Of a stretch of 64,000 nucleotides of DNA, positions 1-64,000 are shown in pieces. How positions within the stretch are numbered: position 1 is the first letter of the stretch; every line of letters begins with the position of its first letter. The translations under genes and the position numbers were made by a program. Source of the DNA: an uncultured Chloroflexia bacterium (GTDB taxonomy: Bacteria; Chloroflexota; Limnocylindria; Limnocylindrales; CSP1-4); NCBI GenBank assembly GCA_963819655.1, contig CAWFXA010000002.1, positions 1,024,001-1,088,000 on the forward strand. Reading direction: 5' to 3'. Under the pieces are notes generated by a model. The model searched no databases, had not been told where the DNA came from, and saw only the letters and a list, made by a program, of their open reading frames with translations.

Positions 1-165
1 AAGCGCGTCGCAGACGACTTCCAGATCATCTATCTGACGACATCGGACCGGTACGACGGCGCGGCGCATGCCGTCGTCGAGCTGCCCGGTCCGGCCACGA
101 TCGACGACGGGGTCGCCGATCCGTCGCTCACACCGGTCGAGAGCGCGAGCGGGGCCAGAGCCTGA
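1..165 (+). CDS. 3' end of a partial gene, probably the C-terminus of an SMC/YhaN-like AAA ATPase
   Basis: Frame 1 is open from base 1 to TGA at 163-165: KRVADDFQIIYLTTSDRYDGAAHAVVELPGP. The Q-I-I-Y-L-T strand resembles the H-loop region of ABC/SMC-type ATPases. Confidence 0.5.
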   Translation, partial: KRVADDFQIIYLTTSDRYDGAAHAVVELPGPATIDDGVADPSLTPVESASGARA

Positions 166-179
166 TCGACACCCTCCCG

Positions 180-1028
180 GTGGGGACCCTGACCGTGGTC
201 TTCGGCCTGGCCGCGGCCGTGGCCTGGGGCGCGGGCGATTTCGGTGGCGGCCTGGCGAGCCGTCGGGTGCCCGTCTACGGCGTCGTCCTCGTCTCCCAGG
301 CGACCGGCCTCGTCATGTGCGTCGCGGCAGCGACGATCCTCGGCGAAGCCTTTCCGACCGGGAACGACCTCATCGTCTGCGCGATCGGCGGGGTCCTGGG
401 CGCGTTCGGGATCACGATGCTCTATCGCGGCCTCGCGATCGGTCGGATGGGGATCGTGGCCCCGGTCACGGGCGTCCTCGCCGCGGTGATCCCGGTCGTC
501 GCCGGGTTCGTCATCGAGGGCGTGCCGCCGCCGCTGGTCATCGTGGGGATCGTCATCGCAGTCGTGGCGGTGATCCTGGTCTCACGGGTGGCCGACGAGA
601 CCGGCAGTCGCGCCGGGCTCACGGAAGCGCTGACCGGGGGGACCGCGATCGGCCTGTTCGGCGTCGCCATCTCGCAGCTGAGCCCGGGCGACGTGTTCGG
701 TGACCTGGCGGTCATCCGGCTGGTCCAGGGCGTCCTCGTGGCGGGGGCGGTCCTCGTGATGCGAGCGGCGTGGCGGCCGGGCCGATCGCTCCTGCTCCCG
801 CTGATCCTCATCGGCGTCCTGGACACGGCAGGCAATGGGTTCTACCTGGCCGCCGTGCAGACCGGCCAGCTTGCGATCGCGTCTGTGCTCTCGGCGATGT
901 ATCCGGTCGCCACGGTCGTCCTCGCCGCGGTCGTGCTGCGCGAACCGGTGACGCGCGATCATTCGATCGGGATCCTCCTGGCCGGTGTGGCGATCGCGCT
1001 GATCGGCGTCGGGGGCGCCCAGACCTAG
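180..1028 (+). CDS. DMT/EamA family transporter
   Basis: 282 aa, about 10 hydrophobic helices, WGAGDFGGG at the N-terminus, SAMYPVATVVLA..VLREPV at the C-terminus. Confidence 0.9.
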   Translation: MGTLTVVFGLAAAVAWGAGDFGGGLASRRVPVYGVVLVSQATGLVMCVAAATILGEAFPTGNDLIVCAIGGVLGAFGITMLYRGLAIGRMGIVAPVTGVLAAVIPVVAGFVIEGVPPPLVIVGIVIAVVAVILVSRVADETGSRAGLTEALTGGTAIGLFGVAISQLSPGDVFGDLAVIRLVQGVLVAGAVLVMRAAWRPGRSLLLPLILIGVLDTAGNGFYLAAVQTGQLAIASVLSAMYPVATVVLAAVVLREPVTRDHSIGILLAGVAIALIGVGGAQT

Positions 1029-1032
1029 ACAC

Positions 1033-1566
1033 CTAGGCGCTGCCGCCCGGCCCTCCGCGCACGACGATCAGCGCTGCCGCCTCGAGCGGACTGCGCAGGA
1101 TGACCACCGGGTCGAAGCCCTCGAGCGTCAGCAGCCCGCCGTCGACCGTCGTGCGGATGGCCGCCAGGTGTCGGTCGACGACGTCGGGGTCGACGGTCCG
1201 CCGTCGCGCGGCGTTCTGGGCCAGGACCGTCTCGGCGTCGAGGTCGAGCACGATCGCTGCCGCCGGGAAGCCCAGGCCTTGCGCCCGTCGGATCAAGGGA
1301 CGGCGCGCGCTGGCCGCGAGGTTCGTCGCATCGACGACGGTCAGTCGGCCAGCCCCGAGCCGCCTATCCACGGTCCGATGAAGGATGCGGAACGCCAACT
1401 TCGACGCGGTCTGGTCGTCTTCGTCACCGGACACCACGGCGCGCAGCGCGTCGGACGAGACGATCTCGTCGGGCGCGAACAGTCGCGCCGCGAGAGTCGA
1501 TTTGCCCGCGCCGGCCGCCCCGACGAGCACGACGAGCGACGGATCCGGGATGACCAGGGTCGACAC
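1033..1566 (-). CDS. AAA_33 / polynucleotide-kinase-like P-loop kinase (stand-alone Pnkp kinase domain)
   Basis: LVVLVGAAGAGKST Walker A, SSDALR, DQ.AS..AF and GRLTVVDATN motifs. Confidence 0.85.
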   Translation of the reverse strand: MSTLVIPDPSLVVLVGAAGAGKSTLAARLFAPDEIVSSDALRAVVSGDEDDQTASKLAFRILHRTVDRRLGAGRLTVVDATNLAASARRPLIRRAQGLGFPAAAIVLDLDAETVLAQNAARRRTVDPDVVDRHLAAIRTTVDGGLLTLEGFDPVVILRSPLEAAALIVVRGGPGGSA

Positions 1567-1625
1567 CCGTCGATGATGCCGCGCCGGGGCCGGTCGGGTG
1601 ATCGGCCGGCGCTATGACCTGGACG

Positions 1626-2498
1626 CTACGCCGTCGCCGCTCGGCGGACCTCGTAGCCGCCTCCCTCCGCGGGACGGATCTCATAGCTCGGCTGGTCGTA
1701 GACGGTCGGGCCTCGTCGAGCGAGGCCGTCGACCAGTCGGTATCGCGAGAAGTGCCAGGGGCACTCGATGCAGCCGTCGACCAGCCGGCCCTCGTTCAAG
1801 GGGCCCCCGGCATGAGCGCACACGTTGTGCATCGCGTGAAGGGTGCCCCCGATGCGCACCACCACGAGGTCGTTGATGCCGGCGCGCATCTTGGTCGGCG
1901 TCGCCTCGGGAAGGTGATCGAGATCGGTCACGGTGCCCGTATCGAGACGGACCCATCTGGTGCCCGCCCCGCGGAACGCATGGCGGCTGACCATGTTGCC
2001 GAGCAGGTACACGACGTCTCCGCCGACGAACGCCCCTGCGCTCACGATCAGGAACCCGATGATCGACAGCGCGATCGGCACGGTCCGGTCGACGGGCGCG
2101 CCGGCGCGCATCAGTGCTGACACGATCAGCACGAGCAGGGTCACGGTCATCAAGGACGCGTGCAGCGTCGCTCGGGTCAGTGGCGTGCCGGTCGTCTCGC
2201 TGTAGTCGGCCAGGCCCGACAGCGCCGCGAGGACCATGAACACGATCGTCCCGATCAGGACGATGTCAGCCGCGGTCGGCTGGCCGAGCACATCCAGGAT
2301 GACGACCCCGAGCAGCATGCCGATCGGGATGTCGGTCGACGCCGCATGGAGTGGGTGGCCGAGCCAGCGGCCGTTGAGCAGGTCCCGGATCGGCGGCATC
2401 GCGCGGAACAGCGCCGAGGTCCAGCGGTGGTTGAACTCCCCGAACGGCCGTGCCCAGCCGTCGTTCAGTGATACCAGTCGAGCCAGCAGTCGTGCCAT
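1626..2498 (-). CDS. DUF2231-type membrane domain fused to a C-terminal Rieske [2Fe-2S] domain
   Basis: WLGHPLH..TDIPIG plus about four TM helices; Rieske ligands CAHAGGPL...CPWH; GGAGG RBS upstream. Confidence 0.85.
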   Translation of the reverse strand: MARLLARLVSLNDGWARPFGEFNHRWTSALFRAMPPIRDLLNGRWLGHPLHAASTDIPIGMLLGVVILDVLGQPTAADIVLIGTIVFMVLAALSGLADYSETTGTPLTRATLHASLMTVTLLVLIVSALMRAGAPVDRTVPIALSIIGFLIVSAGAFVGGDVVYLLGNMVSRHAFRGAGTRWVRLDTGTVTDLDHLPEATPTKMRAGINDLVVVRIGGTLHAMHNVCAHAGGPLNEGRLVDGCIECPWHFSRYRLVDGLARRGPTVYDQPSYEIRPAEGGGYEVRRAATA

Positions 2499-2561
2499 CG
2501 ACCCACCTCCCGTTGAAGGAATCTACGCCGCGCGGGTCGTGTATGGATGCTGCAAGCGTGG

Positions 2562-2636
2562 CCGTCCACATTCCGTCCACACTCGGGGGAATCTCGGGGA
2601 TAAGCCATCGACCATTCAGACGAAGTTCGTGGATAA
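2562..2636. promoter_or_regulatory. Cluster of DnaA-box-like 9-mers
   Basis: CCGTCCACA at 2562 and 2573 (11-bp period); CGGGGATAA at 2595-2603 and CGTGGATAA at 2628-2636 (reverse complements have 2 and 1 mismatches to TTATCCACA). Confidence 0.35.
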
Positions 2637-2641
2637 GGCGG

Positions 2642-2671
2642 TTGTGGCCGTATCGACCCGGCGGGTACATT
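2642..2671 (+). promoter_or_regulatory. Putative sigma70-type promoter for the candidate ncRNA
   Basis: TTGTGG (2642-2647), 18-nt spacer, TACATT (2666-2671), immediately upstream of the hairpin-rich region. Confidence 0.45.
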
Positions 2672-2673
2672 TC

Positions 2674-2886
2674 GTCCTGCCCGAAGGGGCAGGTGCGAAC
2701 CGCCAGACCGCACCGAGGAGCGATCCTCGGGACGGTCCCGGAAGCCGGGTTCGATAGTCGCAAGGCCGTCGAGCGAGGATTTCGGGCGGAGCGTAATGAC
2801 TCCGGACTTGTTCGGAGCCGTTGCGAGACGACGGGCGGTCCTCCCACCAGTTCCTTCGGGCGCTTTCGTGTGCGCGGGAGTCTCTT
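2674..2886 (+). ncRNA. Candidate structured non-coding RNA (multi-branched, family unknown)
   Basis: Consecutive stems capped by GAAG, GCGA, GCAA, CUUG and UUCG loops with G-U pairs on the + strand; closing helix ACCGCC/GGCGGT; no credible ORF. Confidence 0.55.
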
Positions 2887-2960
2887 GTCGCGCTCCGATG
2901 CGCCGAAAACGTGGTTCCTGGACTGCACGACTGGGCCGAAGCGAGCGCGCCGCTGACGCT

Positions 2961-3080
2961 CCGCAGCGCCCGACCGTGTCTGTGAGCGCGGAATCACGCC
3001 GCAGCGCCCGATCGTCTTTGAAGCACGGATCTCGCCGCAGCGTCGGTCCGACCATGAACTACGCGGATGGCAGCGTCCTT
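2961..3080. repeat. Degenerate ~35-38 bp tandem repeat (about 3.3 copies)
   Basis: Units start CCGCAGCGCCCGA (2961), CCGCAGCGCCCGA (2999), CCGCAGCGTC (3035) and GCAGCGTC (3070); the first three share an internal TGA...CGGA. Confidence 0.55.
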
Positions 3081-3243
3081 AGGTCCGGAAGAGGTCGGTT
3101 AGACCTCGCTCTGGCCCCTACCGACCAGCCATAACGCCGCTATGGATGCGCGATGTGCATGGTCGACGGCTGTGAAGGAGTCGATGGCGGCCCGGATCTC
3201 GACATTGCGTCGCTGGGATGCGCGTACTTCATGGTTGGGGAGG

Positions 3244-3320
3244 GGATTCGGGAGGCCGGGCGTGATTGGGAGTCCGGGCGGGTCGCGGGCGGCCGGGCGT
3301 GGATTCGGGCGCCCGGGCGG
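3244..3320. repeat. G-rich ~20-bp imperfect tandem repeat (4 copies)
   Basis: GGATTCGGGAGGCCGGGCGT / GATTGGGAGTCCGGGCG / GGTCGCGGGCGGCCGGGCGT / GGATTCGGGCGCCCGGGCGG. Confidence 0.55.
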
Positions 3321-3431
3321 CCAAAAGCCGTGCTCGTATCTCGCCTCGAGCCTGATCTGCAGTCTGCCAGGCATACGTTCGACCGATCGCGCCGTGTGCG
3401 CCGACATGCTCGGCACGGTAGCCTCGCGCCG

Positions 3432-4691
3432 GTGACCCCGCCTCTTGACGTCCGCCCCGCCGAGGACTGGCGCCGCCTACTCGTGGTCTTCTGGCTCACG
3501 TCGATGGTCGAGGCCCTCGGCGTCAGCCAGATCTTCGCCCTGGTCCCCTCGTACCTGCGGGAGATGGGCGTTCCACAGGACGAGCGGCTGGCTTTCGTCG
3601 GCTTGTTCTCTTCACTGATCTTCGTCGTGGGCATGCCGCTCGTCCCGCTGTGGGGCGTGTGGGCCGATAAATACAGCCGCAAGGCCGTCATCGTGCGGAG
3701 CGCGCTCGTCGAGGCAGTCGTGTTCGCCGGCGTCGCTCTGTCGCGCGAACCCTGGCAGCTCGCACTGAGCATGCTGCTGATCGGCTTCCAGCTGGGCAAC
3801 ACCGGGGTGATGCTGGCCGGCATCCGGGACGTCACGCCACTCGCCCGACTCGGCACTGTCATGGGCATCTTCGGTGCCTCGACCGCTGTCGGTTTGGCGC
3901 TCGGCCCGACACTCGCCGGACTGCTCATCGACGGGTTCGGCTGGTCGCTGTCGGCAGTGTTCTGGTTGTCGGCCGGCCTCTCGATCGCGACGGCCTTGCT
4001 GGTCACGTTCGGCTCACGCGAGGTGCGCCCGTCCGTGATCCCGCAGGGGCGGATCGTCACCCTCGCGTTCGGGGCGATGCGGGCCGTTCTGACGGACGCG
4101 ACCGTCCGGCGGATCTTCCTGATCTTCGGTGTCTCGTTCCTGGCGACCCAGATGAGCCGGCCATACCTTCCGGTCGTCGTGGAAGGGCTCGCCGGGACCG
4201 GCGCCGGCCTCGCGTCGGCGATCGCGCTCGTCATGGGCACTGCGGCGCTGGTCGGCGGGCTCATCGCGCCGCTCGGTGGCTGGCTGGGCGACCGCGTCGG
4301 TTTTCGACCCGTCCTCGTGGCGGCCCTCGCGGGTGGTGGCGTGGTCCTGGCACTGATGCCGTTCGTGCCGTCGGTGGCCGCGCTGGCGGGCCTCGCCGTC
4401 ATCCTCGCGGCCGCGACGGCCACGGTCAGCGCGATGGTGTTCGGCATGCTTGCGACCGACGTGCCGGCCGACCGCCGCTCCGCCACGCTCAATCTCGTCT
4501 ACCTGCCGCTGTACACGGCTGGGATCATCGGGCCGGCGCTCGGCGCCGCGGTCGTCGGGCTCGGTGGATTACCCGCGCCATTCGTCCTCGGCGCGGCGGT
4601 GTTTATCGCGGGCGCGATCGTGATCGCCACGCGCCGGGCGTCGAGCACGGCGGTCGCCGCCGCTCCTGGTGCGGTCAGCCTCGATCCCTGA
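3432..4691 (+). CDS. MFS transporter (DHA1/MdtG-like)
   Basis: About 12 TM helices, motif A WGVWADKYSRK and GWLGDRVGFR. Start moved to GTG 3432 (TAGCCT -10 element 7 nt upstream). Confidence 0.88.
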   Translation: MTPPLDVRPAEDWRRLLVVFWLTSMVEALGVSQIFALVPSYLREMGVPQDERLAFVGLFSSLIFVVGMPLVPLWGVWADKYSRKAVIVRSALVEAVVFAGVALSREPWQLALSMLLIGFQLGNTGVMLAGIRDVTPLARLGTVMGIFGASTAVGLALGPTLAGLLIDGFGWSLSAVFWLSAGLSIATALLVTFGSREVRPSVIPQGRIVTLAFGAMRAVLTDATVRRIFLIFGVSFLATQMSRPYLPVVVEGLAGTGAGLASAIALVMGTAALVGGLIAPLGGWLGDRVGFRPVLVAALAGGGVVLALMPFVPSVAALAGLAVILAAATATVSAMVFGMLATDVPADRRSATLNLVYLPLYTAGIIGPALGAAVVGLGGLPAPFVLGAAVFIAGAIVIATRRASSTAVAAAPGAVSLDP

Positions 4692-4959
4692 CAGCCGGCC
4701 GGAAACGGAGGCGCCGACGGACGTCCCCCAGACGAACCGTCGGCGCATGGATGGAGCAGCCCTCTCACGCATCCATACGACGCAGCGTCGCCATCGGATC
4801 ACCGGCGCGCAAGCCGTCTCATCCCGACCGACCGTTCGGGGGTTTCCCGGACGTCGCCGGGGGCAGGGCCTCTGCTAGTGTCGGGTTGAGCTCGCGGCTC
4901 GCGCGATCCGCGAGGGTTGGCTCGAGGTGCCGCCGGGTCGGGGCTAGGCCGGGTCGCGC

Positions 4960-5850
4960 CTAGATAGGCTCGACCGCAGCGTGGCTCGGCGCCCGGCCGG
5001 CCGGCCGCATTGGTGCCACAGGTTCGCGCAGCGCGATGACTGCGAGGAGCATCGACAGCCCGCCGTACCACAGGGCAGGCAGGGCCAGCATCCCGGAGAC
5101 CGGCACCGTCCAGCGGCGGCCCGTCCAGGCGCCCCACACGACCAGCGCGATCGCGAACGGCAGCCGCACGACGAACGGGATCGGGATGGCGGCCCAGGTC
5201 CCGTCCCGACCCGCGACTCGGCTCAGGACCTCGCCCCATGCGAGCCAGGCATCGGGCCACACGAGGAACGACACCGCCACGATGGCCGCCGTGGCTCCGA
5301 GGGCGATCGCCAAGTCCCGCCATTCGCGCCGGACGACGTACCACAGCAAGCCGATGCCGGGCGTGATCTTCGTCAGCAGCACGAGCGCCCACATCCATGG
5401 CCAGCGGAACGAGAGCACGATGGCGGCGGCCAGCAGAAGGTGGATGTTCCCGCCGGCAAGTTCCATCGCACCGAGCACGATGCCGACTGCCAGCCAGCGT
5501 CGACCGGTCAGCACGTACGTCGCCCCGAGGAGGATCGCCGTCCAGGCGGCCATGAACGCCTGCCACGGCAGCACCCGGATGGGCTGCAGCAACTGCAGGA
5601 ACGCCGGCGAGTAGACGTAGGCGATCGGATCGGTCCAGTCGGACCGGGCGTACGGGTCTGCGAGGGTCGGGAACCAGTAGCAGTAGGCGTCCTGGCCGGT
5701 CCCCCACAGGCGACCCCACGGGGACGAGAACGCGACGATCGCCGCCCACGCGACGACGGCCATGCCCGGGCCGACCCATGGATGCCGATCGAGCCAGTGC
5801 CCGAGGCCCCTGGTCCACCCCTGGAACCGGTCGGCGAGGGGTCCGGTCAT
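4960..5850 (-). CDS. Glycosyltransferase family 87 (GT-C, DUF2029-like) membrane protein
   Basis: DAYCYW, YVYSPAF, GNI and TKITPG motifs; polytopic membrane protein. Confidence 0.75.
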   Translation of the reverse strand: MTGPLADRFQGWTRGLGHWLDRHPWVGPGMAVVAWAAIVAFSSPWGRLWGTGQDAYCYWFPTLADPYARSDWTDPIAYVYSPAFLQLLQPIRVLPWQAFMAAWTAILLGATYVLTGRRWLAVGIVLGAMELAGGNIHLLLAAAIVLSFRWPWMWALVLLTKITPGIGLLWYVVRREWRDLAIALGATAAIVAVSFLVWPDAWLAWGEVLSRVAGRDGTWAAIPIPFVVRLPFAIALVVWGAWTGRRWTVPVSGMLALPALWYGGLSMLLAVIALREPVAPMRPAGRAPSHAAVEPI

Positions 5851-5876
5851 CGCATCCCGTGCCGTACCATTCCGCC

Positions 5877-6872
5877 GTGCCCAACCTGCCTTTTCCGCGC
5901 GGCCCGCGCCGTCGTCGCCCCGGTGACGAGGCGGACGTCGTCATGCCCGAGATCGTGGCGGATCCGGACATCATCGAGGCTGCCGGCATCCGCTGGATCC
6001 ACATCGAGTCGCCGCGCACCGCCGACCGCGACTGGTTGGAAGAGCACTACGATTTCCACCCGCTCGACTATGAGGACGTCTTCTCGCGCAACCAGCGCCC
6101 GAAGCTCGACCAGTACGACGACTACGTCTTCATCGTGCTGCACTTCCCACTCTTCGACAAGGACAGCGGGCGCATCCTGACGGCCGAGCTCGACCTGTTC
6201 ATGGGGCCCGACTACGTCATCACACTGCCCAACATCCCGCTGCCGCCGCTGTCGGCCATGTTCGAGCGCTACCGGGAGAAGGACGACCTGCGCCAGGAGA
6301 TCTTTGCGCAGGGCCCTGGCTACCTCCTGTACAAGATCGTCGACACCGGGGTCGATGCGTCGTTCCCCATGCTGCGCAAGACGCTGCTCAAGCTGGAGCG
6401 GCTCGAGGACGACATCTTCGAGGGCCGCTCGTCGGAGATCGTGCGCGACCTGTCCGACACCAAGCAGGAGATCATCAACTTCCGCAAGATCGTCCGTCCG
6501 CAGCGCGCGGTGTTGCGCGATCTCGAGCGCACGAAGCAGCGCTACCTCCAGGAAGGGCTGGAGATCTATTTCGATGACATCTCGGACGCGGCCGAGCGGA
6601 TCTGGGAGCTGCTCGAGAATTACAAGGAGGTCATCGAGGGGCTCGAGTCGACGAACGAGTCGGTGCTGTCACATCAGCTGAACGAGTCGTTCCGGGTCCT
6701 CACCGCGGCGAGCGTCGTGCTGCTGCCGCTGACGCTCATCGCGAGCATCTTCGGGATGAACGTGCAGTTCCCCGGCGAGGGCCAGACCATCGCGTTCTAC
6801 CTGATCCTCGCGCTCATGGCGTCCGTGCTCGTCGGGCTCGTGATCCTGTTCCGCCGCCGCGGGTGGTTGTAG
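5877..6872 (+). CDS. corA: CorA family magnesium/cobalt transporter
   Basis: FHPLDYED, QRPKLD and PLTLIASIFGMNV signature followed by 2 TM helices. Start GTG 5877 after TACCAT (ATG 5943 is an alternative). Confidence 0.92.
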   Translation: MPNLPFPRGPRRRRPGDEADVVMPEIVADPDIIEAAGIRWIHIESPRTADRDWLEEHYDFHPLDYEDVFSRNQRPKLDQYDDYVFIVLHFPLFDKDSGRILTAELDLFMGPDYVITLPNIPLPPLSAMFERYREKDDLRQEIFAQGPGYLLYKIVDTGVDASFPMLRKTLLKLERLEDDIFEGRSSEIVRDLSDTKQEIINFRKIVRPQRAVLRDLERTKQRYLQEGLEIYFDDISDAAERIWELLENYKEVIEGLESTNESVLSHQLNESFRVLTAASVVLLPLTLIASIFGMNVQFPGEGQTIAFYLILALMASVLVGLVILFRRRGWL

Positions 6873-7043
6873 GCCCTGCGCCCTCCCGCATGGCCGGCGC
6901 CCTCCAGCCTGGCCTGGTGCAAATGTCAGATGCGATCCTCGAACAGATCCTTCATGACGGCTCGCCCAGACGTCATCGGTCTGCTGCCTGGGATTCGGCC
7001 ACGCTCATCCATCGTGAATGTGCATCCCAGGCTTGCGCGGCCG

Positions 7044-7101
7044 AGTCGGTGGCCGCGCCGGAGACGGCCGCGCGTCAGTCGGTGGCCGCGCCGGAGACGG
7101 C
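7044..7101. repeat. 25-bp perfect direct repeat, period 33
   Basis: AGTCGGTGGCCGCGCCGGAGACGGC at 7044-7068 and 7077-7101, between convergent genes. Confidence 0.8.
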
Positions 7102-7120
7102 GCCCCGCGTCTGACCGGCG

Positions 7121-8254
7121 TCAGGCCGGCAGGTCGCGCTCCGCGGCGCCGACATAATTCACGTCCGGGCGGATGAGGCGATTGTTGGCCGCCTGCTCCA
7201 GGATGTGGGCGGTCCAGCCCGCGTGGCGCGCCAGCGAGAACGTCGCCGGGAACAGGTCCGGGCTCAAGCCGACCCCCATGAGGACCGGCGCCGCATAGAA
7301 CTCCACGTTCGTCTTCAATGGGCGCTCGGGGTGCGTCTCGGCAAGGACCCGCAGGGCGACGTCCTCGACCTCGATGGCGAGCTGCAGCCAGTCGGGCTTG
7401 TGCTCCATGCCCTCGGCCACCTTCCGGAGGGCCGCGGCGCGCGGGTCGTAGGCCCGGTACACCCGGTGACCGAAACCCATCAACCGCTCCCCGCGCTCAA
7501 GGGCATCGCGGATCCATGCCTCGGCGTGATCTGCTGAACCGACCTGCGCCAGCTGGTCGACCACCTCCGACGGGGCCCCACCGTGGAGCGGCCCCTTCAT
7601 CGTGCCGATCGCGCCGACGACGGCAGACGCGATATCGGACCGGGTCGAGGTGATCACGCGCGCCGCGAACGTCGAGGCGTTGAAGCTGTGCTCCGCCCCG
7701 ACGATGAAGTACGCGTCGAGCGCCTTGGCGGTGCTCGCGTCGGGCCGCTGCCCGGTGAGCTGGTACAGGAACCCGGCGGTCAGATCGAGCTCCGGATCGG
7801 GATCGACCGGCTCCTTGCCGGCGCGCAGCCGGGCGAAGGCCGCCAGCGCCGACGGCGAGAAGGCGGTGAGGGCCCGTGCCTGCTCGACGGTCGGTGGCCA
7901 GGGCAGATCCTGCGTCGCCCCCCATGCCGACACCGCCGTCCGGAGCGCATCCATCGGCTTGGCATCCGAAGGCAGCGCACGCAAGACGTCCATGACGGCT
8001 TTCGGGACGGGCGTGGTCGGGAGCCGCTGGGACGGATCCCAGTCGCCGGTCCACAGGAGGTGCGCGACGGCCGCATACGTGCCGCGTTCGACGAGGTCGC
8101 CGATCCGATACCCGCGGTACAGCAGGCGGCCTGCGGCGCCATCGACGAACGACAGGCTGGTCTCGCCGGCGATCACGCCTTCCAGACCGGGGGAGAACGG
8201 CCGCGCGGCCTGGAGGTCCTCGGTCGAGGCGTCGGCAGGGGGAGAGTCGGTCAA
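7121..8254 (-). CDS. Citrate synthase / 2-methylcitrate synthase (short type)
   Basis: GLEGVIA, LLYRGY, EHSFNASTF, GPLHGGA, MGFGHRVY..YDPRA and RLIRP motifs. Confidence 0.93.
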   Translation of the reverse strand: MTDSPPADASTEDLQAARPFSPGLEGVIAGETSLSFVDGAAGRLLYRGYRIGDLVERGTYAAVAHLLWTGDWDPSQRLPTTPVPKAVMDVLRALPSDAKPMDALRTAVSAWGATQDLPWPPTVEQARALTAFSPSALAAFARLRAGKEPVDPDPELDLTAGFLYQLTGQRPDASTAKALDAYFIVGAEHSFNASTFAARVITSTRSDIASAVVGAIGTMKGPLHGGAPSEVVDQLAQVGSADHAEAWIRDALERGERLMGFGHRVYRAYDPRAAALRKVAEGMEHKPDWLQLAIEVEDVALRVLAETHPERPLKTNVEFYAAPVLMGVGLSPDLFPATFSLARHAGWTAHILEQAANNRLIRPDVNYVGAAERDLPA

Positions 8255-8511
8255 CGGTCCCTGTCCAGGGCGTTGAGGATGAGCCGGACGATGATCGATC
8301 CGAGCGTGGCCGCGACGACGGCGGCGATCAGCCCGTTGACCGGGCCGAAGCCCATCGACTGCGCGAGCCAGCCACCGACGATCCCTCCGACGATGCCGAC
8401 GACGACGTTCGGCAGGCAGCCGCGCGCCGTCCGACCGCCGACCAGCGCGCCCGAGATGGCGCCCGCGAGGAGGCCGACGAAGATCCAGCCGAAGATCCCC
8501 AGATCAAGCAC
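8251..8511 (-). CDS. GlsB/YeaQ/YmgE family (transglycosylase-associated) membrane protein
   Basis: 86 aa: WIFVGLLAGAI...NVVVGIVGGIVGGWL...VAATLGSII. Confidence 0.9.
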   Translation of the reverse strand: MLDLGIFGWIFVGLLAGAISGALVGGRTARGCLPNVVVGIVGGIVGGWLAQSMGFGPVNGLIAAVVAATLGSIIVRLILNALDRDR

Positions 8512-8579
8512 GGTCGGAGTATCCCACGGCTATGCCGCGCTCGGCGGACGGTGCGACGACCGTCGCCGTCACGGTGGCT

Positions 8580-9398
8580 TCACGGCTCGGCGAGGAACGT
8601 GGCGATCACCTCGACCATCGCGTCGGGGTGGGTGTGATGGGCGGCGTGGCGCGCCCCGTCGATCACGACGACCCGCCCGTCCGCCAGTCGCTCGTCGAGC
8701 GCGACCGTGGCCTCATGGAAGGCTGGCACGCTGTCGCCGCCCAGGATCTGGAGCACCGGCTGGCGGACCCGACCGAGCGCGTCGAGCCCCGCTGCACCTG
8801 CCTTACCCTCGGCCGACAGCTCCCGTGGGATGGTGTGCGCGGCGGCGACCCGCAGCGGCCAGACGGGGTCTGCTCGGTAGGCCGCGAGAGCCGCGTCATC
8901 CATCCCGACCACGCGGCGCAGGAAGGCTTCGAGCACCGCCTCTGGGCGACCGGCGCGATCGAGATCCGCCAGCTCGCCCGCCAGGGCCGCGTCGCCATAG
9001 CGCACGTCCGGCGCCGACGGCGCCCCCTCGTAGGACACGACCCGACGGATGGACTCTGTCAGAAGCGCGGCCCCGAGGGCGCAACGACCGCCATAGGAAT
9101 GACCGATCACATCGACGCGCGCCCTTGTCTCGGTGGCCACGGTGTCGGCGACGGCCGCCACGTCCTCGAACTCCCGCTCGATGGCGTACGGCAGCGTGTC
9201 GCCCGAAGCGCCGCGACCGCGGCGGTCGATGGCCTGGACGGTGAACAGCTCGGCGAGCATCGGCCCGATCACCCGGAAGGTGGTGTGGTCGGCAGCGGCG
9301 CCATGGACCAGGACGACCGACGGCCCCGCACCGCTCGTGAAGACGGCGATCGGCGTGCGGTCGCGCGACTCGACCAGCCGCGAGGGTGCGGCCGTCAT
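8580..9398 (-). CDS. Alpha/beta fold hydrolase
   Basis: LVHG, DRRGRGASGD, GHSYGG nucleophile elbow, C-terminal His. Confidence 0.9.
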   Translation of the reverse strand: MTAAPSRLVESRDRTPIAVFTSGAGPSVVLVHGAAADHTTFRVIGPMLAELFTVQAIDRRGRGASGDTLPYAIEREFEDVAAVADTVATETRARVDVIGHSYGGRCALGAALLTESIRRVVSYEGAPSAPDVRYGDAALAGELADLDRAGRPEAVLEAFLRRVVGMDDAALAAYRADPVWPLRVAAAHTIPRELSAEGKAGAAGLDALGRVRQPVLQILGGDSVPAFHEATVALDERLADGRVVVIDGARHAAHHTHPDAMVEVIATFLAEP

Positions 9399-9898
9399 GC
9401 AGGGGGCTCGGCCGCCACCACACCACCCTCCGGACGCCAGCGGTAGAGGACATCCGGCTGGCGCTCCTCATTGCCGGACCCGTCCCCGAACGCGATGGGC
9501 ACGAACCCATGGCTCTCGTAGAACCGACGGGCGTAGGCGTTGACCTGGAAGCAGTACAGGTCGAGTCCCTCCGGCCGGCGCGCCTTGGCGAGCGCGATGA
9601 AACGCCGGCCGAGACCGAGGCCGATCCACTCGGGGGCGACGTACAGCTGCTCCACCTTCGTGTCCGACAGCGCCATCACGGCGACGACCCGGCCGTCATC
9701 CCGCCGGTCTTCGGCGACCCATGTCTCGTGCTTCGGCACGAGCTCGGTCGCCAGCCAGCGGCGGACGTCGTCGTCGGGATGACTCGGCGGGAAGTCGAAC
9801 GTGGCCCGCCAGGACGCCAGCCACACCTCGCCGATGTCGGGCGCGTCATCGACCTCTGCCCTCCGGATGACCAGTCGATCGCTCTCGGACGACGTCAC
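9395..9898 (-). CDS. GNAT family N-acetyltransferase
   Basis: GTG 9898 overlaps the pgl stop; QLYVAPEWIGLGLG and NAYARRFYESHGF motifs. Confidence 0.88.
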   Translation of the reverse strand: MTSSESDRLVIRRAEVDDAPDIGEVWLASWRATFDFPPSHPDDDVRRWLATELVPKHETWVAEDRRDDGRVVAVMALSDTKVEQLYVAPEWIGLGLGRRFIALAKARRPEGLDLYCFQVNAYARRFYESHGFVPIAFGDGSGNEERQPDVLYRWRPEGGVVAAEPPA

Positions 9899-10698
9899 CG
9901 GGCAAGTCGCGCCGCGGCCGCCTCGTCGAGAAGCCAGGTCGCGCCGTCGCGCAGCGCCAGCTGCGCGGGGAGCGCGGCCGGATCGACATCCGGCGCGAAG
10001 ATGCGGCCGATGATGTCGGCCTTGCCGGCACCGGAGGCGACGACCAATACACGCTCGGCGACCGCGACAACGGCCGGGTTGAGCGTCACGCGCTCCACAT
10101 GCGGCTCGATGTGGGTCGGCGCCGGGATCGCCAGAGCCCACCGCTTCGATTCGAATGCCGCCGACCCGGGGAAGACCGACAGGATGTGCCCGTCACTGCC
10201 GACGCCGAGGAGGATGAGGTCGAAGACCGGCCAGCCATCGGTCTCCCGGAGGCCCGCCGCCCGAAGCTCCTCCACCAGCTCTGCCGCACAGGCCGCGGCG
10301 CTGCGGCCCTGGCCGATCGCCTCACCCGTCTGGAACGGGTGGACGTTGGCGACCGGGATCCGGACCCTGTCGCGATGGTCGTCCGAATGGACGCTCTCCC
10401 AACCGCCCGCCTCGAGGAGGATGTCGTCGAATGGCCGGACATTCGAGAGGGGGTGGTCCCCGGGCACGAACCGGTCGTCGCCCCACCAGGTGTGGACGTC
10501 ACGCCATGGCATCCGGGCCCGGAGATCCGGTGTGAGCATCGCCTTGTAGATCCCGATCGGGGCGGTACCGCCGGTCGTCGCCCAGTCGGCGCGACCGCGC
10601 CGTGCGACGGCGCCGCTCAGCGTGTCCGCGATGATCGACGCGGCGCGAGCCGCGCCGGTCGCCTGATCCGGGACGACGACGACCTCTCGTCCGGTCAC
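9895..10698 (-). CDS. pgl: 6-phosphogluconolactonase
   Basis: TGGTAP, WWGDDRFVP..HPLSN, FDLILLGVGSDGH.LS.FP, ERVTL and GAGKA motifs; lies in the zwf-opcA operon. Confidence 0.92.
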   Translation of the reverse strand: MTGREVVVVPDQATGAARAASIIADTLSGAVARRGRADWATTGGTAPIGIYKAMLTPDLRARMPWRDVHTWWGDDRFVPGDHPLSNVRPFDDILLEAGGWESVHSDDHRDRVRIPVANVHPFQTGEAIGQGRSAAACAAELVEELRAAGLRETDGWPVFDLILLGVGSDGHILSVFPGSAAFESKRWALAIPAPTHIEPHVERVTLNPAVVAVAERVLVVASGAGKADIIGRIFAPDVDPAALPAQLALRDGATWLLDEAAAARLAR

Positions 10699-11935
10699 GA
10701 GCGGCCGCCTGCCGCCGGTGCCTCGCCGACCAGTCGCGCCGCCGTCCGTAACGTCCCGACCGAGACCGGATCGCGGCGACCCGCCTCGATCGCCTCCGCG
10801 AGGAGGTCGACGTCCCCGCGACGGGGGGCGAGGAAGTGCCGCTCCAGCGCCTCGACGCCGTCCTGCCAGACCCGGACGTGGACCGTCTCGGCTTCGGCGG
10901 TCACGTCGGCCCGGAGCTCCGAGCCGCGACGCTCGCACAGCAGCTCGACGCGCAGCGTCGTGCCGGAGGGCATCGACGAGACGACCGGCCTGATCACCAC
11001 GGACACCTCGGCTCGCCCATCGGACAGGGTGGCTGCCATCCCCCGACTCAGCGTCGGCCGGCTCGACGAGCCGGCCCGCGGCTTCGATGTGCCCTGGCCC
11101 GGTCCCGTCGCGACGGCCAGCGGCTTGACGACGTTCAGCCCGAGGCGCGACGCCAACCAGGCCACGTGGTAGACAGGTTTCACGAGGTTTGTCGTCCCGG
11201 GCGCGCCCGTCTCGTCGTGGGTCCCATACGTCACCGAGATCCGCCGAAGGGAGCGCAGGTACGGCAGGAAGTCCGGGTCGTCGAAGATCGATGCGATCGC
11301 CTCGCGCCAGCGCGATTGGCGCATCAGGGCGAAATCGCTCACGGCCAGGTTTGCCTTTTCTGCGACCGACGCCATCTCCGCGAGCCGTGCGAGTCCGTCA
11401 CCGTCCCACGTCGAGCCGTCCACGACGAGCCTGTCCGACGCCTCGAACAGGTCGATCGACGCTTGGGATGAGAACGGCGGCTCGCCCGGCCACCAGACCG
11501 TCGTCGGCAGGTCGTGGATTATCAGCGGCGTCACGATCGCCGAGAGGTGTCGCCCGGCTTCGCCGCCCGCGATCAGGTGGATGGTCTCGGCGCACGTCTC
11601 CGGGGCGTCCTCACGCGGCAGGATGCAATGCGCCTCCACGCGCGCGTCGATCCACGACGGGCCGTCGGGATCCGCTGATTGGACGACGATCGTCCGCGAC
11701 GGATGTTTGCCGGTCAGCGCCTGGATCGTGGCAGCTCCCCGTTCCGCGATCTCCGGCCGTCGCGCGATGACGACCAGGTTCATCACGCTCGATCTGGCCG
11801 CGACGTGACGGCCGGGCTTGCCCTCCATCCGGGTGGTCAGGTCCTGCCTGGCCCAGATCCTCGACAGCTCCTTCTCGATGTCGGGGATGCTCCGCGCCCG
11901 CGCCGACCAGCGCAGGACCGGCTCGTTGAGTGCGA

Positions 11936-11951
<16 letters not shown>
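10695..11951 (-). CDS. opcA: Glucose-6-phosphate dehydrogenase assembly protein OpcA
   Basis: NLVV, HPSRTIV, DLPTTVWWPGEPP and RLVVDGS motifs; directly downstream of zwf. Confidence 0.88.
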
Positions 11952-13612
<1,661 letters not shown>

Positions 13613-13652
13613 GGCTACGAAACCTCGGGCCGATGGCGTCGCGGGGCTCCGC

Positions 13653-14558
13653 TCATTCCGTCCTGACCTCGTGGCCGCCGAACTCGTTTCGCAGGGCAGC
13701 CAGCACCTTGGCCCCATACGAGTCGTCCTGTCGGGAGCGGAACCTGGTCAGGAGCGACAGCGTTATCACCGGCGCCGGGACGTCCTTGTCGATGGCCTCC
13801 TGGACCGTCCAGCGGCCCTCCCCCAAATCGGCGACCCAGCCCTTCAGGTGCTCGAGGTCCTGGCCGTTCGTCTTGAAGGCGCGAGCCGCCAGCTCGAGCA
13901 GCCACGAGCGCACGACCGAGCCCTGCATCCAGAGGTCAGAGATGGCAGCGAGGTCGAGCGTGTAGTCGCTCGCGTGCATGATCTCGAAGCCCTCGGCGTA
14001 CGCCTGCATGAGGCCGTACTCGATGCCGTTGTGGACCATCTTCACGTAGTGCCCGGCGCCTGGTCCCCCGACATGGAGATAGCCGCCCGGCGGCGCCAGG
14101 GTCGTGAAGATCGGCTCGAGCGGTCGGACGGCCTCCTCGTCGCCGCCGACCATCAGGCAATAGCCGACCTGCAGGCCCCACACCCCGCCCGATGTCCCCG
14201 CATCGACGTAATGGACGCCGTGCTCCTTCAGGGCGTCGTGGCGGCGGACGTCGTCGTGGAAGTTGGTGTTGCCCCCGTCGATGATCGTGTCGCCCGGCTC
14301 GAGGTGCTCGAGCAGCTCGGTGATCTGGGCCTCCGTGGCATCGCCCGCCGGGACCATCACCCAGACGGCCCGCGGCTTCTCGAGCTTGGCCACCAGCTCC
14401 TCGATCGAGAAGGTCGCCTTCGCTCCGTCGCCCTCTCCCTCGATCTCCTTCGACTTCTCCGGTGTCCGGTTGTAGACCATGATCTCGTGGCCGTCGCGGA
14501 CCAGGCGGCGGACCATGTTCGCGCCCATCCGACCGAGACCGATGAAGCCGAGTCGCAT
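13653..14558 (-). CDS. gnd: Decarboxylating 6-phosphogluconate dehydrogenase (short form)
   Basis: GFIGLGRMG, IDGGN, GTSGG, KMVHNGIEYG and LRNEFGGH motifs. Confidence 0.96.
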   Translation of the reverse strand: MRLGFIGLGRMGANMVRRLVRDGHEIMVYNRTPEKSKEIEGEGDGAKATFSIEELVAKLEKPRAVWVMVPAGDATEAQITELLEHLEPGDTIIDGGNTNFHDDVRRHDALKEHGVHYVDAGTSGGVWGLQVGYCLMVGGDEEAVRPLEPIFTTLAPPGGYLHVGGPGAGHYVKMVHNGIEYGLMQAYAEGFEIMHASDYTLDLAAISDLWMQGSVVRSWLLELAARAFKTNGQDLEHLKGWVADLGEGRWTVQEAIDKDVPAPVITLSLLTRFRSRQDDSYGAKVLAALRNEFGGHEVRTE

Positions 14559-14563
14559 GTGCG

Positions 14564-16291
14564 TCACACCTCCGGCAGGTTGGCGAGCGCGCCGTCGAGT
14601 GCGCGCTCAAGGGCGGCGAGCCCGGCGTCCACGTCGGCGCCGAGATGGATCCGCAGGATCGGCAGGTCGTGCGCGGCGATCGCGGCGTGATCGCCGTCGG
14701 CCTGCGCGTGGATGAGCTGGCCGAAGGTATACGGCCAGCCCGGGATCGGCCGATCGTTCGTGTGATCCGCTGTGAGCTGGAGAAACCACCCGATCGGCGG
14801 GCCGCCCTTGTGGAGTTGGCCCGTCGAATGGAGGAAACGAGGCCCATAGCCGGCCGTCGTCGCGTTGCGGGTCGCGTCACGGAGGCGGGACCGGATCCGG
14901 GTCATCGCCGCGTCGCGGTCCGACGTCGGGGCGATGAACGCCTGGACGGCAAGGTAGGCGTGCGGTACCCGCCGGCCGAGGTGATCGCGCAGCCGGTCGG
15001 CGAGATTCGCATCGGCGGCGCTCACCTCGGCGTCGTGCGACACCATGCGCTCGCCGAGATCGGCCTTGGCGAACGCCTGGCGGGTCATCTCCTTGGACTC
15101 CTCGACATTGGGCTGGTCGAACGGGTCGATGCCGAGGACGATGCCGGCGATCGCCGTGGCCACCTCCCACCGAACGAACTCGGCGCCGAGATCGATCGGA
15201 TCGGGGACCGTGATTCGGATGACCGGGTGGCCGGCCTTCTCGAGCGCGTCGGCGAGGGCGTCGCGGCCCCCGTCGGTGCCTCCCTCGAGGGCCATACGAA
15301 CGATGACCCTGTCGTCACCGTAGGACTCCGGCCGGCCGAGCGGCTCGAGGTCCACAGGCACGATCCCAACACCATGCTTGCCTGTGCTCTCGGCGATGAG
15401 CTGTTCCGCCCAGGCCCCGAAGGACGCGATGTCGTCGTCGGGCAGGAACGTCAGCTTGTCGCGGCCGGCGCGAGCCAGCGTGCCGATCGCGATCCCGAGG
15501 GACACGCCGGGGTTGGCGTCCGGATCCGGTTCCCGGCACGCGCCGAGCATCGCGCCAGCGGACGCCAGCAGCGCGTCGAGGTCCAGCCCGATCAATGACG
15601 CCGGCACCAGCCCGACGTACGACAGCGCGCTGTAGCGACCGCCGATGTCGGGTGGGTTGAGGAACACTTCCCGGAAGGCGTCGTGGTGGGGGATCGCCTC
15701 GAGGCTTTTCCCGGGATCGGTGATCGCGACGATGAAGGCGCCGGGAGTCTCGTAGACGTGGTGCTTGACCTTGTCGAGCGCCTCGCTCCCGCGATGCCAG
15801 GCCTCCGCGAGGAACGCGTTCGGCTCGACGGTCGTGCCCGACTTGCTCGCCACGATCACGAGCGTGCGAAACGGATCGAGGTCATCGAAGACGGCCCCGA
15901 CGGCCTCCGGATCGGTCGAGTCGAGGATGCGCAGGGCGAGGTAGCCATCGGTCGAGCCGAATGTCCGATGGAGGACATCCGGTGCGAGGCTGCTGCCCCC
16001 CATCCCGGCCACGACGGCGGTCGTGAGGCCGGCGTCGACCACTGCATCGCCGAACCCCTCGAGAGCCGGGATGTTGTCGATGAAGTCGATCGGGGCGTCG
16101 AGCCAGCCCAGGCGATCCGCGATGGCCGCGGCGACCGTCGGGTCGTCCGTCCACAGCGACGTGTCGCGGTCGAACAGCCGGACGGCCCATTCGGCGTCGC
16201 GGGCGTCATCGACGACCGAGCGATACGCGGCAGCGCCGTCCCCGAGCGCGAATGTCGGGACCTGGACGGGGGACGAGACGGGCTCGGTCAT
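14564..16291 (-). CDS. pgi: Glucose-6-phosphate isomerase (type seen as the PGI half of Tal/Pgi fusions)
   Basis: GMGGSSL, ASKSGTTVE, IGGRYSALS, EQLIAESTGK, FDQPNVEESK and GPRFLHSTGQLHKGG motifs; GGAGG RBS. Confidence 0.9.
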   Translation of the reverse strand: MTEPVSSPVQVPTFALGDGAAAYRSVVDDARDAEWAVRLFDRDTSLWTDDPTVAAAIADRLGWLDAPIDFIDNIPALEGFGDAVVDAGLTTAVVAGMGGSSLAPDVLHRTFGSTDGYLALRILDSTDPEAVGAVFDDLDPFRTLVIVASKSGTTVEPNAFLAEAWHRGSEALDKVKHHVYETPGAFIVAITDPGKSLEAIPHHDAFREVFLNPPDIGGRYSALSYVGLVPASLIGLDLDALLASAGAMLGACREPDPDANPGVSLGIAIGTLARAGRDKLTFLPDDDIASFGAWAEQLIAESTGKHGVGIVPVDLEPLGRPESYGDDRVIVRMALEGGTDGGRDALADALEKAGHPVIRITVPDPIDLGAEFVRWEVATAIAGIVLGIDPFDQPNVEESKEMTRQAFAKADLGERMVSHDAEVSAADANLADRLRDHLGRRVPHAYLAVQAFIAPTSDRDAAMTRIRSRLRDATRNATTAGYGPRFLHSTGQLHKGGPPIGWFLQLTADHTNDRPIPGWPYTFGQLIHAQADGDHAAIAAHDLPILRIHLGADVDAGLAALERALDGALANLPEV

Positions 16292-16370
16292 CGTGGCCTC
16301 CGAAGGATTTCCGGGGACCTGCATGGTACTTCCCTCACATCACCCCCGGCCGTGCGTCACACTGCGAGGG

Positions 16371-17525
16371 ATGCGGCGGCCTTGGCTTCGCTTGGGTTCC
16401 TTGGCGATCGCGTCGGCGGTGCTGGGCTGCACGCCGGCCCCGTCACCGACCCCACCGATGACCCCGCCACCCGTGCCGGCCGACGTCGTGCCGTGGCCGG
16501 ACGTCGTGTGGTCGACGGCAGAAGTGACCGGTGGCGGACCGGCCGACGACCCGGGCGGCGGCGAGATGGTCGCCGCAGTCACGGCGGGCCCGAACGGCTT
16601 CGTGGCGGTCGGCTACCGGGAGCACGACGCTGTCCGCGACGGCCTGATCTGGTTCTCCGAGGATGGCGTGTCGTGGACCTCCGTCGGGGCGCCCGGCGCG
16701 TTCGACGCCGTGGAGCTGGTCGACGTGGCGACGTCGCCGCGCGGCTTCGTGGCGCTCGGGGTCGGGCTGTTCGCACCGGCCGCCGACCGCCCGCATGCGG
16801 TGTTCCTGCATTCCCCCGACGGCCTCGCGTGGGAGCGCATCGGGGGGGTGCCCGGATCCGCCGACACGTACCCGGCCTGGGTGACAGGCGGTCTCGACGG
16901 TTTCGTGGCGGCCGGCAGCGATGAGAACGGCGCTCCGGCAGTCTGGAGATCCCCGGACGGAACGACGTTCGAGCGCATGACGATCGAGCTCGCGGCGGAC
17001 CTGTCGGTCACCGATCCGCATGCCGTCGACGGCGGCTACGTCGCGCTCGGCGGCAGCGGCAGCCCGCCCGTCCTGCTGCGATCGCCCGATGCGGTCCGCT
17101 GGACCGCCACGCCCATCGACATGGCCCCGGACGTCTCTGCGGCACGGCTGATCCCGGGTCGCTGGGGACTGGTCGTCCAGGGGGCCTGGGCACCGACATG
17201 CGCGGCGAACGCGTCCTGCCCGGCCAGCTCGATCGCCTGGTGGTCCGAGGACGGGTCCGCGTGGGGCCGGCTGCCGGGCGACGGATCGCCCATGTCGAAC
17301 GGTGGCAGCATCGTCGTCCCGGCCGGCACGCACGGCCTCCTGGCGATCGACGGCGCGAGCGCCTGGGCGAGCCCCGACGGCTGGGCGTGGCGTCCGTTGC
17401 CCGAGCCTGGGGATGGATCGATGCTGATCACCGACGCGGCCGTCGTCGGCGACGAGATCGTCGCGGTCGGAGCCGTGTATGGCGAGGACGGCATCAGCCG
17501 GGGGGCCATCGTCGTTGCGAAGTGA
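16371..17525 (+). CDS. Secreted lipoprotein with six S-x-D-G-x-x-W (Asp-box/BNR-like) repeats, probable beta-propeller
   Basis: Signal peptide with lipobox VLGC and a Pro/Thr linker; repeats WFSEDGVSW, LHSPDGLAW, WRSPDGTTF, LRSPDAVRW, WWSEDGSAW, WASPDGWAW. Confidence 0.75.
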   Translation: MRRPWLRLGSLAIASAVLGCTPAPSPTPPMTPPPVPADVVPWPDVVWSTAEVTGGGPADDPGGGEMVAAVTAGPNGFVAVGYREHDAVRDGLIWFSEDGVSWTSVGAPGAFDAVELVDVATSPRGFVALGVGLFAPAADRPHAVFLHSPDGLAWERIGGVPGSADTYPAWVTGGLDGFVAAGSDENGAPAVWRSPDGTTFERMTIELAADLSVTDPHAVDGGYVALGGSGSPPVLLRSPDAVRWTATPIDMAPDVSAARLIPGRWGLVVQGAWAPTCAANASCPASSIAWWSEDGSAWGRLPGDGSPMSNGGSIVVPAGTHGLLAIDGASAWASPDGWAWRPLPEPGDGSMLITDAAVVGDEIVAVGAVYGEDGISRGAIVVAK

Positions 17526-17984
17526 CTAGCGGCCGGCCGCCTCGATCGCCAGGACCTTGGCGAGTCGTCGCTTGTGCCGCGGCTCGCCGCTGAACGTCGC
17601 CGCGAGGAAGGCCAGCGAGCACTCGACGGCGGGCTCCGGTCCGATGACGCGGGCACCGAGCGTCAGGACGTTCATGTCGTCGTGCTCGACGCCCTGGTGG
17701 GCCGAATACGTGTCATGGCATACCGCCGACCTGATCCCGCGCATCTTGTTCGCCGCCACGCTGGCGCCGACACCCGACCCGCAGATGAGGATCCCGCGAT
17801 CGGCCTCCCCGGACAGGATCGACTCGCCCAGCCGCTGGGCGAAGTCCGGGTAGTCGTCGTTCGGGTCGGAGCCGTCGCCGCCCAGGTCGATCAGCTCGTG
17901 CCCGACGCCGGCCGCCGCGATCCGCGCGATCAGCTCGTCCTTGAGCCGGGCTCCGGCGTGATCCGCCGAGAACGCGACGCGCAT
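17526..17984 (-). CDS. rpiB: Ribose-5-phosphate isomerase B
   Basis: [26 protein letters not shown] and EHDDMNVL motifs; ATG overlaps the tkt stop. Confidence 0.95.
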
Positions 17985-20124
17985 CAGCTGTGGCCCGGAT
18001 CGGAGTCGTCGGTGCGGTCCACGCCCGCCTCGCCGGAGCGCAGCGTCGGGTGGGCACCGCTGCCCATGTGGGCAAAGTGCCCGCCCTCGATGGTCCCGAT
18101 CCGCCCGCGCAGCCCGTCGCGCACGACCCGCCGGCCGACGTCCGCGACGCGGGCCACGGTGAAGCCGAAGTGCTCGAAGATCGTGCCTGCCGGGAGCCGA
18201 GGCGCCGAAGTGGTCGAGCCCGATGATCGCGCCCTCGTCGCCGACCCAGCGCTCCCACCCGAGCGACACGCCGACCTCGACGCTGACCCGCTTGCGAACG
18301 GACGGTGGCAGGACCTCGTCGCGATACGACGCGTCCTGCGCCTCGAAGCGCTCCCAGCAGGGGAGCGACACGACTCGGGTCGGGATCCCGTCGTCTTCGA
18401 GCGCCTCGGCCGCCCCGAAGCCGAGCTGGAGCTCGGAGCCTGTGGCGATGAGGATCAGCGTCGGCGCACCGCCCTCTGCGTCGACGGAGCACGTAGCCGC
18501 CGCGCGCGACGCCCTCGCGCGCCTTGTCGGCCGTGCCGGGGAGGACAGGCAGCTTCTGCCGGGTGAGGGCCAGTGCGACCGGTCCGTCACGCCGCTCGAT
18601 CGCAAGGGCCCACGCCGCCGACGTCTCGTTCGCGTCGCCGGGGCGCACGAACCACAGGTTGGGGATCGCCCGCAACGCCGCGTAATGCTCGACCGGCTGG
18701 TGGGTCGGCCCGTCCTCGCCGAGCCCGACCGAGTCGTGCGTCCAGACGTGGATCACGTGCAACCCGGCCAAGGCGGAAAGGCGGACCGCGCCCCGCATGT
18801 AATCGCTGAACGTCAGGAACGTCGCGTCGTACGGGATGAACCCGCCGTGGTAGGCGATGCCGTTCGCGATCCCGCCCATACCGTGCTCCCGAACCCCGAA
18901 GCGCAGGTTCCGACCCGGCTCTTCGGCGCTGAAGTTCGGCTCACCCTTGACGTCGGTCAGGTTGGACTCGGAGAGGTCCGCCGCACCGCCGAACAGCTCC
19001 GGCACCGGCCCGGCAAGTGCCAGGATCGCGTCCTGCGATGCGTTCCGGGTGGCCAGCTCGGTCCCCGCCTCGTACGTCTTAAGCCCGCCGTCCCACCCAG
19101 GCCGCAGCCGCCGGTCCACGCGCCGCAGGAATTCCTCCGCGCGCGCCACGTCGGTCGCCCCGTACCGGGCCAGCTTCTCGTTCCATTCGTCGACGAGCCG
19201 CTCCCCGGCCGGGACCGCCTCGCGGAACACGGCCAATGCGTCGGCCGGCACGTGGAACGTGGCATCCGGGTTCCAGCCGTAGGCCACCTTCGTCAGGCGC
19301 ACCTCGTCGGGACCCAGCGGCGCTCCGTGCGCCTTCTGCGAGTCCTGCTTGTTCGGGCTGCCGTAGCCGATGTGGGTCCGAACGGCGATGAGGCTCGGCC
19401 GGTCGTCGGCGTCGCGAGCCGTTTGGATCGCCGATTCGATGGCCGCGATGTCGTTGCCGTCGGCGACGCGCTGGGTGTGCCAGCCGTAGGCGTCGAAGCG
19501 CTTCGGCACGTCCTCCGAGAACGCCATCGCGGTCGGGCCGTCGAGCTGGATGTGGTTGTCGTCGTACAGGACGATCAACTTGCCGAGGCGCAAGTGGCCC
19601 GCGAGGCTCGCCGCCTCCGAGGCGATGCCCTCCTGGAGGTCGCCATCGCTGGCGATCACGTACGTCCGGTGATCGACGATCCTGCCGCCGTCGCCGTTGA
19701 ACTCCGCCCCGAGCCTCCGCTCGGCGATGGCCATGCCGACCGCGTTCGCGAAGCCCTGACCGAGCGGCCCGGTCGTGGCCTCGACCCCCGGCGTCAGCCC
19801 CGACTCCGGATGACCCGGCGTCCGCGAGCCCCACTGGCGGAACCTCGTCAACTCGTCGAGCGGGAGGTCGTAGCCGGTCAGGTGGAGGAGCGAGTAGAGC
19901 AGCATCGAGGCGTGCCCGGCCGACAGGACGAAGCGGTCGCGATCCGGCCAGTCGGGCTGCGTCGGGGCGTGTCGGAGGAAACGCGTCCAGAGCACGTACG
20001 CCATCGGGGCGGCGCCCATCGGGGCGCCCGGGTGTCCTGAGTTCGCCTGCTGGACCGCGTCGATCGAGAGGGTGCGGATCGTGTCGATCGCGAGGCGGTC
20101 GAGGTCGGTCGTCACGGCGGCCAT
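17984..20124 (-). CDS. tkt: Transketolase (two apparent +1 frameshifts near 18484 and 18193)
   Basis: [30 protein letters not shown] and GEDGPTHQP; continues in a second frame (LIATGSE...HFGASAP) and a third (IFEHFGFT) to TGA 17986-17984. Confidence 0.93.
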
Positions 20125-20178
20125 GGGCGGGACTCCGATCGTCGGTGGCGTGAGGGAACCGAAGGATCTGGAAGGTCC

Positions 20179-20184
20179 ATTGTA
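20179..20184 (-). promoter_or_regulatory. -10 element (TACAAT) of tkt-rpiB
   Basis: TACAAT on the minus strand about 55 nt upstream of the tkt ATG. Confidence 0.45.
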
Positions 20185-20218
20185 GGTGTCACGGTCATCA
20201 CCGCCTCACGCTCGGACG

Positions 20219-21848
20219 TCACCCGTCGTCCCGCGCTCGATAGGCTGCGGCGATCCGTGCCGCTTCGTCGGCGGCCCCTTCCGATGCCGTGATCGCCCGC
20301 AGGAACGCATCGCGTTCGAGGGCCTGCAACGCGACGTCCGTGACCGCAACGACCGACGCGGTGCGTGGGATATCGCGGATCAGGGCGAGCTCACCGAACG
20401 ACGATCCGGGACCGAGCCGGCCGATCACTCTGGCGCCCTGCGAGACCTGGACCTCGCCCTCCTCGATCGCGTAGAAGTGGTCCCCGACCTCGCCCTCGGT
20501 GATCACGGCTGTCCCCGCGGGCAGCGCCTCGGCGGAGAGGGCGGCTGCGGCCGCCTCGAGCGCCGGCGGTGCCAGCGGTGCGAACAACGGAAGGCGCCGC
20601 AACAGCGCGATCTGGCGGAACGGGATCGGATGGGCCGCTTCATCGCGCCCGACGGTCCGGAAGATGGCCAGTGCGACGAGCGGCAGGGTCAAGGCCGCCG
20701 CGACGATGGCGCCACCGAGCCCGACCACGGCGACCAAGGCACCGGCGACCAGCGCCCCCGTCGCGGCTCCACCCATCGACGCGCCCTCCGCCAGGCCGAA
20801 GACGCGCGGAAGGTCCTCGACCGGGACCAGCCGCTGCAACACGGTCCGCACCGCGACGTCGACGACGGCGAGCCCGATCCCCGCCCCGACCAGCAGGACG
20901 AGCGCTGCGGTGCCCTCGCTCACGCGTGCGACCCCGACCACCGGGACGGCCCAGATGCATGCACCGATGAGAAGAAGAGGGGTCAGGTGCGGGCGCCCGA
21001 CGAGGCCAACGGTCAGGGCACCACCGACGACCCAGCCGACTCCGATGGCAGCGGACAGGAAGCCGGCACCGGCCTGCCCCATGCCGAGGACCTCGATCGA
21101 CGCAAAGACGAGCAGGACATCCATCGCTGCGGCCACGCCGAACCGCGCAGCGAGCAGCGCGACGGCCAGGGCCCGTCCCGGCTCCGCCGCACGACTGGAT
21201 CCGGCTCCGGCGCGCTTCGGTCTGTGCGGGCGGCACAACATCCGATGCCACGTGCACGACCGGTCGACTGGCAAGCGAGTGCAAGGGACCGACCAGCAGC
21301 GCGGCGATCAGGGTCGCGACGCCGGCGCCCGCGTAGACGGCGGCCGGCGATGCCACCGTCAGGACCAGGCCACACAGGAGCGGCCCGATCAGGACACCCG
21401 TTCCCTCGAGGAGCGTCGAAAGTGCGTTCGCCGCGGTCAGGTGTTCCGCCCGCCCGACGACTGCAGGGAGGATCGCGCTCTGGATGGGTCGGATGCTCGT
21501 ATAGGCCACGACCACGCTGGCGGCGAGGACGTACACGATGAGCGGCGGCAGGCCCACGAACATCGCCAACCCGGTGGCGAGCATCGCGGCCCCGGTCGTC
21601 GCATATGCCAGCGTCAGCGCGCGGCCGCGCGGCATCCGATCGCCGATCTTCGCCGTCAACGGCGCAGCGATGGCGGCAGGCAGCAATTGGGCCACTGCGA
21701 CGATGCCGACGGACGCCGGGCCGCTCGCCGTGTACGCGTAGACCAGGATGGCGACCCAGATCGCCCACTCGCCCGCATTGAAAGCGAGCCATGCGGCTTC
21801 GACTCGCCGAACGTCCGCGATCCTCAGCACATCGCGGAACACGGTCAA
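20219..21848 (-). CDS. MFS transporter fused to a C-terminal cyclic-nucleotide-binding domain (one frameshift near 21195)
   Basis: N-terminal TM helices (AKIGDRMPR) in one frame; the remaining TMs and the cNMP motifs EGEVGDHFYAIEEG and FGELAL..PRTASV are in the +1 frame. Start uncertain. Confidence 0.8.
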
Positions 21849-21966
21849 GGAGCCGGGGATTCGGCTGGTCGCGGTCAGTGGGCCATCCTTGCTCGATCGA
21901 TGACGGAGTGGTCGCGGTCAGGTTAGCCGGATACCCAGAGCGCATTCCGGCACTACCATCAGGCGG

Positions 21967-22927
21967 ATGCCACGACTGCGGCCAGCCATGTCCCGCCGAC
22001 CGTCAGCGAGGCCGCGGATCGTGGTCCTCGGCGATCTCGTCGTCGACGTCGTGCTCAAGCCGGAACGGTCTCTCGAGCATGGGACCGACGTCCCCGGCCG
22101 GGTCTTCTTCGTCCAGGGTGGGTCGGCCGCGACTGCGGCTCGCTGGCTCGGGCGGCTCGGGGCGCGTTCGTCGCTCATCGCGGCGATCGGGCGGGACGCA
22201 GCGGGCAGGGCGCTCGTCGAGGCGATCCGCAGCGACGGCGTGACCCCGCGAGTCGTCCGGGTCGCGGGCGCTCGCACGGGGAGGATCGGCGTCCTCGTCA
22301 CGCCCGACAGCGAGCGGTCCTTCGTCACCGACCGCGGGGCGGCGCTCGAGCTCCAGCCAGGCGATCTCAAGCCTGCCTGGTTCGCGCGGTGCAGACGCGC
22401 TCCACCTGCCGCTGTACTCGCTCATCGACGAGCCCTTGAGCCTGGCGGGGCGTCGGGCGATCGAGCTCGCCCGTGGCTCGAACGCCGCGGTGAGCGTCGA
22501 TCTCGCGTCGATCGGTCCGTTGCTCTCGCGCGGGCGACGGGCGGCGCGGACCCTCATCGAGGAGATCGCGCCCGACTTCCTGTTCGCGACCGCCTCGGAG
22601 GCGGAGGGTCTCCTCGGCCGGTACGCCGTCGAAGGCCTGCTGGACCTCGCCGGGATCGCCGTCGTGAAGCGCGGCTCCAAGGGCGCGACGGTCCTGGCGC
22701 GCGAGGGCGATGCGCGGCTGCGTTTCGAGGTCGCCACGGAGCCGATCGCGGCGACCGACACGACCGGCGCCGGCGACGCGTTCGACGCGGGGTTCCTGGT
22801 CGGGTGGTTCACCGCCCGCGCAAGCGGACGGTCGCTGCCGGCGGCGCTCCAGCGAGCTGCACTCGCCGGCCACCGCGCGGCGGCGAAGCAGCTCACGTCA
22901 CCGCGACAGGAGCTTGTCCTCGGCTAG
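21967..22927 (+). CDS. PfkB/ribokinase-family carbohydrate kinase, possibly pseudouridine kinase (frameshift near 22387)
   Basis: GDLVVDV and GGSAA..A in the first frame; VKRGSKGA and DTTGAGDAFDAGFL in the +1 frame. Confidence 0.85.
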
Positions 22928-22937
22928 ATCGAGGTCG

Positions 22938-24548
22938 CTAGGTGCCTCGCGTGATGCGCACGTCCTCGAGCTGGACCTCGAGGAGGCTGTTCGACGCACC
23001 GTCGACAGCCTCGAACACGATGCGGATCGTCTGGCCCTTCCAGGTATCGACCGGGATGTAGGTGCTCCGCCAGACGCCGTCGACGTCAGTGGCGGCCCCG
23101 GCCTTCGTGAAGACAGGCGTCCGTGCCCCACCCGAGGTTTCGATGCTCGCGACCAGCCGGTCGGCCGAGGACGAATTCGAGCCGTGCGCAAAGACATAAC
23201 GGAAGTACAGCTGCTGCCCAGTCGTGTTGAACAACTTGATCGGCGCCGATCGCACGCTCGTCGACCCGTCGAGGTCGTTGGCGTTGGCCGACGAACCGGC
23301 GAGCAGGCCCGTCACCATGGCGCGCGAACCGGACGGCACCGTCCCGAGCTGCTTTGGGCCGCTCGCCGACGTGGACTCCGGGTTGCCGCGAGCGAAGGCA
23401 CCGCTGGTCGCGGTGTCGGTCCCGTCGGGGTTCGTCGTCCAGCCCCGGGCCGCCTCGAAGTCGTCGTCGAACGAGCCGCACCGCCAATGGACATACGACG
23501 TCCCGAGGACCGCATACGGGCACCACGCGCGCTCTGCCAGGTACAGGACGGCGGCCTTGTTCCGGCCGGTCTCCGACGCGATCAGGCTGTCGTCCATGTA
23601 GTCGCGGTTCGACAGCTCGAACGTGTAGCTGAAGATCCGGTACACGCCGTACGCGTAGTCGCGCGTCGTGCCCGACGTGATGTACAGGTCGCTCGCCTGC
23701 TGGGGTCTGTAGCCGTTGGTCCTGGCCATCTGGCGGCCCATGTGGACCAACGCGAGGCGATCGGCGCTGGTCATGTCGGCCGGCTGGTCCGCGTACGTGT
23801 AGCCGTACGGCCACATCACGAGCCGGCCGGCCTCGTGGAACGTGATGTGCATGCGGATCTGCTGCTTGCTGTCGACGACCCGGCTCGCCAGGAAGTCGCG
23901 CACCGCGCGCACCTCCGGGGCCGACCACGCCCTGGGGCCGCGGTAGGTGATCGCCGCCGGGTTCGGGCTCGTCCGGCCCCCACCGCCCCAGCGATAGCCG
24001 TAGTTCCGGTTGAGGTCGGTGCCGATGTAGCTGGTTCCGGGCGTCGGCTGGCGGTTCTTGCGCCAATAGTGGAATCGACCGTTCGCGATGTCGTACTCGG
24101 CGCCATCCGGGTTGACGAGGAAGATGATCCAGATCTCGCGGCCGTTGACGATGTTGGTGATGCGCGTGTCGCTGCCGTAGCCATCGACGAGCCAGCGCAT
24201 GATGCGCAGCGCCATCTCGACACCCATGTGCTCGTCAGCGTGGTGGCCGCCGTCGTAGAGGACCTCGGGCTCGTTCTCGTCGGTCCCGACGTTGTCCGAG
24301 ATCTTCATCGCCCACAGCTCGCGGCCCTGGTAGCTCTTGCCGATGCTGAAGCGCGACGCGATCGCCGGGTGAGCAGCAGCGACCGCCTGGGTCGCGGCGC
24401 CGATTTCGGCGTACGTGTGGTAGCCGGTGTAGCCCCTCGGGAAGTCGGCCGCTGCGACGGCTGTGGTCGAGGCGACGAGGAGGACGACCAGCGTCGCGGC
24501 GATCGCCGCTGGGACGGAGCGTCGGAAGCGGCGATCGGGAAGGGTCAT
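22938..24548 (-). CDS. Secreted M14 zinc carboxypeptidase (carboxypeptidase T-like) with an extra C-terminal domain
   Basis: Signal peptide, HHADE, NPDG, WRKNR, GTDLNRNY, ITFH and YTFEL motifs. Confidence 0.9.
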   Translation of the reverse strand: MTLPDRRFRRSVPAAIAATLVVLLVASTTAVAAADFPRGYTGYHTYAEIGAATQAVAAAHPAIASRFSIGKSYQGRELWAMKISDNVGTDENEPEVLYDGGHHADEHMGVEMALRIMRWLVDGYGSDTRITNIVNGREIWIIFLVNPDGAEYDIANGRFHYWRKNRQPTPGTSYIGTDLNRNYGYRWGGGGRTSPNPAAITYRGPRAWSAPEVRAVRDFLASRVVDSKQQIRMHITFHEAGRLVMWPYGYTYADQPADMTSADRLALVHMGRQMARTNGYRPQQASDLYITSGTTRDYAYGVYRIFSYTFELSNRDYMDDSLIASETGRNKAAVLYLAERAWCPYAVLGTSYVHWRCGSFDDDFEAARGWTTNPDGTDTATSGAFARGNPESTSASGPKQLGTVPSGSRAMVTGLLAGSSANANDLDGSTSVRSAPIKLFNTTGQQLYFRYVFAHGSNSSSADRLVASIETSGGARTPVFTKAGAATDVDGVWRSTYIPVDTWKGQTIRIVFEAVDGASNSLLEVQLEDVRITRGT

Positions 24549-24627
24549 CGGTCGATGATGACCCCCATGTCCAGCCGGCGCGATGCCGGGATGGGGCCAG
24601 TCGACCGTGGCCGAAACGTCCCGGCGG

Positions 24628-26697
24628 TCAGCGGAGGTACCGGTCGAACCAGTCGAGCACCCGCTTGTTGCGGTCGATGCGGCGGTCGGGCCGGCCTGCG
24701 TTTGCGTAGACGTGGAACTCGTCCGGGTACAGCACGTACTCGACCGTCCGGCCGAGGTGACGCAGCGCGATGAAGAACTGCTCGTTGTCCGCGGCGGGGC
24801 AGCGGTGATCGGCCTCCCCTTGGAGCATCAGGAGCGGGGTCCGGACGTTCGCAACGTGACGCAGCGGTGATTGCCGCCAGAGCTTGTCGACCCCTTCGGG
24901 TGAGAGCGTGTCGCCCAGCAGGGCGGCCCGGCTGTACTCGGGGCCGCCGTCGGAGTTCGCCCAGTCCGCCACCTGGTTCGTGACGCCGTTCTCCGAGACC
25001 GCCGCCTTGAAGCGATCGCTCGTGCCGACCAGCCAGTTCGTCATGTACCCGCCGTAGCTCAGGCCCATCACGCCGAGCCGCTCTGGGTCCGCCAGACCGA
25101 TCGCGACGACGTGATCGACAGCTGCATGGACGTCGGCGGCATCGACTCCACCCCAGTCGCCGAGCTGCGGGCGGATCCAGTCGGCGCCGTACGTGGCCGA
25201 ACCCCGGATGTTCGGCAGGATGACGCGGTACCCGTGCGCGACGAGAAGGATGACCTCGATGTGCGGCGCCGGCGCCCACGCACCCATCGGGCCGCCGTGG
25301 ACGTTGACGATCGCCGGGAGCGGCGTGAGGCGTGCGCCGGCCGGCGACGCGATCCAGACATCGATCGGCCCGCCGGCCCCGGGCGCCCGGACGAGGCGCA
25401 TCTCCGGCATCTCGAAGGCGTCCTGCCAACGCGAGCCCAGCCGCGAGCGGGTATGGAGGGTCGCCTCGCCGGCGCTGTCGTCGTTGCCGAAATCGAGAGT
25501 CTGCAGCTCCATCGCGCGCGTGCCGTCGGTCCCGAGCGTCGCGATCCGACCGCCTCCCGCCACAGCGACGGTGTGCGTCGTGATGTCCCCACCGGCAAGG
25601 CGCCGAGAGCTGCGTTCCTCACCGGTCTTCGGATCGATAGTGAAGACGTATGGATGCGACCGTCCCTGGTCCGAGATCGTCGCGGCGATCCGCTCGTCGT
25701 CGAGCCAGAACGGCCCGTGGCGGCCATCGACGAACCAGCCGTTGAGATCGGTATCGACCCAGTTGCCGATCGGCCGGTCGAGGTCAGGCGCGAGCAGCCA
25801 CGGCTGTCCGGAGCCGTCGGCCGGCCCGACGACCACGCCCGGGATCACGTCGTCGAGCGGCTCTGGCTCGAGCAGGCCGCGGGCCGCGATCCAGCGTCCG
25901 TCGGGCGACCAGGCGGGGTGGCTCGCCCAGCCCGGTCGGAGCACCTCGGTCGGCTCCGCGTCGCGCTCATCGACATCGACCGCCCAGATCGTCGTCCGCC
26001 AATGGAGGTCGGGCTCCGGCCCGCGGTCAGTGGTGAAGGCGATCGTGCGGTTGTCGGGATGCCACGCGATGTCGGAAACGCCCCAGTCGCCGCTCGTGAT
26101 CTGGCGCGGCTTGCCCGAAGGCAGGTCGGTCACGAAGAGGTGCGACCACCGGTCTCGATGGCCCTCCTCGTCCCATCGCCAGTCTGTCCGGGTGATGTGG
26201 CGGGCGACGGGGGTCTCATCCGAGCCCGCCTTCCCGCGCCGCCAGATCGGCCTGGCCTTGCCGGCGATGAAGCGGGGCGGGTCGACCTCGGCGGTGAACG
26301 CGAGGCGGCGGCCGTCGGGCGACCAGGCGATCTCGCCGACCGCGCCATGGCGGCCGATCTTCGCGGGCCACGGGCTGGCGGTGCGCAGCAGATCGAGCAG
26401 CATGATCGCCGCCACCGAGTCGTCGTCGGTCGGGTCGGTCCGGACGAAGGCGAGCGTGTGGCCGTCCGGGCAGAGCCGCGGCCGCGTGTCGCGGATCTTC
26501 CCCCGGGTCAGCTGGCGCGGTGTCGGGATGGCGCGCCCGGCCCCCACGTCGATGGCGAACAGGTGGCTGACGTAGCGGTTCCCCCGGATCGATCGCCGCA
26601 CGACGACGGCAGTCCGCCCGTCGACGGACAGGTCGAGCTCTTCGACGACGACGATGCGGCGGATGTCCTCAGGGGTCATGGTCCGGCGTGCAGCCAT
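24628..26697 (-). CDS. S9 family peptidase (dipeptidyl aminopeptidase / acylaminoacyl peptidase)
   Basis: WSPDG propeller repeats, VHGGP, GLSYGG, QGEADHRCP and a C-terminal His. Confidence 0.92.
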   Translation of the reverse strand: MAARRTMTPEDIRRIVVVEELDLSVDGRTAVVVRRSIRGNRYVSHLFAIDVGAGRAIPTPRQLTRGKIRDTRPRLCPDGHTLAFVRTDPTDDDSVAAIMLLDLLRTASPWPAKIGRHGAVGEIAWSPDGRRLAFTAEVDPPRFIAGKARPIWRRGKAGSDETPVARHITRTDWRWDEEGHRDRWSHLFVTDLPSGKPRQITSGDWGVSDIAWHPDNRTIAFTTDRGPEPDLHWRTTIWAVDVDERDAEPTEVLRPGWASHPAWSPDGRWIAARGLLEPEPLDDVIPGVVVGPADGSGQPWLLAPDLDRPIGNWVDTDLNGWFVDGRHGPFWLDDERIAATISDQGRSHPYVFTIDPKTGEERSSRRLAGGDITTHTVAVAGGGRIATLGTDGTRAMELQTLDFGNDDSAGEATLHTRSRLGSRWQDAFEMPEMRLVRAPGAGGPIDVWIASPAGARLTPLPAIVNVHGGPMGAWAPAPHIEVILLVAHGYRVILPNIRGSATYGADWIRPQLGDWGGVDAADVHAAVDHVVAIGLADPERLGVMGLSYGGYMTNWLVGTSDRFKAAVSENGVTNQVADWANSDGGPEYSRAALLGDTLSPEGVDKLWRQSPLRHVANVRTPLLMLQGEADHRCPAADNEQFFIALRHLGRTVEYVLYPDEFHVYANAGRPDRRIDRNKRVLDWFDRYLR

Positions 26698-26732
26698 GCG
26701 CGACAGACTAGCCGCGCCGCTACCCTTCCGGT

Positions 26733-27689
26733 ATGCCCGTCCCGCCCTCGGTCGCCGACCGATTGATCATCGCGCCGGAGGTGGCCGGGGCTCTCGCCGA
26801 GGGCCGGCCCGTCGTCGCGCTCGAGTCAACATTGATCAGTCACGGATTGCCCTATCCGCAGAACCTCGACGTGGCCTCGGCCTCCGAGACCGCCGTCCGT
26901 GAGACGCCAGGCGCCGTGCCGGCCACGGTCGCGATCCGCGATGGGCGGCTGCTGGTCGGGCTCGACGCCGGGGCGCTGGAGGCGCTGGCCACGGCCCCGG
27001 CCGGCTCTGTCCGGAAGGCAGCGCGCCCAAGCCTGGCCGTCGCCCTCGCCGAGGGCGGGTGGGCGGCCACGACTGTGTCGGCCACCATGATCGCCGCCTT
27101 CGCTGCCGGGATCCGCGTCTTCGCGACCGGCGGCATCGGCGGGGTGCATCGCGGGGCCCTCGACGCGTCGGGTGCGGGCGTGCCCGCGTCGTTCGACATC
27201 TCGTCGGATCTCGAGGAACTCGGCCGGACCGCGATGGCCGTGGTCTGCGCTGGCCCAAAGGCCATCCTCGACGTGCCGGCTACGATCGAGTACCTCGAGA
27301 CACGGGGCGTGCCGGTCATCGTGGTCGGTCAAACGGACGTGCCCGGGTTCTTCGCCCGGTCATCGGGGGTCCCGGCGCCGGCCGTCGCCGCTGACGCGGC
27401 CGAGGCAGCCCGGATCGTTGCGGCGCATCTCGGCCTGGGCTTGGGGAGCGGCGCTCTGGTCTGCGTGCCAGTGCCCGCCGACGAGGCACTCCCCGATGAC
27501 GTCGCACGGGACGCCGTGACTCGCGCGGTCGAAGACGCCGAGGTCGCCGGCATCCATGGACCGGCCCTCACGCCGTGGCTTCTCGCGCGGATCGCCGAAC
27601 TGACCGACGGTCGGTCGGTGCCCGCGAACACCGCGTTGATCGTGAACAATGCGCGCGTTGCCGCGTCGCTGGCGGCCCACCTGCGCTAA
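26733..27689 (+). CDS. psuG: Pseudouridine-5'-phosphate glycosidase
   Basis: VALESTLISHGLPYPQN, ATTVSATM, FATGGIGGVHRG, DISSDLEEL, KAILD and TPWLL motifs. Confidence 0.95.
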   Translation: MPVPPSVADRLIIAPEVAGALAEGRPVVALESTLISHGLPYPQNLDVASASETAVRETPGAVPATVAIRDGRLLVGLDAGALEALATAPAGSVRKAARPSLAVALAEGGWAATTVSATMIAAFAAGIRVFATGGIGGVHRGALDASGAGVPASFDISSDLEELGRTAMAVVCAGPKAILDVPATIEYLETRGVPVIVVGQTDVPGFFARSSGVPAPAVAADAAEAARIVAAHLGLGLGSGALVCVPVPADEALPDDVARDAVTRAVEDAEVAGIHGPALTPWLLARIAELTDGRSVPANTALIVNNARVAASLAAHLR

Positions 27690-27726
27690 CGCACGGTTCC
27701 AAGCCGCATTCGACCCCTTCCTGATA

Positions 27727-27755
27727 TTGCCGCGCGCCCGGCCGGTCGGTACACT
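27727..27755 (+). promoter_or_regulatory. Sigma70-type promoter
   Basis: TTGCCG, 17-nt spacer, TACACT, upstream of the 27850 gene. Confidence 0.6.
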
Positions 27756-27849
27756 CGCCGGACTCGCGAGGCATCCGGGGTGGGCGGTGCTGCGCCATGG
27801 TGGTGTGGGCCGCGCGACCGAGCCACCGGGTCGTGGAGGATGGCGCGCC

Positions 27850-28386
27850 ATGCGCATCTACGAGGGCAGCCCGCGCCAGGACTTCGAGGAAGTCTTCAGG
27901 TCCATCGGCGCGTTCCTCGACCAGCGCGGCATGAAGGACGTCCTTCTCGTGGAGGCCCCCGACGGTTTCATCGTCCAGGGCCTCGTCGTGTCCGGCTCGT
28001 CGGTCGGTGCCTGGTCCGAGTCGATCGGGACGCAGGCCAAGGAGACGTTGACCTTCCTCGACGATGACATCGCCCGCTTCATGGAGGAAGCCGCCGCGCG
28101 TCGCGGTCGGTCGGCCCCGGTGCCGACGCACGACGCCGGCTATTACGAGACGGCCTTCCGCGTCCTCGGTCGTTACATGGACGACCAGAAACCGAAGGAC
28201 GTGTTCTTCTTCGAGCAGGACGGCGCGTTCGTCGTCAGGCTCCTGCTGTCCGGCCAGGCCGGCAGCCAGCACCAGCTCTCGGAGTTCACGCGCGAGGACA
28301 TCGCCCAGATGGTGGCCAAGGGGCCAGCGCTCCGGAGCCCGGTCTCGATCCCCGGCGCGAGTAGCAGCACGACTACCAGCGCCTGA
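27850..28386 (+). CDS. Hypothetical protein built from two tandem homologous domains
   Basis: GGAGGA RBS and ATG 27850; FEEVFRSIGAFLDQRGMKDVLLVEAPDGFIV aligns with YETAFRVLGRYMDDQKPKDVFFFEQDGAFVV. Confidence 0.8.
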   Translation: MRIYEGSPRQDFEEVFRSIGAFLDQRGMKDVLLVEAPDGFIVQGLVVSGSSVGAWSESIGTQAKETLTFLDDDIARFMEEAAARRGRSAPVPTHDAGYYETAFRVLGRYMDDQKPKDVFFFEQDGAFVVRLLLSGQAGSQHQLSEFTREDIAQMVAKGPALRSPVSIPGASSSTTTSA

Positions 28387-28403
28387 CCTCGGAGGTATCG
28401 CCC

Positions 28404-28559
28404 ATGAAAGCCCTCAAGACCGTCGCCGTCGCTCTCGGCATCACGCTCGCGGCGCTCATCGTCATCCCGCTGGCCGTGCTGGCCGGCCTGTTCGTCTGGT
28501 TGAAGCTCACCGAAGAGGACGACGAGGAGCTCCTCGAGCTCGACCGCGACACCGTCTGA
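28404..28559 (+). CDS. Small single-pass membrane protein (51 aa) with an acidic tail; not in the ORF track
   Basis: GGAGGT RBS at 28391; MKALKTVAVALGITLAALIVIPLAVLAGLFVWLKLTEEDDEELLELDRDTV; GC3-rich codons. Confidence 0.75.
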   Translation: MKALKTVAVALGITLAALIVIPLAVLAGLFVWLKLTEEDDEELLELDRDTV

Positions 28560-28686
28560 TCGATCGCGACGGCGACTGATCGACCCCGACATCCCCGCCG
28601 CACCACCGACGCCCGCCGATCGACCGGCGGGCGTTGCGCTTCTGTCCGTCGACCGCCGTCTCGCCGAGGCGGCGGTCATCGGCGTC

Positions 28687-29556
28687 ATGGTCATCTGGGC
28701 CGCGAACTTCATCGTCGTGAAGGGCGCCATCGCGGTCCTCCCGCCTGTCGGCTTCACGATGCTGCGCTACGGCCTGGCGTCGATCGCGCTGCTCGCGATC
28801 CTGCGCTGGTCCGAAGGGACCATCCGGTTGCCCCGACCCGACGTGGTCCGGATCCTCGTCCTCGGCGGGCTGGGTTTCGGGCTGTACCAGATCCTGTGGA
28901 CGACCGGCCTCACGTCGATCCCGGCCGGCGACAGCGCACTGATCATCGCCTCGACCCCGGTCCTCGTCGCCGTCCTCGCTGGGATCATCGGCGTCGACAC
29001 GCTGACGCCGCAGAAGTTCGCCGGCGCCGCGCTGTCGTTCCTGGGTGTCGTCGTGGTCATCGCGGCGGGCGTCGGCATCTCGATGAGCGGCTCTGCCGTG
29101 GGAAGCCTCCTGACGCTGGCTGCCGCAGCATGCTGGGCGTCGTACACGGCCTTCGCGGCGCCCGTCCTCCGCCGCCACTCCCCGCTCGTGCTGACGACGT
29201 GGGCGACGATCGGCGGGACGCTGGTGCTGATCCTGCCCGGCGTTGCGCAGCTCACGGCGCCGGGGGCGCTCGGCCCGGAGCAGTCCGCGCAGCTCGTGCC
29301 GATCGTCCTGGCGATCGCGTATTCCGGGATCCTCGCGGCCGCGGTCGCGAACGTCGTGGTCTTCAACGGCGTTCGATTGCTCGGCCCGACCCGGGTCATC
29401 ACGCTCCAGTCATTCGTGCCGCCCATGGCTGTGGTCCTTGCGTTCATCTTCCTGCATGAGCCGATCCGTCCGGCGCAGGTCGTCGGCGGGCTGATCATCG
29501 TGTTGGGCGTGGCGTTGACACGTCGCGCTTCGGTTCGCCCGGCCGCGCGCTCATGA
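28687..29556 (+). CDS. DMT/EamA family transporter
   Basis: WAANF..VK and two EamA repeats, about 10 TM helices; true start may lie slightly upstream. Confidence 0.88.
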   Translation: MVIWAANFIVVKGAIAVLPPVGFTMLRYGLASIALLAILRWSEGTIRLPRPDVVRILVLGGLGFGLYQILWTTGLTSIPAGDSALIIASTPVLVAVLAGIIGVDTLTPQKFAGAALSFLGVVVVIAAGVGISMSGSAVGSLLTLAAAACWASYTAFAAPVLRRHSPLVLTTWATIGGTLVLILPGVAQLTAPGALGPEQSAQLVPIVLAIAYSGILAAAVANVVVFNGVRLLGPTRVITLQSFVPPMAVVLAFIFLHEPIRPAQVVGGLIIVLGVALTRRASVRPAARS

Positions 29557-30425
29557 CGGACGAGGCGCCGCCTCTCCCACCACTCGTCGAGGGGACGCCG
29601 CCGCTCGCGATTCTCGTCGACTACGACGGGACGATCTCGCTGACCGACGTCACCGACCAGGTCATGGCCACGCATGCGCCTGCCATCTGGGAGGAGGCCG
29701 AGCGGCTCTACGCGGCGGGCGCGATGGGATCACGCCGGCTCATGGCCTGGGAGATGTCGATGGTCGACGCGGATCCCGATGCGCTCCGGGCGACCGCCGC
29801 GGCCCAGCCGCACGATCCCGGGTTCGTCCCCTTCGTCCGCCGCGCTCAGGCGGCCGGCATCCCGGTCGAGGTCGTGTCCGACGGATTCGGATTCTTCATC
29901 CGCCCGGCCCTGGAGCGACTCGGGGTGGGGGAGCTCCCGGTGGTGACCGCGCGGACAGATTTCGATGACCGACGACCCTCGCTGCATTTCCCCAACGGCC
30001 ACCCGACCTGCCTCGTCTGCGGGACGTGCAAGCGACAGCGAGTCCTGGCCCATCGGGCCGCGGGTCGACTCGTCGTGTTCATCGGCGACGGCGACAGCGA
30101 TCGGTATGCCGCCGGTTACAGCGACATCGTGTTCGCGAAGCGAGCACTGGAACGGATCTGCCTCGAGGCGGGCTGGGCGTACCGCCGCTGGACCGCGTTC
30201 AGCGAGCTGGAAGGGTGGCTGGCGGAGACGCTCGTGGGATGGGCGCGCGATCCCTCCAGCCTGACGCCGCCGGAGCCGGGTCCCCCGCGTGGCTATTTCT
30301 GCGGCCCCGAGGTGTGGGGCGACGGCCTGGAGGATCCGCCCCCAGGTTCGTGGCCGCCGCCGGAACCAACAGGCGTTACGTCAAAGGTGACAAGCGACGA
30401 GAGACCCGGCGGCGTTGAGCCCTAG
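29553..30425 (+). CDS. HAD-IB family phosphatase (MtnX-like)
   Basis: DYDGTIS, VVSDGF, CGTCK and FIGDGDSD...VFAK motifs. Confidence 0.85.
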   Translation: MTDEAPPLPPLVEGTPPLAILVDYDGTISLTDVTDQVMATHAPAIWEEAERLYAAGAMGSRRLMAWEMSMVDADPDALRATAAAQPHDPGFVPFVRRAQAAGIPVEVVSDGFGFFIRPALERLGVGELPVVTARTDFDDRRPSLHFPNGHPTCLVCGTCKRQRVLAHRAAGRLVVFIGDGDSDRYAAGYSDIVFAKRALERICLEAGWAYRRWTAFSELEGWLAETLVGWARDPSSLTPPEPGPPRGYFCGPEVWGDGLEDPPPGSWPPPEPTGVTSKVTSDERPGGVEP

Positions 30426-30545
30426 AAGCTGAGTGTCACGCGTGCCGTGACATCCGAGGGGGGAAGGTCGACCTGCTCGGCTGCGTTCGTCCGTTGTGAC
30501 ACCAATGGCCAACACCGCGGATTCGCGTCCGGGGCCTCTTTCCGA

Positions 30546-30570
30546 TAGCATCAGAAAAACCCCGGAGGAA
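30546..30570 (+). promoter_or_regulatory. pyrG -10 element and short leader
   Basis: TAGCAT at 30546-30551, then AAAAACCCC and a GGAGG RBS. Confidence 0.45.
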
Positions 30571-30576
30571 CCCTGA

Positions 30577-32259
<1,683 letters not shown>

Positions 32260-32312
32260 GTCGGGGCTGACAGGCCAGACCTGACGGCGTGGCCTGATCC
32301 CGGAGCACGCCG

Positions 32313-33200
32313 ATGGCCACGCCGACGTTTCGCGACCGAGAGTGTCGGGAGCTCCTGGCATTCGACGAGGTTCGCCACCGACTCGGCTTAGGGACTCGTC
32401 TCCCGGGGGGCCGGCGCGAGGTCGCCGTCGCCGACATCATCGGGTCGGTCGGCCGGGTGTCCGATTTCGACGGCTGCTTCCGGCCCAGGAACCGACGCCT
32501 TCGTGATGAGATCCGTATCCGTGCGGCGAGTCCGGTGGTGGTCGACATGCCGCTCTCGCTGCTCCAGGTGGATCACGCCTTCTTCGTCGAGGACGGCCAC
32601 AAGCGGCTCTCGGCGGCGATCGCCGACGGTCGTCAGTACGTCGATGCGAACGTCGACCAATTCGAGACGCGCTTCCACGTCGCGCCCGGGACGACCATGG
32701 CATCCATCCGGGTCACCGCCAGCGAGCGTAGGTTCCGGAAGGTGACCGGCCTCGATGCGGCAGTCCCGCGACGACGGTTCCCGCTCTCGGATCCGGACGG
32801 CTACCTCGAGCTCCAGGAGTCCGTGAAGGCGCACACGCTCGACTACTCCCGGGCCGAGGCGCGACTCGTCTCCCCGGAGGAGGGCGCCCGGCACTGGTAC
32901 GAGACCGTGTTCGTGCCGATCCTCGAGCTGATCGACTCGACCGGCATGGGCAAGCTTCTCGAGTCGATGACCGACGCGGACCGCTTCCTGTTGTTCAGGC
33001 GTGGCATCGACGTGCCGATGTTGCCCGGCTGGCGCATCCCTCGTGCCGCGGCCGAGCGAGGGGTGGAGAACATCACGGATCGAACGCAGGTCACGCGGAC
33101 CAAGCGACTTGCCTCGCTCGCTCGACGCCCCAAGAAGCGCAACGCACCGCTCCTGCCGGAGGAGACTCAGGGCGACGATGGCGGGTCGTCAGCGCCCTGA
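32313..33200 (+). CDS. ParB/Srx-like-domain protein (DUF4032-associated type)
   Basis: IIGSVGR..DFD..FRP and FFVEDGHKRLS motifs; C-terminal helical region with WYETVF.P. Confidence 0.6.
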   Translation: MATPTFRDRECRELLAFDEVRHRLGLGTRLPGGRREVAVADIIGSVGRVSDFDGCFRPRNRRLRDEIRIRAASPVVVDMPLSLLQVDHAFFVEDGHKRLSAAIADGRQYVDANVDQFETRFHVAPGTTMASIRVTASERRFRKVTGLDAAVPRRRFPLSDPDGYLELQESVKAHTLDYSRAEARLVSPEEGARHWYETVFVPILELIDSTGMGKLLESMTDADRFLLFRRGIDVPMLPGWRIPRAAAERGVENITDRTQVTRTKRLASLARRPKKRNAPLLPEETQGDDGGSSAP

Positions 33201-33407
33201 CCCGCCGTCATTGGTGGTGCCGCCGCGCACCGTCCCGCACGGGAGCGGGTCAGCGCCACGCGACGCGACCCGCCACCAGGGGTCAGACTAGCCAGCACTC
33301 AACGGTGGGTCGCGCGGTCCGGACGACGTCGATGACCCCAAAGACATCACGTCGTCGATCGCACCCCAGCGACCCTCCATGGACCACGCCTGGTAGGAGG
33401 AGAGTCC

Positions 33408-34691
33408 ATGCGTAGGCTGGCCATCCTGGCCGTATCCATCCTGATGCTCGCTGCCGTTCCGGCGGCATCCGCACGCACGACCGACGCGTACGACGCGCCA
33501 ACCGCGAGTGGACTGTGCGAGGCCTTCTTCGGCGTCAGCGCCGGACCGGAGCCGCTGTCCGCGTGTCAGTGGGATATGCGGTACATCAACGCCAATGCCG
33601 CCTCCCGCGCCCTCGCCACAGGCGATGGCGTGACCGTCGGCGTCATCGACAGCGGAATCGACTTCACGCACCCGGACCTCGACAACATCGACGTCGGGCT
33701 CTCGTGTTCGTTCATCAACACCGATACGCCGACCGCCGATCCAGCCGAGATCGCGAACGGCGACTGTTCGAACAAATCGGCAGTCCAGGACCTGAACGGT
33801 CATGGGACCCATGTCGCAACGACGATCGCGGGTGCGCTCGATGGCACCGGCATCGTCGGCGTGGCCCCGGACGCAACGATCGTAAGCCTCAAGGCCTGCA
33901 CGATCATCGGCTTCTGTTTCGTCGATTCGGTCGCGGCCGCGCTGCGCTATGCAGGCGACCAAGGCATCGATGTCGTCAACCTCAGCCTGTTCGCCGACCC
34001 GTACCTCTACTACTGCAGCAACGACGCGGGCCAGCGGGCGATGTACCAGGAGATGAAGAACGCGGCGAAGTACGCGCAGCAGCGCGGCACCGTCGTGGTC
34101 GCCGCGGCCGGCAACGAGCTGCACGACCTCGGTCACCCCGTGACCGACGAGATCAGCCCCGACTGGCCGCCTGACACAGCCGAGAGCCGTCGGATCCACA
34201 ACAACTGCCGCGTCGCCCCCGCAGAGCTGCCGGGCGTCGTGACGGTATCGGCCTCCGGCGTGAACACGCTGGCGGGCTACTCCAACGTCGGCAGCCCGAT
34301 CGATGTCACGGCCCCGGGCGGCGATGCCGCTCAGACGCCGGGCACGACCTTCGGTCGGATCCTGGCGGGTTGGTCCAGCACAGACGGAACCGGCTCGTGG
34401 GAGTTCTTCGCTGCCACCGGCCGAGCCGTCCTCGACGACGGCGGTCGATACGTCTGGATCAGCGGGACGTCGATGGCGTCACCGCACGCCGCGGGTGTCG
34501 CAGCGTTGATCATCGAGAACCACCCGGGCTGGAACCAGGGAGCCGTGGCGGCTGCAGTGCGGTCCACCGCGACGCCGATGGCCTGCCCGAGCCCAGCCGA
34601 TCCGAACCTCCCCCGCTGCTTTGGCGGTCGTGGCAACACGACCTTCTTCGGCGCCGGCATGGTGAACGCCCTGGCGGCCGCCTCGAAGTAA
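33408..34691 (+). CDS. Secreted S8 (subtilisin-like) serine peptidase
   Basis: Signal peptide; catalytic triad GVIDSG / HGTHVA / GTSMASPH; AAAGN; AGGAGG RBS. Confidence 0.93.
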   Translation: MRRLAILAVSILMLAAVPAASARTTDAYDAPTASGLCEAFFGVSAGPEPLSACQWDMRYINANAASRALATGDGVTVGVIDSGIDFTHPDLDNIDVGLSCSFINTDTPTADPAEIANGDCSNKSAVQDLNGHGTHVATTIAGALDGTGIVGVAPDATIVSLKACTIIGFCFVDSVAAALRYAGDQGIDVVNLSLFADPYLYYCSNDAGQRAMYQEMKNAAKYAQQRGTVVVAAAGNELHDLGHPVTDEISPDWPPDTAESRRIHNNCRVAPAELPGVVTVSASGVNTLAGYSNVGSPIDVTAPGGDAAQTPGTTFGRILAGWSSTDGTGSWEFFAATGRAVLDDGGRYVWISGTSMASPHAAGVAALIIENHPGWNQGAVAAAVRSTATPMACPSPADPNLPRCFGGRGNTTFFGAGMVNALAAASK

Positions 34692-34720
34692 AGACTTGTT
34701 CGCTCCGCGAACCCCAGGAA

Positions 34721-34745
34721 GGGCCGCCGGCATAGCCGGCGGCCC
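34721..34745 (+). other. Strong intergenic hairpin between the two peptidase genes
   Basis: GGGCCGCCGGC-ATA-GCCGGCGGCCC (11-bp stem, no U-tract). Confidence 0.55.
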
Positions 34746-34772
34746 AGAGCCACATGAAGTGGAGGAGGCCGT

Positions 34773-36290
34773 ATGCGCTCTCGACGGATCGCCGCGCTGT
34801 CGATCGTTCTGACGATCGGCGCGCTTGTTGCCGCGCTCGCCCCACCGGCGTTCGCCGCAGACATCAATGAATCAAAGGGCTTTCGCAAGGCGGTGACGCT
34901 CGCCGGCATCCGCGAGCATCAGGCCGCTCTCCAGGAGATCGCCGACGACAACGACGGCACACGATCGTCGGGTACGCCCGGCTATCGCGCGTCGGCCGAC
35001 TATGTCGCGGGGAAGCTCGAGGCTGCCGGTTACGACGCCACGCTCCAGCCCTTCCCGTTCGCGTTCTATCGACAGCTTGCGCCGTCGACGTTCGAGCGCG
35101 TGTCGCCGAACCCGACCACGTACACGGAAGGTGCCGGGGCCGATTACACCCCGATGACCTATTCGGGTTCCGGGAATGTGACGGCCTCGGTATCGACCGT
35201 CGCGGCGCTTGGTTGCGAGAGCGCCAACTTCGCCGGTTTCCCTGCAGGCAATATCGCGCTCATCTCACGCGGTGCCTGCACGTTCGGGATCAAGGCCGCC
35301 AATGCCCAAACCGCGGGGGCGTCCGCGGTCGTCATCTACAACAACGCCGCCGGTCCGCTCAACGGCACGCTCGGGGCGCCGAACTACACGATCCCGGTCC
35401 TTGGCACGACCCAGGCGATCGGCGTGGAGAATGCGGCCCTCGTTCCCGGGGGATTGACGTTCCACGTCATGACCTCGACCGACAGCGAGACAAGGACGAC
35501 ATGGAACGTGATCGCCGAGACCGCGTCTGGTGATCCGAACCGCGTGGTCGTCGTCGGCGCCCACCTCGACAGCGTCCTGCCGGGACCGGGCATCAACGAC
35601 AACGGGTCGGGTTCGGCGACGATCCTCGAGATCGCCGAGGTCTTCGCCGCGCAGAACCGTGTCGCCCGCAACAAGCTCCGGTTCATGTGGTACGGCGCCG
35701 AGGAGTTCAATCTCCTGGGCTCGGCGTTCTACGTGAATGGTCTGTCGGTGGCCGAGCGGGACAAGATCATGGCGATGATCAACTTCGACATGGTCGGGTC
35801 GCCCAACTATGTTCGCTTCGTCTACGACGGCGACAACTCCGCCTTCCCCGTCGGGCCAGGAGCGGCCGAGGGTCCTCCGGGCTCCGCCTACCTGGAAACG
35901 CTGTTCGTCGACTACTTCAACGCCGTTGGTCTCGCCAGCGATCCCACGCCATTCAGTGGTCGCTCCGACTACGGCCCGTTCATCGCGGTCGGTGTCCCGG
36001 CCGGCGGGCTGTTCACGGGCGCCGAAGGGATCAAGACGGCCGCCCAGGCTGCGACATACGGGGGCACGGCGGGCACGGCCTACGACCCGTGCTACCACCA
36101 GGCGTGCGATACGTACGCCAACAACAGCAACACCGGCCTCGATCAGATGTCCGATGCCGCCGCGCACGTCGCCCTGACGCTGTCACGGGTGAAGGTCGAC
36201 GTTCGCCAGACGGATGCAGTGGCCGCGCTGCGGACGTCCGGTAGCCGCGTGGCCGACGCGCCGGGTCCGGAGGAACTCCCCGACCGGTAG
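34773..36290 (+). CDS. Secreted M28 aminopeptidase with a PA domain
   Basis: Signal peptide, ALISRGACTF..K (PA), GAHLDSV, GINDNGSG, AEE, NFDM, RSDY and YHQACD motifs. Confidence 0.93.
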   Translation: MRSRRIAALSIVLTIGALVAALAPPAFAADINESKGFRKAVTLAGIREHQAALQEIADDNDGTRSSGTPGYRASADYVAGKLEAAGYDATLQPFPFAFYRQLAPSTFERVSPNPTTYTEGAGADYTPMTYSGSGNVTASVSTVAALGCESANFAGFPAGNIALISRGACTFGIKAANAQTAGASAVVIYNNAAGPLNGTLGAPNYTIPVLGTTQAIGVENAALVPGGLTFHVMTSTDSETRTTWNVIAETASGDPNRVVVVGAHLDSVLPGPGINDNGSGSATILEIAEVFAAQNRVARNKLRFMWYGAEEFNLLGSAFYVNGLSVAERDKIMAMINFDMVGSPNYVRFVYDGDNSAFPVGPGAAEGPPGSAYLETLFVDYFNAVGLASDPTPFSGRSDYGPFIAVGVPAGGLFTGAEGIKTAAQAATYGGTAGTAYDPCYHQACDTYANNSNTGLDQMSDAAAHVALTLSRVKVDVRQTDAVAALRTSGSRVADAPGPEELPDR

Positions 36291-36311
36291 CCAGTCGATC
36301 AAGTCAAGTGG

Positions 36312-36346
36312 AGAGCGGGTCTGGTCCCCAGGCCCGCTCTTCGTTT
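36312..36346 (+). terminator. Probable intrinsic terminator
   Basis: AGAGCGGGTCTGG-TCC-CCAGGCCCGCTCT followed by TCGTTT. Confidence 0.65.
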
Positions 36347-36484
36347 CCTCAGCGGCTCAGATGAGCCGCTTCCCGTCCAACGCGAGTCGCCTAACGACTG
36401 AACCGAAAGCAGGCTCATTCCGAGACGGCCCGCAACCTCGCCCCAGCGTAGAATCAGGGTCCCTTCGCCGAATGGAGCCCTGCC

Positions 36485-37192
36485 ATGAAGCTCTTCCTGG
36501 ACACCGCTGACATCGAAGAGATCCGCACCGTCGCCCGCTGGGGCGTGCTCGACGGTGTGACCACCAACCCGACGCTGTTCTCCAAGACCACCGGCCGGAC
36601 CTACGAGGAGGTCCTCAAGGAGATCTGCACGATCACCAGCGGCCCGGTCTCCGCGGAGGTCGTCGCCGACGAAGTCGAGGGGATGCTCACCGAAGGACGT
36701 GCGTTCGCCAAGCTCGCCCCGAACATCGTCGTCAAGGTCCCGATGAGCGTCGAAGGCCTCGAGGCGATGAGCCGCTTCGCCGAAGAGGGGATCAAGACCA
36801 ACTGCACGCTGATCTTCACCGCGAACCAAGGACTGCTCGCAGCCAAGGCCGGCGCCAGCCTGCTATCGCCGTTCGTCGGGCGCCTCGATGACATCAACCA
36901 GGACGGGATGATCGTCGTCCGCGAACTCGTGGAGATCGTCGAGCTCCATCAGCTCGAGACAGAGGTCCTCGCGGCGTCGATCCGGAACCCGGTCCACATG
37001 ACCCAGGCGGCCCTCGCAGGCGCGCACGTGGCGACGCTGCCCTTCAAGATCCTCGAGCAGATGGTCCACCACCCGCTCACCGACAAGGGCATCACCCAGT
37101 TCCGGTCGGACTGGGACAAGGCGCGCAAGGCGCTTGCCGAGAAGGCGGGAGCCGCCCAGAGCGACATCAAGCCGACCGAGGCGCGCGCCTAA
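36485..37192 (+). CDS. fsa: Transaldolase / fructose-6-phosphate aldolase (FSA/TalC family)
   Basis: LFLDTA, GVTTNPTL, VVKVP, NCTLIF, SPFVGRLDD, AASIR and HPLTDKG motifs; TAGAAT -10 at 36449. Confidence 0.93.
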   Translation: MKLFLDTADIEEIRTVARWGVLDGVTTNPTLFSKTTGRTYEEVLKEICTITSGPVSAEVVADEVEGMLTEGRAFAKLAPNIVVKVPMSVEGLEAMSRFAEEGIKTNCTLIFTANQGLLAAKAGASLLSPFVGRLDDINQDGMIVVRELVEIVELHQLETEVLAASIRNPVHMTQAALAGAHVATLPFKILEQMVHHPLTDKGITQFRSDWDKARKALAEKAGAAQSDIKPTEARA

Positions 37193-37225
37193 CGCCTCGC
37201 TGAGGCCACCGGAGGAGGGAAGCGC

Positions 37226-39020
37226 GTGGCTGCGACGGAGGAGGTCCTCGGCCAGTTCCTCGGCGACGACACGTTCCCGGTGTCATGGGATTCGGAGGTC
37301 GAGAAGGACTTCTTCTGGGTCTACGACGACCTCCACATCCCCCATCCGGTCAGCCCGATGTTCTTCGACATCGGTGGTTGGTGGCTCAGCTGCGACCACA
37401 TGTTCCGCCGGTTCGGGACGCCGTTCGCGGTCGACTGGCTGGCCAAGAACGTCAACGGCTACGTGTACACCACGGCCATTCCAGGCCGACCCTGACGTCC
37501 GCATCGAGGGCACCGAGTACAGCTCGCGCTACCAGGCACGCGTCCCGCGAGATGACACGTTCGCCACGTCGATGGGCGCCTATCTCGACACGGTCCTACC
37601 CGTCTACGGTGAGCACTTCGCCGACTGGTGGCACGACCGGCTCGTGCCCGAGATGCAACGCAACTTCGCGTACCTCGAGGAGCGCCTCGACGCCGCCGAC
37701 GACATGTCGCTGGCCGAGACCGCGACCCTCCTCGAGGACGCGATCGACATCCACGACCGGCACTGGAAGATCCACTGGATGCTCAACTTCGCCCAGCTGT
37801 CGGCGACGCTGAAGCTGCGCGCGGTGATGGAGAAGACCCGTGGCTCGGTTGACGAGGAGCTATTGGGACGGCTCCAGAATTCGGCCTCGGACCGCAACTG
37901 GGACTCGATCGGGGCGCTCTGGCGGATGAAGAACGAGGTCCGCGACGAACCCGAGCTGCGGACGGCGTTCGAGCCCGACGACGTCGACCGGATCGCCGCA
38001 GCCCTCCGCGCGTCGGAGCGAGGCCGACGCTTCATCAGCGAACGCGTCGAGCCGTACCAGCGCGAATTCGGCTGGCACGCCGTGTGGAGCCACGAGTTCA
38101 TCTTCCCGACGGTGCGCGAAGAGATGAGGCCGGTCCTCGAGCTGATCCGCGGCTACCTCGTCAGCGACTACGACTTCCCGAGCGCGATCGAGGCGATGCG
38201 CCGGGACATCACGGCCGCCTCGCAGGAGATCCTGAGCGGACTCGCCGGGGAGGCGCTCGAGGAGATGCGGGAGTCGAACGCGGTGAACCTCCGGATGGCG
38301 CCGCTGACGCCCGATCACCACTTCTACATCGACCAGGGCGCGAACGCCCACGTCCGGCTCGTGCTCCTGGCGGTCGGCAGGAAGCTCGTCGAATCCGGAC
38401 GGCTCGATCAGCCCGACGACGTCCTGTTCCTGCGTTACAACGAGCTGCGGGCGCTCATCGGCAGCGCGGATGCGCTCGATGCCCGGACGCTCGTCTCCAC
38501 GCGGCGTGCCGAGCGCGACGCCGCTCGGGAGCTCCACCCGCGGGATTGGGTCGGCACGGTCACGCCGTCGCAGCTGGCCTTCCCATACCTCGTCAATTGG
38601 GGCTATCCGGAGCGCTTCCACCGCCAGCAGTCCGACGACGAAAGCGTGATCAGCGGCATCGCGGGCTCGCCCGGCACGATCGAGGGGATCGCGCGCGTCG
38701 TCACCACGGTCGATGAGTTCGACGAGGTGCGCGACGGCGACATCCTCGTGTGCCAGATGACGAATCCCGCGTGGGTCGTGCTGTTCACCAAGATCGCGGG
38801 GCTCGTGACCGACACCGGTGGGACGACATCGCATCCGGCCGTGCTCGCGCGGGAGTTCGGGATCCCGGCCGTCATCGGGACGTCCGTGGCGACGCGTCGG
38901 ATCAAGACCGGCGACCGTCTCCGGGTCGACGGGGGCGCCGGCCGCGTCGAGATCCTCGCCGCTGAACCCGCGGCGCCAGCCGCACCCGCACCGTCAGCGG
39001 TCGAGGCGATCGGGCGTTGA
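37226..39020 (+). CDS. PEP-utilizing phospho-His protein, phenylphosphate synthase alpha / CreH-like, no ATP-grasp domain (frameshift near 37483)
   Basis: GGAGG RBS and GTG; N-terminal FW.YDDLHIPHPVSP motif; C-terminal swivel domain LVCQMTNPAW...DTGGTTSHPAVLAREFGIPAV. Confidence 0.8.
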
Positions 39021-39065
39021 GCGCGGCCCGGGACCAGGTGGATCGGGTCCGGTAGGGCCGGACCC

Positions 39066-39921
39066 ATGCGTGCGTTCGCCTACGAGCGGCCGAGCGAACT
39101 GGCCGAGGTCATCGGCCTGCTCGCCGATCAGGGACCGGACGTGCGCCTTCTCGCGGGCGGCACCGACCTCATCATCCGCATCCGGGACGGCTCGATCCAG
39201 CCGCGCACAGTGGTCGACGTCAAGGGCGTCGCCGAGCTGGAGCGGGGCATCCGGGAGGTCGACGGTCATCTCTCCATCGGGGCGCGGACCGTGATGACCG
39301 ACCTGCTGCGCGACGAGCGCATCCGGCGTGACTACGCGGCGCTGGCAGAGGCGGCCGCCGTCGTTGGAGCAGTGCAGATCAGGAACCGGGCGACCCTGGC
39401 CGGCAACATCTGCAACGCGTCCCCGGCAGCCGACACGGCGCCCGCCCTGCTCGCATTCGGCGCGCGCGTCGTCGCGGTCGGGCCCGATGGCCACCGTGTC
39501 ATCCCGCTCGACGCGTTCTTCGTGCGCTCCGGTGTCACGACGCTGGCGGCCGGCGAGCTTGTGTCCGCGATCGAGCTTCCGCTGCCGGTGACGCCGCGCG
39601 GATCTGTCCATGTCCGGCGCACGCGCCGACGAGGCCATGATCTCGCCTCGGTCACGCTGGCGTGCACGGTCGACGCCGAGGGGGTCACGCGGATCGCGTA
39701 TGGCAGCCTGGGTCCGCGGCCGCTGCTCGTCGTCGACGAGACCGGCGTCCTCGCGGATCCCGCAGCGACGGACGCGGCGCGTGAAGCACGACTCGCTGAG
39801 CTGTTCTCCGACGCGGCACCGTCGCCGACGATCGATGCGGGCGAGCCCCGAGTACCGCCTCGCGATGCTTCGGGTCCTGGGGCTGCGCGCGGTTCGCAGG
39901 ACCATCGAGCGGCTGGCATGA
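39066..39921 (+). CDS. Xanthine dehydrogenase family FAD-binding subunit (CoxM/XdhB-like; frameshift near 39831)
   Basis: LAGGTDL and QIRNRATLAGNICNASPAAD; the +1 frame ends SMRASPEYR...; no HcrB-type Cys insert. Confidence 0.88.
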
Positions 39922-40474
39922 CCACCCGCCGCATCGAGCTCACCGTCAACGGGCGCGCCCGAGCGGTCGACGTCCAGCCGCACCACACGCTGCTCGAGGT
40001 CCTCCGCGACGACCTCGGCCTCACGGGCACGAAAGAGTGCTGCCTGGTTGGGGAGTGCGGCGCCTGTACGGTCCTGGTCGACGATGTGAGCGTCGATTCG
40101 TGCCTGATGCTCGGCGTCGAGGCGGACGGCGCGTCGATCACGACGGTCGAAGGGCTCGCCCTCGGCGACCGGCTGCATCCGCTCCAGCAGGCATTCCTCG
40201 ACACGGGCGCGGCCCAGTGCGGCTTCTGCATCCCTGGTCAGCTCCTGTCCGCGGCCGCGTTACTGGCAGAGATCCCGCACCCGACTCGCCCCGAGATCGA
40301 GGAGGGGCTTGCCGGCAACCTGTGCCGCTGCGCTGGCTACGAGCAGATCATCGAAGCGGTTGCAGCCGCGGCCACGCCGGCGACCGAAGCGGCGCTTCGC
40401 GAGCACGCCACGCTGGGCTCCCTGCGGTCGGCGACCGCGCGTCGACGCCGGATGCGGAGCTTGCACCGCAATGA
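39918..40474 (+). CDS. Xanthine dehydrogenase family [2Fe-2S] subunit (3' end uncertain)
   Basis: ATG overlaps the previous stop; GTKECCLVGECGACTV, QCGFCIPG and NLCRCAGY. The tail probably shifts frame to TGA 40474; otherwise it reads to 40640. Confidence 0.85.
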
Positions 40475-42715
40475 CGGTCGTCGGCAGCTCACCGGCGCGG
40501 GTCGGCGGGGTGGATCGCGTGACCGGCCGACAGGCGTATGTCGCCGACATCCACATCGAGGACACCCTCCACGTGAAGCTCGTGACGCTCGACGTGGCTC
40601 GCGCGCGGATCGGCTCGATCGACACGAGTGCGGCACGTGACGTCCCGGGCGTCCGCCTCGTCATGACGGCCGCGGACCTGCCCAAGCCGATGCCGCGATT
40701 CGGTCCGCAACGGCGCGACCGGCCGGTCCTCGCGGTCGACGAGACCAAGTACCACGGCGACCCCGTGGCCGCAGTGGCCGCCGACTCCCGGGATGCCGCC
40801 GAGGAGGCAGCCCGCCTCGTGCGGGTCGAGTTCGAGGAGCTGCCCGCCCTCCACACACTCGCCGCGGCGCTCGCGCCAGACGCGCCCCTTGTGCAGGATC
40901 CCGCACTGCGCCCGAACGATCCCCAGGCCGAGACCAACGTGCTCCACGAACACCGCCACAGCTGGGGCGACCTTGACGCCGCCGAACGCGAGGCGGAGAT
41001 CGTGGTCGAGGGCACGTACACGTTCCCGATGGTCACCCAGTTCGCGATCGAGCCGCACGCGTTCATGGCCGCCCCGGACGGCGATGGCATCGCCATCTGG
41101 AGCGCGATCCAGCACCCGAACTGGCTGCAGCGCGTCATCGGCGAGCTCCTAGGTCTGCCCCTCGCCAAGGTGCGCGTCCACGCGCCCGACCCGGGCGGCG
41201 CATTCGGGGGCAAGCAGCACGCGAAGTACGAGCCGCTGCTGGCGTTCATGGCGCTCGCCACCGGCCGGCCGGTCAAGCTGGTTCTATCGCTCGAGGAGAC
41301 GTTCCAGGCGGTCCGCCGTGGCGCGGCCGAGGTCCACGTCCGAACCGGTTTCCGACGCGACGGCACGCTCGTCTTCCGCGACCTCGAGGCGAACTACCTG
41401 ATCGGTGCCTACGCCGACATCGCGGACCGGACCGTGGCGAAGGGCAGCTACACCTCGATGGGTCCGTACCGCTGTCCGGCGGTCCGGATCGTCGCCCGCA
41501 GCGTGCTGTCGCACACCGTGCCGTCCACCGCGTTCCGTGGGTTCGGCAATCCCCAGCAGATCTGGGCGGTCGAGTCGAACATGAACGAGGCGGCGCGGGC
41601 GCTCGGCATCGATCCGCTTGAGCTGCGGTTGCGCAACCTGGCAGGTCCCGGCGAGACGTTCATCCCCGGCGACACGCCGGCCGATGGCGACTGGGCGGTC
41701 GCGGTGCGACGGGCGGCCGAGATGATCGGCTGGGACTCGCCGCTGCCGGCGGGTCGAGGCCGAGGTCTCGCGCTCGGCTTGAAATCGGGGCCGACCACCG
41801 GCCTGTCGTATTCGACCGTCAGGCTGCTGGTCGATGGCAGCGTCGTCGTCTACGCCGGCACGTCCGACATGGGGCAGGGCGCGCGGACGATCTTCGCCCA
41901 GATCGCCGCCGACGAGCTCGGCGCGCCGCTCGAGTGGGTGAAGGTCGTCTCGGGCGACACGGCGGTCGTGCCGTACGACCAGCAGACCTCGGCCAGTCGG
42001 TCGTCGGTGTTCATGGGGAACGCGGTGCTGCGCGCCTGCCAGGACATCCAGGCCAAGGTCCGGTCGATGGCGGCGCGGCTGGAGTCGGTCGATGCGGCGG
42101 AGGTCACCGTGGAGCGCGGCGAGGTACGAATCGGCGATCGCAGTGCTCTCGATCCGCGATGTCGTCCGGCGCGGCCTCGGTCGACTCGGTGGCGAGCTCA
42201 TCGGCGTCGGTGAGATGCGCAAGGACGCCGAGCCCGACCATCCGCTCGGCGGCACCGCGGCGTTCTACGAGTTCAACGCGACGGCGGTCGAGGTCGAGGT
42301 CGATCGCGACACCGGCGATATCACGATCCCGAGGTATGTGACGGTGTCGGACGTCGGCAAGGCGCTGAATCCGCTGCAGGTCCGCGGCCAGGACGAGGGT
42401 GCCGCGGTGATGGGACTCGGGCACACGCTGATGGAGCACTACATCTGGGACGACGAGGGCCGGATCCGGAACCTCGGCGCCATCGACTACCGGATCCCGA
42501 CGTCGATGGACCTGCCGCTCGAGATGGCGAGCGACATGGTCGAGAACGCCGACGGGCCCGGACCGTATGGCGCGAAGGGGATGAGCGAAGGGGCGCTCCT
42601 CCCGGTCGCTCCGGCCGTGGCCGCGGCGGTGCGCGACGCGACCGGTGTCTCGATCCGGGACCTGCCGTTGACGCCGGAGCGGGTCTGGCGCGCGCTCCAG
42701 GATGCCGGCGAATGA
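40471..42715 (+). CDS. Xanthine dehydrogenase family molybdopterin-binding large subunit (frameshift near 42142)
   Basis: RVTG...YVAD, EPH, GGAFGGK, AFRGFG, DMGQG and SASRS; the +1 frame has DVGKALNP, DYRIPT and GAKGMSE. Confidence 0.9.
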
Positions 42716-44820
42716 CGCACGCATACGCGCTCGACGGGGTCCCGGCAGCGACGCTCGACGAGGCCGTCGCGCTCGTCGGCGGCAAGGCCGCGAACCTCGG
42801 CGTGATGACCCGCGAGCTCCACCTGCCGGTCCCGCCCGGGTTCGTGATCACGACGGTGACATGCCGGACGTTCCTGGCCGATGGATGGCCGGATGGTCTT
42901 GACGAAGCGGTTCGCCGGGAGATGGCCGCGGTCGAAATCGCGGTCGGGCGGCGCTTCGGCGACCCTGGCGATCCGCTGCTGGTCAGCGTGCGGTCGGGGG
43001 CGCCGGTTTCGATGCCGGGGATGATGGATACGATCCTCAATCTGGGACTCAACGACGCGACCACGCGGGGGCTGGGTGCGGTGGCCCGTGACGATGGGTT
43101 CGCCGAGGGATGCCGGGCGCGTTTCGTCGATTCCTTCCGCCTGATCGTCGGGGTCGTGGACGTGCCGGACGACCCGTGGGCCCAGCTCCGGCTTGCGATC
43201 GAGGCAGTCTTCCGTTCGTGGCACAGCGATCGGGCGCGCGCCTATCGCGAGAAGGAGGGTATCTCGCACGATCTCGGGACCGCCGTGACTGTGCAGGCGA
43301 TGGTGTTCGGCAACCGTGGCGCCGACTCGGCGACCGGCGTCGTCTTCACCCGCAACCCGGCCACCGGCGAACCGGCTCTCTACGGAGACGTGCTGTTCGA
43401 CGCCCAGGGCGAGGACGTCGTCGCCGGCACCCACCAGACCGAACCGATCGCTGTGCTCGATACGCGGCTGCCGGCAGTGGCCCGCGAGCTGCGCGCTGCC
43501 GCCGAGCGGCTCGAGCGCCACTACGCCGACCTGTGCGACATCGAGTTCACCGTCGAAGCCGGGACGCTTTGGCTGCTCCAGGTGCGGGTCGGCAAGCGTT
43601 CGCCGCAGGCGGCGCTGCGGATCGCGGTCGACATGGCGCAGGACGAGGCGTTCCCGTTGACGCGCGCGGAAGCGGTCCGGCGCGTCCTTCCGTTGCTGGC
43701 CGACCCGCCGAGGATCGCGACGGGCCGCGCCTCGGAGGCTCCCGCGCTGACGACGGGCCTTGCCGCATCACCGGGTGTGGCGAGCGGGCCGATCGCCACA
43801 GATCCGGAGGCGGCCGTGGCATCGGCAGACGCCGGCACACCGGCGATCCTTGTCCGCGCCCAGACCTCGCCCGACGACGTCCACGGCATGGCGAAGGCGG
43901 CCGGCATCCTGACGTCGCGCGGCGGGCTTGCGAGCCACGCGGCGGTGGTGGCTCGCGGCTGGGGCATCCCCGCCGTCGTCGGCGCGGAGTCGGTGGAGGT
44001 CGGTGACGGTGAGATCCGGATCGATGGGCGTGTCGTCCGCGCCGGCGATGTCATCACGATCGACGGTGGCACCGGCGAGGTCTTCGAGGGCAAGGTCGAT
44101 GGCTCGACCGTGATCGCGCCAGAGGCCGCGACGCTGCTCGCTTGGGCGCGTGAAGCTGGCGTCGACGTCGCACCGAGCGTCCGGCGCGAACCTGCGTCCC
44201 GAACACTTCCAGTAGACGCCGATCGCGTCCTGCGAGCCGTTGCCATCAAGGGCTTCGCGACGACCCAGGGGATCGCCGACGCGGTCCTCGCGACTCCCGA
44301 CGCCGTGCGACCCGTGCTCGAGGGACTTACGCGCGACGCCCTGATCGAGTTCGCCGCCGATGCCTTCAAGCTGACGCCCGCCGGCCGCGAGCGTGCCGAC
44401 GAGCTGTTGACTGCCGAGCGTGAGGCGTGGGGCGTCGACAGCGCCGCCGCAGCACTCGACGCCTTCCTCGACATCGACCATCGCGTGAAGGAGGTCGTCA
44501 CCGCCTGGCAGCTGCGCGACGACCAGACGGTCAACGACCACAGTGACCCGGCGTACGACGCCGACGTGCTCGACCGGCTCGCCGCGATCCACGCGGACGC
44601 GGTGGCCTGCCTCGAACCGAACGAACCGAAGCTCCCGCGTCTCGGCGACTACCGCGCTCGACTCACGCGCGCGCTCGAGGCCGTCCAGGCCGGCGACAGC
44701 CGGTACGTCGCCTCACCCCGCGTCGACAGCTACCACGGCACCTGGTTCGAGCTGCATGAGGATCTGATCCAGCTCGCCGGCCGAACCCGCGAGGAAGAAT
44801 CTGCCGCCGGCCGTGCATGA
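42712..44820 (+). CDS. Pyruvate, phosphate dikinase-like protein (ATP-grasp and phospho-His domains, no pyruvate-binding barrel) with a fused C-terminal domain
   Basis: GGKAANL, PVPPGF, SVRSGAPVSMPGMMDTILNLG, QAMVFGN, QGEDVVAG, DIEFT and ASHAAVVARGWG; the last ~200 aa end in DSYHGTWFELHEDLI. Confidence 0.85.
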   Translation: MTHAYALDGVPAATLDEAVALVGGKAANLGVMTRELHLPVPPGFVITTVTCRTFLADGWPDGLDEAVRREMAAVEIAVGRRFGDPGDPLLVSVRSGAPVSMPGMMDTILNLGLNDATTRGLGAVARDDGFAEGCRARFVDSFRLIVGVVDVPDDPWAQLRLAIEAVFRSWHSDRARAYREKEGISHDLGTAVTVQAMVFGNRGADSATGVVFTRNPATGEPALYGDVLFDAQGEDVVAGTHQTEPIAVLDTRLPAVARELRAAAERLERHYADLCDIEFTVEAGTLWLLQVRVGKRSPQAALRIAVDMAQDEAFPLTRAEAVRRVLPLLADPPRIATGRASEAPALTTGLAASPGVASGPIATDPEAAVASADAGTPAILVRAQTSPDDVHGMAKAAGILTSRGGLASHAAVVARGWGIPAVVGAESVEVGDGEIRIDGRVVRAGDVITIDGGTGEVFEGKVDGSTVIAPEAATLLAWAREAGVDVAPSVRREPASRTLPVDADRVLRAVAIKGFATTQGIADAVLATPDAVRPVLEGLTRDALIEFAADAFKLTPAGRERADELLTAEREAWGVDSAAAALDAFLDIDHRVKEVVTAWQLRDDQTVNDHSDPAYDADVLDRLAAIHADAVACLEPNEPKLPRLGDYRARLTRALEAVQAGDSRYVASPRVDSYHGTWFELHEDLIQLAGRTREEESAAGRA

Positions 44821-44853
44821 ATGGAGGGAGACGCCCGGCCTAGCATTGTGGCC

Positions 44854-45180
44854 ATGACTCCCTCGCCCGCCCGACCGGTCATCACCGATGCGACCGCGCG
44901 CGAGCGCTATGAGGCCCACGTCGACGGCGAGCTCGCGGGCGTTCTCGAGTACATCGTCAAACGCGGCCGGATCGCCCTCATCCACACGGAGGTGCTGCCC
45001 GACCACGAGGGCCAGGGCGTGGGGTCCGCACTGGTCCGCTTCGCGCTCGAGGACGCCCGCCGACGCGAGCTGCGGGTCATCGCGACCTGTCCATACGTTC
45101 AGGCCTATCTGTCACGCCACCCCGAGGACGACGACATCGTCGTCGGTCGGTCCGCCCCGTCGCCTGACTCGGTGTCCTGA
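44854..45180 (+). CDS. Small GNAT acetyltransferase (YjdJ/Acetyltransf_CG type)
   Basis: RYE...HTEV....GQGVGSAL...CPYV; TAGCAT -10 element 7 nt upstream of the ATG. Confidence 0.88.
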   Translation: MTPSPARPVITDATARERYEAHVDGELAGVLEYIVKRGRIALIHTEVLPDHEGQGVGSALVRFALEDARRRELRVIATCPYVQAYLSRHPEDDDIVVGRSAPSPDSVS

Positions 45181-45395
45181 AAACGACAGCGTCCTGCAAC
45201 CTTGGGCACAGGGTGTCGGCGGGGAGGCGGCCACCAGTCGCGGTCGCTAACGGCCTCCCGCTCTACACGTGCAACCCGGGCGACTTCGCCGGCATCGACG
45301 ACTTGACCATCCGAGCGGTTCCTGCTGCCGATTGATGGCCCAGACCGGAGCTCTCTGGTGCGCTCTCGTTCGATCGAGGCAGGTAAACGGCGTCC

Positions 45396-46283
45396 TCAGC
45401 TGCCCTGCTCGTATCCCGTGGCCGTGAGCTTGTCCCAGAGCGTGCCGGCGTTCTTGGTCTGGATGTGATCCATCATGTAGCCCTGTCCGACGTCGACCGG
45501 GCCGAAGACGTCATCGAACCGGATCCGCTCGACGGTCTCCTGGCGCGTCCAGCCCTTGGCCACGGCGTCGGCGACCGCGGCCTTCCACGCCAGTAGCACC
45601 GCCCGTTGCCGATCCACGGCTTCTAGCGTCGTCACCGGCCCGTGGCCCGGGACGAGGCGATCGACGTCCAGTTGCCGGATCCGCTCCAGTGCCTCCAGCC
45701 ATTGGTCGACGTTCGAGGTCATCAGCCAGGTCTGGACCTGATTGAAGATCGTGTCGCCGGTGAACACGACCCGCTCCTCCGGGATATGGACCGCTAGCTG
45801 GCCGGGCGTATGCCCCGGCGTCCACAGGCAGTGGAACGTATGGTCGCCGACGCGTAGCGTGAGGTCCCCGGTGAACACGATCGTCCCCTTGTTCGGGTCC
45901 TCGTAGTAGACCTCGCGGTCCGGGATGAGCGGAGCGGCGTCGGGGTCGTCGGTCGGGATCGCCTCGAGCGCGTACGCGAACGGATCGAGCTCGGCGTTCG
46001 GATCCATGAAGTTGTCGTACAACCCCTGGTTCATGACGACCTCGACGCCCTTGAACCAGTAGTTGCCGAAGATGTGGTCGACGTGGTGCTCGGTGTTGAT
46101 GAGGTAGCGGATCGGGCCGTGGAGCTCGGCCTTGGCGCGCATCGCGACCGCGCGAGTCGGGAGCTGGGGCGTGTCGACCACGACGACGCCGTCCGACGTC
46201 ACGACGAAGCTGGGGTTGCAGCCGCGCAGCTTGGTCGTGGTGAAGACGTTCGGAGTCACCTGCTCCATGTCGATGGTGGTCAT
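45396..46283 (-). CDS. Metallo-beta-lactamase-fold hydrolase (cyclase-like)
   Basis: VVVDT, INTEHHVDHIFGN, PGHTPG, FTGD and VPGHG motifs; ATG overlaps the SDR stop. Confidence 0.88.
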   Translation of the reverse strand: MTTIDMEQVTPNVFTTTKLRGCNPSFVVTSDGVVVVDTPQLPTRAVAMRAKAELHGPIRYLINTEHHVDHIFGNYWFKGVEVVMNQGLYDNFMDPNAELDPFAYALEAIPTDDPDAAPLIPDREVYYEDPNKGTIVFTGDLTLRVGDHTFHCLWTPGHTPGQLAVHIPEERVVFTGDTIFNQVQTWLMTSNVDQWLEALERIRQLDVDRLVPGHGPVTTLEAVDRQRAVLLAWKAAVADAVAKGWTRQETVERIRFDDVFGPVDVGQGYMMDHIQTKNAGTLWDKLTATGYEQGS

Positions 46284-47065
46284 TGCGTGGCTGTCAGCCC
46301 GCCATCGATGCCGAGCACCTGCCCGGTCACGAATGACGCGGCGTCCGACACGAGGAAGATCGCTGGTCCGACGATGTCGCTCGTTTCGCCGACGCGGCCC
46401 AGCGGGATTCGGCCGACGATGCCGGCCTTGAACACCGGGTCCTCGAGCAGCGTCGCGACCTGGGGCGTGTCGACGAAGGTCGGCATGATCGCGTTGACCC
46501 GGATGCCGTGCTTCGCCCACTCGGTCGCCCATTGGCGAGTCAGCGACGAGATCGCGCCCTTCGCGGCGACGTAGGCCGAGTAGCCCGCGTTGATCCCAAG
46601 GTTGGCGCGGACCGACGAGATGTTCAGGATCCTGCCGCCCTCGCCCTGTTCGATCATGGCGCGCGCGACGGGCTGGGTCGCCACTAGCGTGCTCCGGACG
46701 TTGAGCTCCATGATCCAGTCCCATGCGTCGCGCGGGTAGGCCTCCGCGGGGTGGAGCACCTTGCCGGCGCCGCCGCCGACCGCGTTGACCAGGATGTCGA
46801 TGCGGCCGAAGCGATCGATCGTCTCGTCGACCATCCGCTCGGCGTCGGCCTCGTTCGTCGCGTCACCCGTGACGGCGAGACCCTTGGAGCCGGCTGATTC
46901 GACCCGTTCCACCGCGGCCCGGAGCGGCTCGGCGTTCCGACCCGCCACCGCGACGAGGGCTCCGGCCTGCGCCAGGGCCTCGGCGATGGGCGCCCCGATG
47001 CCGCCCCCGCCGCCCGGGATCAGGGCGACCCGGCCCTGCAGGCTGAACATGTCGAGTTGGGCCAT
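46280..47065 (-). CDS. SDR family oxidoreductase (gluconate 5-dehydrogenase/KduD-like)
   Basis: PGGGGGIG, NISS, YVAAKG, EWAKHGIRVNAI and GQVLGIDGG motifs; GAAGGAGG RBS. Confidence 0.9.
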   Translation of the reverse strand: MAQLDMFSLQGRVALIPGGGGGIGAPIAEALAQAGALVAVAGRNAEPLRAAVERVESAGSKGLAVTGDATNEADAERMVDETIDRFGRIDILVNAVGGGAGKVLHPAEAYPRDAWDWIMELNVRSTLVATQPVARAMIEQGEGGRILNISSVRANLGINAGYSAYVAAKGAISSLTRQWATEWAKHGIRVNAIMPTFVDTPQVATLLEDPVFKAGIVGRIPLGRVGETSDIVGPAIFLVSDAASFVTGQVLGIDGGLTATQ

Positions 47066-47170
47066 GCGGCCTCCTTCCGAAGTTCGAGCGTAGTGGCGCC
47101 CCCATCGTCGCGTCAAAACGCGAGTCCGGGCGTGCGGCCCCGTCGGCAGGCTCGGCGTACGATCGCGTTG

Positions 47171-47887
47171 ATGTCCGTCGCGGCCCCATCGATCGGGATC
47201 CTTCGAGAGCGGCATCTGCACGCGTCCTTGAAACGGTGGTATGCGGAGCCCGGCGACCAGGTCGAGGTGGTCGTCGACGGGTACGTCGTGGATCTTCTCC
47301 GAGGCGAGCTGCTCATCGAGATCCAGACGCGTGGATTTGCCGGGATGCGGCCGAAGGTCCTCGCGCTGCTTGGGGCCGGCCACCAGATCCGGGTCGTCCA
47401 TCCGATCGCGGTCGACCGGTGGATCGTGCAGGTGGATGACGATGGGCAATTCCTCGGCCGCCGGCGCTCGCCGCGCCACGGCGATCTCGTCGACCTGGCC
47501 GCGGAGTTGGTGACCTTTCCGGAGCTCCTCGACGATCCCGGGTTCGAGATCGAGGTGCTGCTGACCCGAGAGGAGGAGGTCCGGCGCCACGACCCCAGGC
47601 GGTGCTGGCGTCGCCGCGGCTGGACCGTGGTCGAGCGCCGCCTGATCGAGGTGCTGGATCGGATCACCCTGGCGCGGCCTGGCGACCTCACGCGCTGGCT
47701 CCCCGAGACGCTTTCGGAGCCGTTCACGACGGCCGAGCTGGCCGTCGCGCTCCATCGGCCCCGACGCACCGCGCAGCAGATGACCTACTGCCTGCGTCGG
47801 CTCGGCCTCATCGAGGCGATCGGCACGCGGGACCGCTCGGCCGCGTATCGCCTCGTCCCACGGGAGGCTCCGGGCGACGTACTATAG
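47171..47887 (+). CDS. Hypothetical protein, PD-(D/E)XK nuclease-like N-terminal domain with a C-terminal HTH
   Basis: E.HLH.SLK..Y, GYVVDLL...LIEIQT; C-terminal FTTAELA...AQQMTYCLRRLGLI; TACGAT -10 upstream. Confidence 0.6.
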   Translation: MSVAAPSIGILRERHLHASLKRWYAEPGDQVEVVVDGYVVDLLRGELLIEIQTRGFAGMRPKVLALLGAGHQIRVVHPIAVDRWIVQVDDDGQFLGRRRSPRHGDLVDLAAELVTFPELLDDPGFEIEVLLTREEEVRRHDPRRCWRRRGWTVVERRLIEVLDRITLARPGDLTRWLPETLSEPFTTAELAVALHRPRRTAQQMTYCLRRLGLIEAIGTRDRSAAYRLVPREAPGDVL

Positions 47888-47898
47888 AAAACCATTAC
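47880..47898 (+). promoter_or_regulatory. Putative -10 (TACTAT) and adjacent LacI-operator-like site for the catabolic operon
   Basis: TACTAT at 47880-47885 followed by the AT-rich imperfect palindrome GAAAACCATTAC. Confidence 0.3.
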
Positions 47899-47939
47899 CG
47901 CCCACGTTCTGAACGACTGACGTCACCACGGAGAGGGGC

Positions 47940-48875
47940 ATGGCGCTGAACCTCGACGGGCTCATCCCGGCCACCGTCCTGCCGATGCATGGCGACGGGA
48001 GCATCGACGAACCCGCCCTCAGGACGTATATCGCCTGGGTCGTCGAACAGGGGCCGGTCGCTCTGGCGATCAACGTCGACACCGGCGAGGGACCGCATCT
48101 CACCCACGACGAGAAGGTCCGCATCATCCAGATCGTCCGCAACGTCACGGACACCCCCATCGTGGCCGGGCTGGCCGGCCCATCGACGGACGCGGCCGTC
48201 CGCCAGGCCCGCGACTTCCAGGCCGCCGGCGCCGACGCGCTCCTCGTCTTCCCGATCCCGGCCTACCTGAGCCAGCCGCTCGATCCGCGGATCCCGGTCG
48301 CCTATCACAGGGCGATCGCGGAGGTCGGGCTGCCGCTCATCCTCTTCCAGCTGCAACCCGCCCTCGCGGGCGTGAACTACGAGGCCGACGTCCTCGAGGC
48401 GATGGCCCTGGTCGATGGCGTCGTCGCGATCAAGGAGGCGTCCTTCGACGCACGCCGGTTCGTCGATACCGCCCGGCTGCTCGAGCAGCTCCCGAAGAAG
48501 ATCACCCTCCTCACCGGCAACGACAACTTCATCCTCGAGTCGTTCCTGCTGGGCGCGACCGGCGCCCTCATCGGTTTCGGCGCGGTCATGACCCGTGAGC
48601 AGGTCGACATGATCCGCGCGTGGCAGGAAGGTCGGACCGACGAAGCGATGGCGCTCGGCAGACGCGTCCAGCGGCTGGCCGACGTCGTGTTCGCTGCGCC
48701 GGTCGGCGACTATCGGGTCCGGCTCAAGGAGTGCCTGCGCATCCTCGGCGTGCTCGAGTTCGCGACCGTCCGGCAGCCGCTCCTGCCGATCTCCGACGCC
48801 GAGCGCGAGCACCTCACGGCCGTCCTGAAGGAGGTCGGCCTGCTCGCGCCGACCAACGCCCCCGCGCTCGTCTGA
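47940..48875 (+). CDS. Dihydrodipicolinate synthase (DapA/NanA) family aldolase/dehydratase
   Basis: PATVLPM, DTGEG..L, Schiff-base motif VVAIKEAS, LTGND. Confidence 0.85.
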   Translation: MALNLDGLIPATVLPMHGDGSIDEPALRTYIAWVVEQGPVALAINVDTGEGPHLTHDEKVRIIQIVRNVTDTPIVAGLAGPSTDAAVRQARDFQAAGADALLVFPIPAYLSQPLDPRIPVAYHRAIAEVGLPLILFQLQPALAGVNYEADVLEAMALVDGVVAIKEASFDARRFVDTARLLEQLPKKITLLTGNDNFILESFLLGATGALIGFGAVMTREQVDMIRAWQEGRTDEAMALGRRVQRLADVVFAAPVGDYRVRLKECLRILGVLEFATVRQPLLPISDAEREHLTAVLKEVGLLAPTNAPALV

Positions 48876-50488
48876 TGGCCGAGGAGCCCGCGGACGTCCT
48901 GATCATCGGTGCCGGCGCGTCCGGCGGGGTGGTCGCGAAGCGCCTCTCGGAATCCGGTTTCGGCGTCGTCTGCCTCGAGCAGGGCGAGTGGCTCGACCGC
49001 GCGGACTACCCGGGCAACAAGCTCGACTGGGAGCTCAAGGCGCGCAAGGACTGGGCGACAAGCCCGAATATCCGCGGGCTGGCGCAGGACTACCCGATCG
49101 TCGAGGATGACACGCCTGTCTCGCCGCTCATGTACAACGCCGTGGGCGGCTCGACGATCATCTTCGCGGGCGCCTGGCCACGCGCGCTGCCGTCCGATTT
49201 CCGCGTCCGATCGCTCGACGGCGTCGCCGATGACTGGCCGATCGACTACTTCGAGCTGCTGCCGTACTTCTACAGGACCGACCGCGATTTTGGCGTGTCG
49301 GGGCTGCCGGGCGATCCGGCCTACCCGCCCGATACCGAGGACGCGCCCATGCCGCCGCTCCCGATCGGGTCGGCCGGGCTCAAGGTCGCGCGCGGCATGA
49401 CCAAGCTCGGTTGGCACTGGTGGCCGGAGTTCAATTCGATCAACTCGGTCGCCTATGACGGCCGCCGGCCGTGTGTCCAGCGCAGCACCTGCCAGTCCGG
49501 CTGCAATGAGGGCGCCAAGGCCTCGACCGACCTGACCCACTGGCCCAAGGCCATCGCCAGGGGCGCGCGCCTCGTGACGGGCGCACGCGTGCGGCGCATC
49601 GAGACCGACGCCAAGGGCCTGGCGACCGGCGCCACCTGGATCGACGCCGACGGGGCCGACCATTTCCAGCCGGCGAAAGTCGTCGTCGTGGCGGCCAACG
49701 CGATCGGGACGCCCCGGCTGTTGTTGCTCTCCTCGAGCCCCCAGCACCCGGACGGCCTCGCCAACTCATCCGGCCTGGTCGGCAAGCGGCTGATGATGCA
49801 TCCGTTCGCCAATGTCGCGGGCCTGTTCGAGGAGCCGCTGATGAGCTGGCAAGGGCAGTTCGGCGACCTCATCGAGTCGCTCGAGTTCTACGAGACCGAC
49901 GAGAAGCGCGGGTTCGTCCGCGGCGCGCGTTGGGGTCTCGCCCCGACCGGCGGCCCGATCAACACCGCGCTCCCGAGCCGGGCCGGTGAGCAGATCTGGG
50001 GCGCCGAGCACCACGCCCACGTCCGGACGCACCTCGGCCACGGGGCGAACTGGGGTCTCTTCGCCGAGGACCTGCCCGACGAGGCGAACCACATCACGAT
50101 CTCGTCGACGGTCACCGACTCGTCGGGGATCCCGGCGCCCGAGGTCCACTACGCGATGGCCGACAACGCGCGCCGCATGCTCGATTTCCACATCGAGCGA
50201 GCGACGGAATCGATGGAGGCTGCTGGCGCCTACAAGATCGAGGTCGACCGGCTGATGCGGTACTCCGGCTGGCACCTCCTTGGGACGGCGCGGATGGGCG
50301 ACGACCCGACGACGTCCGTGCTGGATCGTTGGAACCGGGCCCACGACGTCCCGAACCTCTACGTCGTCGACGGCTCGTGCTTTGTCACGTCGTCGGGCGT
50401 GAACCCGACGTCCACGATCGTGTCGATCGCCCTGCGAGCAGCCGACCACATGGTCGAGACGCGCTTCGAGCAGCAGGTGCCGGTATGA
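48875..50488 (+). CDS. GMC family flavoprotein oxidoreductase
   Basis: IIGAGASG, VGGST, a Cys cluster (CVQRSTCQSGC), HLLGTARMG and NPT.TI motifs. Confidence 0.92.
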   Translation: MAEEPADVLIIGAGASGGVVAKRLSESGFGVVCLEQGEWLDRADYPGNKLDWELKARKDWATSPNIRGLAQDYPIVEDDTPVSPLMYNAVGGSTIIFAGAWPRALPSDFRVRSLDGVADDWPIDYFELLPYFYRTDRDFGVSGLPGDPAYPPDTEDAPMPPLPIGSAGLKVARGMTKLGWHWWPEFNSINSVAYDGRRPCVQRSTCQSGCNEGAKASTDLTHWPKAIARGARLVTGARVRRIETDAKGLATGATWIDADGADHFQPAKVVVVAANAIGTPRLLLLSSSPQHPDGLANSSGLVGKRLMMHPFANVAGLFEEPLMSWQGQFGDLIESLEFYETDEKRGFVRGARWGLAPTGGPINTALPSRAGEQIWGAEHHAHVRTHLGHGANWGLFAEDLPDEANHITISSTVTDSSGIPAPEVHYAMADNARRMLDFHIERATESMEAAGAYKIEVDRLMRYSGWHLLGTARMGDDPTTSVLDRWNRAHDVPNLYVVDGSCFVTSSGVNPTSTIVSIALRAADHMVETRFEQQVPV

Positions 50489-51006
50489 CGGATCGCATGG
50501 ACACCGGGGAGCGAGCGACCCTCGCGGCGATCGCCGACCACTTCATCCCGGCAGCGGACGGCATGCCGTCGGCGGCGGACATCCTGACCGACGATCGGCT
50601 CGCGTTCGTTGTTCGCGCTCGCCCCGACCTCGCGGAACCACTGAAAGATGCGCTGCGGTCGGAGCTCGGCGATGACGTTCGCGAGCGCCTCTCCGCGCTC
50701 GCCGACGAGCCGACCAACCTGGCCGCGCTCCAGCTGGCGATCGTCGGGGGCTACTACACCGACAAGCGCGTGCGGGAGCTCATCGGCTATCCGGGCCAGA
50801 TGGCGCTCGAGCTGCGGTCGTGGGAGTACCCCGCCTACCTTGAAGAAGGGCTGATCGACGCCGTGCTCGCTCGCGGCCCCGTCTGGCGTGACCCGTCGAC
50901 CGGCCGGCGAGCCGTCACGACGGATTCGCCACGTACCTACGCAGAACGCTGGTCGGGCGGTGCCGAGTCGCCCGAAGGAGGACGAGATGGCCGCGATCGC
51001 ACCTGA
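50485..51006 (+). CDS. Gluconate 2-dehydrogenase subunit-3-like partner of the GMC enzyme
   Basis: TLAAIADHFIPA..MPSA and GGYYT...IGYPG motifs; translationally coupled to the GMC gene. Confidence 0.7.
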   Translation: MTDRMDTGERATLAAIADHFIPAADGMPSAADILTDDRLAFVVRARPDLAEPLKDALRSELGDDVRERLSALADEPTNLAALQLAIVGGYYTDKRVRELIGYPGQMALELRSWEYPAYLEEGLIDAVLARGPVWRDPSTGRRAVTTDSPRTYAERWSGGAESPEGGRDGRDRT

Positions 51007-52465
51007 CACGACGAAGGCGTCGGCACCGGGCTGGCTCGGCACGTTCGTCGAGGCGTGGGAGCCGGGGACCGGGGCGCCGGTCGAGGACCACGAGCCCGCC
51101 ACGGGCCGGCTGATCGCCACGGTCCGGGGTTCCACCGCCGACGACGTGGCCCGGGCTGCTGCCGCCGCCAAGGCGGCCCAACCGGCGTGGGCCGAGACGT
51201 CCTTCCAGGAACGCGCGCGAATCCTGCGCAAGGCCGCCGACATCTACGAGGCCAATCGCGAGGAATTCGGGACGTGGACGATGCGCGAGACCGGCGCGTC
51301 GCACAGCAAGATGCACCACGAGTCGAATTTCGCGTACGGCGAGATCCTGAGCGCCGCCACGCTGCCGTGGCAGCCCTACGGCTCGCTCGTACCGACCGCC
51401 GTGAAGGGCCGCCTGTCGATGGTCCGGCGGATCCCGATCGGGGTCGTCGGTGCGATCACGCCGTGGAACTCACCGAGTGTGCTGGGCATGCGGGTCGTCG
51501 CGCCGGCACTCGCGCTCGGCAACGCCGTCGTCCTGAAGCCGGATCCCCAGACGCCGGTCATCGGCGGGGCGATGTTCGAGGCGGTCTTTCGCGAAGCGGG
51601 CCTGCCGGAGGGCCTGCTCCAGATCGTCGTCGGTGGCGCCGACATCGGCGAGGGGCTGGTCACGGATCCCAATGTCAATCTCGTGTCGTTCACCGGTTCG
51701 ACAGCGGCGGGCCGTCGGGTCGGCGAGCTCGCGGGCGCACGACTCAAGAAGGTGTCGCTCGAGCTCGGTGGCAACAACGCATTCATCGTGCTCGACGACG
51801 CTGATCTCGACGCCGCGACGGCTGCCGGCGCGTTCTCGTCGTTCCAGTTCCAGGGCCAGGTCTGTTTCGCGGCCGGCCGGCACATCGTCCACGAGAGCAT
51901 CGCCGGCCACTACGTCGACGCGTTGCGCGACAAGGCGCAGAAGCTGCGACTGGGCGACCCGTACCGCGAGGACGTCCAGCTCGGTCCGATCGTCAACGAG
52001 AAGCAGATCAGACGCGTCGACGACATCGTGCGCCGTTCGGTGGACAGCGGCGCACGCCTCGTCACGGGCGGGACCTACGACGGCCTCTTCTACCAGCCGA
52101 CGGTCCTTGCAGAGGTGACGCAGGAGATGCCGGCCTGGACCGACGAGATCTTCGGCCCAGTCGCGCCGGTCACGACGTTCCGGACCGACGAGGAGGCGCT
52201 GGCTCTGGCCAACAACAGCGCGTACGGGCTGGTCGGCGCGGTCTATTCGAAGTCGCTCTCGCGCGGCCTGTCGGTCGCCAACCGCATCAAGGCCGGGATG
52301 GTCCACGTCAACGACGGCACGCTGAACGACGAGGCGACCATCCCGTTCGGAGGGACGGGGCTGTCGGGCAACGGCAGCCGGTACGGTGGCGAGGCGAACC
52401 TCGACAACTTCACCGAGTGGCAGTGGGTCACCGTGCGCGACGAACCGCCGACGTTCCCGTTCTGA
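50987..52465 (+). CDS. Aldehyde dehydrogenase (benzaldehyde/vanillin dehydrogenase-like)
   Basis: ITPWN, FTGST, LELGGN, FQGQVC, EIFGPV and PFGG motifs; GAAGGAGG RBS. Confidence 0.93.
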   Translation: MAAIAPDTTKASAPGWLGTFVEAWEPGTGAPVEDHEPATGRLIATVRGSTADDVARAAAAAKAAQPAWAETSFQERARILRKAADIYEANREEFGTWTMRETGASHSKMHHESNFAYGEILSAATLPWQPYGSLVPTAVKGRLSMVRRIPIGVVGAITPWNSPSVLGMRVVAPALALGNAVVLKPDPQTPVIGGAMFEAVFREAGLPEGLLQIVVGGADIGEGLVTDPNVNLVSFTGSTAAGRRVGELAGARLKKVSLELGGNNAFIVLDDADLDAATAAGAFSSFQFQGQVCFAAGRHIVHESIAGHYVDALRDKAQKLRLGDPYREDVQLGPIVNEKQIRRVDDIVRRSVDSGARLVTGGTYDGLFYQPTVLAEVTQEMPAWTDEIFGPVAPVTTFRTDEEALALANNSAYGLVGAVYSKSLSRGLSVANRIKAGMVHVNDGTLNDEATIPFGGTGLSGNGSRYGGEANLDNFTEWQWVTVRDEPPTFPF

Positions 52466-53520
52466 TGGCATCGATCACCGAGGTCGCACGCCTGGCGGGC
52501 GTCTCGACGGCGACCGCGTCGCGTGTCGTCTCGTCGGCCGATTACCCGGTCAGCGCCGCGACCCGCGCCCGTGTCCTCGACGCGGCGCGGACGCTCGACT
52601 ACGTCCCGAACGCGCTCGCGCGCGGGCTGCTCAAGAGCCAGATCCCGGTGGTCGCGGTGATCGTCCACGACATCACCGACCCGTATTTCGCGGAGGTCGT
52701 GCGCGGCGTCGAGGATGCCGCCTCGCCCGCGGGCTACCTGGTGATCACCTGTTCGTCGGAGCGCGACGCGGAACGCGAGACGTCCTACGTCCGGCTGCTG
52801 CGATCGATGCGTGCCGCGAGCGTCATCTTCGCCGCGAGCGGCCTCGACGACCCCGAGTCGAACCGGGAGATCGAGAAGCACCTCGCCGCGATGCGCGCTG
52901 ACGGAGCCGCCGTGGTGCACCTCTCGCCGCACGCGCTCGGCGACGCCGACGTTGGCGTCGACAACGAGGCCGGGATGGCGCGGATGATCGCCGCGCTCGT
53001 CGAGCTCGGTCATCGGGAGATCGCGTTCCTCGCGGGTCCATCGACGCTCTTCGTCGCCCGGGCCCGCCTCGTCGGCTACCGCCGCGGTCTCGCGGAGGCC
53101 ACCATCCCGTTCGACGAGCGGCTCGTGATCCATACGAGCTTCGACCGGGACGGTGGCGCTCTCGGAATCGACACGCTGCTCGGCGGTCTGGCACGGTTCA
53201 CCGCCGTCGCGTGCGCCAACGATCCGCTGGCGATGGGCGCCCTGGCGCGCCTCGCCGAGCTCGGGATCGACGTTCCGGGGCAGGTCTCCGTCACGGGCTT
53301 CGACGACGTCCCGGTCGCCGCCATCACCTCGCCCAGCCTCTCGACCGTCCGGCTGCCGTTGCGGGAGATGGGTCGTCGCGGCTTCGCCGAGGCAGTGCGT
53401 GTCCTGGGCGGCGCGGAGCTGTCATCCACCGTCCTGCCCACCGAGCTGGCCATGCGCGCCTCGACCGCGCGACCTGCCGCCGTGCCGCTGGGCGCTGCCG
53501 TCGAAGGGGTCGGCGCTTGA
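52465..53520 (+). CDS. LacI family transcriptional regulator
   Basis: SITEVARLAGVSTATASRV, YVPNALARGL, GFDD and SLSTVR motifs. Confidence 0.95.
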   Translation: MASITEVARLAGVSTATASRVVSSADYPVSAATRARVLDAARTLDYVPNALARGLLKSQIPVVAVIVHDITDPYFAEVVRGVEDAASPAGYLVITCSSERDAERETSYVRLLRSMRAASVIFAASGLDDPESNREIEKHLAAMRADGAAVVHLSPHALGDADVGVDNEAGMARMIAALVELGHREIAFLAGPSTLFVARARLVGYRRGLAEATIPFDERLVIHTSFDRDGGALGIDTLLGGLARFTAVACANDPLAMGALARLAELGIDVPGQVSVTGFDDVPVAAITSPSLSTVRLPLREMGRRGFAEAVRVLGGAELSSTVLPTELAMRASTARPAAVPLGAAVEGVGA

Positions 53521-54272
53521 CCGGGTCGCTCGCGGATCGCGTCGTGCTCGTGACCGGCAGCAGCCGGGGCATCGGCGCGGAGGTCGCGGTGAAGGCCGCC
53601 GCCGAAGGCGCGATCGTCGCCGTCCACTACCACCGCTCCGCGGATGCCGCGCAGCGGACCCTCGAACGCGTCCGCGCGGCCGGGGCGGAGGGTGACTGCT
53701 TCCCCGCGGACATCGCGGACGGCGGCCAGGCCGAGCGGCTCGTCGAACAGGTCATCGACCGGTTCGGGCGTGTCGACGGCCTGGTCAACAACGCCGGGCT
53801 CACCCAGGTGGGGCCGTTTCTCGAGATCGAGGCGGCCGAATGGGAGGAGATCATCCGGACCGATCTGACGGCCGCGTTCCATACCTCTCGCGCCGTCCTG
53901 CCATCGATGCTTGAGCGCGGCGACGGGGCCATCGTCAACATCGCGTCGCGGCTCGCGCAGATGGGCATCGCCGAGACCGCCGCATACAGCGCGGCAAAGG
54001 CCGGGCTGCTGGGTTTGACCCGGTCGCTCGCCCGCGAGTTCGGGCCGCGCGGGATCCGGATCAACGCCGTCGCCCCGGGGGTCACGATCACCGAGATGAC
54101 GACCGACCTCGTCGACAGTGAGGCGGGCAAGCAGCGGCTGCGCGACATGGCGCTCGGGCGGTTCGGCCGCGCCGAGGAGGTGGCCGAGGCGGTCGTCTTC
54201 CTGTTGTCCGACCGCGCGAGCCTGTTCCTCGGCCAGACGCTCAACCCCAACGCCGGGGGCTACATGCCGTGA
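53517..54272 (+). CDS. SDR family oxidoreductase (FabG-like)
   Basis: TGSSRGIG, NNAG, YSAAKAG and NAVAPG motifs; TTG overlaps the LacI stop. Confidence 0.9.
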   Translation: MTGSLADRVVLVTGSSRGIGAEVAVKAAAEGAIVAVHYHRSADAAQRTLERVRAAGAEGDCFPADIADGGQAERLVEQVIDRFGRVDGLVNNAGLTQVGPFLEIEAAEWEEIIRTDLTAAFHTSRAVLPSMLERGDGAIVNIASRLAQMGIAETAAYSAAKAGLLGLTRSLAREFGPRGIRINAVAPGVTITEMTTDLVDSEAGKQRLRDMALGRFGRAEEVAEAVVFLLSDRASLFLGQTLNPNAGGYMP

Positions 54273-54296
54273 GCAAGACCGCTGCCGCCGGCCGAA

Positions 54297-54431
54297 TGCA
54301 GCAGATCGCCGCGCAGGTGGATCCGGCGCAAGGCGCCAACGAGCACGGGAGCGAGCGCATCTGGATGATGCGTGAGCGAGCGCGCGCAGGCGGCAACGCG
54401 GCGACGGGTCCGCATCCGCGAGCGAGATGCA
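54297..54431. mobile_element. Palindromic MITE-like element resembling Rickettsia palindromic elements (RPE)
   Basis: Imperfect hairpin TGCA..TCGC..GGATCCG / CGGGTCC..GCGA..TGCA around the core CAAGGCG...GAGCGCATC-TGGAT-GATGCGTGAG...GCAACGC. Confidence 0.5.
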
Positions 54432-54446
54432 AATGGAGGTCGGCGG

Positions 54447-56010
54447 GTGCGGGCTAAGGTCCTGGACGTTCGTGATGCGGTCGCGCTGGTTCGTGACGGG
54501 AGCACGCTGCTGATCGGCGGGTCCGGTGCCGGCCACGCCGTCCCGCAGCGATTCATCGACGAGCTCGCTGCGGTCTTCACCGCCGAAGGCAGGCCACGCG
54601 ACCTGACGACGGTCCGCATCGTGGGCATCGGCGACTTCGCCGACCGCGGTTTCTCGCAGCTCGGCCTGCCCGGGCTGATGCGCCGCACGATCGGCAGCAA
54701 CATCGGCAACGAGCCGCGGCTCGGTGCGCTGGTCGAGGCGAACGAGATCGAGTCGTATTCGTTCCCGCAGGGCGTGCTCTCGCAGCTCGTCCGCGAGATC
54801 GCCGCGGGTCGGCCGGGGCTCGTCACGCACGTCGGGCTGGGCACGTATGTGGACCCGCGCCAGACCGGTGGCAAGCAGAATGCCCGAACGACCGAGGATC
54901 TCGTCGAGGTGGTCACCCTGCGGGGTCGGGAGTGGCTCCTGTTCCACGCATTCCCGATCGACGTCGCGGTCATCCGCGGCACGACCGCCGACGAGGACGG
55001 CAACCTCACGATGGAGGGCGAGGCCCTCCAGGGCGAGATGCTGGCGATGGCAATGGCCGCGCGGAACAGTGGCGGCATCGTCATCGCCCAGGTCCGGCGC
55101 CTGGCGCGTCGGGGCAGCTTGTCGATGCGCGACGTGAAGGTGCCGGGAGCGCTGGTCGACCACGTGTTCGTCGACCCGGACCAGTGGCAGACCTACATCA
55201 CCCAGGACTCGCCGTACTACGCGGGCGCGCTGCGCAAGCCCGTCACCGACGAGCCGCCAGCGCCGCTCGACGTCCGCAAGATCATCGCCCGGCGCTCCCT
55301 GCTCGAATTCCGGCGCGGGGCCATCTGCAACCTCGGGTTCGGCATCAGCCAGCTCATCGGCCGGGTCGCCTGGGAGGAGGGCATCACCGACCAGCTCGTG
55401 CTGACGGTCGAGCAGGGCATCTTCGGTGGCGTGCCGGTCGCCGGGAACGAGGGCGGCACCGGGCTTCAACTACCAGGCGATGATCGACCAGCCGTACATG
55501 TTCGACTTCTACGACGGCGGCGGGCTCGATGTCGCGAGTCTGTCCTTCGCCGAGGTCGATGCCGAGGGCAACGTCAACGTCCACGCCTTCGAGGGTCGCG
55601 TGCGCGGGCCGGGCGGCTTCCCGAACATCAGCGCTCGGACCGGCAAGATCAACTTCGTGGGGACGCTCACAGCCCAGGGCCTCCGGCTCGACATCGACGA
55701 CGGCGTGCGGATCGTCGAGGAGGGGACCCTCCGGAAGTTCGTCCCGAAGGTCCGCGAGGTCTCGTTCAATGGGCAGCTCGCGCGCGAGCGCGGCCAGCAG
55801 GTCCGCTACATCACGGAGCGAGCGGTGTTCGCGCTCGAAGACGACGGCCTGGTCCTGATCGAGGTGGCGCCCGGTATCGACGTCGAGCGCGACGTGCTCG
55901 GCCAGATGGACTTTCGACCGCGCATGGCCGATGACCTCGGGACGATGGATCGCCGGCTGTACGCCGAGGGACCGATGGGTCTCGCGGCCGATTTCGCGGC
56001 CGCCCGATGA
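54447..56010 (+). CDS. Acyl-CoA:acetate/propionate CoA-transferase (Pct/YdiF type; frameshift near 55461)
   Basis: PQGVLSQL, GLGTYVDPR, ADEDGN, NLGFGI and TVEQG; the +1 frame has FDFYDGGGLD, GPGGF.NIS and YITERAVF. Confidence 0.9.
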
Positions 56011-56786
56011 GCGAGCTCGTCGCTCTCGAGCTCGGGCGCGTGACGCACCTCGAGCTCGTCGATCCGCCGCTCAACCTTGTCACGCGCGACCTGCTCGAGG
56101 AGCTGTCGGTGGCGCTCGCGACGATCGCCGCCTCGGCGCCGGGTGACGTGCGCGCGGTCGTCGTCAGCGGACGCGGCGAGCGCGCGTTCTCGGCCGGATC
56201 GCATGTCGGCGAGTTCGAGATGCAGCGAGGGCCGGGTGGCCGCGAGCGGCACGCGCTGGAGTCGGGCGTGGCCGACGGGCTGGCGCGCCTGCCGATGCCG
56301 ACAATCGCCGCGATCGAGGGCAACGCGCTCGGCGGCGGGCTCGAGCTCGCGCTGTGCTGCGACATCCGGATCGCTTCGGAGGGCGCCCGGCTCGGGCTGC
56401 CGGAGGTCCGCCTGGCGGTCACCCCCGGTGCCGGGGGCACGCAGCGGCTGCCGCGGGTCATCGGCTCGGCGCGGGCCCGGGAGCTGATCCTGACCGGTCG
56501 GGTGCTGACCGCCGCCGAGGCAGAGCGGATCGGTCTCGTGACCGAGGTCGTGCCAGCGGGCGAGGCCGTGGCACGTGCAACGGCCATCGGCGAAGAGATC
56601 GCCGCCCGAGGGCCGCTCGCGGTCCGCGAGGCCAAGCGACTCATCGATCTGGCGACCGAGACCGATATCGACTCGGGCCTCGCCGCCGAGCTTGATGCCT
56701 CGGATCGGTTGTTTGCGAGCGATGACATGCTCGAGGGCGCGCGGTCGTTCTTCGAGAAACGTGATCCGGACTACCACGGCCGATGA
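56007..56786 (+). CDS. Enoyl-CoA hydratase/isomerase family protein
   Basis: AFSAG, ALGGGLELALCCD and LPEVRL..PGAGGTQRLPR motifs. Confidence 0.93.
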   Translation: MSELVALELGRVTHLELVDPPLNLVTRDLLEELSVALATIAASAPGDVRAVVVSGRGERAFSAGSHVGEFEMQRGPGGRERHALESGVADGLARLPMPTIAAIEGNALGGGLELALCCDIRIASEGARLGLPEVRLAVTPGAGGTQRLPRVIGSARARELILTGRVLTAAEAERIGLVTEVVPAGEAVARATAIGEEIAARGPLAVREAKRLIDLATETDIDSGLAAELDASDRLFASDDMLEGARSFFEKRDPDYHGR

Positions 56787-56814
56787 GGCCCTACCGCGCG
56801 GAGGAACACTGCCC

Positions 56815-57870
56815 ATGAGCGACGTCGGACGTTTCGGGGTCTTCCTGCCTTCCTACGTCTGGGAGGGTGACGGACCGGAACGCGCGCGCGGGATCAAGTC
56901 GTTCGCGCGGACCGTCGAGGACCTCGGCTTCGACTCGCTGTTCATCACCGACCACCTGCTTGTGGGCAAGCGGTTCTACTCCGTCAACTGGCTCGAGCCG
57001 CTCATGGCGCTCGGCGTGGCAGCCGGGGTGACCGAACGGGTCCGGCTCGGGACCTCGATCCTGATCATGCCACTGCGCAACCCGGTCCTCCTCGCCAAGG
57101 AGCTCGCGACGCTCCAGTTCCTGTCCGACAACCGGATGATCCTGGGCGCCGGCGTCGGCTGGAACGACGCCGAATACGAGGCGGTCGGCGTCCACAAATC
57201 GGAGCGCGGCAAGCGGACAGACGAGATGCTCGACATCATGCTGCCCCTGCTCGAGGGCGAGACCGTCACCTATCACGGCCGCTATTACTCGGTCGACGAC
57301 GTCTTCATCGAGCCGCGCACCGGGCAGCGTCCGCCCGTCTGGGTCGGCGGTGGCTCGCAGCTCGCGAACCCCAAGTCTCCGGACGTGCCGAAGTTCGTCG
57401 AGTCGGTCAAGGCGCGGACCCTCCGCGCGGACGGCTGGATCCCGCGACCCACCTGCCCGCCGCCCGACATCCGCCGCGACTGGGACGAGCTGCAGGCGTT
57501 CTTCGACGAGAACGGCCATGACGCCCGCGAGCTGTCGGTCGCCCACGAGAACTTCCTCCACCTCGTCATGACGAACGACCCGGCCAAGGCTCGCGAGGAG
57601 CAACATCGCGCTTTCCTCAAGGTGATGAGCGGCGAGCGGGGCCCGGAGTACCTCGAGACGGTCTACCTGTTCGGGACACCCGACGAGATCGTCGCGTCGC
57701 TGCAGGCCCGAGTCGACGCCGGTGTGGAGCAGTTCATCCTGCACACGATGACGCCCGACCCCGCACAGCTCCGGCTCTGGGTGGACGAGATCATCCCGAA
57801 CGTGACGTTCCCCGCGCGGGCAGGACCCGTGCGGAAGCCGAACCGCGACCGGGTCGCCGTCGCCTCGTGA
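56815..57870 (+). CDS. LLM class (luciferase-like) flavin/F420-dependent oxidoreductase
   Basis: GFDSLFITDH, TERVRLGTS, P..LAKELATL, GVGW..EY and PPVWVGG motifs. Confidence 0.88.
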   Translation: MSDVGRFGVFLPSYVWEGDGPERARGIKSFARTVEDLGFDSLFITDHLLVGKRFYSVNWLEPLMALGVAAGVTERVRLGTSILIMPLRNPVLLAKELATLQFLSDNRMILGAGVGWNDAEYEAVGVHKSERGKRTDEMLDIMLPLLEGETVTYHGRYYSVDDVFIEPRTGQRPPVWVGGGSQLANPKSPDVPKFVESVKARTLRADGWIPRPTCPPPDIRRDWDELQAFFDENGHDARELSVAHENFLHLVMTNDPAKAREEQHRAFLKVMSGERGPEYLETVYLFGTPDEIVASLQARVDAGVEQFILHTMTPDPAQLRLWVDEIIPNVTFPARAGPVRKPNRDRVAVAS

Positions 57871-58724
57871 CCCGCCAGGTCGCGCTGATCGGCAAGCCGC
57901 TCAAGCGGCGGCACTCGCAGGTCATGCACGACGCGGCGTTCGACGCGGCCGGCATCGATGCCCGGTATGTGCTCCGGGAGATCGAGTCAGACGAGGTCGA
58001 GGGCGTCGTCGCCGATGCCCGCGGGCCGGGTTGGCTCGGTCTCGGGATCACGGCGCCGTACAAGCGGGTCGTGGCCGCTCTCGTCGACGAGGTCGAGGGA
58101 GCTGCCCAGCAGATCGGCGCGGTCAACAATGTCGTTCGGACCGACGACAGGCGGTTGATCGGCTTCAACAGCGACGCGCCGGGTTTCCGGGCCGGCGTCG
58201 AACTGGCGATGGGCCGGTCCCTGGCCGAGGCTGAGGTCGTGGTCGCTGGTGCCGGCGGTGCTGCCCACGCCGTCGTCCATGCTTGCCTGACTGCTGGGGC
58301 GGCGCGGGTCACCGTCGCCAGCCGGCGGGCCGATGCCGCCCGTGTGTTGCTGGAGCGGTTCGCATCGATCGGGGATGGGGACCGCTTGTTCGCGGAGCTC
58401 GGCCACAACACCGTCCGCGAGGCGCTCCGGTCGGCGGACGTCGCCGTCAACGCCACCACGGTGGGCATGATCGATCCAGGGGCGACGATCGATATCGATC
58501 TGCTGCCGGACCACGGCACCGTCTTCGATCTCGTCTACGTGCCGGCCGAGACCCCGTTGCTCGCCGCGGCGCGGGCGCGCGGCCTCCGCGCCGCGAACGG
58601 CTCCGAGATGCTCATCCAGCAGGCGGCCATCGCGTTCGAGCGCTGGACCGGGGTCGGCGGGATGGCGGATGTCATGCGGGCTGCCGTCGCGCCGCTCCTC
58701 GCCGACGCTACGGTTCGGGCCTGA
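57867..58724 (+). CDS. aroE: Shikimate dehydrogenase family protein
   Basis: ITAPYK, IGAVNN, GFNSD, GAGGAA, NATTVGM, DLVY.P.ET and MLIQQA motifs; may be a catabolic paralog. Confidence 0.85.
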   Translation: MTRQVALIGKPLKRRHSQVMHDAAFDAAGIDARYVLREIESDEVEGVVADARGPGWLGLGITAPYKRVVAALVDEVEGAAQQIGAVNNVVRTDDRRLIGFNSDAPGFRAGVELAMGRSLAEAEVVVAGAGGAAHAVVHACLTAGAARVTVASRRADAARVLLERFASIGDGDRLFAELGHNTVREALRSADVAVNATTVGMIDPGATIDIDLLPDHGTVFDLVYVPAETPLLAAARARGLRAANGSEMLIQQAAIAFERWTGVGGMADVMRAAVAPLLADATVRA

Positions 58725-58727
58725 TCT

Positions 58728-59366
58728 ATGCGGCTCGATCTACCCGATCCCGGCGCCATCTACACGATCGGGTTGAACTACGACGGGCCGGGCGCCGCAC
58801 CACGGCCTGAGCGGCCACTCGTTTACGGCAAGGCAAGCAACTCGGTCGCGGGGCACGGCGCGACGCTCACCTGGGACCGGTCGCTGACGTCGAACGTCGA
58901 CGCGGAGGTCGAGCTGGGTGTCGTGATCGGCGAACCCGCCTGGCAGGTAACAGCTGAGGACGCCATGCGCCATGTGTTCGGCTACACGATCGTCAACGAC
59001 ATCTCGTCGCGCGACGAGTGGCTCGACGGCGACCAGTGGCTGCTCGGCAAATCGATGCCCGGTTTCTGCCCGGTCGGGCCGGTGGTCGTGACCGCGGACG
59101 AGCTGGATCCCACTGACCTGCGCCTCGGGTGCACCATCAACGGCGAAGCGATCCAGGACGGGCGCATCGCGGCCATGCGGTTCTCGATCGCCGAGGTGAT
59201 CGCCTACCTCAGTCGCCACGTCAGGCTCGAGACCGGGGACCTGATCGCGACCGGCACGCCCGCGCGCCTGACCACCCCGCCGGGCCCGGATCGACACCTC
59301 CAGGCCGGGGACGTGGTCACCGCTTGGATCGAGGGCATCGGAGAGCTGACGACCACCGTCGCCTGA
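58728..59366 (+). CDS. Fumarylacetoacetate hydrolase family protein
   Basis: IGLNY, DAEVELGVVIG, GYTIVNDISSRD, GKS..FCPVGP and GDLIATGTP motifs. Confidence 0.92.
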   Translation: MRLDLPDPGAIYTIGLNYDGPGAAPRPERPLVYGKASNSVAGHGATLTWDRSLTSNVDAEVELGVVIGEPAWQVTAEDAMRHVFGYTIVNDISSRDEWLDGDQWLLGKSMPGFCPVGPVVVTADELDPTDLRLGCTINGEAIQDGRIAAMRFSIAEVIAYLSRHVRLETGDLIATGTPARLTTPPGPDRHLQAGDVVTAWIEGIGELTTTVA

Positions 59367-59391
59367 CTGCGACGCAACGAGGAGAGCTGGC

Positions 59392-60180
59392 ATGAAGCGA
59401 CCCACCGTGTTCCTGGGCGAGATGACCAACCCCGAGGTCGAGGCGTTCGTGGCTGAGCACTCGACGGTGATCGTGCCGATCGGCTCGACGGAGCAGCACG
59501 GTCCCCACGGCCCGCTCTCGACCGACACCATCGTGCCCACCGAGGTCGCCCGACGCGTGGCGCCGAAGGTCGGTGCGGCGGTCGCACCATCGATCGGCTA
59601 CGGGTTGTCGTACCCGCATGCCGGCTTCACTGGCGTGGTCTATCTGCGGATCCCGACATTCATGGCAATCGTCGAGGATGTCGCGGTCGGCCTGGCGACG
59701 ATGGGCTTCCGCACGATCGTGTTCCTCAACGGCCACTACGACAACACGCTGGCGATCGCGTACGCGTGCGCGACCGCCGCCGATCGGCTGCCCGACGGCA
59801 CGCGCGCCTTTCCGATCAACTACTGGGACGGCCTGACGGCCGAGGAGGCGGCCGAATTCTTCGGCCCGACCAGTGGCTTGCACGCCAACCGTGCCGAGAT
59901 GTCGGCGGTGATGGCTGTCGACGAGGGGCTCATCGATATCGAGCATGCGAATGCCGAGATGCCGCCGTTCCCCGAGGTGGGCAGCCCGGCTGCCGTGCAC
60001 ACGGCGTTCTTCTTCTCGACGCCGGGGTCCGTGTACCGCGCGACCCAGTCCGGCACGTGGGGCGACGCCCGCGAGGCGTCGGTCGAGTATGGCCGCCGCT
60101 ATCTCGATGTCGCCGAGGCGGCGACCCTGCGCATGCTCGACGATGTGAAGCGGACGTTCGAAGCGATGCCGCCGCGCTAG
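59392..60180 (+). CDS. Creatininase family amidohydrolase
   Basis: PIGSTEQHGPH.PL.TD, LNGHYDN and HAN.AE.S motifs. Confidence 0.9.
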   Translation: MKRPTVFLGEMTNPEVEAFVAEHSTVIVPIGSTEQHGPHGPLSTDTIVPTEVARRVAPKVGAAVAPSIGYGLSYPHAGFTGVVYLRIPTFMAIVEDVAVGLATMGFRTIVFLNGHYDNTLAIAYACATAADRLPDGTRAFPINYWDGLTAEEAAEFFGPTSGLHANRAEMSAVMAVDEGLIDIEHANAEMPPFPEVGSPAAVHTAFFFSTPGSVYRATQSGTWGDAREASVEYGRRYLDVAEAATLRMLDDVKRTFEAMPPR

Positions 60181-60183
60181 CGC

Positions 60184-61305
60184 TCAGTCCGCGGCGAGCC
60201 ACTGCCCGCCACGCATCACGCGGCGGACGGTCAGGTCCTCGTCCAGTTCGACGAGGTCGGCGCGCTGACCCTCGGCCAAACGACCACGGTCCGCCACTCC
60301 AAGCAGGTCGAGCGGGTTGCGGCTTGCGGCCGCGACGGCATCGGTCAGCGGGATGCCCACGGCCGTCGCGTTCCGGACGGCGCTGTCTAACGCGATCACG
60401 GATCCGGCCAGCGTGTCGGTCCCGGCGAGGGTGGCCCGGCCGTCCCTGACCTCGATGTCGAGATCGCCGATCCGCCCGCGACCCTGCGGAGTACCGGCGA
60501 CTGCAAGGGCATCGCTGACGAGCAGCAGCCGCTCCCGCGGCTTCAGCCGCGTGATGAGCGGCCAGATGGCGGGATGGACGTGGATCCCGTCCGCGATGAG
60601 CTCGACGTACGCGTCGTCGTCGAGCAAGGCCGCGACCGCGACCCCTGGAGCGCGATGGTCGACGCCGGTCATTGCGTTGAAGAGGTGGGTCGTAGAGCGG
60701 GCGCCGGCGGCGTAGGCGTTCCAGACCTCGTTAGCGCCGGCCGCCGAATGACCGATCGACACCGCCACGCCCTGGCTGTGGAGCCAGCCGATCAGGTCAG
60801 TCGCGCCCGGGAGCTCGGGCGCGACCGTCAGCAGCCGCAGTCCCTCGAGCAGTTGCTCGATCGTGTCGCGAGGAGCGCCGGCCGGATCCCGCAGGAACCG
60901 CTCCGCGTGCGCGCCACGACGGGCCGGCGCAAGGAACGGGCCCTCCAGGTTGAACCCGAGCGGCTCGGCGCCGTCGTCGGGTGCCGCGGGCATCCACGAG
61001 CGCACCCGGTCGGCAAAGGCCGCGAGGTCGTCCAGCGGCGCCGTGACAGCGGTCGGCAGGAACGACGTCACGCCCCGTCGGAGCAACGCCCGGGCCATGC
61101 CATCCAACGCAGCCATGTCGCCCATCGCGTCGTGGCCGCCCCAGCCATGCACATGGAGATCGACGAACCCGGGCGCCAGGTAGGGGCCGCCCTCAGTGGT
61201 TCCCTCCTGGAGGTCGACGGCCGCGATCAGGCCGTCCGCGATCGTGAGCCGCCCGTTCACGACTCGATCGTCGAGGACCAGACGACCGCCGACCGTCTCC
61301 GTCAT
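60184..61305 (-). CDS. nagA: N-acetylglucosamine-6-phosphate deacetylase
   Basis: PGFVDLHVHG, LEGPFL, THLFNAM, ADGIHVHP, VSDA and LAGS motifs. Confidence 0.93.
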   Translation of the reverse strand: MTETVGGRLVLDDRVVNGRLTIADGLIAAVDLQEGTTEGGPYLAPGFVDLHVHGWGGHDAMGDMAALDGMARALLRRGVTSFLPTAVTAPLDDLAAFADRVRSWMPAAPDDGAEPLGFNLEGPFLAPARRGAHAERFLRDPAGAPRDTIEQLLEGLRLLTVAPELPGATDLIGWLHSQGVAVSIGHSAAGANEVWNAYAAGARSTTHLFNAMTGVDHRAPGVAVAALLDDDAYVELIADGIHVHPAIWPLITRLKPRERLLLVSDALAVAGTPQGRGRIGDLDIEVRDGRATLAGTDTLAGSVIALDSAVRNATAVGIPLTDAVAAASRNPLDLLGVADRGRLAEGQRADLVELDEDLTVRRVMRGGQWLAAD

Positions 61306-61321
61306 CGATCGATCCGGGCGG

Positions 61322-62074
61322 TCACGTCTCGACGGCGCGTGTCGCGTCGAGGTCGGGTCCCTCCACGTCGAATTGCACGTCGAGCCCGTACCGGTCGGCG
61401 ACGTAGCGCGACTCGGTCGCCTCGACCCGCCGCCCGTGCGTGTCGACGATCACCCGCCGTTCGACGAGCAGGGGATCGCCGGTGCGCACAGCGAGCAGGC
61501 GCGCGTCCTCGGCGGTCGCCGCCGCGGCGGAGATCGTGCCGGTCCCGCGGTGGAGCACGATCCCCGCGCGGCCGAGCGTCTCGTGCAACGAGCCCGCCTC
61601 GAGGTCGGCGCTCATCACCGCATCGGCGCAGGAGGCGATCAGGACAGTCGATTCGAGGGCGATCGGCTCGCCGTCTGCCTGTCGCAATCGATGCAGGTGG
61701 ACGACCGGCTGGTGCGCCAGGATCCCGAGATTGACGGCCTCGCTGGTGGTGGATGGCCGGATCACCCTCGTCAACAGCCGCGAACTCGGGACCCGTCCGG
61801 TCCTGCGCATCTCCTGGGAGAACGTCATGAGCCGATTCGTCCGCCGGTGGACGGGCGGTGTCGTGACGAAGCTCCCGCGACCCGGCTCTCGCCGGATCAG
61901 TCCGTCGGCCGCCAGCCGCTCCATGGCGTTCCGGGCGGTCATGCGGCTGACCCCGAACTCCGCGCACAGGTCGGTGTCCGATGGCAGTCGCGCGCCGGGC
62001 GCAAGAGTCGCGATCCGCTCGCGCAGGGCCTGCTCGATCTGGCGGTAGTGCGGCCGGTAGCCGGGCTCGGTCAC
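61322..62074 (-). CDS. GntR/HutC family regulator with a UTRA domain (NagR/DasR-like)
   Basis: YRQI, LPSD.DL..EFGVSRMTARNA, GRGSFV and a UTRA-type C-terminus; GTG overlaps the ROK stop. Confidence 0.9.
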   Translation of the reverse strand: MTEPGYRPHYRQIEQALRERIATLAPGARLPSDTDLCAEFGVSRMTARNAMERLAADGLIRREPGRGSFVTTPPVHRRTNRLMTFSQEMRRTGRVPSSRLLTRVIRPSTTSEAVNLGILAHQPVVHLHRLRQADGEPIALESTVLIASCADAVMSADLEAGSLHETLGRAGIVLHRGTGTISAAAATAEDARLLAVRTGDPLLVERRVIVDTHGRRVEATESRYVADRYGLDVQFDVEGPDLDATRAVET

Positions 62075-63039
62075 TGCGTGCGCACCTGTTCGGGCGCGGG
62101 GTCCCGGTCCGCCGCAGCGGCTTGTTCCGCGCCGTGGATCGCCGCGCCGATCCCACCAGCCCAGGTGCCCAGCTCCGCGGTGACGACGGTGACCGCATCG
62201 AGCGATGTCGTGTGAACGCGCCGGCGCAGCTCCTCGTGGATGGGAGCCATCAGCAGGTCGGCGGCGGCGGCCACACCGCCCCCGAGGACGACCCGGTCCG
62301 GCGTCATGACCACGATCATGCTGGCGATGCCGATTCCGAGGTAGCGCCCGATCTGGGCGATGCCCTCGGCGGCCCGGGCGTCGCCGGCGCGCGCCCTCTC
62401 GAATGCCTCCTCCGCCGTGGCGGTCCCGCACATCGCCGCGATCTGGTCGGCCCGCGTGAAGGCCTCGAGGCAACCGCGGTTGCCGCAGCCGCACCACGGC
62501 CCGTCGGGATCGATCGTCTGGTGGCCGAGCTCGCCGCCCGTGCCGTCGTGACCCTGGTACACGCGGCCGTCGATGGCGATGACGCCGCCGACCCCGGTGC
62601 CGAGCGTGAAACCGATCATCGAGGACGCGTTCCGAGCGGCACCCAGGCGGAGCTCCGCAAGGCCGAACGCGCGGGCGTCGTTGATGAGCGCCGCCGGTAA
62701 CCCAAGCGCCTCGCTGACGGGCCCGGCCACGGGCTTTCCGGCCCAGGCGCCCCGGATGTTGACGAGGAACCGGGTGGTTCCAGCGGCCGGGTCGTACAGC
62801 CCCGGGATCCCGATCCCTACCGTGGAGACGCCCGGGGAGCGGCCGATGGCTTCGGCGCCGACCTCCGCAAGGCGTGCGACGACCCGGTCGGGTCCGTCGG
62901 CGACGGGTGTCGGGACCTGGTCGCGGTCGAGGACACGCCACTCGTCGATGTCGCGCTCGACGACGACCGCCTTGATGTTGGTGCCCCCGAGGTCGAGACC
63001 GAGGTGGCGGGTGGGAGATGGGCGGTCGGTCCGCTCCAT
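62071..63039 (-). CDS. ROK family sugar kinase (GlcNAc/glucose kinase)
   Basis: GLDLGGT, INDA, GTGVGG, GELGH and CGCGNRGCLE motifs. Confidence 0.92.
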   Translation of the reverse strand: MERTDRPSPTRHLGLDLGGTNIKAVVVERDIDEWRVLDRDQVPTPVADGPDRVVARLAEVGAEAIGRSPGVSTVGIGIPGLYDPAAGTTRFLVNIRGAWAGKPVAGPVSEALGLPAALINDARAFGLAELRLGAARNASSMIGFTLGTGVGGVIAIDGRVYQGHDGTGGELGHQTIDPDGPWCGCGNRGCLEAFTRADQIAAMCGTATAEEAFERARAGDARAAEGIAQIGRYLGIGIASMIVVMTPDRVVLGGGVAAAADLLMAPIHEELRRRVHTTSLDAVTVVTAELGTWAGGIGAAIHGAEQAAAADRDPAPEQVRTQ

Positions 63040-64000
63040 CAGGTCTCGCCGGTCACCCGAGCGTACAGGGCGGCGACCGCCACGATGATCGAGCCGAACA
63101 GCACCTGGCGCACCGCCTCCGGTTGGCCGAGCGCGGTCAGCAGGGCGCTGATGATCGTCAGGATCAGCGCGCCGACGATCGTCCCGCCGAGGCCGCCACG
63201 TCCACCGAAGATCGAGGTCCCGCCGATGACCGCCGCTGCGACCGACGGCAGGACCAGCGAATTTGCGAGCGTGACGCTCGCGACGTTCGTGAGGCCCGAC
63301 AGAAGGAAGCCGGCGATGGCCGCCATCAACGCCGACACGACGTACAGGACGACAAGGACCTGCCAGCTGCGGGCGCCCGACAGGCGCGCCGCGACCGGGT
63401 TGTCACCGATCGCGTAGAGCATCCGGCCGTACCCGGTGCGACGCAGGGCGAGGAGGATCAGCCCGGCGAGTGGCAGGAACACGATGAAGCTGTACGGGAG
63501 CAGCTGGCCGAGTCGCTCGGACCCGAGCGTGCGCAGCTCCGGCGGGACACCCGTCGAACTCTGGACCATCATGATCTGCCAGGCGTTGGCCAACCCGAGC
63601 ACGACGAAGCTCACACCCAGCGACATGATCAACGGATGGACACGGAAGATGCCGACGCCGATCCCGGTCAGGAGGCCGGCCAGCGTGGCCGCGCCAAGAG
63701 CCACGAGCAGTCCGACTTCGGTACCCGGGCCCGCTCCCCAGCGAGGCCACCACGAAGCCGGCCATCGAGGCGACCGCTCCGACCGAGAGATCGATCCCGC
63801 CCGTCAGCATCGTCAGCGTCTGGCAGCCAGCCAGGATCGCGAGGGGGACCGCCGCCCGGAGCATGACGCCCGCCCAGTCGGCGTTGACGACACCCGGTCG
63901 AACGACCGCATAGGTGACGACCAGGAGCAGGAGCAGGATCGACAGCGGGATGATCGGCCGCTCTCGAAGGAGGGCGCGCAAGGTCGTGCCGCCCTGACGC
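63039..64000 (-). CDS. Sugar ABC transporter permease (RbsC type), 5' partial, frameshift near 63725
   Basis: GGIDLSVG, YAIGDN..AARLSG and AAAVIGGTS..GGRG motifs; the frame is open to the window end. Confidence 0.88.

What the first reader, a model, noticed from the sequence alone, without database searches (positions are those of the whole stretch)
2674..2886. Unannotated ~210-nt multibranched RNA with several canonical tetraloops and its own promoter
Seen on the + strand: CCTGCCC-GAAG-GGGCAGG (2676-2693); a closing helix ACCGCC 2699-2704 / GGCGGT 2834-2839. Inside it: GACCG-CA-CCGAGGA-GCGA-TCCTCGG-GA-CGGTC (2706-2737), TCGATAGTC-GCAA-GGCCGTCGA (2751-2772), CTCCGGA-CTTG-TTCGGAG (2800-2817) and CCGTTG-CGAGA-CGACGG (2818-2834). 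After it: CTCCC...CC-TTCG-GG...GGGAG-TCTCTT (2841-2886). GNRA, CUUG and UUCG loops plus G-U pairs point to selection at the RNA level and fix the strand. A TTGTGG-18-TACATT promoter lies just upstream. The next gene is about 550 nt away with its own -10 element, so a stand-alone RNA is more likely than a riboswitch (inference). I could not match it to tmRNA, RNase P, SRP, 6S or common riboswitches.
Basis: partly seen in the sequence, partly recalled or inferred. Interest (0 to 1): 0.72.

Follow-up and report, generated by a model that had tools for sequence, protein, structure and literature searches.

The report
New three-armed small RNA gene family
This stretch is a real, stand-alone gene for a roughly 190-base folded RNA of unknown role, seen in RNA libraries from soil and sediment, and it belongs to a previously undescribed set of small RNA genes in uncultured soil Chloroflexota that all share one promoter signal and one closing stem.

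Summary
The feature is real. Window about 2677 to 2866 (+ strand) is a non-coding RNA gene with its own conserved promoter. It matches no Rfam family.

The 5' end and 3' end pair with each other in a near-invariant 12+4-bp stem (P1), followed by a U-rich tail.

- **Covariation:** 20 of 70 pairs show double changes within the genus, against 8.0±1.4 in shuffles. Across genera the figure is 53 of 70 against 40.9±2.1.
- **Independent folding:** 31 of 36 orthologues fold alone into the same shape.
- **Copy number and linkage:** it is single-copy in its genome and loses its neighbouring genes outside the genus.
- **Expression:** RNA-library contigs from four studies cover it.
- **Wider family:** shorter RNA genes share a fixed upstream box (GTGGAYAA, like the local DnaA box), its 42-nt spacing and the same end stem. 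This signature occurs in 89 of 91 genomes of one Limnocylindrales family.

The function is unknown. My best guess is a protein-binding structural RNA, not an antisense regulator. It is novel and moderately to highly interesting.

The parts
2562..2604 (.). Three further DnaA-box-like words upstream of the promoter: CCGTCCACA (2562-2570), CCGTCCACA (2573-2581, both in reverse orientation) and GGGGATAAG (2596-2604).
   Evidence: Read. GGGGATAAG is the box form used by family f4 members. This stretch is not conserved in position across the genus, so whether it belongs to the unit is uncertain.
2626..2638 (+). Upstream promoter box TTCGTGGATAAGG. The 9-mer CGTGGATAA is at 2628-2636. It lies 5 nt before the -35 and a fixed 42 nt before the RNA's GCCCG.
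   Evidence: Present in 36 of 36 orthologues found with a model that does not contain it. The same words occur in the dnaA-dnaN spacers of 4 of 4 one-contig relatives and of this genome.
2642..2647 (+). -35 hexamer TTGTGG.
   Evidence: Conserved as TTGTGG, TTGCGG or TTGACC in relatives.
2666..2671 (+). -10 hexamer TACATT, 18-nt spacer.
   Evidence: Nearly invariant in the genus. In other genera it reads TATGGT, TATCGT or CATTCT.
2677..2866 (+). The RNA itself, about 190 nt. The ends are approximate.
   Evidence: The conserved block ends near 2870. RNA-library contigs lie on 2672-2867, with adapter letters directly before 2677 and behind 2860. z -5.05.
2679..2695 (+). P1, 5' strand: GCCCGAAGGGGC (2679-2690), A, GGUG (2692-2695).
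   Evidence: Pairs with 2845-2861. 98.9% of cells paired in A1. Inner pairs covary across genera. The outer pair is G-C in f1 and U-A in f4.
2699..2704 (+). P2, 5' strand ACCGCC (partner 2834-2839).
   Evidence: 6 of 6 pairs have double changes across genera.
2707..2736 (+). Arm A: hairpin with a 2x2 internal loop and a GNRA loop (GCGA).
   Evidence: 91.9-96.4% of cells paired. The apex G.GAG[GNRA]AUC is conserved across genera.
2737..2786 (+). Arm B: P4 (2737-2746 with 2777-2786), an internal loop, and the P5 hairpin with a GCAA loop.
   Evidence: Double changes in helices 4-6. The apex CCGCAAGG is conserved across genera.
2787..2830 (+). Arm C: P7 (CGGA/..CG), P6 (CGUAAUG/CGUUGCG) and an apical hairpin with a CUUG loop.
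   Evidence: 18 of 18 pairs have double changes across genera (helices 7 and 8). The apex differs by genus: CUUG, GCAA, or an insert GAGAUCACAUCAAGG.
2834..2839 (+). P2, 3' strand GGCGGU.
   Evidence: See P2 5' strand.
2845..2861 (+). P1, 3' strand: CACC (2845-2848), A, GUUCCUUCGGGC (2850-2861).
   Evidence: Invariant in 30 of 30 genus sequences from column 193 on. It is shared by all paralogues.
2862..2872 (+). U-rich tail GCUUUCGUGUG. Together with P1 it is the presumed intrinsic terminator.
   Evidence: Conserved in the genus and in paralogues. Contigs end at 2853-2863. The terminator role is inferred; the consensus scan found none.

Best explanation
Window about 2677 to 2866 (+ strand) is a stand-alone gene for a roughly 190-nt non-coding RNA. 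It belongs to a previously undescribed small-RNA gene family of Limnocylindrales (Chloroflexota).

**Shown.**
- It has its own conserved promoter: an upstream box TTCGTGGAYAAG, then -35, then -10.
- The first about 17 nt pair with the last about 17 nt in a stem (P1) whose sequence hardly changes. A U-rich tail follows.
- Inside P1 a second helix closes a tight four-way junction that bears three long arms. Two arms are capped by GNRA loops. The third has a variable cap.
- The shape is kept by compensatory changes while most of the sequence drifts.
- The same promoter box, the same spacing and the same P1 stem frame other RNA genes with quite different, mostly shorter bodies. This genome has five such genes.

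**Inferred.**
1. P1 plus the tail acts as the transcription terminator and as a clamp that protects both ends.
2. Because the stem is conserved in sequence, including two G-U pairs, and not merely in pairing, it is also a docking site for a protein common to the whole family.
3. The long three-armed member works as a protein-binding or architectural RNA, in the manner of 6S or Y RNA, not by antisense pairing. It keeps shape rather than any single-stranded sequence.
4. Its transcription, like that of its siblings, is governed by a protein that binds the upstream box. That protein is most likely DnaA, whose local binding word the box matches.
For: **Real and structured.** z -5.05 on +, against -1.80 on -. 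Within the genus, 92.2% of cells pair and 20 of 70 pairs show double changes, against 8.0±1.4 in shuffles (0 of 500) and 1-7 when partners are slid. Across genera, 53 of 70 pairs against 40.9±2.1 (0 of 500), slid 26-34. That alignment was fitted to the model. As a check without a fitted alignment, 31 of 36 orthologues folded singly give paired ends plus exactly three arms.

**Conserved and single.** There is one full-length match in 32 of 36 genomes of the genus. Full-length matches of at least 55 bits occur in 52 of the 109 family-f1 genomes searched. The own genome has one copy.

**Independent gene.** The genus-level neighbours (Rieske in 18 of 22 loci, MFS in 19 of 22) appear in 0 of 28 loci of other genera, where neighbours vary.

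**Seen in RNA libraries.** Contigs from four runs of four studies lie on 2672-2867. They include near-identical ones with 2-3 differences over 142-179 nt, whose whole length lies inside the RNA. Adapter letters abut 2677 and 2860.

**Shared frame.** The box is present in 36 of 36 orthologues. The box-spacer-GCCCGRAGGGGC signature is in 89 of 91 f1 genomes, at 1-5 copies, with none for the reversed control. In 71 of 83 pattern matches the 3' motif follows.

**Shape, not sequence.** Across genera only P1 and the apices of arms A and B are invariant.

**Box resembles the DnaA box.** The same words cluster in the dnaA-dnaN spacer here and in 4 of 4 one-contig relatives. They also stand upstream of rsmG-like and parA-like genes.
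Against: - No partner protein is known. No Hfq, CsrA or Ro/TROVE gene was found in this 91%-complete genome, so the usual RNA-binding partners are missing.
- The reasoning from 'conserved in sequence' to 'bound by a protein' is indirect. P1 could be constrained by termination alone, or at the DNA level.
- The RNA data are assembled contigs pooled over relatives. They show neither strand nor true ends, and depth is a poor measure of level.
- The cross-genus covariation rests on a model-fitted alignment.
- The RNA was not found in the small-genome sister family (0 of 42) or in family f3 (0 of 49), so it is not a universal housekeeping RNA.
- The DnaA reading rests on a consensus recalled from knowledge plus local word clusters. 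In this genome no cluster of four or more boxes with at most one mismatch exists anywhere.
Confidence: 0.6

Rival explanations
1. It is a trans-acting antisense small RNA. Exposed loops or junction bases pair with mRNAs, and the elaborate fold only presents the seed and stabilises the RNA.
For: Shorter siblings carry strongly conserved apical loop words, such as GAGAUCACAUCAAGG in 1-4 copies per RNA. That is what seed regions look like. In some genera this word sits on arm C of the long form. A U-rich 3' tail after a stem is typical of such RNAs.
Against: In this genus the loops of the long form are generic GNRA and CUUG caps. No single-stranded stretch is conserved across genera. A genome search for the complement of the sibling loop word gave 37 sites, mostly inside coding frames and with no pattern at gene starts. 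No Hfq was found.
Confidence: 0.2
2. It is this lineage's functional stand-in for 6S RNA and binds RNA polymerase.
For: The Rfam 6S model finds nothing in this genome. In the class it hits only 1 of 151 genomes, and that one is a 6%-contaminated MAG. The size (about 190 nt), the long closing stem and the presence in RNA libraries of four studies fit.
Against: The fold is a tight four-way junction with three arms. It is not a rod with a large central bubble. It was not found in families f2 and f3, and only short forms were found in f4. The 6S model also misses known 6S-bearing control phyla, so its silence says little.
Confidence: 0.1
3. It is a cis-acting leader or riboswitch of the downstream MFS transporter gene.
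For: It lies on the same strand and upstream of the MFS gene in 19 of 22 loci of the genus. In several relatives the gene starts within about 100 nt of it.
Against: The linkage is lost in 28 of 28 loci of other genera. Junction and internal-loop bases are not conserved, so there is no ligand pocket. The MFS gene has its own -10 and a leaderless GTG start. Here about 565 nt of unconserved spacer separates them.
Confidence: 0.03
4. It is a DNA-level element. Either it is a mobile repeat with terminal inverted repeats, or it is a DnaA-titrating site whose transcription is incidental.
For: The two P1 strands are an imperfect inverted repeat. The frame recurs 1-5 times per genome, and DnaA-box-like words stand upstream.
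Against: Copies share only the frame, not the body. Each sits at a fixed, syntenic place within the genus. The mismatches of the repeat are G-U pairs that work only in RNA on the + strand. The body covaries as RNA. RNA-library contigs cover it.
Confidence: 0.03

Closest known systems
Sibling small-RNA families driven by one shared upstream activator site, such as RsmX/Y/Z with the GacA box or Qrr1-5 with LuxO/sigma-54 (recalled, not tested here)
   Same: There are several RNA genes per genome. Each has its own promoter that carries the same upstream box at a fixed distance, and each ends in a similar terminator. Some members repeat one loop word several times.
   Different: Here the shared part is an invariant stem made of the RNA's two ends. 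The bodies range from about 75 to over 180 nt and have unrelated folds. No CsrA gene was found. The box looks like a DnaA box, not a response-regulator site.
Y RNAs (Ro/Rsr-bound RNAs of animals and some bacteria; recalled)
   Same: The 5' and 3' ends form a conserved stem that is the common handle. The bodies are variable, there are several paralogues per genome, and there is a U-rich 3' tail.
   Different: No TROVE/Ro gene was found in the genome. There is no Rfam Y-RNA or YrlA match. The stem sequence differs, and the body is a three-armed junction.
6S RNA (Rfam RF00013)
   Same: Similar size, a long closing stem, a single-copy stand-alone gene, and presence in RNA libraries.
   Different: There is no central bubble and no match to the model. 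The distribution is patchy within the class.
Large structured bacterial RNAs of unknown function, such as the raiA motif RNA (recalled; in Rfam)
   Same: About 200 nt, multi-branched, tetraloop-capped, kept by covariation, stand-alone, function unknown.
   Different: No Rfam family matches. This RNA comes with a family-wide promoter box and end stem that those RNAs lack, as far as I recall.

Membership tests
Any Rfam 15 family | Score at or above the family's gathering threshold | tested here: not met
   There were 0 matches over the 64-kb window. In E-value mode on 2400-3500 the only match was P17, at 12.7 bits against 45. There were 0 matches on 20 loci of relatives and siblings and on the tandem paralogues.
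6S RNA | Match to the 6S covariance model | tested here: not met
   The model also misses some control genomes, so this is a weak test.
6S RNA | Rod-like fold with a large central bubble between the closing and terminal stems | tested here: not met
   The fold is a tight four-way junction with three arms. It is supported by covariation and by 31 of 36 single-sequence folds.
6S RNA | Binds the RNA polymerase holoenzyme and templates product RNAs | not testable with these tools
   Needs biochemistry.
Y RNA | A Ro/Rsr (TROVE) protein encoded in the genome, usually nearby | tested here: not met
   No PF05731 match in the 91%-complete genome.
Y RNA | Conserved stem formed by the 5' and 3' ends, with a variable body | tested here: met
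   P1 is invariant while the bodies differ. This shows that it works like a Y RNA, not that it is a member.
CsrB/RsmZ-type protein sponges | A CsrA/RsmA gene in the genome and repeated GGA loops | tested here: not met
   No PF02599 match. The loops of the long form are GNRA and CUUG.
Hfq-dependent small RNAs | An Hfq gene in the genome | tested here: not met
   No PF17209 match.
Riboswitch or cis leader | Constant linkage to a downstream gene class, and conserved junction or loop bases that form a pocket | tested here: not met
   Neighbours are lost in 28 of 28 loci outside the genus. Junction bases are not conserved.
MITE or dispersed repeat | Many near-identical copies in one genome | tested here: not met
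   There is one full-length copy, and other matches are at most 31 nt. Paralogues share only the frame.
Intrinsic (factor-independent) terminator | G+C-rich stem directly followed by a U tract, with transcripts ending there | tested here: inconclusive
   P1 (12+4 bp) is followed by GCUUUCGUGUG. The scan found none because its loop limit is 8 nt. Contigs end at 2853-2863 and adapter letters follow 2860, but contigs cannot prove an RNA end.
DnaA-regulated promoters | A DnaA box (consensus TTATCCACA/TGTGGATAA, recalled) close to the promoter | tested here: met
   CGTGGATAA is at 2628-2636. The same words cluster in the dnaA-dnaN spacers. The box is kept in 36 of 36 orthologues.
DnaA-regulated promoters | DnaA binds the site and changes transcription | not testable with these tools
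   Needs EMSA, ChIP or reporter assays.

The most novel reading that the evidence does not exclude
Limnocylindrales run a 'chassis' system for small RNAs. One promoter module reads the replication initiator DnaA through a consensus box at a fixed distance. One invariant end-to-end stem serves as terminator, stabiliser and docking site for a still unknown lineage-specific protein. Between these fixed parts evolution swaps bodies, from 75-nt hairpins with repeated loop words to this 190-nt three-armed RNA. On this reading the long form is a lineage-specific ribonucleoprotein RNA whose level tracks the replication or growth state, filling the place that 6S RNA holds elsewhere.
Probability: 0.2. 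Interest if true: 0.85.

Novelty: new variant of a known kind. Interest (0 to 1): 0.7.

Why it matters
Limnocylindria are common but uncultured soil and sediment bacteria, and nothing is known about their RNA biology. I found no paper that links them to small RNAs.

This work defines a covariation-supported RNA with complex architecture that can be added to RNA family databases. It also defines a whole set of sibling RNA genes recognisable by a simple signature: box, 42 nt, GCCCGRAGGGGC.

Three points would interest specialists.
- An end-to-end stem kept in sequence across two bacterial families hints at a new RNA-binding partner, in a lineage where no Hfq, CsrA or Ro gene was found.
- A DnaA-box-like promoter element is common to all these RNA genes. 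That would tie small-RNA output to the replication initiator, and I know of no precedent for it. The search listed none, but I saw only the listing.
- RNA-library contigs match it in rhizosphere, sediment and mine-drainage samples, so it could be used as a marker in metatranscriptomes.

Tried and rejected
- **Rfam P17 match** (E 1.6): chance level.
- **Consensus promoter and terminator scan**: found nothing. Its thresholds miss an 8-of-12 promoter and a stem with a 150-nt 'loop'.
- **Flanks in the read lay-out:** bins 2560-2671 and 2868-2960 had no cover in any of the four runs. The contigs pool relatives whose flanks are not alike, and no DNA run was laid. Summed depths (up to about 1e5 in X2) are likewise not a measure of expression.
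- **Run search:** 19 RNA runs from 14 studies held 0.23-0.35 of the sampled words. Only four runs were laid, so I make no habitat claim beyond those four.
- **Antisense targets:** the complement of the sibling loop word, with up to one mismatch, gave 37 sites. Most were inside coding frames with no pattern at starts. Shuffled words gave 0-31. I dropped this line.
- **Genome-wide clusters of DnaA-like boxes:** none with four or more boxes within 400 nt at up to one mismatch. GC skew on three unordered contigs was not informative.
- **Partner proteins:** TROVE, Hfq and CsrA were not found.
- **Conserved neighbour genes outside the genus:** 38 flanking frames of 19 loci gave varied families or no Pfam hit.
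- **6S complementarity test across the class:** uninformative, because the model finds 6S almost nowhere there (1 of 151).
- **Earlier scan notes:** look-ups by sequence, place and words gave nothing on this RNA.
CCGTTG/CGACGG and CTCCC/GGGAG were rejected.

Full report
**1. Observation**

The region lies in a gap of about 930 nt. On one side is a Rieske/DUF2231 gene on the minus strand (1626-2498). On the other is an MFS transporter gene on the plus strand.

The plus strand of 2674-2886 folds to -117.7 kcal/mol. Two hundred dinucleotide shuffles average -94.2±4.7, giving z -5.05, and none fold as well. The minus strand gives z -1.80, with 11 of 200 shuffles as good. So the folding signal is real and strand-specific.

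**2. Not a known family**

- Rfam 15 at gathering thresholds gives no match in the whole window.
- With permissive filters on 2400-3500 the only match is P17, at E 1.6 and 12.7 bits against a cut-off of 45. That is noise.
- SRP RNA, RNase P RNA and tmRNA are found elsewhere in the genome.
- The Rfam 6S model finds nothing in it.

**3. Conservation**

The window's genome is 3.49 Mb in 3 contigs and 91% complete. It has one full-length copy, and the other matches are at most 31 nt.

In the same genus, 32 of 36 genomes have one full-length match at 75-93% identity. In the small-genome sister family, 1 of 24 genomes has only a 28-nt chance match.

The alignment shows a sharply bounded conserved block. 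It runs from an upstream box (TTCGTGGAYAAG) through a -35 (TTGTGG) and a -10 (TACATT) to about 2870. After that the sequences diverge completely.

**4. Structure**

RNAalifold and inspection gave the following model.

| Element | Window coordinates | Description |
|---|---|---|
| P1 | 2679-2690 + 2692-2695 with 2845-2848 + 2850-2861 | stem formed by the two ends |
| P2 | 2699-2704 with 2834-2839 | second closing helix |
| Arm A | 2707-2736 | hairpin, GCGA loop |
| Arm B | 2737-2786 | P4 plus P5, GCAA loop |
| Arm C | 2787-2830 | P7, P6 and a CUUG-capped hairpin |

The evidence for this model is as follows.

- **Genus alignment, not fitted to any structure.** 92.2% of cells pair. Twenty of 70 pairs have changes on both sides, against 8.0±1.4 in shuffles (0 of 500) and 1-7 when the partners are slid by 1-3 columns.
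- **Across genera.** A covariance model built from the genus alignment found full-length orthologues in many genera of the family. On 36 of them, 53 of 70 pairs have double changes against 40.9±2.1 (0 of 500; slid 26-34), and 87.5% of cells pair against 70.2%. This alignment was fitted to the model and so leans towards it.
- **Independent check.** I folded each of the 36 sequences alone. Thirty-one give paired ends and exactly three arms. Two more show the same shape and were counted apart only because my trimming left a 3' tail.
- **Strand.** The model scores 223.4 bits on the plus strand of the own locus and 34.0 bits on the minus strand.

**5.

- The hairpin CCGTTG/CGACGG pairs in 58.3% of cells.
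- The 3' hairpin CTCCC/GGGAG pairs in 53.6% of cells, and its 3' half lies in unconserved sequence.
- The 5' hairpin (2676-2693) can form in this genus (98.6% paired, no variation), but I read its core as one strand of P1.

Three observations favour P1 over the local 5' hairpin.

- One relative has lost one base on each strand of the inner part (L021).
- The inner pairs exchange U-A for C-G across genera (UA:13, CG:11).
- In four of four RNAs read from another family of the class, the outermost pair is U-A instead of G-C. That change would break the local hairpin.

The local hairpin may still form transiently during transcription. This is inference.

**6. A stand-alone gene**

Within the genus the Rieske gene is a neighbour in 18 of 22 loci and the MFS gene in 19 of 22. 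In 28 loci from other genera neither is present. The neighbours there are varied: luciferase-like oxidoreductases, penicillin-binding proteins, DnaB-like ATPases, GroEL and ABC transporters. Eighteen of the 38 frames tested had no Pfam hit.

The MFS gene has its own -10 (TAGCCT, 3419-3424) and what looks like a leaderless GTG start at 3432.

**7. RNA evidence**

Nineteen RNA runs from 14 studies hold part of the stretch. I laid four of them, from rhizosphere (two studies), sediment and mine drainage. All are assembled contigs.

- In each run the contigs lie on 2672-2867.
- Each run has near-identical contigs. Examples are 173 nt on 2691-2863 with 2 differences, and 179 nt on 2688-2860 with 3.
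- The full length of these contigs lies inside the RNA.
- Adapter letters abut 2677 and 2860.

This fits a discrete RNA from about 2677 to the U tract after 2861. Contigs cannot show strand, true ends or level, and they pool related organisms. I therefore treat the ends as approximate.

**8. The wider family**

The model also hit shorter elements, two of them in tandem in the own genome. Reading them showed that they share three things with the long RNA:

- the upstream box,
- a fixed 42-44 nt from the box to GCCCGRAGGGGC,
- and the 3' word GGUUCCUUCGGGCG followed by a U-rich tail.

Their bodies are unrelated. This genome has five such genes. The composite box/-35/-10 pattern occurs seven times in it. 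The other two sites lie upstream of an rsmG-like gene and an unknown gene.

The signature box-N40-46-GCCCGRAGGGGC was searched more widely.

- **Species-representative collection.** Of the 80 fetched loci, 74 carry Chloroflexota-type labels. Three of the rest look like chance matches, and three look like real members on contigs with other labels.
- **Class sample.**

| Family | Genomes with the signature |
|---|---|
| f1 (the window's) | 89 of 91, at 1-5 copies |
| f2 | 2 of 12 |
| f3 | 0 of 92 |
| f4 | 0 of 103 |
| Reversed-pattern control | none anywhere |

Family f4 nevertheless has members with a slightly different box (TCGGGGATAAG).

In the 80 loci, 71 of 83 pattern matches are followed by the 3' word within 420 nt. 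The lengths between the two words cluster as follows.

| Length between the two words (nt) | Number |
|---|---|
| 54 | 1 |
| 73-86 | 43 |
| 111-117 | 5 |
| 144-157 | 3 |
| 179-186 (this RNA's type) | 15 |
| 255-277 (ends less certain) | 4 |

Two apical loop words recur in the siblings: GAGAUCACAUCAAGG (1-4 per RNA) and a GUG-CUUG-CAU hairpin. In some genera the first word replaces the CUUG cap of arm C of the long RNA. None of 20 such loci matches Rfam.

**9. The promoter box**

All 36 orthologues found with a model that does not contain the box carry GTGGA[CT][AG]A at the same place. The word equals the DnaA box in reverse orientation (consensus TTATCCACA, or TTGTCCACA in high-GC bacteria). 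That consensus is recalled knowledge.

- In this genome the dnaA-dnaN spacer holds TTGTCCACG, ATGTGGACG, CCGTCCACC and CCTCCACAC next to an AT-rich stretch.
- In four of four one-contig relatives the same spacer holds 4-7 such cores, including TGTGGACAAG and CGTGGATAAG.
- Box pairs also precede a parA-like gene.
- A paper I saw only in a search listing reports DnaA control of gidAB-parAB in Pseudomonas (PMC13438810).

I infer that DnaA, or a protein with the same specificity, controls the whole RNA gene family. This is not shown. A genome-wide scan found no cluster of four or more near-consensus boxes.

**10. Mechanism**

Across genera only three parts are invariant in sequence: both strands of P1, the apex of arm A (G.GAG-GNRA-AUC) and the apex of arm B (CCGCAAGG). 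The rest keeps its shape only. That pattern fits an RNA recognised by shape and by a few docking points. It does not fit an antisense regulator or a ligand sensor.

P1 keeps two G-U pairs and its exact sequence across two families, which is more than pairing needs. I therefore propose that it is both the terminator/clamp and a protein handle common to the family.

No Hfq, CsrA or Ro gene was found, so the partner would be something else. A 6S-like role is possible because the class seems to lack a recognisable 6S (1 of 151), but the fold lacks the defining bubble.

**11. Novelty**

Full-text searches found nothing for Limnocylindria plus small RNA or for Ellin6529 plus sRNA. A broader search on Chloroflexi, 6S and metatranscriptomes listed nothing relevant by title or abstract. 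I read no paper beyond the listings.

The taxon assignment came first from earlier notes of this scan. It was then supported by the record titles.

I rate this as a new variant of a known kind. It is a stand-alone structured bacterial RNA, with an unusual family-wide frame of promoter box plus invariant end stem.

Noticed in passing
L069 (G000:C3:550600-552000) 474-630 and 706-860; also G000:C2:1280667-1280900 and G000:C2:63748-63880: Four further small RNA genes sit in the same genome, each with the same box, spacing, 5' word and 3' word but an unrelated short body. Two are in tandem upstream of an acyltransferase-like frame. Two carry the loop word GAGAUCACAUCAAGG or a variant of it.
   Followed up: partly
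loci L098-L177 and L225-L228: The loop word GAGAU(C/U)(A/G)CAUCAA(G/C)G recurs 1-4 times per RNA in many siblings and across two bacterial families. From memory it resembles the 3' end of 16S rRNA (GGAUCACCUCCUU). Its core GAU-CAC-AUC can itself form a mini-hairpin. No target pattern was found.
   Followed up: partly
G000:C2:398389-398470; G000:C3:935527-935570; G000:C3:98637-98700: The same DnaA-box-like words stand upstream of an rsmG/gidB-like gene, a parA/soj-like gene and an unknown gene. This is what one would expect of a DnaA regulon.
   Followed up: partly
L220 500-1000 (G000:C2:468294-468794): The dnaA-dnaN spacer holds five GTCCAC/CTCCAC-type boxes and an AT-rich stretch (ttactacggtgatgacggagtaagaagaaagagagaag). 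It is a likely replication origin.
   Followed up: partly
window 2873-3431: About 560 nt of spacer lies between the RNA and the MFS gene. It is not conserved in relatives, where the gene often starts within about 100 nt of the RNA. It holds only short direct repeats, such as CCGCAGCGCCCGAYCGT twice and GGATTCGGG-type units. It looks like an insertion specific to this genome.
   Followed up: partly
window 3419-3434: The MFS gene appears to be leaderless. A TAGCCT -10 lies 7 nt before a GTG start, and the same arrangement (TAGGCT-N6-7-GTG) occurs in relatives. The 512-aa ATG frame from 3153 is probably too long.
   Followed up: no
L136, L123: Contigs labelled Patescibacteria group and Sulfomarinibacteraceae carry typical members of this RNA family. 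L136 has the long form of this genus. They are probably mis-binned Limnocylindrales contigs.
   Followed up: no
class-wide sample: The Rfam 6S model finds a match in only 1 of 151 genomes of the class, and that genome is 6% contaminated. Either the class lacks 6S RNA or its 6S is too divergent to detect.
   Followed up: no
L130, L146, L174, L112: Longer members (about 255-305 nt) in another genus have the same frame and a complex body that starts GCCCGGAGGGGCCAGCGAGAUC.... They also have no Rfam match.
   Followed up: no
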